Shown here piece after piece: positions 1-31,348 of a stretch of 31,348 bases of DNA. This stretch comes from a virus (taxonomy: Duplodnaviria > Caudoviricetes). The position numbers were made by a program, and so were the translations under genes. The notes beneath the pieces were generated by a model, which was not told the DNA's origin, did not search any database, and saw only the letters and a program-made list of their open reading frames with translations. Position 1 is the stretch's first letter; each line of letters begins with the position of its first letter. Location of the stretch: positions 1-31,348 of IMG/VR virus record IMGVR_UViG_3300038520_000874. One strand, written 5' to 3'.

Positions 1-533
1 TCTTCGTCATATTTTAAAGCATCTACAAAGTGTCCTTCAATAGAAAAACCTTTTACTTTACCTGTTTTGACATAAGTATCCCAAATTTCATCATTATTAA
101 CTTTCATAGTAACCATCCAAGTACCTTTTGGTAAATCAAAACCGTATTTTTTTGATTTGTCCATTTTAGGATCTTCTATAATCCAAGATTCTACAACAGA
201 CAAACCGTTTAGGTTTATTTTATGCTCTAATGTGCTATTATTTTGTTTACCTTTTGTCAAAAAAAGCTCTGCTGCTTTTTTGACGGTATTTTCGCTGAAG
301 TATATAAAATATTCTTGCTCTTCAAACTTTCTATATATTTTTTTGTTTGGTATTAAGGCTGGACCCATTAATATTTTCTTTTCTTCATCTACTTGTGCTA
401 ATTTTACATCTTGTGAAGCAAGAGCAATAAATTCTTCTTCTATTGCAGGATCATCTACTATTGAAATAGCTTGTATTCCAGAGATTTCATTCTCTTCATC
501 TAAAACAAGCTCTATAACTTTAAAATCTTTCAT
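1..533 (-). CDS. XkdF-like prohead protease, divergent second copy, truncated at window start
   Basis: Not in the ORF track. Manual translation from ATG 533: MKDFKVIELVLDEENEISGIQAISIVDDPAIEEEFIAL...STLEH...VESWII...GTWMVTMKVNNDEIW...KGFSIEGHF. Colinear with the N-terminus of 29722..31275. Confidence 0.85.
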   Translation of the reverse strand, partial: MKDFKVIELVLDEENEISGIQAISIVDDPAIEEEFIALASQDVKLAQVDEEKKILMGPALIPNKKIYRKFEEQEYFIYFSENTVKKAAELFLTKGKQNNSTLEHKINLNGLSVVESWIIEDPKMDKSKKYGFDLPKGTWMVTMKVNNDEIWDTYVKTGKVKGFSIEGHFVDALKYDE

Positions 534-564
534 AATAAGTAAATCTTTTTTATATGTATTTGTT

Positions 565-2310
565 TTAATTAATTTTAGAACTATTTATAATATTTCTATC
601 TAAAGCTAGCCCTGTTCTTACATCACCACTTACAACAAAAGCTCTTATAGGTTCACCTGTCCTCTGTGCAATAACTTGTGCTAGCTGGAACTGCTGACCT
701 GTACCTACTATGTTAAATGCAGGGGGTGTAGCAGCAGCAGTTGGTGTAGATACAGTTGGTGCGCCTCTTCCCCCACCTTGTGCAAAACTTGGCGATGCAG
801 GGTCTTGTGTTGATGTAATTGCCTTGACGTTAGCAAGTCCACCTGCTACAACAGCAGCAGCACCTATAAACCCAAATAAACCACCTTGAGCAAGAGCTTT
901 GTTTGCCCCTGCATAAGTATCTCTAATCGCTTGTACAATCGCAATAGCTTTACCAAACTTAGAGTTCTGCCCTACAATACCTGCTATATTACCAAGTGCA
1001 TTTGTAATCTCTTGTTGTTTAGCTACTGCAAGGTTTTTTTCTATTTCCTTTTGTTGATTAGCATTTTCAGATTGAAACACTAAAAGCTCATTTTGGGCAT
1101 CTTGAAATGCTTGTGTACCTTGCTCATATGCATCTCGCTTTTCAGTTAATCTCTGAACCTCAATTTGTCTTTCTTGTTCGGCTACGTTTTTTAGGGCTTG
1201 TAATCGCACATATTCATTCTCTATTTGCTCTGCTGTAAATTTAGCTTCGTTTATTGCTCTTTCGCTTTCTGCATCTGTTATGGATTGCTCAAGCTCTAAC
1301 TTCTCACGATTGAGTGCAAGATCGTTTGCAAGTTGCTCACTTCTAAACCCTGCTATCTGTGCTAATACTGCTTCCTTTTCTTGTTGTGCTTCTAATAAAG
1401 CAATAGTATTTTCTTGATTTTGGTTTTTGCTAAACTCTGCTTGAGCAGCAGCGACCAATGCATCTACATTTGCTAACATCGCTTCTTCTTGCTCGTCAAG
1501 AGTTTCTTTTAGTTTGTTGTTTGCTTCTATGCGCTCATCAATAGTATTTCGCTCTTCATCTCGTATTTGTCTAAGTTTTTCTGCTTGTAAATCAAACGAT
1601 TCTATAACCCCTTGTTGCTTTACTCGGGCTATCTCTGCTTCTTTACCAAGTTCTACATTTGCTTGAGCTGCCTTGACAGTTTCTTTTACATAATTAGATG
1701 TAGCTGTTGCAACCTTAGTAACACCATCACTAACTTTGTCAACTGTACCATCTACACCTGTAAGCACATCTACAAATTCTTTAGCTGCATTTTTTGCTTC
1801 TTGTGCTGCACCTGAAAAATCTCCTCTAAAAAATTTAGCAACAGCCCTACCTGCAAAACCTAAAGTATCAAGTAGAGAATTAAAACGCTCAATAATGTTA
1901 TTTTTAATTGTACTGCCTAAATTCTTTATTGTTTGTATAGGATCGCTAAATACACTTTTGAAGAACCCTGTAACAGCACCTAAGTTATTTACTAAGAAAT
2001 TTACAAAGTCATTAAAAGCGATTGATAACACCTCAAACGTAGTGTTAAAGAAGTCAGCTACCTTTTGGTTTTTATTTAATATTTCTGTGAATTTAGCAAA
2101 GGCAGCAATAGCAAGACCAATACCTGCTGCTTTTAGAGCATTACCTATGCCCTTTACACCTGCCGAAACACCTTTGGTAGCATCCCCTACATCTTTAAAA
2201 CCATCTTCTGTTGACTTAGTTAGATTTTGGATTTCGCCTTTTACGTCCTTGATCTCTTTTATCGCCTTGTCGGTTTTAGCTTCTAACTCTACTTGGATTT
2301 TTTTAGCCAT
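565..2310 (-). CDS. Tape measure-like tail protein (581 aa)
   Basis: Long Ala/Glu/Gln-rich helical and coiled-coil protein with Gly/Ala hydrophobic segments, in the tail module. The last ~45 codons may come from another phage. Confidence 0.7.
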   Translation of the reverse strand: MAKKIQVELEAKTDKAIKEIKDVKGEIQNLTKSTEDGFKDVGDATKGVSAGVKGIGNALKAAGIGLAIAAFAKFTEILNKNQKVADFFNTTFEVLSIAFNDFVNFLVNNLGAVTGFFKSVFSDPIQTIKNLGSTIKNNIIERFNSLLDTLGFAGRAVAKFFRGDFSGAAQEAKNAAKEFVDVLTGVDGTVDKVSDGVTKVATATSNYVKETVKAAQANVELGKEAEIARVKQQGVIESFDLQAEKLRQIRDEERNTIDERIEANNKLKETLDEQEEAMLANVDALVAAAQAEFSKNQNQENTIALLEAQQEKEAVLAQIAGFRSEQLANDLALNREKLELEQSITDAESERAINEAKFTAEQIENEYVRLQALKNVAEQERQIEVQRLTEKRDAYEQGTQAFQDAQNELLVFQSENANQQKEIEKNLAVAKQQEITNALGNIAGIVGQNSKFGKAIAIVQAIRDTYAGANKALAQGGLFGFIGAAAVVAGGLANVKAITSTQDPASPSFAQGGGRGAPTVSTPTAAATPPAFNIVGTGQQFQLAQVIAQRTGEPIRAFVVSGDVRTGLALDRNIINSSKIN

Positions 2311-2441
2311 TCCATATCGTTTTTAAATTGATTAAATGCCTGTCTAAAGTTCTTAGGCAGGTAGTTCTGTCCTTTAGCTATTCGGATGTTTTCCGAGCCA
2401 TCTTTTACATAGGGTAGTAACTCTAAGATATTCTGTATCAT
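2289..2441 (-). CDS. Small hypothetical protein (50 aa, MIQNILELLPYVKDGSENIRIAKG...)
   Basis: ATGA overlap with the upstream stop; fills the gap before the tape measure gene. Confidence 0.7.
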   Translation of the reverse strand: MIQNILELLPYVKDGSENIRIAKGQNYLPKNFRQAFNQFKNDMEWLKKSK

Positions 2442-4708
2442 AATTCGTTTAATAGTTCTATGTTTGATTCGCCTGTTGCTAAATTCGTGTCTATGCTGTT
2501 GATTTTATACCTTTTGCCATTGATGTCAAATCTATCAGCAAGTGTTAAGTTTAAAAGGATTCTAAGGGGTAGATATGCTTTTACTTTAGTTAAACGATTA
2601 CTATTTTTAAATATGTTTGTGATGTAAGTCTTGTAATAGTTTTCAAATAAAGTTCCTGTAAATGAAGCATCAAGAGTGTACTCGTTTAGCTCGTTGTTAA
2701 AGTTTATATTTGCAGTAGATGTGCCTGATGCAAAAGCAACACTATTTGATGGCATGGATATAGCAACTGAAATTTCTTTGTGATCGTCATAACTACCTGT
2801 TGAGCTTACATTGTCTATAAAACTTATACTCTGTGTTGGGTTTTCGTGTACAGGATAAAATAGTAATGGCTTACCAATATAGCTTTCTTGGTTGTCATCA
2901 GCAGACCAACCCCATTGAATATCTGTTTGGCTGTCGTTGTTTAAATTTACAAGCCTTTCAAACTGAAAATGACTAAAAGGCGCAACAACATTATACTCAG
3001 AACCATCTATAGTTTCATTTGCGCCTGTGAGCAATGATATAATGTTAGTTGCTTCTGCTTTACCCCATTCCCTGTTTTGAAGTTGATTAAACGATGCAGC
3101 AAAAAACGAGTCAGTATCTTCAAAGCCAAACGATACCTCTTTGTAAGGCAAAGCTACATTAACCTGAGTTAAATCTACATCGACAAATTGACTTATATCG
3201 TATGCTGTGCTTGTTGATTTTTTATTTGTGTAAAAGTTATCTAAGGTGTCAACGTATATAGTCCCGCTATCCTCAACAAAAGTAGTGAGGTTGAACATCT
3301 TAAATATACCTGTCAAAAAGTCAATTACTTTCATCTCAGGTATTTGTTCTGTTATTGCAAACTCAAAAACTGCTGTTGTAGTAAAAGTTCCTGTTTGGAA
3401 TCTATCTACATCGCTATCACTTGGCGTTGTGTAATCTATTGACCACTCTATTTGACTAAAAGTAGTACCTGACTGATATGTTAACACAGCATAAAACTCA
3501 TCGTCATCATTTACAGTTGTAATACCATCAATGTTAATTGATATGCTTGTACCTGTTTGATTTGTGATTGTGTGTATTGAGCTACCATTTTTAAATAAAG
3601 TCAAGTCAAAGGGAGTGGTATCAGATCGAGTAAGGGTCAATCTAAAATCGTCAATAAAATTGTCGTTTGTAATTTTTATGGTAGAGGAGTTTATCATGTC
3701 TGCAGTTTCGCCTGTTGCTGTTGACCAACCATCAATCACTTTTGTAAAACTCGCAACTTGCCCACCACTTGTAACAACACCCTTTTTTCTGTGCAGCCAC
3801 ATATATAGATTAAAAAAAGCAGTATTTGTTTGAGTAAAGAAATCGGTCGAGAAAGTTATGCCATACTCAGTCTGTATTGCTTCTATAATTTTTTGTAGTC
3901 TAATAGCGTATTTTAATTCGTTCCAAGCAACTCCATGATGATATGTAACATCTGTTCCTGCTTGATAAAACAAATTTCCATCGCCTTGTATGTTTACACC
4001 ACTATCGTATGTAAGTCTTTTTGTGTGTGTTATGAGTGGCACTAAAACGTGATTTGATATCTCATAGGTTTGACCACCTGTAAATATCTGCTCATTTAGA
4101 ACAACTGTGTTTGATGTAGGAAAATTTACTATAAAAGTGGTTTCATTTGTTGTGGTGTTTACAACTAAATCCCCCGCACTAACAGTACCAAAGCCACTTG
4201 AGTCTATGATAGATGAGCTACTGATTGAATCAACTGTGCCTGTTTGATAAGTTGACGAATTACGTTTTAAACCTCTTTCAATATCAGTAGCCCCAAAGTT
4301 TTCGCTGTAAGTATTTAGTGCTGTAAGTTGGTTAAGTTTATCATCCCCTAACAAATCTTTAAGTGTTACAGTATTACCAAAGAATGTAATCCGATAAGAC
4401 TTTGGACTACGATTCTGTAAGTCAACACCCTCTAACTTTATCTTGCCCTTTTTAAATGGTAAATGGTTAAGTTCAAGTGTAGCATCTTTTTTGGTTCTTG
4501 CATCAAAGCCATTTGTGATATCAATGTTATAGTAATGCTTAAATATCTTGTTGTTTGCTTTTGATGCAGGTAGTGTAAAAGTTTTAGTAAACTCTGTGAA
4601 TACCTTAGCGATATCCTTGACGTTTTGAATAGACTGAGTTATAGATACGCTTTCATCCTTAAACATATCCACTCTTTGATTCTCTATATATAGCTGTATG
4701 CTCTGCAC
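2438..4708 (-). CDS. Large tail / tail-tip structural protein (756 aa)
   Basis: Beta-rich, Thr/Ser-rich protein translationally coupled within the tail module. Confidence 0.65.
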   Translation of the reverse strand: MQSIQLYIENQRVDMFKDESVSITQSIQNVKDIAKVFTEFTKTFTLPASKANNKIFKHYYNIDITNGFDARTKKDATLELNHLPFKKGKIKLEGVDLQNRSPKSYRITFFGNTVTLKDLLGDDKLNQLTALNTYSENFGATDIERGLKRNSSTYQTGTVDSISSSSIIDSSGFGTVSAGDLVVNTTTNETTFIVNFPTSNTVVLNEQIFTGGQTYEISNHVLVPLITHTKRLTYDSGVNIQGDGNLFYQAGTDVTYHHGVAWNELKYAIRLQKIIEAIQTEYGITFSTDFFTQTNTAFFNLYMWLHRKKGVVTSGGQVASFTKVIDGWSTATGETADMINSSTIKITNDNFIDDFRLTLTRSDTTPFDLTLFKNGSSIHTITNQTGTSISINIDGITTVNDDDEFYAVLTYQSGTTFSQIEWSIDYTTPSDSDVDRFQTGTFTTTAVFEFAITEQIPEMKVIDFLTGIFKMFNLTTFVEDSGTIYVDTLDNFYTNKKSTSTAYDISQFVDVDLTQVNVALPYKEVSFGFEDTDSFFAASFNQLQNREWGKAEATNIISLLTGANETIDGSEYNVVAPFSHFQFERLVNLNNDSQTDIQWGWSADDNQESYIGKPLLFYPVHENPTQSISFIDNVSSTGSYDDHKEISVAISMPSNSVAFASGTSTANINFNNELNEYTLDASFTGTLFENYYKTYITNIFKNSNRLTKVKAYLPLRILLNLTLADRFDINGKRYKINSIDTNLATGESNIELLNEL

Positions 4709-5862
4709 TATCTAATGTTATTTATCTTGTCAAAAGCGTGTTCAAATTCTACTGTGTAGTTTGCAAGTTTATCGTTTACACTTGTCTTGTATGTGATTGA
4801 CTTAGTTAATGGGATAACAGGAATTACTTTCTCTTCTGTTTCTGTAATCTCTGTGTACCACACCTGCTCACTTATCAATAGTTCCTCTAAAACAGCGTTA
4901 TGATCGTCATTAACGTATCCTGTATTCATTGTGATTCTATCCTTGCCTTGTGCTAAGAACGCCTGTTGCTGATGCTTATACGTTTTGTAGGTAAGTGTAG
5001 ATTGGTCAAATATAGATGCCTTAAACTGCTCAGATGTTACGTTGGTGGATTCTACTGACTTCTTAAAAAACCACAAGTCCTGTAAAGCACCAAACTTATT
5101 TACGAATGTAACTTTGTAAGGTTCGTATTTACATTCCTCTGTGCTTAATATTTTAACCACCTCTGTGCTACTGTCTGTTGCTATGTAAACCTCATCTACA
5201 AGTCCTATATCTAATTGGTTAAGGAAGTCCGTTAAACAGCTTGATGTTTCAAGTGTACCCCCATCAGCTAAAACTCGTTCCTCATAAGTGTCAGTATTGT
5301 CAGAGCCACTTACTGTAACGTAGTCTATCTGTGCGTTTGTGTTTGTAGAGCTACTTATTGCAATAGTTCGTTTCTCAACACCTTGATAGAAAAATGATAC
5401 GCTATTAGTGTCCTCTGTGAATACAGGGATTCTTACGTTGCTATCGTTTAGTCTGAATATAGTGTTGTTTGATAATAGCAACCCTCTTGATAACTCAGGA
5501 TTTGTACCCTCGTGAAAGTATCCATAACCATCAAATGCTATGTAGTCTGTATTGCTCGTGCCTACACTTGAACCCCCACCATCAACAGCATCATACATAG
5601 TTATATCAGATTCTACCCATACTGTTTGGCTGTCGTACTCGCCATCAAACTCTATATCAAGATAATCTCTTACAAGTTCGCTAATCTCAAACACTACATA
5701 ATTATTTGAGTCTATTTCGTTTTTCGTTATGGTGTATTTTGCTGAACCTTTGTCAGTTGAAAATATACCTGTATAGATATATAACTGCATTGTAGCAGAA
5801 GCTAAACTGCTATTGTTTGCTTTTATGTAAAAGGGGCTTCTTACGTTTATCTTTGTTGCCAT
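4708..5862 (-). CDS. Tail structural protein (384 aa), possibly distal-tail-like
   Basis: Beta-rich; stop/start overlaps with both neighbours. Confidence 0.6.
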   Translation of the reverse strand: MATKINVRSPFYIKANNSSLASATMQLYIYTGIFSTDKGSAKYTITKNEIDSNNYVVFEISELVRDYLDIEFDGEYDSQTVWVESDITMYDAVDGGGSSVGTSNTDYIAFDGYGYFHEGTNPELSRGLLLSNNTIFRLNDSNVRIPVFTEDTNSVSFFYQGVEKRTIAISSSTNTNAQIDYVTVSGSDNTDTYEERVLADGGTLETSSCLTDFLNQLDIGLVDEVYIATDSSTEVVKILSTEECKYEPYKVTFVNKFGALQDLWFFKKSVESTNVTSEQFKASIFDQSTLTYKTYKHQQQAFLAQGKDRITMNTGYVNDDHNAVLEELLISEQVWYTEITETEEKVIPVIPLTKSITYKTSVNDKLANYTVEFEHAFDKINNIR

Positions 5863-6368
5863 TATATTAAGTTTTCTAAGTCGATAGCAAATTGTTCTTG
5901 TAATTCTTTGGGTAGGTTTTTAAATGCTTTCTCAAAGGGCTTAGTGAAAAACATAGATGGCTTGATACCATAGTTCTTTACAATCGTAGCAAGTGCAAAT
6001 CCTGTTTGTTTATAGCTTAGGAATCTACCTTTTTTATCCCTAAACTGTATGCGCTTTGCAGAAGCCCACTTACTAAACGTACCTGTCTTACTTTCTAATC
6101 CAATAAGATTAGAGGATTGTTTGTAGCTAAAGTTACTTAAAGACTTACCACCCTTGACACCTCTAACACCTCTGTCCTGAAACATACCATAATCTTCCAT
6201 CTCAAAGTAAAGTCTGAAACCTTGACTTACTTCCTCAATAGTGTAGCCAATAGAATCGTACAGCTCTTTAGATATATTCTTTTTGCCTTTAGTAAGGTTT
6301 GTTCGTGATTGTTGCACTACATATTTACCAAACGCCCTAAGAGCTTTCTGTGTTTCTTTTAACTGCAT
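5862..6368 (-). CDS. Neck / tail-completion protein (HK97 gp10 / Mu gpG-like)
   Basis: Basic 168 aa protein with ELYDSI...YGMFQDRG...GIKPSMFFTKPF, the pattern typical of tail completion proteins. Confidence 0.55.
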   Translation of the reverse strand: MQLKETQKALRAFGKYVVQQSRTNLTKGKKNISKELYDSIGYTIEEVSQGFRLYFEMEDYGMFQDRGVRGVKGGKSLSNFSYKQSSNLIGLESKTGTFSKWASAKRIQFRDKKGRFLSYKQTGFALATIVKNYGIKPSMFFTKPFEKAFKNLPKELQEQFAIDLENLI

Positions 6369-6832
6369 ATATTAATATCGTTTTGAATTAACACATCAAA
6401 CGTACAAGCAAACCCTGCTACTTGATTCTCAAACCTATCGTAAAAAGGTTCACAACTTGGATCGCCATCTAATTGATATTTGGTTGTGTATAATGCACCA
6501 CCTCTAAGTACACCTATCAGTTTGTTGATTACAGCAAGTTGAGTGTTGAGTACATCGTGTTCGTTATTGTTACCTCTAAAGATGTCTGTTGTTTCGTCTT
6601 TGCTTTGATCAACGATATCCATAGCAAGGATAGACATACTAAAGCGTAATACTTGCTCTTCTATTGTTACGTTGTTTACAATGATATGGCATAAAGGAAA
6701 GATGGTCTGTTTAGACAGGTCAATATCTGTTATATCGCCTGTGGTAACTGTGTTGACGTTTACATCATTTAACAGTTGGTCTTTTATTGTTTCTGTAATT
6801 TGGTAAAAACCTCTTACACCTTGATTAGCCAT
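6359..6832 (-). CDS. Putative tail terminator protein
   Basis: 157 aa acidic alpha/beta protein (FPLCHI motif) adjacent to the neck gene. Confidence 0.5.
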   Translation of the reverse strand: MANQGVRGFYQITETIKDQLLNDVNVNTVTTGDITDIDLSKQTIFPLCHIIVNNVTIEEQVLRFSMSILAMDIVDQSKDETTDIFRGNNNEHDVLNTQLAVINKLIGVLRGGALYTTKYQLDGDPSCEPFYDRFENQVAGFACTFDVLIQNDINICS

Positions 6833-7086
6833 TGAATTTACTTTTTATTTTTCTTGCTTCTAACTCTGCTTTGTCTTTCATAAAACTTAGGGCATATAAA
6901 CATTGATGAGCATTTAGTTTAGTGATATCTTCAAATCGTCCAATATCCCCCTGAGCGAGTGCGTAAAGTGATTGATACCACCCCCATTTTCGTCCGAAAT
7001 TAGATGCAGAGCTAAGTTCATCTCCTCGTTCCCCAAATAGTTCAGCATAGCTTTCGATAAGTCCATCCCTAAATTGTAAAAAAAAA
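6825..7086 (-). CDS. -1 frameshift extension (gpGT-like fusion, ~245 aa in total)
   Basis: The -1 frame is open from the T9 run to TAA at 6825-6827: LQFRDGLIESYAELF...FGRKWGWYQSLYALAQGDIGRFEDITKL...KSKFNG*. It has no early ATG and its stop overlaps the next gene's start. Confidence 0.75.
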
Positions 7087-7561
7087 CAATAGAACCTAAC
7101 ACTGCACTCATGGGCATATCTTTCATCTTCTCTGCGTTATCTACACTATAATCCTCTACGTTGTACTTATCGCCATACTGATTCGTAATTGGTCTGTATA
7201 GAACATTCATAGCCCTGTGCATATTATCCCAATCGCCTATAAACGTATCTAAGTCTATGTATTCGCCAAAGCTCATATCATCTAACTTAGGTATGAACCC
7301 ATACTGCGTACCTTTCATCTTAAAGATAGTTTGCAATTTAGGTGTATTGTTTAGCATCTCAGTTAATATCTGCACTATGCTGTTAATGTCAGTAGCTCTC
7401 ATCAGCAGGACATGATCTCCACGAATCCCACAAAAGATTTCTATCATCTTAACAGCTAAAAACTTCTCGTCCTCGTTTTTGTCTTGTATCTTTAGATATC
7501 TCTGATATTGGTCTAAGGTTATCTCATTAAGTGATTCAGGGATTTCTATATCTACTTTCAT
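6914..7561 (-). CDS. Putative tail assembly chaperone, 0-frame product (gpG-like, 215 aa)
   Basis: Contains the slippery sequence GTT TTT TTT TAC (A9 at 7078-7086 on +), followed by an open -1 frame. Confidence 0.6.
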   Translation of the reverse strand: MKVDIEIPESLNEITLDQYQRYLKIQDKNEDEKFLAVKMIEIFCGIRGDHVLLMRATDINSIVQILTEMLNNTPKLQTIFKMKGTQYGFIPKLDDMSFGEYIDLDTFIGDWDNMHRAMNVLYRPITNQYGDKYNVEDYSVDNAEKMKDMPMSAVLGSIVFFYNLGMDLSKAMLNYLGNEEMNLALHLISDENGGGINHFTHSLRGILDDLKISLN

Positions 7562-7564
7562 AAT

Positions 7565-7593
7565 TATATATCGTAAAAAAAAATGATTTTAGG
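7565..7593 (-). promoter_or_regulatory. Phage late promoter (CCTAAAA-N12-ACGATATATA), 3 nt before ATG 7561
   Basis: One of five copies with identical 12-nt spacing. Confidence 0.75.
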
Positions 7594-7597
7594 ACAT

Positions 7598-7622
7598 AAA
7601 AAAACCCCCTATAAAGGGGGTT
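7598..7622 (-). terminator. Rho-independent terminator
   Basis: AACCCCCT-TTAT-AGGGGGTT hairpin followed by a U-run on the minus strand. Confidence 0.8.
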
Positions 7623-7643
7623 ATATTTAACTTAAAGTTTTTT

Positions 7644-7769
7644 TTACATATTAAACTGTACGTTTTCTAAAAGAGTTTTTAAATCTCTTATCTCTAATTC
7701 GTTAAGATATTCTATGTTCCAAGAGTTGTCTATATTTTTGATTTCGTTGATGTAGTTAAACTTTGTCAT
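7644..7769 (-). CDS. Small moron-like protein (41 aa, MTKFNYINEIKNIDNSW...)
   Basis: AT-rich ORF with its own host-type promoter and a downstream terminator. Confidence 0.6.
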   Translation of the reverse strand: MTKFNYINEIKNIDNSWNIEYLNELEIRDLKTLLENVQFNM

Positions 7770-7796
7770 TTGTGTTTAGTTTTAATTATTATGATA

Positions 7797-7827
7797 CAAA
7801 TATACACCTTTTTTTGTTATGCACAAA
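7797..7827 (-). promoter_or_regulatory. Bacteroidota housekeeping-type promoter
   Basis: TATATTTG (-7 element, TAnnTTTG) at 7797-7804, with TTTG about 19 nt upstream. Confidence 0.7.
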
Positions 7828-7853
7828 TTTTAATAACTTTTTTTTAATTTTTT

Positions 7854-9065
7854 TTACCTAATTGCATATTTACCTCTGTTGGGGTTCTGTAATTGATAGC
7901 CCACAGCATAGCGGATTGCGTCAATTAAATGGCAATAAGCATCAACAGGCGTGTTTGATTTGCGCTCTAACCATCTGTAATTATTTAGTTCTTTAATTAA
8001 GTTTGTACTATCAGGGCTTACCACAAGGTCGTAGTCTTGCAATAGAGAGATGCCATAGGTTACACTACCCTGTCCTTTAATTGATGGCTTTACACTACAC
8101 CCTTTTGCTTTGAGTTCGTGTATAAGTCTTGGCTCTGCGCTATCGCCTACGATAAGCCCATCCTTAGCGTGTTTAAGGTTGAGTTGTGCGATCTGTGAGG
8201 TTGTGAGTCGAGGTAGGTAAAAACATTCCCTAAGATAGATTATTTTGTTATCTGTGTCTATGTTTGTTTCTACAAGTGTTGAGGGGTCTGCTGCAAAACC
8301 ATAGTCTTGCCCCCATACGCTAACGCCTTTCTTTTTAAACTCGCCAATAGTCCAATTATTAAATATCACACCCTCAGCTTTACTCATCCACGAGCCAAGC
8401 ATCTGTTGTTTGTACTTCTCAGGTCTACGCTGTTTCATTTGTTCTATCTGCTCTATGTAGCTTTCAGATAGATTGTCTAAGTTATCTAAGTATGTGGTGT
8501 GTATGTAGGTGGTGTTGTCCTTTTGCGTATTGCTACCTTCCTGTACTCCTTTATCCTCAAAGAATCGTGTATATACAAAATGCTCTTTTGTTGTAGGGTT
8601 GAGTATCAGGATAACTCTGTTCTGTTTGCCTTGCTGTCTTACTGATAAGTCTATGGTGTCAAACTTCTGTTCATCTGTTAGTTCCTCTGCTTCATCTACT
8701 ACCCAAGTTGTAATACCTGTAAGTGATTTAAGGTTTGCTGTCTGATCGCCTGAGCTTGTCTTAATACCCCTAAAGATAATATTGCTATTTGAGTGTTTGT
8801 TTATTATCTCATCTTTAGTAACATGGAAATCCCCTATACAATCCATCAGCTCTAACTTCTCTATAAACTCAGGAATGATTGAGATACGAGCAGATGTTAA
8901 AGTGTATCGTGTAAATAGGATTGTATGCCCTTGCTCATAAGTAAGCAAAACAAGCAAAGCATTTATTGAGAAAGACTTACCTGAACCCCTACCACCTGTA
9001 ACTACAAAGTATCTACTTTCGTTTGTAGATATTGGTAGGTATTTCTTATGTATGTTAATCGACAA
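7854..9065 (-). CDS. terL: Terminase large subunit (PBSX-type)
   Basis: Walker A GGRGSGKS, Walker B WVVDEAEE, coupling motif LNP, and nuclease motifs GQDYGF and HLIDAIRY. Confidence 0.95.
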   Translation of the reverse strand: MSINIHKKYLPISTNESRYFVVTGGRGSGKSFSINALLVLLTYEQGHTILFTRYTLTSARISIIPEFIEKLELMDCIGDFHVTKDEIINKHSNSNIIFRGIKTSSGDQTANLKSLTGITTWVVDEAEELTDEQKFDTIDLSVRQQGKQNRVILILNPTTKEHFVYTRFFEDKGVQEGSNTQKDNTTYIHTTYLDNLDNLSESYIEQIEQMKQRRPEKYKQQMLGSWMSKAEGVIFNNWTIGEFKKKGVSVWGQDYGFAADPSTLVETNIDTDNKIIYLRECFYLPRLTTSQIAQLNLKHAKDGLIVGDSAEPRLIHELKAKGCSVKPSIKGQGSVTYGISLLQDYDLVVSPDSTNLIKELNNYRWLERKSNTPVDAYCHLIDAIRYAVGYQLQNPNRGKYAIR

Positions 9066-9309
9066 ACTTAATTAAGTCCTTAAAGTTTATATTCAGCCCC
9101 TCAGATGAGTTAATATCCATACTCTCTTTTGGTTTACCATAACGATAGCTTAGGTATAGTTGAATCGCTCTCATATCGCCTTTTGCTACGAGTTCGCCTA
9201 ACTTAGAAAGAGCTGTATCGCTGTCTATGATCGCATCTAAGCGTTCTACTAATTTAGCTTCGTCTGCTTTGGGCTTTCTACCTGCCCCTTGTCTTGCACC
9301 TCCATGCAT
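9055..9309 (-). CDS. Putative terminase small subunit
   Basis: HGGARQGAGRK N-terminus; helical; directly upstream of and overlapping terL. Confidence 0.65.
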   Translation of the reverse strand: MHGGARQGAGRKPKADEAKLVERLDAIIDSDTALSKLGELVAKGDMRAIQLYLSYRYGKPKESMDINSSEGLNINFKDLIKFVD

Positions 9310-9333
9310 CTTGAAAAAAGTTGATTATTCAAG

Positions 9334-9362
9334 TATATATCGTAATTATTTAGGATTTTGTG
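9334..9362 (-). promoter_or_regulatory. Phage late promoter (ACAAAA-N12-ACGATATATA) for the terminase operon
   Basis: Same motif and spacing as the other copies, but 24 nt upstream of the ATG. Confidence 0.75.
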
Positions 9363-9474
9363 TACCCTTGTTTTCCTCTAATTGTTTTTCGTATAGTGCG
9401 CAGTCGTTACATTGAAACACGCATCGTGAGTAACTAAAATCATCATCAATACATACAAAATCATTTGCTGCCAT
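9346..9474 (-). CDS. Small Cys-rich protein (42 aa, MAANDFVC...RCVFQCNDC...)
   Basis: Manual translation; four Cys; fills the intergenic gap. Confidence 0.55.
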   Translation of the reverse strand: MAANDFVCIDDDFSYSRCVFQCNDCALYEKQLEENKGTQNPK

Positions 9475-9565
9475 CGTTATATCCTTTAAGGTATCCTATA
9501 AACCAAAAGAAAGCACAGAGTACTATTGTTGTTAAGAACCCACTAAAGTCCATATATAGTATCAT
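9461..9565 (-). CDS. Small membrane peptide (34 aa, MILYMDFSGFLTTIVLCAFFWFIGYLKGY...)
   Basis: TAATG overlap with the MTase stop; one hydrophobic helix. Confidence 0.55.
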   Translation of the reverse strand: MILYMDFSGFLTTIVLCAFFWFIGYLKGYNDGSK

Positions 9566-10188
9566 TAGAATAGTCTTTGTTGTTGTTTATGTTGTTCTAT
9601 TCGTTTCATGGCAGCTTCGTAATATTCTTTGTCGAGTTCGCACCCTGTAATCTCATATCCTAAATTATGACACGCTATTGCTATTGATCCACTACCTAAA
9701 TGAGTATCGAGTATCTTGTCATTTTCTTTTGCGTAATTCTCTAACAACCATTGATAAAGTCGTATAGGTTTTTCAGTAGGATGTATTGTATTTTGTTTTA
9801 ATAAATCAACTCTGTTTATATTTACTACTCTTGTCGCACAATTAAAACTACTATAAGCAAGTTCGCAATCGCTCATAGTAAGCCCTGTTTGACCTTTAAA
9901 CCAAACTACCCACCCTTTAGTTCCTTTTGTTAAGTGTTTAACAAAGTAATTAGCACCCCAAATGATTTGATTTTTTGACACTCTTTCTAATTCATTAAAA
10001 TACTTTTTATCAGGTATTTTATTATCCCATTGTTTCTGCTTGTGATATTTTCTGTCAGATTGCTTACCTTTTTTATTTTCTTTTTGACCATCAATACCTA
10101 AACCATAAGGTGGATCAACAATAGCAAGGTCGAAGTAGTTATCCTCATACCTTGCCATTAAATCCATGCAATCCTCGTTAGTTATCAT
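9565..10188 (-). CDS. DNA N6-adenine (N6/N4 family, beta class) methyltransferase
   Basis: DPPY catalytic motif, HPTEKP, and SAM-binding LDTHLGSGS after the catalytic motif. Confidence 0.9.
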   Translation of the reverse strand: MITNEDCMDLMARYEDNYFDLAIVDPPYGLGIDGQKENKKGKQSDRKYHKQKQWDNKIPDKKYFNELERVSKNQIIWGANYFVKHLTKGTKGWVVWFKGQTGLTMSDCELAYSSFNCATRVVNINRVDLLKQNTIHPTEKPIRLYQWLLENYAKENDKILDTHLGSGSIAIACHNLGYEITGCELDKEYYEAAMKRIEQHKQQQRLF

Positions 10189-10592
10189 CCTATAAGGTCT
10201 TTTGTAAATAGTTCATTTACTAAGTCGTGTGCTTTATCTAAGCTATCGTCAGACAAGTATTTTATCTTGTGTTCTATTGAGTTTATTTTTTCGTATTTGG
10301 TCGATAGCTCGTATTGCTTTATCATCTCGTCAAAGTATTCATTGAGCTTTGGGTTGTATCTTCTGTACATATTAAAGTTTTTCAATGAGTGCAATACTGT
10401 CGCATGATCCATAGGTTTACCTGTGTTTCTGTAAAAATCTCGTATCTGAGCTAAGGTCATGTTTTTAAAGTCATATAGTATCTTGTTAAGCAAAGACCTA
10501 ACCTCTACTACTTTAGATGATCTGCTATTTTCAAATACGTTTACGTCTGATAGCTTATTTATTCTTTTTGCTATTTTTAGTGCTTCTGTCAT
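10185..10592 (-). CDS. DnaA C-terminal-like HTH DNA-binding protein
   Basis: DHATVLHS signature of DnaA domain IV. Start placed at the ATGA overlap at 10592. Confidence 0.7.
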   Translation of the reverse strand: MTEALKIAKRINKLSDVNVFENSRSSKVVEVRSLLNKILYDFKNMTLAQIRDFYRNTGKPMDHATVLHSLKNFNMYRRYNPKLNEYFDEMIKQYELSTKYEKINSIEHKIKYLSDDSLDKAHDLVNELFTKDLIG

Positions 10593-11362
10593 AATGTTCC
10601 TGTTAAACAATAATTATCTAAGTCTGCGCCATGTATAAAAAAGGTTTCAAAAACTTCTATGGCTTCGTGTGTTTTTCTTTTACCCTCATTGTAAAACTCT
10701 TCTGATACATCGTATATTGCTATGTCAAGAGTTCCCTTATCTATTACACCGAATTTAAACTTGCTATAAGGCACATTGAACAATGAGCAGTAGATGTAGA
10801 TCTGTATATCATATCCATACTTACGAGCTGAGTAAGGGAATCCCTTTATGTCAGTTGTGGTCTTTAGGTCAACTATCTTGTTTTTACCTAACACATCTGC
10901 TTTTGCTCTAAAGGGATAACCACCTATCATACCACAGGCAGGTACTTCAAACTCGCTATTGTCTAAGAGTCTTAATGCCTGTTCGTTTCTTAGGAACGCA
11001 TCAGCTAATCGCTCTGCATCTCGTTTCTCTTTTATCGTGAATACTTTACCATGCTCTGATAGTGTTTCCTTATACTTCTTGGTGTTCTTGCTTTGCACAT
11101 CCACAAATATCTGATCGTTAAATACATCAGGTTCTAAGATTGCAGTATGAAACAACCACCCATCACGCAGGGCTTGACTATCAGGCGAACCATAGTCTGT
11201 AACAAACTTATACTTCTTTGGGCTTTGGTATAGCATCTTGATTGATGATGAGCTTAGTGCTGCCTTAGCCATATACCCATAGTAAAACTCATCTTCCTTT
11301 AATAAATCTATGAGGGTATCTTTCTTAAAGCGTTCCCCATTTAGTAGTGTTATATCGCTCAT
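10589..11362 (-). CDS. RecE / exonuclease VIII-like PD-(D/E)XK nuclease (DUF3799-like)
   Basis: LSSSSIK, G..FHTAILEP, KAD...IVDLKTT and YDIQ..Y motifs. Confidence 0.85.
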   Translation of the reverse strand: MSDITLLNGERFKKDTLIDLLKEDEFYYGYMAKAALSSSSIKMLYQSPKKYKFVTDYGSPDSQALRDGWLFHTAILEPDVFNDQIFVDVQSKNTKKYKETLSEHGKVFTIKEKRDAERLADAFLRNEQALRLLDNSEFEVPACGMIGGYPFRAKADVLGKNKIVDLKTTTDIKGFPYSARKYGYDIQIYIYCSLFNVPYSKFKFGVIDKGTLDIAIYDVSEEFYNEGKRKTHEAIEVFETFFIHGADLDNYCLTGTL

Positions 11363-11484
11363 CTTTGATCTGCTTCAAAGCAAGTTCCACTACAATACTC
11401 TGCTAACCTACCTACTTCTGTGCCACACATAGGGCATGAGTACTCAGGTTCTTCATTATACTTTAGCCAATCGCTATATTCCAT
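11359..11484 (-). CDS. Small zinc-finger protein (41 aa; CPMC...YCSGTC)
   Basis: Manual translation; ATGA overlap with the exonuclease start. Confidence 0.7.
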   Translation of the reverse strand: MEYSDWLKYNEEPEYSCPMCGTEVGRLAEYCSGTCFEADQR

Positions 11485-11722
11485 ATTTATTCTCTTTTAA
11501 ATTCTCTAACTCTTTCTCTGCTCGTCTTGCTCGTTCTACAAGTCTTTGAACAGATTGACGTTCATCTCGTAAAATACGCTTGAAACTGTATCTCTCTAAT
11601 TCTAATTGATTGATATAGAACACGAGTCGTACAGTTGCTTCTGATATCTTTTGTAGTTCCTCATTGTCTGATTTCTCCTGCCACTTGCTGATTGTTTCTA
11701 AAATCTCAGCAGAGTCAATCAT
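11474..11722 (-). CDS. Hypothetical coiled-coil protein
   Basis: ORF track entry; start re-called at MIDSAE (ATGA overlap at 11722). Confidence 0.6.
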   Translation of the reverse strand: MIDSAEILETISKWQEKSDNEELQKISEATVRLVFYINQLELERYSFKRILRDERQSVQRLVERARRAEKELENLKENKYGI

Positions 11723-11799
11723 ATATTGTAACTGACCCAAATGCATATCAAACAAATTATTAGTCCTATAAGTCCTAACTGTGCAAAGTCTATTTTCAT
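11719..11799 (-). CDS. Small membrane peptide (26 aa, MKIDFAQLGLIGLIICLICIWVSYNI)
   Basis: ATGA overlaps on both sides; single TM helix. Confidence 0.55.
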   Translation of the reverse strand: MKIDFAQLGLIGLIICLICIWVSYNI

Positions 11800-11936
11800 A
11801 ATCCTAAAAACTTTTTGGCTTTAGCCCACCACACATTCTGCGTGTAGTATAAGTTAAACTCCGTTTGTGTCATTACTTCTATCCTATCGCCTTTATTGAC
11901 GATGTATAATCCTGTGGGTGTTATTTTAAAAACCAT
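11796..11936 (-). CDS. Small hypothetical protein (46 aa, MVFKITPTG...)
   Basis: ORF track entry with the start re-called to ATG 11936. Confidence 0.6.
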   Translation of the reverse strand: MVFKITPTGLYIVNKGDRIEVMTQTEFNLYYTQNVWWAKAKKFLGL

Positions 11937-12055
11937 GCTCTTAGTATATAAGTTAATAATATGATGTCTAAAATAGCAATCCAAAAGCATAGAGCCATCA
12001 ATGCTATATACATTGTACCCTCTATGTTATTAATGTAATTAATTAATTTTCTCAT
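11921..12055 (-). CDS. Small hydrophobic early protein (44 aa, MRKLINYINN...IALMALCFWIAILDIILLTYILRAWFLK)
   Basis: First ORF after the host-type promoter at 12076; one TM helix. Confidence 0.65.
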   Translation of the reverse strand: MRKLINYINNIEGTMYIALMALCFWIAILDIILLTYILRAWFLK

Positions 12056-12075
12056 ATAATCGTTTTAATGTTATA

Positions 12076-12106
12076 CAAATATAATTAAAAAATGTTAATA
12101 AGCAAA
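12076..12106 (-). promoter_or_regulatory. Bacteroidota housekeeping-type (early) promoter
   Basis: TTTG-N19-TATATTTG, matching the -33/-7 consensus. Confidence 0.75.
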
Positions 12107-12108
12107 TT

Positions 12109-12249
12109 TTACTTTTTTCTGTACTGAACAGCACACACAGCAAGTCTTTGATCTGTGTTAGGATACTCTTTAATCATTGTAGGATTACCCATACAACGAG
12201 CCATAAAGTCCTTTCTGTCCTCTCGTGGTTTTGGTGTTGGTAATGGCAT
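12109..12249 (-). CDS. Small phage protein (46 aa, MPLPTPKPREDRKDFMARCM...DQRLAVC)
   Basis: Manual translation; resembles a recurrent small phage domain (P.P...F..RCM...QR.AVC), recalled rather than searched. Confidence 0.7.
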   Translation of the reverse strand: MPLPTPKPREDRKDFMARCMGNPTMIKEYPNTDQRLAVCAVQYRKK

Positions 12250-12251
12250 AA

Positions 12252-12914
12252 TTAACTATTTAAAATTTCTATACATAATTCGTGTGGTATCTTACTTCTT
12301 TCGTAATTGTTTCTTAGCCCCTGAGTTCCTTTACCTAAAGCACCTGCTGCTTTTTTAGCTGCGTATCCTCTTGGTTGTTTATCGTGATGACATTTTTCAT
12401 TACCATTAAAACATTCAGGTCTTGGATTCCATCCATTAGAGTTAAGTAAGCTGTAAAGGTTGTTAGTCCAAATGTCAGTCGGCTTTGCTCGTGTATCGCC
12501 ATACTTACAATACCATACTGTGGTGCGTGGCAAACCCATCATAAACTTTTGTTTTCTTAATAGTCCTCTTGGGTTTTCTATGTAAAAAACCAAGCGTGGA
12601 TTTATATTGCAAAAGTGTTCTATTATAGATAAAGTTTCTTTTACCATATTATCACTCTTTATTGCAAAATCAGATAATGGTTTATTGTGTGGTCTGTGAT
12701 GAGATATAGCCGCTATACTATAAGTTGTACAGGGTGGCGATGCCCATATAATATCAGGTGTGAATGGCACTTTGTTTATATCAAACTCTAATATATCTAC
12801 TGCATAGTCTATACCCTCAAACTCGTTTATATCACTACTAAACACATTGTAGCTCAAAGATTCTGCTGCTTTGCCTACTGATCTGCTACCTGCAAACAAC
12901 TCTAATACATTCAT
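12252..12914 (-). CDS. C5-cytosine DNA methyltransferase (short phage type)
   Basis: Motif I ELFAGS, motif IV ASPPC and motif VI IENP. Confidence 0.85.
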   Translation of the reverse strand: MNVLELFAGSRSVGKAAESLSYNVFSSDINEFEGIDYAVDILEFDINKVPFTPDIIWASPPCTTYSIAAISHHRPHNKPLSDFAIKSDNMVKETLSIIEHFCNINPRLVFYIENPRGLLRKQKFMMGLPRTTVWYCKYGDTRAKPTDIWTNNLYSLLNSNGWNPRPECFNGNEKCHHDKQPRGYAAKKAAGALGKGTQGLRNNYERSKIPHELCIEILNS

Positions 12915-13555
12915 ATATTAAGATGCATTATTGTATTAATCTTGTTTATCGTTTCCTGCTTATCTACTATACCATTGTTATCGTAGTAAACATAAACGTA
13001 GGGGGCAAACATACGAGCATAGTTCTCGTTTTTTTCTTTGTGGTTTTCTTTTGCTTTGTTTTGGTAAGTTGTGTTCATCATCTTATATGAGATAGGTTTT
13101 ATCTGTATCCCTAAGACAATGTAGTCATCTTTTATGATTTCTGCATCTATGCAATAGGTATGGTCTTTCTCAAAGTCTGTTTTGACTATATCTATATTGG
13201 TAAATTGTTCTTTTAGTTCGTCTATGATGCTAAGCTCTTGTTGATATCCGTTCCAAGTCTGTCCTATTACACGATAAAAAACATACTGCTTTACATCTTC
13301 AAGAGATATCCATTGGTTTTTTAGGTGTATGCGTTGACTCACATAGGATAGTTGTTTGTATCCTACTGAGCATTTATACGAGTACTCCCAATCCTTATGC
13401 GTTTTACTTTCGTGGTATTTGTGGAAGTCGCTTATTAGCTTCATACACTTACCTACATACTTTGTCTGAAAAAAGTGATTGACACTCTTGTCTTTGTTTA
13501 GCTTACGATATAAGGCATCGTCTAAAGGTTGTTTATACTTGTATGCCTTTGTCAT
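12911..13555 (-). CDS. MjaI-like PD-(D/E)XK restriction endonuclease-fold protein
   Basis: VIGQTWNG...E...D..YCID...LGIQIKPISY resembles the RE_MjaI-type catalytic pattern (from recall; needs an HMM search). Confidence 0.55.
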   Translation of the reverse strand: MTKAYKYKQPLDDALYRKLNKDKSVNHFFQTKYVGKCMKLISDFHKYHESKTHKDWEYSYKCSVGYKQLSYVSQRIHLKNQWISLEDVKQYVFYRVIGQTWNGYQQELSIIDELKEQFTNIDIVKTDFEKDHTYCIDAEIIKDDYIVLGIQIKPISYKMMNTTYQNKAKENHKEKNENYARMFAPYVYVYYDNNGIVDKQETINKINTIMHLNI

Positions 13556-13766
13556 ATAAAGTGTTTAGTTCGCTAATGTATTTTTGGATTACCCTTCTTG
13601 CTCTGTCATTAGGACATCCACAGGGTTTGGGTATATCAAGTTTGTGATCAAAGTATTTAGCGTGTAGCTTTGCAATCATCTCAATCTCGTGCTTATTAAC
13701 CACACCTCTAAGATTGCCTTTAAACTCAGTCCACTTGTCGTAGTCTTGTTTATTCAGATTTTTCAT
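13533..13766 (-). CDS. Hypothetical protein with PCGC motif
   Basis: ORF track entry; overlaps its neighbours. Confidence 0.6.
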   Translation of the reverse strand: MKNLNKQDYDKWTEFKGNLRGVVNKHEIEMIAKLHAKYFDHKLDIPKPCGCPNDRARRVIQKYISELNTLYDKGIQV

Positions 13767-13896
13767 TCCGATTTATTTTGATAGCGTTCCAAGATTCTCT
13801 ACGTCTATCGCACCCACAGTCAGGGTATATCTTCTTATATATATAGCGAATCCCTGTGTATTTTGTAAAATAATATACTAAATCTCCTAATCCCAT
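13750..13896 (-). CDS. Small protein (48 aa, MGLGDLVYYFTKYTGI...DCGCDRRRE)
   Basis: Manual translation; GLGD...TGI...DCGC..R pattern; fills the gap. Confidence 0.7.
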   Translation of the reverse strand: MGLGDLVYYFTKYTGIRYIYKKIYPDCGCDRRRESWNAIKINRNEKSE

Positions 13897-14375
13897 ATCT
13901 TGTTTCTTTTTGTTGAATTGTCATCTCGCCACAATGGCTGAATGTTTGTATAGTGAAATAATTTAATTACTTCATCTATTGTCTTAGCAGTATCTAAAGG
14001 AATAATGTGGTCAAATTGCCAATTATCTTTTCCACTACCATAATTTTCTAAAGTCATTCCATCTTGAAATTTACTAACTATATAACGCTCAAATTGCTCA
14101 CGACTATTTACTTTTAAAACTTTCATAATTCTATTGTCAGTCCATTTATTTCTACGCCAACCCTGTGTAAGATGCGCCCTTAAAATTTGCTTCTCTCTAT
14201 ATACAGGGTCATTATGCCATTTATGCTTTCTTGTCTTATTTTGTTTTATCATATATTGAGGATTGTTTTTAATATCCTCTCGTTTACATTTTTTGCAAAA
14301 AGTATAATCTTTACTATATTCTGTAAATGGCTTTAAGACGTTACATCTGCTACAAGTTTTTGCATCTAATCCCAT
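13887..14375 (-). CDS. HNH (homing-type) endonuclease with N-terminal Zn finger
   Basis: CSRC...CKKC; WQFDHIIPL...HYTNIQPLW..DN..K. Confidence 0.8.
   Translation of the reverse strand: MGLDAKTCSRCNVLKPFTEYSKDYTFCKKCKREDIKNNPQYMIKQNKTRKHKWHNDPVYREKQILRAHLTQGWRRNKWTDNRIMKVLKVNSREQFERYIVSKFQDGMTLENYGSGKDNWQFDHIIPLDTAKTIDEVIKLFHYTNIQPLWRDDNSTKRNKIWD
13887..14375. repeat. 10-bp direct repeat ctaatcccat at 13887-13896 and 14366-14375
   Basis: Exact copies form the first and last 10 nt of the HNH gene. Confidence 0.85.
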
Positions 14376-14863
14376 TCTATATTGTTTTTGATTAGTTGTT
14401 TAACATTCTTGTAGGTATTGTATAGAGAATAATAAGATATGTTTGTTTTTCTTGCTAACTCTGCAATAGGCATACCATCGCTTACAATCTCAAACACAGT
14501 CCTATCATACCAAAAGGTTTTGTCAAGCAGGTTGTCCATTTGCTTCATAGCACCACAGATATCTACTTGTTTTGCTTCCCCTTGATCGTCTATAAACTCA
14601 GACAGAATGTCTATGTTAGTTTTTATGATTTTTTTTTCCTTTCTGTGCAAGTCAATAAATAAACCCCTGAGCTGTTTGTAAATGTAGTAGTAGTTTATAT
14701 CATCATTGTAAGATATGTCTATGCCCTTCTCGATATACTTGTGCATCATAAGATACATCTCCTGCACAATATCTTCTGCTACTGATTCCTTGCATCCAAA
14801 CGATAACACGATCCTATGCCAATCCTCGTGCTTCTCTGCAATCTTCTCTAAAGTGGTTTTCAA
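14366..14863 (-). CDS. ECF-like sigma-70 family RNA polymerase sigma factor
   Basis: 165 aa; region-2 AEDIVQE motif; C-terminal HTH (MPIAELARKTNISYYSL). Confidence 0.75.
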   Translation of the reverse strand: MKTTLEKIAEKHEDWHRIVLSFGCKESVAEDIVQEMYLMMHKYIEKGIDISYNDDINYYYIYKQLRGLFIDLHRKEKKIIKTNIDILSEFIDDQGEAKQVDICGAMKQMDNLLDKTFWYDRTVFEIVSDGMPIAELARKTNISYYSLYNTYKNVKQLIKNNIEWD

Positions 14864-15768
14864 AATGGTAAATCTGTTTGTTCTTTGGTATTGTAAGTTA
14901 CTAAATTTTTTCCATCTATTTCAAACCCTACATTGTTTAAGATACTTCTAAACTTAACAGGGTCATCTATTGGTGTGGGTTTGTACCCTAATTCTTGGTT
15001 TTTTACCTTCGCTGAATATAGATTTGAGTATATCCAATCCGTTTCATGGTAGATGTATCTATGTATCACAAGAAAATCATCAGCTCTGTTAATAGATTGT
15101 CCACCGAGTTCACTATCAGAAGCCATAGGTGGTATCGGATGACCTGAGTAGTAATGACCTTGTGGGTGTCGTTTTCTTAGAGCTTCGGTTACCGCATGAA
15201 CACATATCCAAGTTGTAATGTTATGTTGTTTGCAGAATATGCGTATATCAGTTAGACTTTCATATCCATACTCATAGCTATTAGAGTTCTTAGGAATGTC
15301 TTTTTTTAAACTATTAAGTGGATCAATTAAGAACCCTTGATAATCCCATGCCTTCTTTACAGCAGTTGCAAGTTCTAAAAGGTCTTTATATGTGTACGAC
15401 TTCTCGGTATCTACAAACTTAAAATGATCAAATACCCATTCGTATTGCTTTTGAAAGTCCTCTGTTTCTATTTGATTAATTGGTTTCCCCTCTGCAAACT
15501 CTATAATCTTACGGATGAGCGCATAGGGTTCGTTCTCACTACTAAACACAAGCCAACGGACATTGTGCTTAAGTGAGTACAAAAACATTAAGTAAAATAC
15601 TAAGTGTGTTTTCCCTGTATTGGCGTGTCCCAACACAAAATTCATATTACCATATACGAGCCTAAAGTGATTGTCTAATCTATCAACCCCTAAGCGTAAA
15701 CCCTCGTTTACTTTTCCTGCTCGTATATCATTAAGTTTCTTGAGGTGTTTGTCAAAGTTTATTAGCAT
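14860..15768 (-). CDS. DnaB-like (SF4) helicase
   Basis: Walker A GHANTGKT, SSEN, Walker B LIDP, and CVH and RAD motifs. Confidence 0.85.
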   Translation of the reverse strand: MLINFDKHLKKLNDIRAGKVNEGLRLGVDRLDNHFRLVYGNMNFVLGHANTGKTHLVFYLMFLYSLKHNVRWLVFSSENEPYALIRKIIEFAEGKPINQIETEDFQKQYEWVFDHFKFVDTEKSYTYKDLLELATAVKKAWDYQGFLIDPLNSLKKDIPKNSNSYEYGYESLTDIRIFCKQHNITTWICVHAVTEALRKRHPQGHYYSGHPIPPMASDSELGGQSINRADDFLVIHRYIYHETDWIYSNLYSAKVKNQELGYKPTPIDDPVKFRSILNNVGFEIDGKNLVTYNTKEQTDLPF

Positions 15769-15772
15769 TTGG

Positions 15773-15780
15773 TAAAGTTA
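15773..15780 (-). promoter_or_regulatory. Possible -7 element (TAACTTTA) 4 nt before the helicase ATG
   Basis: TAnnTTT(G/A)-like sequence immediately after a terminator. Confidence 0.4.
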
Positions 15781-15783
15781 TAT

Positions 15784-15808
15784 AAAAAAAGGGGGTGGTT
15801 AGCCCCCT
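15784..15808 (-). terminator. Rho-independent terminator
   Basis: AGGGGG-loop-CCCCCT followed by a U-run, after the SSB gene. Confidence 0.8.
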
Positions 15809-15813
15809 ATTTG

Positions 15814-16140
15814 TTAAAATGGTAAATCTGCTCTGTCAGGTGCGTGTTCTTTGGCTTCGACACCCTCTGCTTGTTTGTGGATTTTCCATGCTTGGATTGT
15901 GTTAAACACTTTTACATCGCCTTGTGGATTAGTCCACTCACGACCTCTAAGGTTATACTGAACCTCTACATGATCGCCTTCGTTGTAAGAGTCTAAAGTT
16001 GTGCATTTATCGTTTGAAAATATCACGCTTAATATCTGAGGATATTGCTCTTTAGTGTTTAATACAAGTTCTCTAAATTGATAATTACCTTTTGTAGTAG
16101 TTTGACCTACTCTCTTTACTGTCCCAATAATACTACCCAT
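15814..16140 (-). CDS. Single-stranded DNA-binding protein (DUF3127-like)
   Basis: EQYPQ...NLRGREW...FNTIQAWKI and a C-terminal DLPF tip. Confidence 0.85.
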   Translation of the reverse strand: MGSIIGTVKRVGQTTTKGNYQFRELVLNTKEQYPQILSVIFSNDKCTTLDSYNEGDHVEVQYNLRGREWTNPQGDVKVFNTIQAWKIHKQAEGVEAKEHAPDRADLPF

Positions 16141-16495
16141 TATTCACAAAGTTTATTAATAGTTGCGCATCGTGTATAACTGTTTCTATATCTGCGTTCG
16201 GTCTTGATGCGTGAAAGTCCGCAGCAGCTTTTACCATACTTTGACGAACAATAATCTGTTCTCTGTTTGCAGTCGGTGCTGCTTGTATGGGTTTGTTGTA
16301 TATGAGCTTCGCTGTGTTGTATTGCTCATTCGTAATTTCAAAGTCGATGGTTTCGCCCACCTGCTTTTTAAATTCGCCTTTGGCTAAAAACTGATAGTTG
16401 TTACCATTTGCGAGATACACCTGATACTTATTGAAAGTACCTGATGCGTTTGTATAAGTACCCTTCGGTTCTATTTGAGTTATCTTACTCTGCAT
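16133..16495 (-). CDS. Hypothetical protein, possible ssDNA-binding/annealing function
   Basis: OB-like N-terminus plus IVRQS..KAA helical C-terminus; next to SSB. Confidence 0.5.
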   Translation of the reverse strand: MQSKITQIEPKGTYTNASGTFNKYQVYLANGNNYQFLAKGEFKKQVGETIDFEITNEQYNTAKLIYNKPIQAAPTANREQIIVRQSMVKAAADFHASRPNADIETVIHDAQLLINFVNNG

Positions 16496-16595
16496 AATAT
16501 AATTCTAATTGTTGTTCTAAAATTTCTATATGAGCTTCTAATTCTAATATTCTATTGCTCATACTTTCTATCCTTGCCCTATCAAAGTCCTTCAT
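16485..16595 (-). CDS. Small coiled-coil protein (36 aa, MKDFDRARIESMSNRILELE...)
   Basis: Manual translation; bridges its neighbours. Confidence 0.55.
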   Translation of the reverse strand: MKDFDRARIESMSNRILELEAHIEILEQQLELYYAE

Positions 16596-16770
16596 GAGTT
16601 CCACTATATAATCCATATCGCTTATCTTCTTCTATCTTAAACATATCAAGTACATCGTACAAGCTATTAAGGTTTTGAGTGGACATCATCGCGTCATCTT
16701 TGTTCGCGAGTGTGTAAGTAACAGCATACAATATAGCATTCTGTTCTTTTGTATTTAAATTAAATTTCAT
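16582..16770 (-). CDS. Early hypothetical protein (62 aa, MKFNLNTKEQ...)
   Basis: Start re-called to ATG 16770, downstream of the promoter; the track's longer start crosses a terminator. Confidence 0.65.
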   Translation of the reverse strand: MKFNLNTKEQNAILYAVTYTLANKDDAMMSTQNLNSLYDVLDMFKIEEDKRYGLYSGTHEGL

Positions 16771-16792
16771 GTTAAAAGTTTTAATGTTTGTG

Positions 16793-16823
16793 TAAATATA
16801 TAAACTTTTTTTAATAAAACAAA
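16793..16823 (-). promoter_or_regulatory. Host-type early promoter (TTTG...TATATTTA)
   Basis: Near-consensus -33/-7 elements upstream of 16770. Confidence 0.55.
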
Positions 16824-16886
16824 AGGGGGGCAAAGAACCCCCCAAAAGCATAACATTAAAACGTACCCTAAAAGAATAGGATAGTG
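16816..16886 (-). ncRNA. Candidate trans-acting small RNA (~70 nt)
   Basis: Promoter TACCTTTG at 16887-16894; 5' hairpin UAUCCUA/UAGGGUA; single-stranded CGUUUUAAUGUUAU; terminator GGGGGGU-UCUUU-GCCCCCC-UUUUGUUUU. Confidence 0.6.
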
Positions 16887-16894
16887 CAAAGGTA

Positions 16895-17293
16895 CTATTT
16901 CATTTTCTTTTTAACAAGGTCTGTGTATTTAGTTATTAACGCTTCTAACTCGTAGTTTTCTAACTTAACAATCTGCTTAGACTTTTGTAACAACCCCTCA
17001 GCAGTACCATCCCCAAAGTCTTTGTTAAGATTAAGACCAAACACATAAGACATACCTTGCTCAAACATATTACACTTAACACATTGTACGTTGCAATTCA
17101 TCTCATCCCATCTTGTGCTATATGATTTCCTTGACATGAAATGACCACATTGTAGTTTTTTCCAATGGTCTTTTTTACCACAGGTGTAGCACTCCGCTAT
17201 CCCCTGAGCATCAGCGTTTCTAAGTCGTATGTACTGACTAAAGACAGTATCTAAACGCTTTACAAGATTCTTGCGTGAAACCTTTTTAGACAA
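16895..17293 (-). CDS. NinG/Rap-like recombination nuclease
   Basis: FSQYIRLR...CYTCG...CGHF.SR...RWDE.N...QCVKCN. Confidence 0.85.
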   Translation of the reverse strand: MSKKVSRKNLVKRLDTVFSQYIRLRNADAQGIAECYTCGKKDHWKKLQCGHFMSRKSYSTRWDEMNCNVQCVKCNMFEQGMSYVFGLNLNKDFGDGTAEGLLQKSKQIVKLENYELEALITKYTDLVKKKMK

Positions 17294-17456
17294 CTGCGTT
17301 ATCTAAGATTTGTATGATGTGTCGTATCTCTGACTTCTCAAACTTACCCTCAATAGAAGCATTATACGTTTTGAATGTTAAGTGATACATATCTTTCTCT
17401 GTATCCCCTTTAAGTTCTTTTTTACCTAAGTAATCTATTTTTAAATCAAATTTCAT
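17286..17456 (-). CDS. Small hypothetical protein (56 aa, MKFDLKIDYLGKK...)
   Basis: Manual translation; overlaps the NinG start. Confidence 0.65.
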   Translation of the reverse strand: MKFDLKIDYLGKKELKGDTEKDMYHLTFKTYNASIEGKFEKSEIRHIIQILDNAVV

Positions 17457-17464
17457 TTTTTTTG

Positions 17465-17556
17465 TTTTAATATAATATATATAATATAATATATAATATA
17501 ATATATAATAAATATATATTTATAAATATACTAATTATAATATATATATATATATA
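17465..17556. other. Almost pure A/T tract with TATAA/TA repeats; candidate replication origin
   Basis: About 90 bp with a single C, at the boundary between the lysis and replication modules. Confidence 0.45.
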
Positions 17557-18006
17557 CTACTTAGTGATTTTTTTAAATTTTTCAAAACCTCTACTACCAA
17601 AGTATGCCACATAGATTGTAACGAGTAAAGTCTTTAGGAGTTCTATCCACGCTTGATCTATGTCAAACGCTATATTTAAACTATCAAGCACAATGTAGAT
17701 TGTAGTCGCAAGGGTTAGGTACACAAGTGTTAAAGGACGTACATTTTTGCTTAACCAACTGTCAGAAGCCATATCACTATCCCAACGCTTAGAAACCTCT
17801 AAAAGCTCCTGTGAGTCCATCTCGAGCAGTTTTAAGGCAGTTTGTTTGTCTTGTGGGGGTAGGGTACTATCTTTGTCTAAAAGTCCCTTAACGATGCCTA
17901 AAACGCCATTATCGGGCAATACATCGCCTACTACGTCAACTATGCTTGATCCTGCGTTTGTAAGGAACGCACCTACCTTTGTGTCCTTAAACTTCTTTTT
18001 ACTCAT
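17557..18006 (-). CDS. Holin (3TM / GTA-holin-like)
   Basis: RWDSDM.SDSWLSKNVRP followed by two TM helices and YFGSRG; near the endolysin. Confidence 0.75.
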   Translation of the reverse strand: MSKKKFKDTKVGAFLTNAGSSIVDVVGDVLPDNGVLGIVKGLLDKDSTLPPQDKQTALKLLEMDSQELLEVSKRWDSDMASDSWLSKNVRPLTLVYLTLATTIYIVLDSLNIAFDIDQAWIELLKTLLVTIYVAYFGSRGFEKFKKITK

Positions 18007-18142
18007 GCTTTCTAAATTGTAATTGAACGATAAACAGGTATATATTTAACTCGTTATAATTATACCCTTTACTTGCAGGATAATAAGATAAACCTGCTAT
18101 AAACGAGGTGGGGAATAGTAGTATAATTGAAAAACTACGCAT
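17999..18142 (-). CDS. Small hydrophobic protein (47 aa, MRSFSIILLFPTSF...)
   Basis: Manual translation; lies between endolysin and holin, overlapping both. Confidence 0.55.
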   Translation of the reverse strand: MRSFSIILLFPTSFIAGLSYYPASKGYNYNELNIYLFIVQLQFRKHE

Positions 18143-18491
18143 AAGTCCATATTACTTCTTTAGCTTTGTCTTTGTCTATATCTACATGGATAAATGTATT
18201 GCCTACACCTATGCGTGTAAAACCTACATCTAAAAGACAATTAAGCAAGTGATATCTATCTACTGAATTATTACAAGCTATATCAACAGCTAAACCTCTT
18301 AGATGGCTACTGTTACCTGTACCACCAACTTTAGCGTTATGTTTTTCTGTACGATAACCTGAGTTTATTCGTATAGGTTTGTCAAACTTATCTCTAACCT
18401 GATCTAACATCTCTAATATATCAGGATGCATTTTCTGACCGCTTCCTACTTCATCAGGGCTGTCAAATTCTGAATAACTAAAATATCTCAT
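18135..18491 (-). CDS. Endolysin, peptidase M15 family
   Basis: SGYR...HN..VGG..NSSH..G.AVDI...FIHVD Zn-peptidase motifs. ATG 18491 preferred as start. Confidence 0.9.
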   Translation of the reverse strand: MRYFSYSEFDSPDEVGSGQKMHPDILEMLDQVRDKFDKPIRINSGYRTEKHNAKVGGTGNSSHLRGLAVDIACNNSVDRYHLLNCLLDVGFTRIGVGNTFIHVDIDKDKAKEVIWTYA

Positions 18492-18492
18492 A

Positions 18493-18528
18493 TCAACATA
18501 ATCCACAATGTATGCAAAATTCGCACAT
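18493..18528 (-). CDS. Candidate 11-aa peptide MCEFCIHCGLC
   Basis: Almost exactly fills the gap between 18531 and the endolysin ATG; CxxCxxCxxC pattern. Confidence 0.45.
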   Translation of the reverse strand: MCEFCIHCGLC

Positions 18529-18530
18529 AA

Positions 18531-19703
18531 TTATAATCTTAAATTTAAACCAAACCGAGTATCGTGCATCTCAGTATCCCAAAAGCGTGTATATTCACTT
18601 TCTATAAATATACCTAATCGCTTTGTAATCTTCCATCCGAGTATCAAACCCCCCTGCCAATCTTCCCATTGTTCGCCACCAAGCAGATTATTGTGTCCAC
18701 CCTTACCCCAAGAGTTTCTATGTAGGTAAGAAAAATCTACATTGCCCTTAACGTACTCGTGATGTGGTAGTATGTAGTTTGCGTAAGCGTGTAACCAAAA
18801 CTTACTGCCATAATGATAGAAGTCAAAACCTACAATAGGTGCATACTCAGCAAAACTATCAAGCTCTGCCCACTTCTCGGCATTGTATCTGTTCATTAAT
18901 CTACCAAATATTCTATTCCTAAAGTCAAGGTCTGTATAAGCAACTGTTTGACCTCTTTCGTTTACCCACACATAGTCTATAACCTCAGACATATTACCAT
19001 CTTGGTCATATATATTTGATATGTAAATATTGTCTTTGAAACCATACATATATCCAAGCGAGTACCAAGGGTTGACAGGTAACCCATCTTGATCTGTTTC
19101 GTTAAGCCATATTTCAATAGGGTTGTATCCGTAAGCTGTTTGATGTGTTCGATAGATATATCCTGCCGATACACTAAACTTTTTACCGATAGGAAGTCTT
19201 AACCTTGCTTCTGCTGATTGATACTCAAAACCTACATTGCCTTGTTCTCTTTGTTCTAACTTTATAATATGATACTTACCTGTGTGTCTTAAAAAGTATC
19301 TTGTGTTTACAAACTCTTCCCCACGCTCTCTCTCTTGCTCGTAGTGAAATAAATACTCAAACCCTTTTACAGCAGCAGTAGGGGCTGACAATGCTTTGTT
19401 GATTTCTGTACCATCATAAAAGTTTGGCTTTACTTCATAGTCAAATCTTGCAAGTTTACGGATACCAAACCCTACACGATAGTCATTAGGATAATACTCT
19501 GTAACATCTATAACTCTTGGGATTCCGTATAGATCGCCATCAGCAGGTTTTTCTACAAAGTAATCCTTAGTAGTTTTTTCGTATGCATTTGATACATTTC
19601 CTGCAACGTATATAGACGAGTATTTAAAAAACTCATCATACGCTTTTTTTAGTATTTGCCCCTGTGCTACAAAGCACCATAGTAAAAGTATTAAGTATCT
19701 CAT
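18531..19703 (-). CDS. Secreted, probable outer-membrane beta-barrel protein (390 aa)
   Basis: Signal peptide (MRYLILLLWCFVAQG); aromatic-rich alternating strands; C-terminal RFGLNLRL resembling a beta-signal. Confidence 0.55.
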   Translation of the reverse strand: MRYLILLLWCFVAQGQILKKAYDEFFKYSSIYVAGNVSNAYEKTTKDYFVEKPADGDLYGIPRVIDVTEYYPNDYRVGFGIRKLARFDYEVKPNFYDGTEINKALSAPTAAVKGFEYLFHYEQERERGEEFVNTRYFLRHTGKYHIIKLEQREQGNVGFEYQSAEARLRLPIGKKFSVSAGYIYRTHQTAYGYNPIEIWLNETDQDGLPVNPWYSLGYMYGFKDNIYISNIYDQDGNMSEVIDYVWVNERGQTVAYTDLDFRNRIFGRLMNRYNAEKWAELDSFAEYAPIVGFDFYHYGSKFWLHAYANYILPHHEYVKGNVDFSYLHRNSWGKGGHNNLLGGEQWEDWQGGLILGWKITKRLGIFIESEYTRFWDTEMHDTRFGLNLRL

Positions 19704-20035
19704 TAAAATTTAGCTTCTATTAGTTTGTTTATTTCTTTTTGTAAGTCCTCTAACTTACATTTTAGTTTTAGCGTTATATCCGCTTCCCACCTTTTTATCT
19801 CTTCGCCATTTTCAAACAATATAATAGTAGGCAGGTAAACTATGTCGTGATCTTTAAAAAAATTAGAGTGTTTGCTTAGGTCGTAATTGTATGTACTTGT
19901 ATCGTCAAGTTTATTGATGTTTAGGTTAGCTTCCTTTGTAAATTCAGCAGATGCCTGTACAATGCTTATTCCGTTTTCGTGTTGAGAATAGACAAGCGCA
20001 GAAGCTAAAACAAATATGTATTTAACGAGATTCAT
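19703..20035 (-). CDS. Secreted thioredoxin-fold protein lacking CxxC
   Basis: Signal peptide; Trx C-terminal half I.YLPTIILFENGEEIKRW; SAEF in place of WCxxC. Confidence 0.6.
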   Translation of the reverse strand: MNLVKYIFVLASALVYSQHENGISIVQASAEFTKEANLNINKLDDTSTYNYDLSKHSNFFKDHDIVYLPTIILFENGEEIKRWEADITLKLKCKLEDLQKEINKLIEAKF

Positions 20036-20315
20036 ACAATCTATCTTCTATCTTATCTAAAGATTCTTTAATTTCTTGCACATCAACCTTAATACCATCA
20101 ACATCTTGCTGAGTGAGCATTATAGTTTTACGAACTAACTCGTCCTTATATTGAAACTCTTGCTCTGTTATAATCGGCTTTGGCATTTGCATCGCAATAG
20201 CAATGTCAGATTTAAGTGTAAAAAACACGCCTAAAAGGGAAGCGATACCAAACCCTAAAGCTATGAGTTCTTTGATTGTTAGTTGAAATTTTGAATTAGG
20301 GTTAAGATCAGCCAT
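20022..20315 (-). CDS. Membrane-anchored coiled-coil protein
   Basis: N-terminal TM helix plus C-terminal heptads. Confidence 0.6.
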   Translation of the reverse strand: MADLNPNSKFQLTIKELIALGFGIASLLGVFFTLKSDIAIAMQMPKPIITEQEFQYKDELVRKTIMLTQQDVDGIKVDVQEIKESLDKIEDRLYESR

Positions 20316-20325
20316 GTTTTAAAGA

Positions 20326-20688
20326 TTAACTGTTAAACGTCCATCCTGCAAATGTGTGTACTCCGTTTCCTTCGACAGATATCTCCTTGCTTGACCATCC
20401 GTAAGGATAGCTTACAGTACCTACTCCATCTTCGTTAACTTCTGTAATCTCACTTGCTTTCCATAATACGTCAACCGAGTACATATCAGATGCTACTCCT
20501 TCTGTTTCTACTTCGCCTTCATCATTGTAAGTAGGTTCGGTAGTCCATAAATAACCGAGCTTTACAACTGTATGAGTGTGTGATGGGCTTTCGTTCCCAT
20601 CCTCATCGGTTACTGAAGGCAAAGCGTCTATCCTTGTTTCAGCTTGACTTTGACTGTCAAATTCATATTTTTTAAATATATATTTCAT
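20326..20688 (-). CDS. Acidic fibre-associated protein
   Basis: Follows the fibre genes; ends in HTFAGW. Confidence 0.5.
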   Translation of the reverse strand: MKYIFKKYEFDSQSQAETRIDALPSVTDEDGNESPSHTHTVVKLGYLWTTEPTYNDEGEVETEGVASDMYSVDVLWKASEITEVNEDGVGTVSYPYGWSSKEISVEGNGVHTFAGWTFNS

Positions 20689-20690
20689 AA

Positions 20691-21917
20691 TTAACTTGTT
20701 AGTGTTTGTAATTCTGTATTTGTTAGTCGTGTATTGTACACAAGTAATTCGCTTATTTTTACAATTCCTCTTGATTCGTCTGTTATAAAAGTAATTGAAG
20801 CCATTTTATCAAATACTGATGCATCATTACTGCCTGTATGGTTTGTTGAGCCATTTGCACCTTGCGACCAACCGCTTGAATCGCACGAAACAAACAAGCT
20901 ATTTTTTTGTGTTCTTGGTGCGTTAGATTGTGTATTAAGATATGCAGAGCCGCTTAAATTTAATCTACATCTAAAATTGGTAGAAGTAGTACCAAAACCT
21001 ATATAAGTGCTACTCGTATCATCATTAAACAGTATAAATGGTGCAGATGTACCTGAACCTGCTTCACTTATATCAAATTTTGCAATAACTGAAAACCCAC
21101 TTGATGAATTAAAAGAATCTACATCAGGAAGGGTTAAATCAATGTCATCAATTAAGCGTGTTGTACTTCCTGTTGATAAATTTGGTGTGTACGAGGTTTC
21201 AAAATCTCCCTCTTCAACTTGTGCTCCCCATAAAAATATGTTTCCGTCAAAAGTTGTATTTCCTGCCTTACCTGCGTAAATGTTAATCGCTAAACTTGTT
21301 CCGTTTGACGTACATACAGTTGACACTCTAAACCAATTATTTGAGAATTGTTCTATTTTTTCACTAACAAAACCTGTTTGATTTCCACCACTTGCACCAC
21401 TTGTTTCGTCTGATAAATTAAAAAATCTTCTAACGTCATTTGAACCACTTGCTTGTCTTAGTGTAATATGTGTACCTGTATCTGCTTTAACAAAAACACT
21501 AAACACATAATTTACACCACTTGAAATCGTTGCTGCTTCGCTTATCTGAACAAAGCTACCTGATTTTGTAAGTTTATCAGCAGTAAGACTACCGTCAGGC
21601 GATATTGCTTGATTTGCAGTAACATAAGAACCACCTGACCCCCAATTATTAAAAGATTCTGAGTATTCTGATAAATTCGTTCTACTCGGCTCTAAAAGTA
21701 AAACAGGACAACTCTGTACTACGCCATCAACTAAAGGATAATCTAAACGAGGTACGTTTGTAGCAACGCTTTCTATGAGTCCATCTTTGTTTACTCGTGT
21801 AGCTGTTGATCCTCTTGTGTGCGTAAAATCGCCATTGCCATTTGCAGGTAAAACCGAATACAATTTACTTGCTTTAGTTCCCGATGGTATCAACGCTAAA
21901 CTTGCTTTATCTAACAT
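20691..21917 (-). CDS. Fibre/spike protein with carbohydrate-binding-like and LamG-like domains
   Basis: FTHTRGSTATRVN...PRLDY...LLLEPSRTNL...WGAQVE..TSY motifs; paralog of the next gene. Confidence 0.65.
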   Translation of the reverse strand: MLDKASLALIPSGTKASKLYSVLPANGNGDFTHTRGSTATRVNKDGLIESVATNVPRLDYPLVDGVVQSCPVLLLEPSRTNLSEYSESFNNWGSGGSYVTANQAISPDGSLTADKLTKSGSFVQISEAATISSGVNYVFSVFVKADTGTHITLRQASGSNDVRRFFNLSDETSGASGGNQTGFVSEKIEQFSNNWFRVSTVCTSNGTSLAINIYAGKAGNTTFDGNIFLWGAQVEEGDFETSYTPNLSTGSTTRLIDDIDLTLPDVDSFNSSSGFSVIAKFDISEAGSGTSAPFILFNDDTSSTYIGFGTTSTNFRCRLNLSGSAYLNTQSNAPRTQKNSLFVSCDSSGWSQGANGSTNHTGSNDASVFDKMASITFITDESRGIVKISELLVYNTRLTNTELQTLTS

Positions 21918-21918
21918 A

Positions 21919-23697
21919 CTAACTTGTTAATTCTTGTAATTCAGCATCTGTAAGTGCTTCTTTAAATACTGCTACGCATTTAGTTTTTCCGTAGAATCGT
22001 GCTCCACCACCACCTCTGTCAAAGGATAAATTATTTATACCTGATGAATTAAAAGCTCCTGCAGAAGTTGCTACTTGTACACCATTAATAAATAAAACAC
22101 AATCCTCTGACTTATATTTAAAAGCAATTTTATTAAATTCAGTTATATTGTTTACAGTAACCGATGTATTGTTTATCGCACTACCAATTCTTGTTATTAC
22201 ATTAACTTGATTAGATGTACTTATATACCTTATCATTATTGAGTTGTTGTATCCTGCATCACTACTTATAGATATACTTCTAAAAGTACCATCGTTTGCT
22301 AAAGCAGCAATCTCTGCATATAGCACACCCTCACTATCATTAAACAAGTCAGCATTTCCACTATTGTTTGCTACGTCAGCAGAGCGAGTTACTGTTGAAG
22401 ATGTGGTGGGTATGTAACTTGTGATATAAGAATTATTTTCTTCCATAGCTCCGTAAATGTATATATTTTCTCCATTCCCTTGCCAAGATGTAGCAGGAGT
22501 TCCATTAAAAGTAGATTGATAATATGGTAATATACCTATTCGATTATCAGGTGGACTTGAGAAAGTGCCTGATATTTGCAATCTATACCAACCATTCCCT
22601 AAACTTACAGAAGATGCAGATGTAAAACTTGAGCCACTTCCTATCGCACCTGAGTCTGTTACAGAGCCATCAGATAAATCAAATATAGCTTGTATGTTAG
22701 TTGTACCGCCACAAAAAAAGTAAGCATAATCAGTAGTGCCTTTTTTAGCAAAAATTGATATGCTAACTGTCGAAGTTGTTGAACCACCTACTCTTAAATA
22801 ATGACGGTCATTGTCAGATGTTACTTGAAGTAACCAAGCATTATTAGTACCATCGGGGGATGTTTCTGAATTTTCTGTTACAGTAACATTTGTTTTACCC
22901 CAAGACGAGTCATCAAAACCATTAGAGTAAGTTATTAGGTTTGTTGACTGTGGCTCTAATAATAAACTTCCCGTACCATCTGTAAAATCTATTCTTGGTA
23001 AGTCGGTATCGTCTGTTATTTCTATAATAGATACGTTATCTATTGAGCCTGAAAAATTACTAAAGGCTTTTAGCCTAAAAGAATTATTAGTTGCTGAAGG
23101 TGTAAGAAATTCAGTGTAAGTACCATTTGCTTCAGCTTTCTGACCTGTTACATTAGTGCCATTCGTAAATTGAAATTTAACATTTCCTTGCGTATAATTA
23201 GATACAGTATAAACTACTTTGTAAACTTTATTTGAGTCTAAACCACTGTAACTTTGACTTAAAATACCTGTGGCATTAGTCGCTATTGCTTTACCACCAC
23301 TTATAGTCCAACCTGTACCTTTAGTCCAATCACTATCAGTATCAAAGTTTCCGTTTTGTACAAGCTCTCCACTTAATATCTGTACGTCCTGTACAAGCCC
23401 TTGCTCGTTTACTCTTGTAGCACTTGAACCTCTACTAAAGTTAAAGTCGGCTTCCTCACTCGGTGCGTAAGGTGGTATGACAGTATTTAAGCTACCATCT
23501 GAATATGCAGTAGGTGTTAAGACTATACTTGATTTATTGTTTAAGTCTTTTAAGGTCGCATCTGTGCCATCTGAGTTCTCGTAATAGTCAGAGTGGTTGT
23601 ATAGCTTATTTGTCGCTGCGTGATCATAGTACACATCGCCAAAGTCCTCTGCTTTACTTTCTCCCCAATCGCTTCTGTGATATATTTCGTTTGGCAT
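21919..23697 (-). CDS. Fibre/spike protein with CBM-like inserts and C-terminal LamG-like domain
   Basis: FSRGSSATRVN...ELVQNGNFD...PRIDF...LLLEPQSTNL...TSYIPT. Confidence 0.65.
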   Translation of the reverse strand: MPNEIYHRSDWGESKAEDFGDVYYDHAATNKLYNHSDYYENSDGTDATLKDLNNKSSIVLTPTAYSDGSLNTVIPPYAPSEEADFNFSRGSSATRVNEQGLVQDVQILSGELVQNGNFDTDSDWTKGTGWTISGGKAIATNATGILSQSYSGLDSNKVYKVVYTVSNYTQGNVKFQFTNGTNVTGQKAEANGTYTEFLTPSATNNSFRLKAFSNFSGSIDNVSIIEITDDTDLPRIDFTDGTGSLLLEPQSTNLITYSNGFDDSSWGKTNVTVTENSETSPDGTNNAWLLQVTSDNDRHYLRVGGSTTSTVSISIFAKKGTTDYAYFFCGGTTNIQAIFDLSDGSVTDSGAIGSGSSFTSASSVSLGNGWYRLQISGTFSSPPDNRIGILPYYQSTFNGTPATSWQGNGENIYIYGAMEENNSYITSYIPTTSSTVTRSADVANNSGNADLFNDSEGVLYAEIAALANDGTFRSISISSDAGYNNSIMIRYISTSNQVNVITRIGSAINNTSVTVNNITEFNKIAFKYKSEDCVLFINGVQVATSAGAFNSSGINNLSFDRGGGGARFYGKTKCVAVFKEALTDAELQELTS

Positions 23698-23758
23698 TTA
23701 GAAACTTTTTTAATTTTATTATGTTCTTATCTTTTATTTTGTATCTCAAAGCACCCAT
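23654..23758 (-). CDS. Small basic peptide (34 aa, ...YKIKDKNIIKLKKFL...)
   Basis: Manual translation; bridges the adaptor and fibre genes. Confidence 0.4.
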   Translation of the reverse strand: MGALRYKIKDKNIIKLKKFLNAKRNISQKRLGRK

Positions 23759-24246
23759 CCGTTAAACAATGAATCATTATCAGGATATACATCAGAGTCA
23801 GAGTTGCTATTGTACTCAGGGAATAAATTACTATTAAAGTTCATATATTCAATAAACCTACGAGTGTAATACTCTGCTGTGTTTCTTGCTTTCTGTACTA
23901 AGTAGTCAACCTCTGATCTACTTGCACTTTCAGCGTTTTCAGATGTATGTTTAAATACCCCACCATTCTTTATTTGATAAGCAGCGTAAGGAATGTAATT
24001 AACCTGCGCCCACCATATAAGCATGGGTTGAACGTAATCATTAACAAGGTTAAGATAATTACCTGTTAGCGTACCTGCGATAATATCTGCACTAATCTTA
24101 TTGTATAGGTCTGTACCTAAATAGTTCTGCACCTCAATCTCCTGTGCGATCTTGATAAACTGTATAAACTTGTCAGTATCTACATTACCATCTATAATGC
24201 TGTTCTTAACTAAGTCCGTTCTTGATATAAATAGTGCTGTTGCCAT
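23746..24246 (-). CDS. Head-tail adaptor / connector protein
   Basis: Helical 166 aa protein immediately downstream of the portal (TAATG overlap). Confidence 0.55.
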   Translation of the reverse strand: MATALFISRTDLVKNSIIDGNVDTDKFIQFIKIAQEIEVQNYLGTDLYNKISADIIAGTLTGNYLNLVNDYVQPMLIWWAQVNYIPYAAYQIKNGGVFKHTSENAESASRSEVDYLVQKARNTAEYYTRRFIEYMNFNSNLFPEYNSNSDSDVYPDNDSLFNGWVL

Positions 24247-26003
24247 TATCCTTTATAATTTGGGTGGTGTCCGTTATTTGGCATATCCTTTGGTGCTTTC
24301 TCTGCATCCTTATATCCTCTCGGTGTCGGTGCATAAGACTTAGGTATCTTATCTACTTCATCGTAGTTTTGAATTACTTTTTTCATAGTCTTAGATTTTA
24401 GTCTGTATAAGACCTCTTCCCATCTATGCCCACAGTTTACCCCACCTTTAAATCTAAACAAATCATATGCTTTACCTTTATGTCCAAAAGACTTATTTAC
24501 ACCTGCGTTACTTGCTTTGTCAATATCCTCTACACGATACACAACACCTCTGTTACTTCTGCTCATCATAATACGACAAAATTGTCTTGATTTGCCTGAG
24601 CTGTACTTTTCAGAATATCGGTATCTTACTTTATATAGGGATTTATCTAAGTAGCTAAACCCACTTTTTTTAGAGTCTATTGATTTCTTTTCTAATTGCT
24701 CTTCCTTAGACTCGATGTTTTTAGTAGCCCACTCTTCTATGCTTTCGTTATCATCGCTGTGTTCTCTTACATCTACTGCTTCCCATCGGTTTGATATTGT
24801 TTCGCCCCTTAGCTCGTCAAGGATAATGTCAAACTCCTCATCAGTCAAATCCTCTTTGCTCATCTTTACACCTGTTTCCTCTTCTCGTGTTTCAGAGTCC
24901 TCTACATTATCAAGGTCTGTAAACTCTAAGGGTTGTAAGGTCTTAAAGTATAGATTAAGTGAGATACCATTATACGCAAGGATTTGCTCAAAATTTTCAA
25001 TAAGCAAACGCTGAAATGGACGTATAACTGTATTATCCATAAGCAAGGTAGCTGTTTTAAGCTCGTCTGCATTGTTTCCAAGCCCTGTATTGTCTTTAAT
25101 TCCTAAAAGCATAGGCGATACTACCCTGTGTGAAACAAGTATCTTACGAGCGCTCTCATCGCTTAGAAATTGATATTGATTATGCGCATCAGAAAGTTGT
25201 ATAGGTTGTATATCAGCAGCAGTTTCAGCATTATCGTTAAAAGCTAAGATAAACTTACCTGCGTTGCTTGACCCACTAAACTTCTCATAGATACGTCTTT
25301 CGATTAATTCTCTTTGCTCAGGGTCAGGCGTTCCGTTGTTAAAGTTGATAAGCATTGATGGTGCTAACCCATTCATTATGTTATTTATGTGATAATTGCT
25401 AATCTCCTCCTCAAGTTCACTATACTGTAATCCTCCCTGATTCGAGGGTGGACTATAATATTTAAACCCTGCCTTATATGGCTTTATATACATTATCTCT
25501 AAGCCCTCTTTAGAAGTTCCAAAAGCAGGGATGCGTTTAAGTTCATCGCTTTTTTTGTACTTAGACCAATCATAGTGATAAAAGTACGCTTCTATTTCGC
25601 CTTTGTCATTGCACTTTTCGGCTCGTAATGTTTCAACAGGCATATGTTCAAGATTTACAATCTTACTCCTATTCTTAGAGTAAATTACTTGCAAAGCACA
25701 TTGACCCATTAATTTTAAATCGTATGCTACTTTACGAACACAATCATCGTTAAATAAAGCTACCATCTGAGCGTATTGGTCAGGTTTTCTGTTGCTATCA
25801 GTAGCATCTAAACCTTTTCCGTATATCATCTCGCTTATAGCAGTAATACAAGCATTGTTAGTAGGGCTTCCATTATATCTGTCTATAAGATACTGAAAGT
25901 AGTTATTATCATCGCCATACGATACAAACTCCTGATTGCGTACTTCTTTTACAGTAGGGCTTGTGTAGGTGCTTAAATTAACTATCCTTAAATCGTTTTT
26001 CAT
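24246..26003 (-). CDS. Portal protein with C-terminal extension
   Basis: Portal-like core (SPTNNACI, GSSNAGK, HRVVSPMLLG, VIRPFQ), then an extension with SRQFC...KGGVNCGHRW. Confidence 0.8.
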   Translation of the reverse strand: MKNDLRIVNLSTYTSPTVKEVRNQEFVSYGDDNNYFQYLIDRYNGSPTNNACITAISEMIYGKGLDATDSNRKPDQYAQMVALFNDDCVRKVAYDLKLMGQCALQVIYSKNRSKIVNLEHMPVETLRAEKCNDKGEIEAYFYHYDWSKYKKSDELKRIPAFGTSKEGLEIMYIKPYKAGFKYYSPPSNQGGLQYSELEEEISNYHINNIMNGLAPSMLINFNNGTPDPEQRELIERRIYEKFSGSSNAGKFILAFNDNAETAADIQPIQLSDAHNQYQFLSDESARKILVSHRVVSPMLLGIKDNTGLGNNADELKTATLLMDNTVIRPFQRLLIENFEQILAYNGISLNLYFKTLQPLEFTDLDNVEDSETREEETGVKMSKEDLTDEEFDIILDELRGETISNRWEAVDVREHSDDNESIEEWATKNIESKEEQLEKKSIDSKKSGFSYLDKSLYKVRYRYSEKYSSGKSRQFCRIMMSRSNRGVVYRVEDIDKASNAGVNKSFGHKGKAYDLFRFKGGVNCGHRWEEVLYRLKSKTMKKVIQNYDEVDKIPKSYAPTPRGYKDAEKAPKDMPNNGHHPNYKG

Positions 26004-26347
26004 AATATGATGTAATCGTTATCGTGAGTTGTATCGCTTGTGTACTCCCCATCGTTTACTGAGTAATAATTGTTCGTATCTTGGTCAATAGTCTGATCTG
26101 TGCAAAATACTTTATCCTTAAATATAACACTTGAACCCTCTTTGATTGTTAAATCATAAAACCTACCCTCAGTTAAAGCAAGTGCTTGACTTAACACTAA
26201 ATAGTTTTTATCGGTTGTTGTACTTACGCTATATGTAACCTCTGCATTTGTAGAATCATCACGAAGTATCATGCTTACATTTGTAGCATAGTTTCGTGGT
26301 ATAACCTTGATTATTTGAGCATCGGTTGATGTAGTAAGGTGTATCAT
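26000..26347 (-). CDS. Virion structural protein (115 aa), possibly head completion
   Basis: Beta-rich; first gene after a late promoter. Confidence 0.5.
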   Translation of the reverse strand: MIHLTTSTDAQIIKVIPRNYATNVSMILRDDSTNAEVTYSVSTTTDKNYLVLSQALALTEGRFYDLTIKEGSSVIFKDKVFCTDQTIDQDTNNYYSVNDGEYTSDTTHDNDYIIL

Positions 26348-26350
26348 ACC

Positions 26351-26380
26351 TATATATCGTAAAGTTTCTGAATTTTGTAT
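26351..26380 (-). promoter_or_regulatory. Phage late promoter (ATACAAAA-N12-ACGATATATA), 3 nt before ATG 26347
   Basis: Exact motif and spacing. Confidence 0.75.
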
Positions 26381-26382
26381 AT

Positions 26383-26407
26383 AAAAAAGGGGGCTTTTAC
26401 ACCCCCT
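26383..26407 (-). terminator. Rho-independent terminator
   Basis: AGGGGG-loop-CCCCC-U6. Confidence 0.8.
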
Positions 26408-26461
26408 ATCTATAACTAAACCAAACTTAATGAAAAAACTCTTTGCTAATATACAAAAAAT

Positions 26462-26983
26462 TTATGGAGTTGGGTTAATTGGCGATGATGAATCATCAGT
26501 TGGTAATGATGCTACAAAGAATGGTGGGGCTGTTTCTTGAGCTGTAAGAGTAAGCGTAAATCCACTTAAATCTCCCATAGCTGCACCTGTAACAACTGTA
26601 CCACCTGTAACTTCGCTTCCATGATCTTTCCCTACTAAAAAGCCATTGCCATTATAATCTTCGACAACGATTTGGGGGCGACCATGTGCTAAGAGCTTAA
26701 TCTGCTCTTGAGTAGCTACATCTAAAAACGTAAATGTAACATTAAGGGTTGACTCATAGAACGTCGTTCCGTTCTCTCTGCTCGAATTTATTTGGGTTTC
26801 GAGTGACGAGTTGCCCTTGATTTCATATTTGTAGAAAGATACGCTATCATCTAAAGTGATTGTACCACTACTGTCAGTCAATGCTGCTGTGGTAGTTGTG
26901 TAAGGTGCGAAGTAAATGTTTTTCAGCCCACCTACACCACTCTTACATGGTAACGCTCTTCCGTTTGATACTGCACAAGCCAT
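26462..26983 (-). CDS. Major tail tube protein
   Basis: MAC...GR...CK..VGG.K, SRENGT.FY, and GFTLTLTAQE; typical of Bacteroidota phage tube proteins. Confidence 0.65.
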   Translation of the reverse strand: MACAVSNGRALPCKSGVGGLKNIYFAPYTTTTAALTDSSGTITLDDSVSFYKYEIKGNSSLETQINSSRENGTTFYESTLNVTFTFLDVATQEQIKLLAHGRPQIVVEDYNGNGFLVGKDHGSEVTGGTVVTGAAMGDLSGFTLTLTAQETAPPFFVASLPTDDSSSPINPTP

Positions 26984-26997
26984 ATTAATTTGTTTTT

Positions 26998-27039
26998 AAA
27001 AAAAAGGGTAGGTAGGCACTCGGCTTACCCACCCCTTTT
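26998..27039 (-). terminator. Terminator/attenuator hairpin after the capsid gene
   Basis: AAAAAGGGTGGGTAAG...CCTACCTACCCTTTTT long stem with a U-run. Confidence 0.7.
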
Positions 27040-27060
27040 AAGTTATTGATTATCAGTTAA

Positions 27061-27984
27061 TTAGCTATACAAAACGATGTCCGATCCGACCCCCGTTTGC
27101 ACGCCTGCGGTATATCTCATAATAACGCGAACATTTTGTGAACCATCAAGGTCAGCCATGTCAATTACTTTAACTTCGTTTCTGTCATCAAGCAATCCTG
27201 TTCCAAAGAATAGGTTAGACTTCTGAGCAGCTACTGCTGTGTTATCAGCAAGACCTTTAGCTACAAAGATGTTGATCCCATCAAAAGATAGTTCTCCACC
27301 ACCGTACCATTGAGTTCCTTTGTTGTCAGTACCTGCTGCACCGATAGTAGCAACAAATCCTCCGAGCGATCTGATGTAAGCACGAGCGATGTTAGAAGAA
27401 ACATAGATAGTAAGGTCATCTTTTCCGTAAACAGCAGAAGGAATCGCATCAACGATTTTTCCAAGTTCTGTAATTACGTTTGTAGATGTAACTGTACCTG
27501 CTGTTACGTCAACTACGTCTGAGTCTGCACCCAATAGAGTTGAAAACCCATCAAAGTTACCTTCTCCTGCACTACCACTCCAAATAGAAGTTTCAGTTGC
27601 AGCAGCAACCTCAGCAGCTACACGACCGATAACGTAGTCAGAGAATAATGGCGGTAACTCATCAAAAGCAGAGAATCCCATTTGAGCAGCTTCCCAATCA
27701 GAGTGCAATTCTTTCTTACATAGTTGTAAGTTTACTTGCAATTCAGTTGGTGTAAGCACTTTCTCAGTTAGAGTTAGTGTTGATGTAGTAGAGTCAAAGT
27801 CGCAATCAGCAGAACGCACAAGGTTCGCCATAGCACCTACTTTCATAGCAGCTTTGTACTTTACATTTGGTAAAATTGTGATAGCACCTTTGTCAAGTGT
27901 ATCAGCACTTAATAAAGCAGCTCCGAGGTATTTTCCTGCAAATTCCCCTGCATAGCTACTTCCTGTAATAGTTGGATTTGGCAT
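27061..27984 (-). CDS. Major capsid protein
   Basis: 307 aa; follows the scaffold; HK97-like size and pattern (ETSIWSG...FDGF); followed by a terminator. Confidence 0.85.
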   Translation of the reverse strand: MPNPTITGSSYAGEFAGKYLGAALLSADTLDKGAITILPNVKYKAAMKVGAMANLVRSADCDFDSTTSTLTLTEKVLTPTELQVNLQLCKKELHSDWEAAQMGFSAFDELPPLFSDYVIGRVAAEVAAATETSIWSGSAGEGNFDGFSTLLGADSDVVDVTAGTVTSTNVITELGKIVDAIPSAVYGKDDLTIYVSSNIARAYIRSLGGFVATIGAAGTDNKGTQWYGGGELSFDGINIFVAKGLADNTAVAAQKSNLFFGTGLLDDRNEVKVIDMADLDGSQNVRVIMRYTAGVQTGVGSDIVLYS

Positions 27985-27995
27985 TTTCTAAATAT

Positions 27996-28595
27996 TTAGT
28001 TGTTGATTAATTTTTGCATTACTCGATCAATCGTTCCTTGCTTTCTGTTTTGTGCAAATTTTAGATTGACTTGTTTTTTAGGTTCAGGGTTATGAGTAAT
28101 TGCTTCGGTAGCAGGTGTTTCAGATAGCTCCTCTTTCACTTGCTCTTCTACTTCGCTCATCTCCTCTTTTTTCTCAATCATTGTTTTGATCTCCTCAACC
28201 AATGACTTAACTTCCGCTAACTCTTCTTTAGTTGCGTACTTAGCTTCGACCTCTTCCTCTTCAAGTTGCTCTTCAACTTCCTCAGATGCTTCTACTTCCT
28301 CTTCCTCTTTAGCTTCTTGTTTTTTGATTTCGCCAATAAGACCTTCCTCAGAAACAACAAGGATTTGACCATCTTCCATTTGGTATTCGCCAACAGGGAC
28401 AGCTACTTTCTCGTCATCCGTAAGTATAAAGATTTCCTTACCTGCTTCAAACGCTTCCGCTTCAAGGACAGTTCCGTTTTCGAGTTTCGCTTGTGCTAAC
28501 TCTACTACTTGGGATTGCTCGATATTTTCTACGATATCAGCAGTATCTTCCCCAAGATAGGTTTTGATTTTGTTTAAGATTTCTGTCGCTTTCAT
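27996..28595 (-). CDS. Capsid scaffolding protein
   Basis: Very Glu-rich; PVGEY.MEDG..LVV..EG.I domain plus coiled coil; directly upstream of the capsid gene. Confidence 0.7.
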   Translation of the reverse strand: MKATEILNKIKTYLGEDTADIVENIEQSQVVELAQAKLENGTVLEAEAFEAGKEIFILTDDEKVAVPVGEYQMEDGQILVVSEEGLIGEIKKQEAKEEEEVEASEEVEEQLEEEEVEAKYATKEELAEVKSLVEEIKTMIEKKEEMSEVEEQVKEELSETPATEAITHNPEPKKQVNLKFAQNRKQGTIDRVMQKLINN

Positions 28596-28598
28596 AAT

Positions 28599-28628
28599 TA
28601 TATATAGTATTTAAAATTTATTTTGCAT
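28599..28628 (-). promoter_or_regulatory. Phage late promoter variant (ATGCAAAA-N12-ACTATATATA), 3 nt before ATG 28595
   Basis: One mismatch in the downstream box; same spacing. Confidence 0.7.
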
Positions 28629-28631
28629 TTT

Positions 28632-29048
28632 CTAAAATAATCTTTGTAGTCTGTCGCTAATCTCATCTACATTTTTTTGACTTTTTTGCACCCTATCAAT
28701 CAACTGCTCTAATTCATTGTATCCGTCAATACTTTTCGGATTGACACCTAAGTCGTCAGCAGCTCTTTTAGCTTCTTTTAATGTATTTTCAGCGATATTA
28801 ATTTTGCTATCAGTTGCTTTAACAACATTCCTGTTTGTTTTAATTTGCTGTTTTGCATTAGGTATGTTGTTTACTAAATCACTATAATATTTAACGCTTT
28901 TTTTTAAAACTCTTTCATCAATAGATATTTGAGAATTTAAAGCATTTGTTACACGCTGTATATCATCAGCAATAGCAAGTTCTACCTTTTCAACAGATAG
29001 CTCTTGTTTCTCAATAGAAACGATTTTTTTCATTATTTTTTTACTCAT
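28632..29048 (-). CDS. Helical protein with KVELA leader, putative internal head cargo
   Basis: Shares leader and A..LGV motif with 29348..29719. Confidence 0.6.
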   Translation of the reverse strand: MSKKIMKKIVSIEKQELSVEKVELAIADDIQRVTNALNSQISIDERVLKKSVKYYSDLVNNIPNAKQQIKTNRNVVKATDSKINIAENTLKEAKRAADDLGVNPKSIDGYNELEQLIDRVQKSQKNVDEISDRLQRLF

Positions 29049-29070
29049 TGTTTTTATATTTAAATTTTTA

Positions 29071-29220
29071 TTAAACCTTTCCTATCCCTTGCGCCCTGTG
29101 GCTGCCATCACAACAGCTTATGGAGTATGTGTTATCCTCACACAAACATCCTCGTCTTGATCCTTTAGGGCTTGTTTTTGATGGTGTCTTAAATGATTTA
29201 TTAATCCTTCGCCTTCTCAT
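29071..29220 (-). CDS. Small basic Cys-rich protein (49 aa, ...SPKGSRRGCLCEDNTYSISCCDGSHRAQGIG)
   Basis: Manual translation; ATGA overlap with the upstream gene. Confidence 0.7.
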   Translation of the reverse strand: MRRRRINKSFKTPSKTSPKGSRRGCLCEDNTYSISCCDGSHRAQGIGKV

Positions 29221-29348
29221 CCTTGACCTCTGTATTTTTTCTTGTATAGCTTTGAACCTTTGATACTGCTCATTTTGGTTTTAGCGTGTACACCTTTTCT
29301 GCGTACCTTTGGCTTTAATACTTTTATATAGTCTATTCGTTTAGCCAT
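29217..29348 (-). CDS. Small highly basic protein (43 aa, ...KKKYRGQG)
   Basis: Manual translation; TAATG overlap; Lys/Arg-rich. Confidence 0.7.
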   Translation of the reverse strand: MAKRIDYIKVLKPKVRRKGVHAKTKMSSIKGSKLYKKKYRGQG

Positions 29349-29719
29349 TACAACTTAAACTTTCTTAATTTAGATATAAAAGAATCAACAGATATTATAT
29401 AGTCCTCTACATCTTGAAAAGCCTTTTTAAAGTTTTTACCTACTGTCGTACTTTCTAAATCAACACCTATCTCTTTAGCTAATCTTTTACCATCAGTATA
29501 GGCTTTATCTATTTCGTTTTGTAGTTTTTGTAATCGCTTTGATGTAGCTTCCATTTTACCTGATGCATTTAACACCTCTTGTAAAGCATCTCTACGACCA
29601 TCGTTAAAAATAGATTGTGCTTTTTGCTCTATATCCTTTAACTGACCATCTAAAGCTAATTCAATTTTTTGTGGCTCTTGATTGCTAAACAGCATCTTAC
29701 TTACATTCTTTTCGCTCAT
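29348..29719 (-). CDS. Helical protein with KIELA leader, putative internal head cargo
   Basis: Paralog-like to 28632..29048. Confidence 0.6.
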   Translation of the reverse strand: MSEKNVSKMLFSNQEPQKIELALDGQLKDIEQKAQSIFNDGRRDALQEVLNASGKMEATSKRLQKLQNEIDKAYTDGKRLAKEIGVDLESTTVGKNFKKAFQDVEDYIISVDSFISKLRKFKL

Positions 29720-29721
29720 AA

Positions 29722-31275
29722 TTATTTATTTTTTTTTGGATGTCCTTTAGGTAGCAAATCAAAATCCCCTGTATATTTAGGATTCTGAGGTCTACCATTT
29801 TTTACTAAATATAAAAACGCATTAACACGAGCAAAAGACCATTGAGAAGCACTTTTAACTCTTGGGCTATGCGATACGTTAAATGCACCTAAGCCACGCT
29901 GAAACACAGCTTTGAGCATACCTACGTTAACGCCATAACCTAACTTGTCTTTGTATCTTTTATTGAAATCGTCTGACTTTTGTTTTAGGGTAGCTTCGTC
30001 TTGTTTTGATACTTTAGCACCTCTTGTTGTAGATGCATCGCCTTTAGCTGTACCTTTACCTTTTGGGCTTGGGTTTGGAGTGTCTGACTTAGGGGCTTTC
30101 TTTGAACGTCTTATACCGCCACGTTCGCCAACCTCTGCCATCTTTACACACTTACCATCTTTTTTCTTATACCCCTTTGGGCATTTGTGGTAAGCCATAT
30201 CTTCTTTTTTGTGAAACTCACAAGGCATATACCATGTTTGCCCCTCAAACTCGTGTTCGTGATAACCTTCACAACCTAAGTCCTTAGCTATCTCTAATGC
30301 CTTTTCTTTTGTGTTAAAAGCTACACGATCATCTATAATAGCTATGTTTTCATTGACTACCATAGATTCTAATTCTATTTCTCCTAATTCTTTTAACTTG
30401 CTTTCAGCCCATCGTTTACCTGCTTTACCACCCCATAAAAGATATGAGATAGTACCACAAGCTTTAGTGTCGCTTTCATCGTAGTACTCCTCAGCTCTGC
30501 TTAGGTATGAGTACATTCGCTTTATAACAGACACACTCAACTTTTCGCCTTTGCTGATTTGCTTTGATCTTATTTTTCCAATAGAGGTTGCGCACTTATT
30601 GTTTACTTTCTCGTTAAGTTCGATACCACGCTTTGCGTTATTCTTTACAGCACTTGGATAATCAGAGTAAGACTCAAGTTCCTCTTCTTTAACAATACTT
30701 AATATCTCTTTAAGCATATCCTGAGCTAAGTCCTCATCAAAGTCATTAATAGGCTCTTTGGGGCGTTCCATCTTGTCAGCGAAGTACCCCTCAATACTGA
30801 ATCCTTTAATTTTTTTTGTGCGGACATACGATTCCCATATCTCTTCGTTGTTGACTTTTACAGCCCCCATCCAAGTTCCTACAGGTACATTTAGTCCGTA
30901 CTTTCTTGATTTGTCGTGTGTTTCGTCCTCTACTATCCAACTTTCTACAAGTGTTAATCCGTTAATGCTATGTTGATGTTCTAATGTGGCTTTGTTTTGA
31001 TTGCCATTTTGTAAGTATAATTGCGATGCTTTTAAGACAGTATCTTTTGAGAAGTATATATAATACTCATCATCGCCCTTACGTCTGTATATAGGTTTGT
31101 TTGGAATAAGCAATGCACCGAGTAGGATACGCTTCTCAGTTGATACCTCAGCAAGTTTTATCTCCTCGTTTTTTAGTGCAATAAAATCCTCTTCGATTGC
31201 AGGGTTCTCAACAACAGATATCGCTTCAATCCCTGTGATTTCCTCATCGCCTAAAATAAGTTCTACGATTCGCAT
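29722..31275 (-). CDS. XkdF-like prohead serine protease fused to several accessory domains (517 aa)
   Basis: TLEH...VESW...GTW...KGFSIEG protease core (aa 1-170), then YSDYP...LLWGG, GCEGYHEH..YMPC and RG.GAF...W..ARVNAFL modules. Confidence 0.8.
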   Translation of the reverse strand: MRIVELILGDEEITGIEAISVVENPAIEEDFIALKNEEIKLAEVSTEKRILLGALLIPNKPIYRRKGDDEYYIYFSKDTVLKASQLYLQNGNQNKATLEHQHSINGLTLVESWIVEDETHDKSRKYGLNVPVGTWMGAVKVNNEEIWESYVRTKKIKGFSIEGYFADKMERPKEPINDFDEDLAQDMLKEILSIVKEEELESYSDYPSAVKNNAKRGIELNEKVNNKCATSIGKIRSKQISKGEKLSVSVIKRMYSYLSRAEEYYDESDTKACGTISYLLWGGKAGKRWAESKLKELGEIELESMVVNENIAIIDDRVAFNTKEKALEIAKDLGCEGYHEHEFEGQTWYMPCEFHKKEDMAYHKCPKGYKKKDGKCVKMAEVGERGGIRRSKKAPKSDTPNPSPKGKGTAKGDASTTRGAKVSKQDEATLKQKSDDFNKRYKDKLGYGVNVGMLKAVFQRGLGAFNVSHSPRVKSASQWSFARVNAFLYLVKNGRPQNPKYTGDFDLLPKGHPKKNK

Positions 31276-31278
31276 AAC

Positions 31279-31308
31279 TATATATCGTTTAAAATTTGGT
31301 TTTTGTAT
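31279..31308 (-). promoter_or_regulatory. Phage late promoter (ATACAAAA-N12-ACGATATATA), 3 nt before ATG 31275
   Basis: Exact motif and spacing. Confidence 0.75.
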
Positions 31309-31309
31309 T

Positions 31310-31348
31310 TTATCCTAATGATGCCCCCTCGACAATGTTACGATCTAA
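31310..31348 (-). CDS. C-terminal fragment of a tape measure-like gene (LDRNIVEGASLG*)
   Basis: Matches the LDRNI motif ending 565..2310 and precedes the protease as at the window start. Confidence 0.7.
   Translation of the reverse strand, partial: LDRNIVEGASLG

Follow-up and report, generated by a model that had tools for sequence, protein, structure and literature searches.

Directly behind the ninG gene of the phage studied here lies a short unit with the features of a small RNA gene, and the complement of its middle part recurs in front of distant genes of the same genome. The question is whether this unit encodes a trans-acting RNA and, if so, which genes it would address. The window, that is, the whole stretch of DNA analysed (31,348 bases), is a virus record rated as complete, and its recognisable genes all lie on the minus strand. 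They encode portal, tail, endolysin, holin, terminase, single-strand DNA-binding protein, helicase, a sigma-like protein, methyltransferases and a NinG/Rap endonuclease. Among the 49 window proteins, the PHROGs scan, in which many small proteins fell into no family, found no integrase, repressor or antirepressor.

The host of this uncultured phage is likely to belong to the marine Flavobacteria. The TAHHTTTG boxes, the capsid match to Nonlabens phage P12024 and the relatives on MAG contigs all point to Flavobacteriia. These MAG contigs are two short ones, titled Wocania and Flavobacteriales, and were the only matches of the genome_contigs search. No close cultured relative was found, the best matches being at most 36% for ninG and about 30% for the capsid (Nonlabens phage P12024). 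IMG/VR holds 551 ninG relatives of this phage, and relatives were found in seawater and sediment libraries.

Some other features of the genome were recorded. The motif CG(A/T)TATATA stands a few bases 5' of the ATG in structural and packaging operons (31287, 26359, 9342 and 7573 on the minus strand of the window). It was also present in the contigs L004, L027, L050, L060, L066, L067 and L075, and was not found in L079. It is a candidate late promoter, perhaps served by the sigma-like gene at 14366-14863. An almost pure AT tract of low complexity, possibly an origin or a promoter region, lies between the holin end and gene 17456; at this site, relatives of the window's own lineage (lineage A, see below) carry the same tract or another cassette with a TAACTTTG-type box. 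A 214-aa protein (12911-13555, minus strand) matches the MjaI restriction endonuclease family (E 7e-8), and its gene is immediately followed by one for a DNA methyltransferase (12252-12914).

The predicted RNA unit and its matches in the window

The unit follows ninG and consists, in this order, of a -7 box, a 5' hairpin, a U-rich seed and a terminator (Table 1). In F. johnsoniae, the start site is described as lying 4-5 nt past the TAHHTTTG box (PMC6847099). We set +1 at the fifth base past the box on this basis, which gives a predicted RNA of about 66 nt (~16882-16817); in the 120 boxed loci the predicted length was 48-73 nt. Folding gave -24.9 kcal/mol (z -4.8) for the minus strand and a poorer -16.2 (z -2.8) for the plus strand. 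A U-G pair on the minus strand is part of the 5' stem, as the preliminary description of this locus had proposed. Its coordinates for the box, the seed, both complements and the 8-nt cores were all correct on recheck. The mean unpaired probability of the seed was 0.79.

The unit is present in a single copy in the window genome, and no other box-terminator unit was found at 41 terminators. Rfam gave nothing at the gathering score, only 11 weak and unrelated matches around the unit. This held for Rfam 15, a release from which the FopS model is possibly absent. Twelve RNA runs, all as contigs, were available. Over 7600-17440, relatives were found in 25-28 of 30 bins in four libraries from two studies; such contigs show no strand, ends or level.

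Table 1. Positions of the unit, its putative target tags and the associated genes in the window
Feature	Position	Strand	Remarks
NinG/Rap junction endonuclease gene	16895..17293	-	PHROG 5034, E 5e-29; constant upstream neighbour of the RNA unit
Predicted -7 promoter box TACCTTTG, TAHHTTTG type	16887..16894	-	directly past the ninG stop codon
5' hairpin of the predicted RNA	16864..16883	-	begins at predicted +1, ~16882
Putative seed CGTTTTAATGTTAT	16850..16863	-	invariant core GTTTTAATGTT at 16862-16852
Predicted intrinsic terminator, hairpin (16843-16825) and U tract	16816..16843	-	from folding and relatives
Putative target tag, gene 12055 leader	12061..12074	-	own box TATATTTG at 12083-12076
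44-aa hydrophobic small protein	11921..12055	-	detected here only in lineage A
Putative target tag AACATTAAAAC	16778..16788	-	at predicted +1 of gene 16770; own box TATATTTA at 16800-16793
62-aa protein	16582..16770	-	first gene of the block ending with the single-strand DNA-binding protein
Weaker tag, gene 7769 leader, 8-nt core and flanking pairs	7779..7792	-	own box at 7804-7797
8-nt core, gene 17456 leader	17464..17471	-	fourth of 59 candidate starts; likely chance

The preliminary description had named four leaders as targets of the seed, with the 44-aa hydrophobic peptide of gene 12055 as the best. An IntaRNA-like script that compared 59 candidate starts indeed placed this leader first (-13.8, or -8.6 if trimmed at +1). 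The 14-nt complement of the seed is present at -19..-6 of the ATG; with a predicted mRNA start at ~12071, only about 11 of the 14 matching bases would lie inside the primary transcript. The tag was retained in 14 of 15 lineage-A homologues, and L301 has lost it at the 44-aa gene. The 44-aa protein has a hydrophobicity of 2.5, only nine close homologues, no PHROG or Pfam match and atlas matches below 0.9. The gene 16770 leader ranked second. Its tag, an 11-nt complement of the seed, begins exactly at the predicted mRNA 5' end and was present in 27 of 27 lineage-A loci; the 62-aa product is not hydrophobic. These two putative targets are conserved.

Gene 7769, whose leader ranked third (8-nt core at 7786-7779), is a probable target. 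It is the window's gene in a small-gene island after terL, and other lineages carry 9-15-nt matches to their own seeds in 22 of 56 island leaders, which supports 7769 as a weak target. The island (7590-7810) consists of variable small genes with a host-type box and a terminator, with one gene here and up to 12 candidate starts in relatives. Gene 17456 was rejected as a target: among 24 lineage-A homologues, the core occurred in one, namely the window itself. For the function of the target proteins, there was no useful PHROG, Pfam or atlas match. Apart from these leaders, a box variant, TAACTTTA, stands exactly 4 nt before the helicase ATG (window 15768-15780, minus strand) in 25 of 25 lineage-A loci, and a leaderless mRNA is therefore predicted. 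The helicase is without the tag in lineage A (0/25); the helicase leaders of lineages B and G are tagged.

In the window, AACATTAAAAC has three copies, one being the seed and two lying in leaders; shuffles gave an expectation of 0.06, for a pattern that was chosen post hoc. The 8-nt core alone is weak, with 11 copies against 4.4 expected and several of them in coding DNA. Against shuffled seeds, the window by itself was borderline (p=0.047, or 0.16 without the adjacent leader). The strength of the signal comes from the relatives and not from the window alone.

Conservation of the unit and joint change of seed and tag

ninG was used as the anchor for collecting relatives. NinG searches yielded 80 + 80 loci from viruses and 2 from genomes. 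After 18 repeats of contigs already included and 2 loci without a terminator call were dropped, there were 143 loci including the window; 23 of them were swapped for fuller contigs, and boundaries were set by hand for L026, L050, L053, L244, L246 and L247. A strict TAHHTTTG box 12-50 nt before the terminator was present at 109 of the 143 loci, many of them near-identical and not independent, compared with 0 of 41 other terminators in 19 representatives. A looser scan with a seed-plus-box pattern returned 119 loci, mostly chance-looking, and was discarded.

Lineage A comprises 27 loci and was grouped by the seed core GTTTTAATGTT, so that the core is found in 27/27 by grouping. Here the box varies only at the two free (H) positions. 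The 5' part has been replaced, with 12 different sequences, and the core was kept. In all 12 of these 5' sequences a hairpin begins at the fifth base past the box, with shuffle p<=0.02 in 11. A hairpin from +1 in all variants, together with a box that varies only where it is free to, is expected from a selected, discrete transcript. The terminator showed one compensatory and several one-sided changes in six aligned loci. RNAalifold on six lineage-A units recovered the terminator only, since the 5' hairpins do not align; they were hence folded singly.

Among the boxless loci, 15 of 22, most of them from one clade, had no leader match of 9 nt or more. L033, L309 and L079 matched their own leaders strongly, and L012, L013 and L262 weakly. 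The idea that promoterless loci are always without matches is contradicted by L033, L309 and L079, which indicates that an own promoter is not required everywhere. L033 and L309 have, just past ninG, a hairpin, an AT-rich seed and a terminator without a detected box, with 15-16-nt matches to their own leaders; this form is possibly a processed 3'-UTR RNA. In the clade L011-L020, L023, L024, L064, L260-L262 and L267, the terminator and a U-rich stretch are retained, but a box is missing and matches to own leaders are nearly absent; the system has possibly been lost there.

The seed types differ by lineage (GTTTTAATGTT in A, GTCTTTTA in B, TTGTTTT in C and TGTTCTGTT in D, with further types in E, F and G) and follow the NinG tree, a quick tree of 133 columns with many open forks that was used only for this comparison. 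The loci share ancestry, and at the level of lineages they offer only some five to six seed types. In a permutation test, each seed was scored against the leaders of each phage, with the adjacent leader excluded. Own leaders scored higher than foreign leaders, with means of 5.74 and 1.77 (p=1e-5) when 19 of the 77 eligible loci were taken as representatives without a common 11-mer, and of 6.0 and 1.48 (p=8e-5) for a set of 10 without a common 9-mer. None of the controls (sense, reversed, unreversed-complement, coding, flank) reached significance. The control region -53..-25, by contrast, also scored (p=0.0014), possibly through miscalled starts. Some boxed loci showed no preference for their own genome, which ranked 18 of 19 for L027, 15 for L005, 12 for L070, 10 for L049 and 8 for L080. 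The preliminary description had named a lack of covariation in relatives as grounds for rejecting the idea, and this comparison gave no such grounds.

The gene-family, de novo 8-mer and hydrophobic-target results, the match counts for boxless loci, the tag retention at genes 16770 and 17456 and the spread (sd) of tag distances are inflated by a start-picking rule that favoured own matches; the permutation test and its controls are free of it. A seed-blind search for enriched leader 8-mers recovered the reverse complement of the respective seed in B, C, D, G and L079. In A the matching 8-mer came third in the ranking, and lineages E and F and the promoterless set gave no match. One 60-aa family swaps its tag with the seed, being of AACAGAACAG type in 16 of 18 D loci and carrying TTAAAAGACA in 5 of 5 B loci. 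Of 52 family-by-lineage cells, 45 were won by the own seed over foreign ones. The tag also precedes additional genes that are inserted in L271 and L007. Within lineage A, the base flanking the seed tracks the leader of the distant 44-aa gene (C/G 8, T/A 3, T/G 1, mismatched 2; n=14), and the adjacent leader has T at this position in 15 of 15 aligned loci.

Own matches of 9 nt or more concentrate at -15..-5 of the ATG. They are short (9-14 nt) and AU-rich. In 15 long contigs, the first count gave matches in 43 of 376 early and 26 of 416 other leaders (p=0.011), and most of the 26 lay in the variable island after terL. With the island classed apart, a post hoc decision, matches were found in 65 of 432 early or island leaders and in 4 of 360 late leaders; leaders of structural genes were nearly free of them. 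Overall, the feature is real and conserved, and the comparative support for a putative phage sRNA addressing the phage's own early-type genes is good.

Proposed role of the RNA and rival explanations

We consider it probable that the unit is a ~66-nt trans-acting sRNA whose seed would pair with lineage-specific tags of the phage's own likely early genes and block ribosome loading. The host RNA polymerase is predicted to transcribe the RNA from the host-type box. The single-stranded seed would pair with the tag at about -17..-6 of likely early genes, and ribosomes would not load at the tagged leaders. Here the conserved targets would be 16770 and 12055, both of which come first after a host-type box. 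Gene 7769 is probably a further target, and up to about ten leaders are tagged in other lineages. Matches that are antisense only, anchored to the ATG, distant and multiple fit a trans-acting RNA that would cover the initiation region. In F. johnsoniae, efficient initiation is associated with adenines at -14..-11 and -3 (PMC6847099). Because the tag covers this A-rich -14..-11 stretch, and FopS represses through such regions, we infer by analogy that pairing represses.

Transcription of the unit and a delayed timing we infer as well. The RNA and its targets share host-type boxes, and the stable, hairpin-capped RNA may accumulate while the short-leader mRNAs turn over. Late transcripts ending at the same terminator would supply extra seed-bearing RNA. 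From the candidate late motif at 26359 down to the unit, a crude scan detected no terminator, so that late transcripts would end in the seed. The strong matches in the boxless L079, L033 and L309 are consistent with such a supply from an upstream transcript. Early genes would in this way be restrained with a delay, and no repressor protein would be needed. A wider version is an RNA-only address code, in which one RNA reads the tags of the early genes and, since seed and tags change jointly between lineages, also excludes superinfecting kin, with the seed type as the exclusion group; we put it forward tentatively and regard it as rather doubtful.

The main rival for the role of the RNA keeps the same pairing and assigns it to kin recognition, silencing the early genes of a second related phage, or to dormancy in a starved host, with tag switching as an escape. 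The data do not separate this role from self-timing. In its favour, each lineage has a fixed seed and tag, which change jointly between lineages as immunity determinants do. Moreover, c4 RNA underlies P1/P7 heteroimmunity (PMC12197685), and a promoter of host type would not depend on the expression of phage genes. However, the lack of integrase, repressor and antirepressor among the 49 window proteins in PHROGs and the mere two genome_contigs matches, both short MAG contigs, speak against it, and we hold this role to be unlikely. The inverted match might also be local, through cis pairing with the adjacent downstream leader by read-through or through template switching, the distant tags being copies of that leader. 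Seed and 16770 leader do pair around the terminator when co-folded, and the adjacent leader matches at 9 nt or more in 51 of 77 loci. Yet the own-versus-foreign signal persists with this leader excluded, 22 of the 77 loci match distant leaders and not the adjacent one, and the seed-flanking base in lineage A tracks the distant gene; local pairing also leaves the conserved box and 5' hairpin unexplained. It is in our view quite improbable. Still less probable is that the tag is a DNA site (an operator or an initially transcribed sequence) or a generic A-rich Bacteroidota leader, the inverted copy being another site or chance. The DNA and RNA readings overlap in lineage A, where the tag begins at the predicted +1, all tags are A-rich and the 8-nt core is common; but only the antisense orientation scores, and the tags follow the ATG more closely than the box in lineage B (sd 1.3 and 5.3) and lineage C (sd 1.8 and 7.9), a contrast that is small in D, with both distances tight in A. 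No box stands near 42 of the 78 matched leaders, and foreign U-rich seeds score one third as well. In 61 Flavobacteriaceae genomes (211 Mb), the lineage-A tag followed by ATG occurred 115 times and the reversed control 91 times, so that 0.017 would be expected per 31 kb against the two seen in the phage. The tag is thus not enriched in these genomes and would not be a generic host leader. The preliminary description had itself raised generic A-rich leaders as a possible source of the matches, and both the failing controls and this near-background count argue against them.

Two further readings have very little to recommend them. The preliminary description had likened the unit to type I toxin-antitoxin control, which would make it the antitoxin of the 44-aa hydrophobic peptide. 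In favour of this, the 12055 match is the longest in the window, the tag is kept in most homologues of this hydrophobic protein, and trans-acting antitoxins with 16-21-nt matches exist (PMC4041452). The two genes are, however, 4.8 kb apart in the window (3.5-4.8 kb across the listed lineage-A loci), and the tag is found more constantly at the 62-aa gene, whose product is not hydrophobic. The unit is kept in lineages B and D despite a small hydrophobic target in 0 of 18 and 1 of 21 loci, respectively. Only 6 of 118 matched gene families are small and hydrophobic, none of them in the 18 lineage-B loci, and the analogy was dropped; we give this reading hardly any credence. The same slight chance attaches to protection or activation of early mRNAs by shielding of their 5' ends. 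The lineage-A duplex would cover the first ~11 mRNA bases, but the tags of other lineages lie inside operons and are tied to the ATG, and the tag covers adenines that PMC6847099 connects with enhanced initiation. Repression in trans stays our preferred reading.

Comparison with known RNAs

FopS/GibS are small RNAs of Bacteroides thetaiotaomicron. As described in PMC11697453, FopS is 65-70 nt long, with a single-stranded seed (R1/R1'), an intrinsic terminator and a canonical sigma-ABfr promoter; it was shown to block translation and binds RbpB, and its family model is stated there as deposited. The unit is similar in its predicted length, its mostly unpaired seed, its terminator and its predicted host-type promoter box, found in strict form in 109/143 loci. 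Unlike the unit, of which the phage has one copy, FopS is, by the same paper, a 14-copy host family with one conserved seed, directed at host glycan-uptake mRNAs (susC/PUL), whereas the predicted targets of the unit are the phage's own genes. The seed and tag of the unit are replaced jointly between lineages, and lineage A adds the 5' hairpin.

The c4 RNA of P1/P7 pairs in trans near phage ribosome-binding sites, and its own sequence sets phage specificity, as the review PMC12197685 describes; for the unit, the likeness is one of complementarity only. The phage that encodes c4 is temperate and has a single antirepressor operon under its control, whereas the unit matches several scattered early-type leaders. 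The Rfam model C4 (RF01695) did not match the unit at gathering score or at E<=10. The RNAs sar (P22), OOP and aQ (lambda) and STnc6030 (BTP1) likewise act by base pairing in phage development or superinfection exclusion. According to the same review (PMC12197685), they have one target each, and those that are classed are cis-encoded; the unit, by contrast, matches short repeated tags kilobases away. The type I pair RalR/RalA shares a short antisense match with the unit, one target of which encodes a small hydrophobic peptide. The toxin and antitoxin genes, as presented in PMC4041452, are adjacent and dedicated, whereas the unit is distant from its targets, which are multiple and mostly non-hydrophobic. 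Judged by these features, the unit would resemble FopS in its working and, as a phage RNA, c4, and it appears to belong neither to these families nor to the type I pairs.

The phage sRNAs described in the review PMC12197685 have either a single phage transcript or genes of the host as their targets, and six non-coding RNAs are reported for Cellulophaga phage phi38:1 (PMC5335546). Our literature search, mostly of open-access journals, found no report of an RNA like the one proposed here. One sRNA addressing a class of its own early genes by a co-evolving tag would differ from the reviewed phage sRNAs. If the reading is true, a widespread group of uncultured phages would have a protein-free shut-off of early genes. 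The natural seed/tag pairs of lineages A, B, C, D and G are ready-made compensatory mutants, and the silencing of early genes in small Bacteroidota phages can therefore be tested in F. johnsoniae without culturing the phage. The same pairs could serve as orthogonal translational switches in F. johnsoniae.
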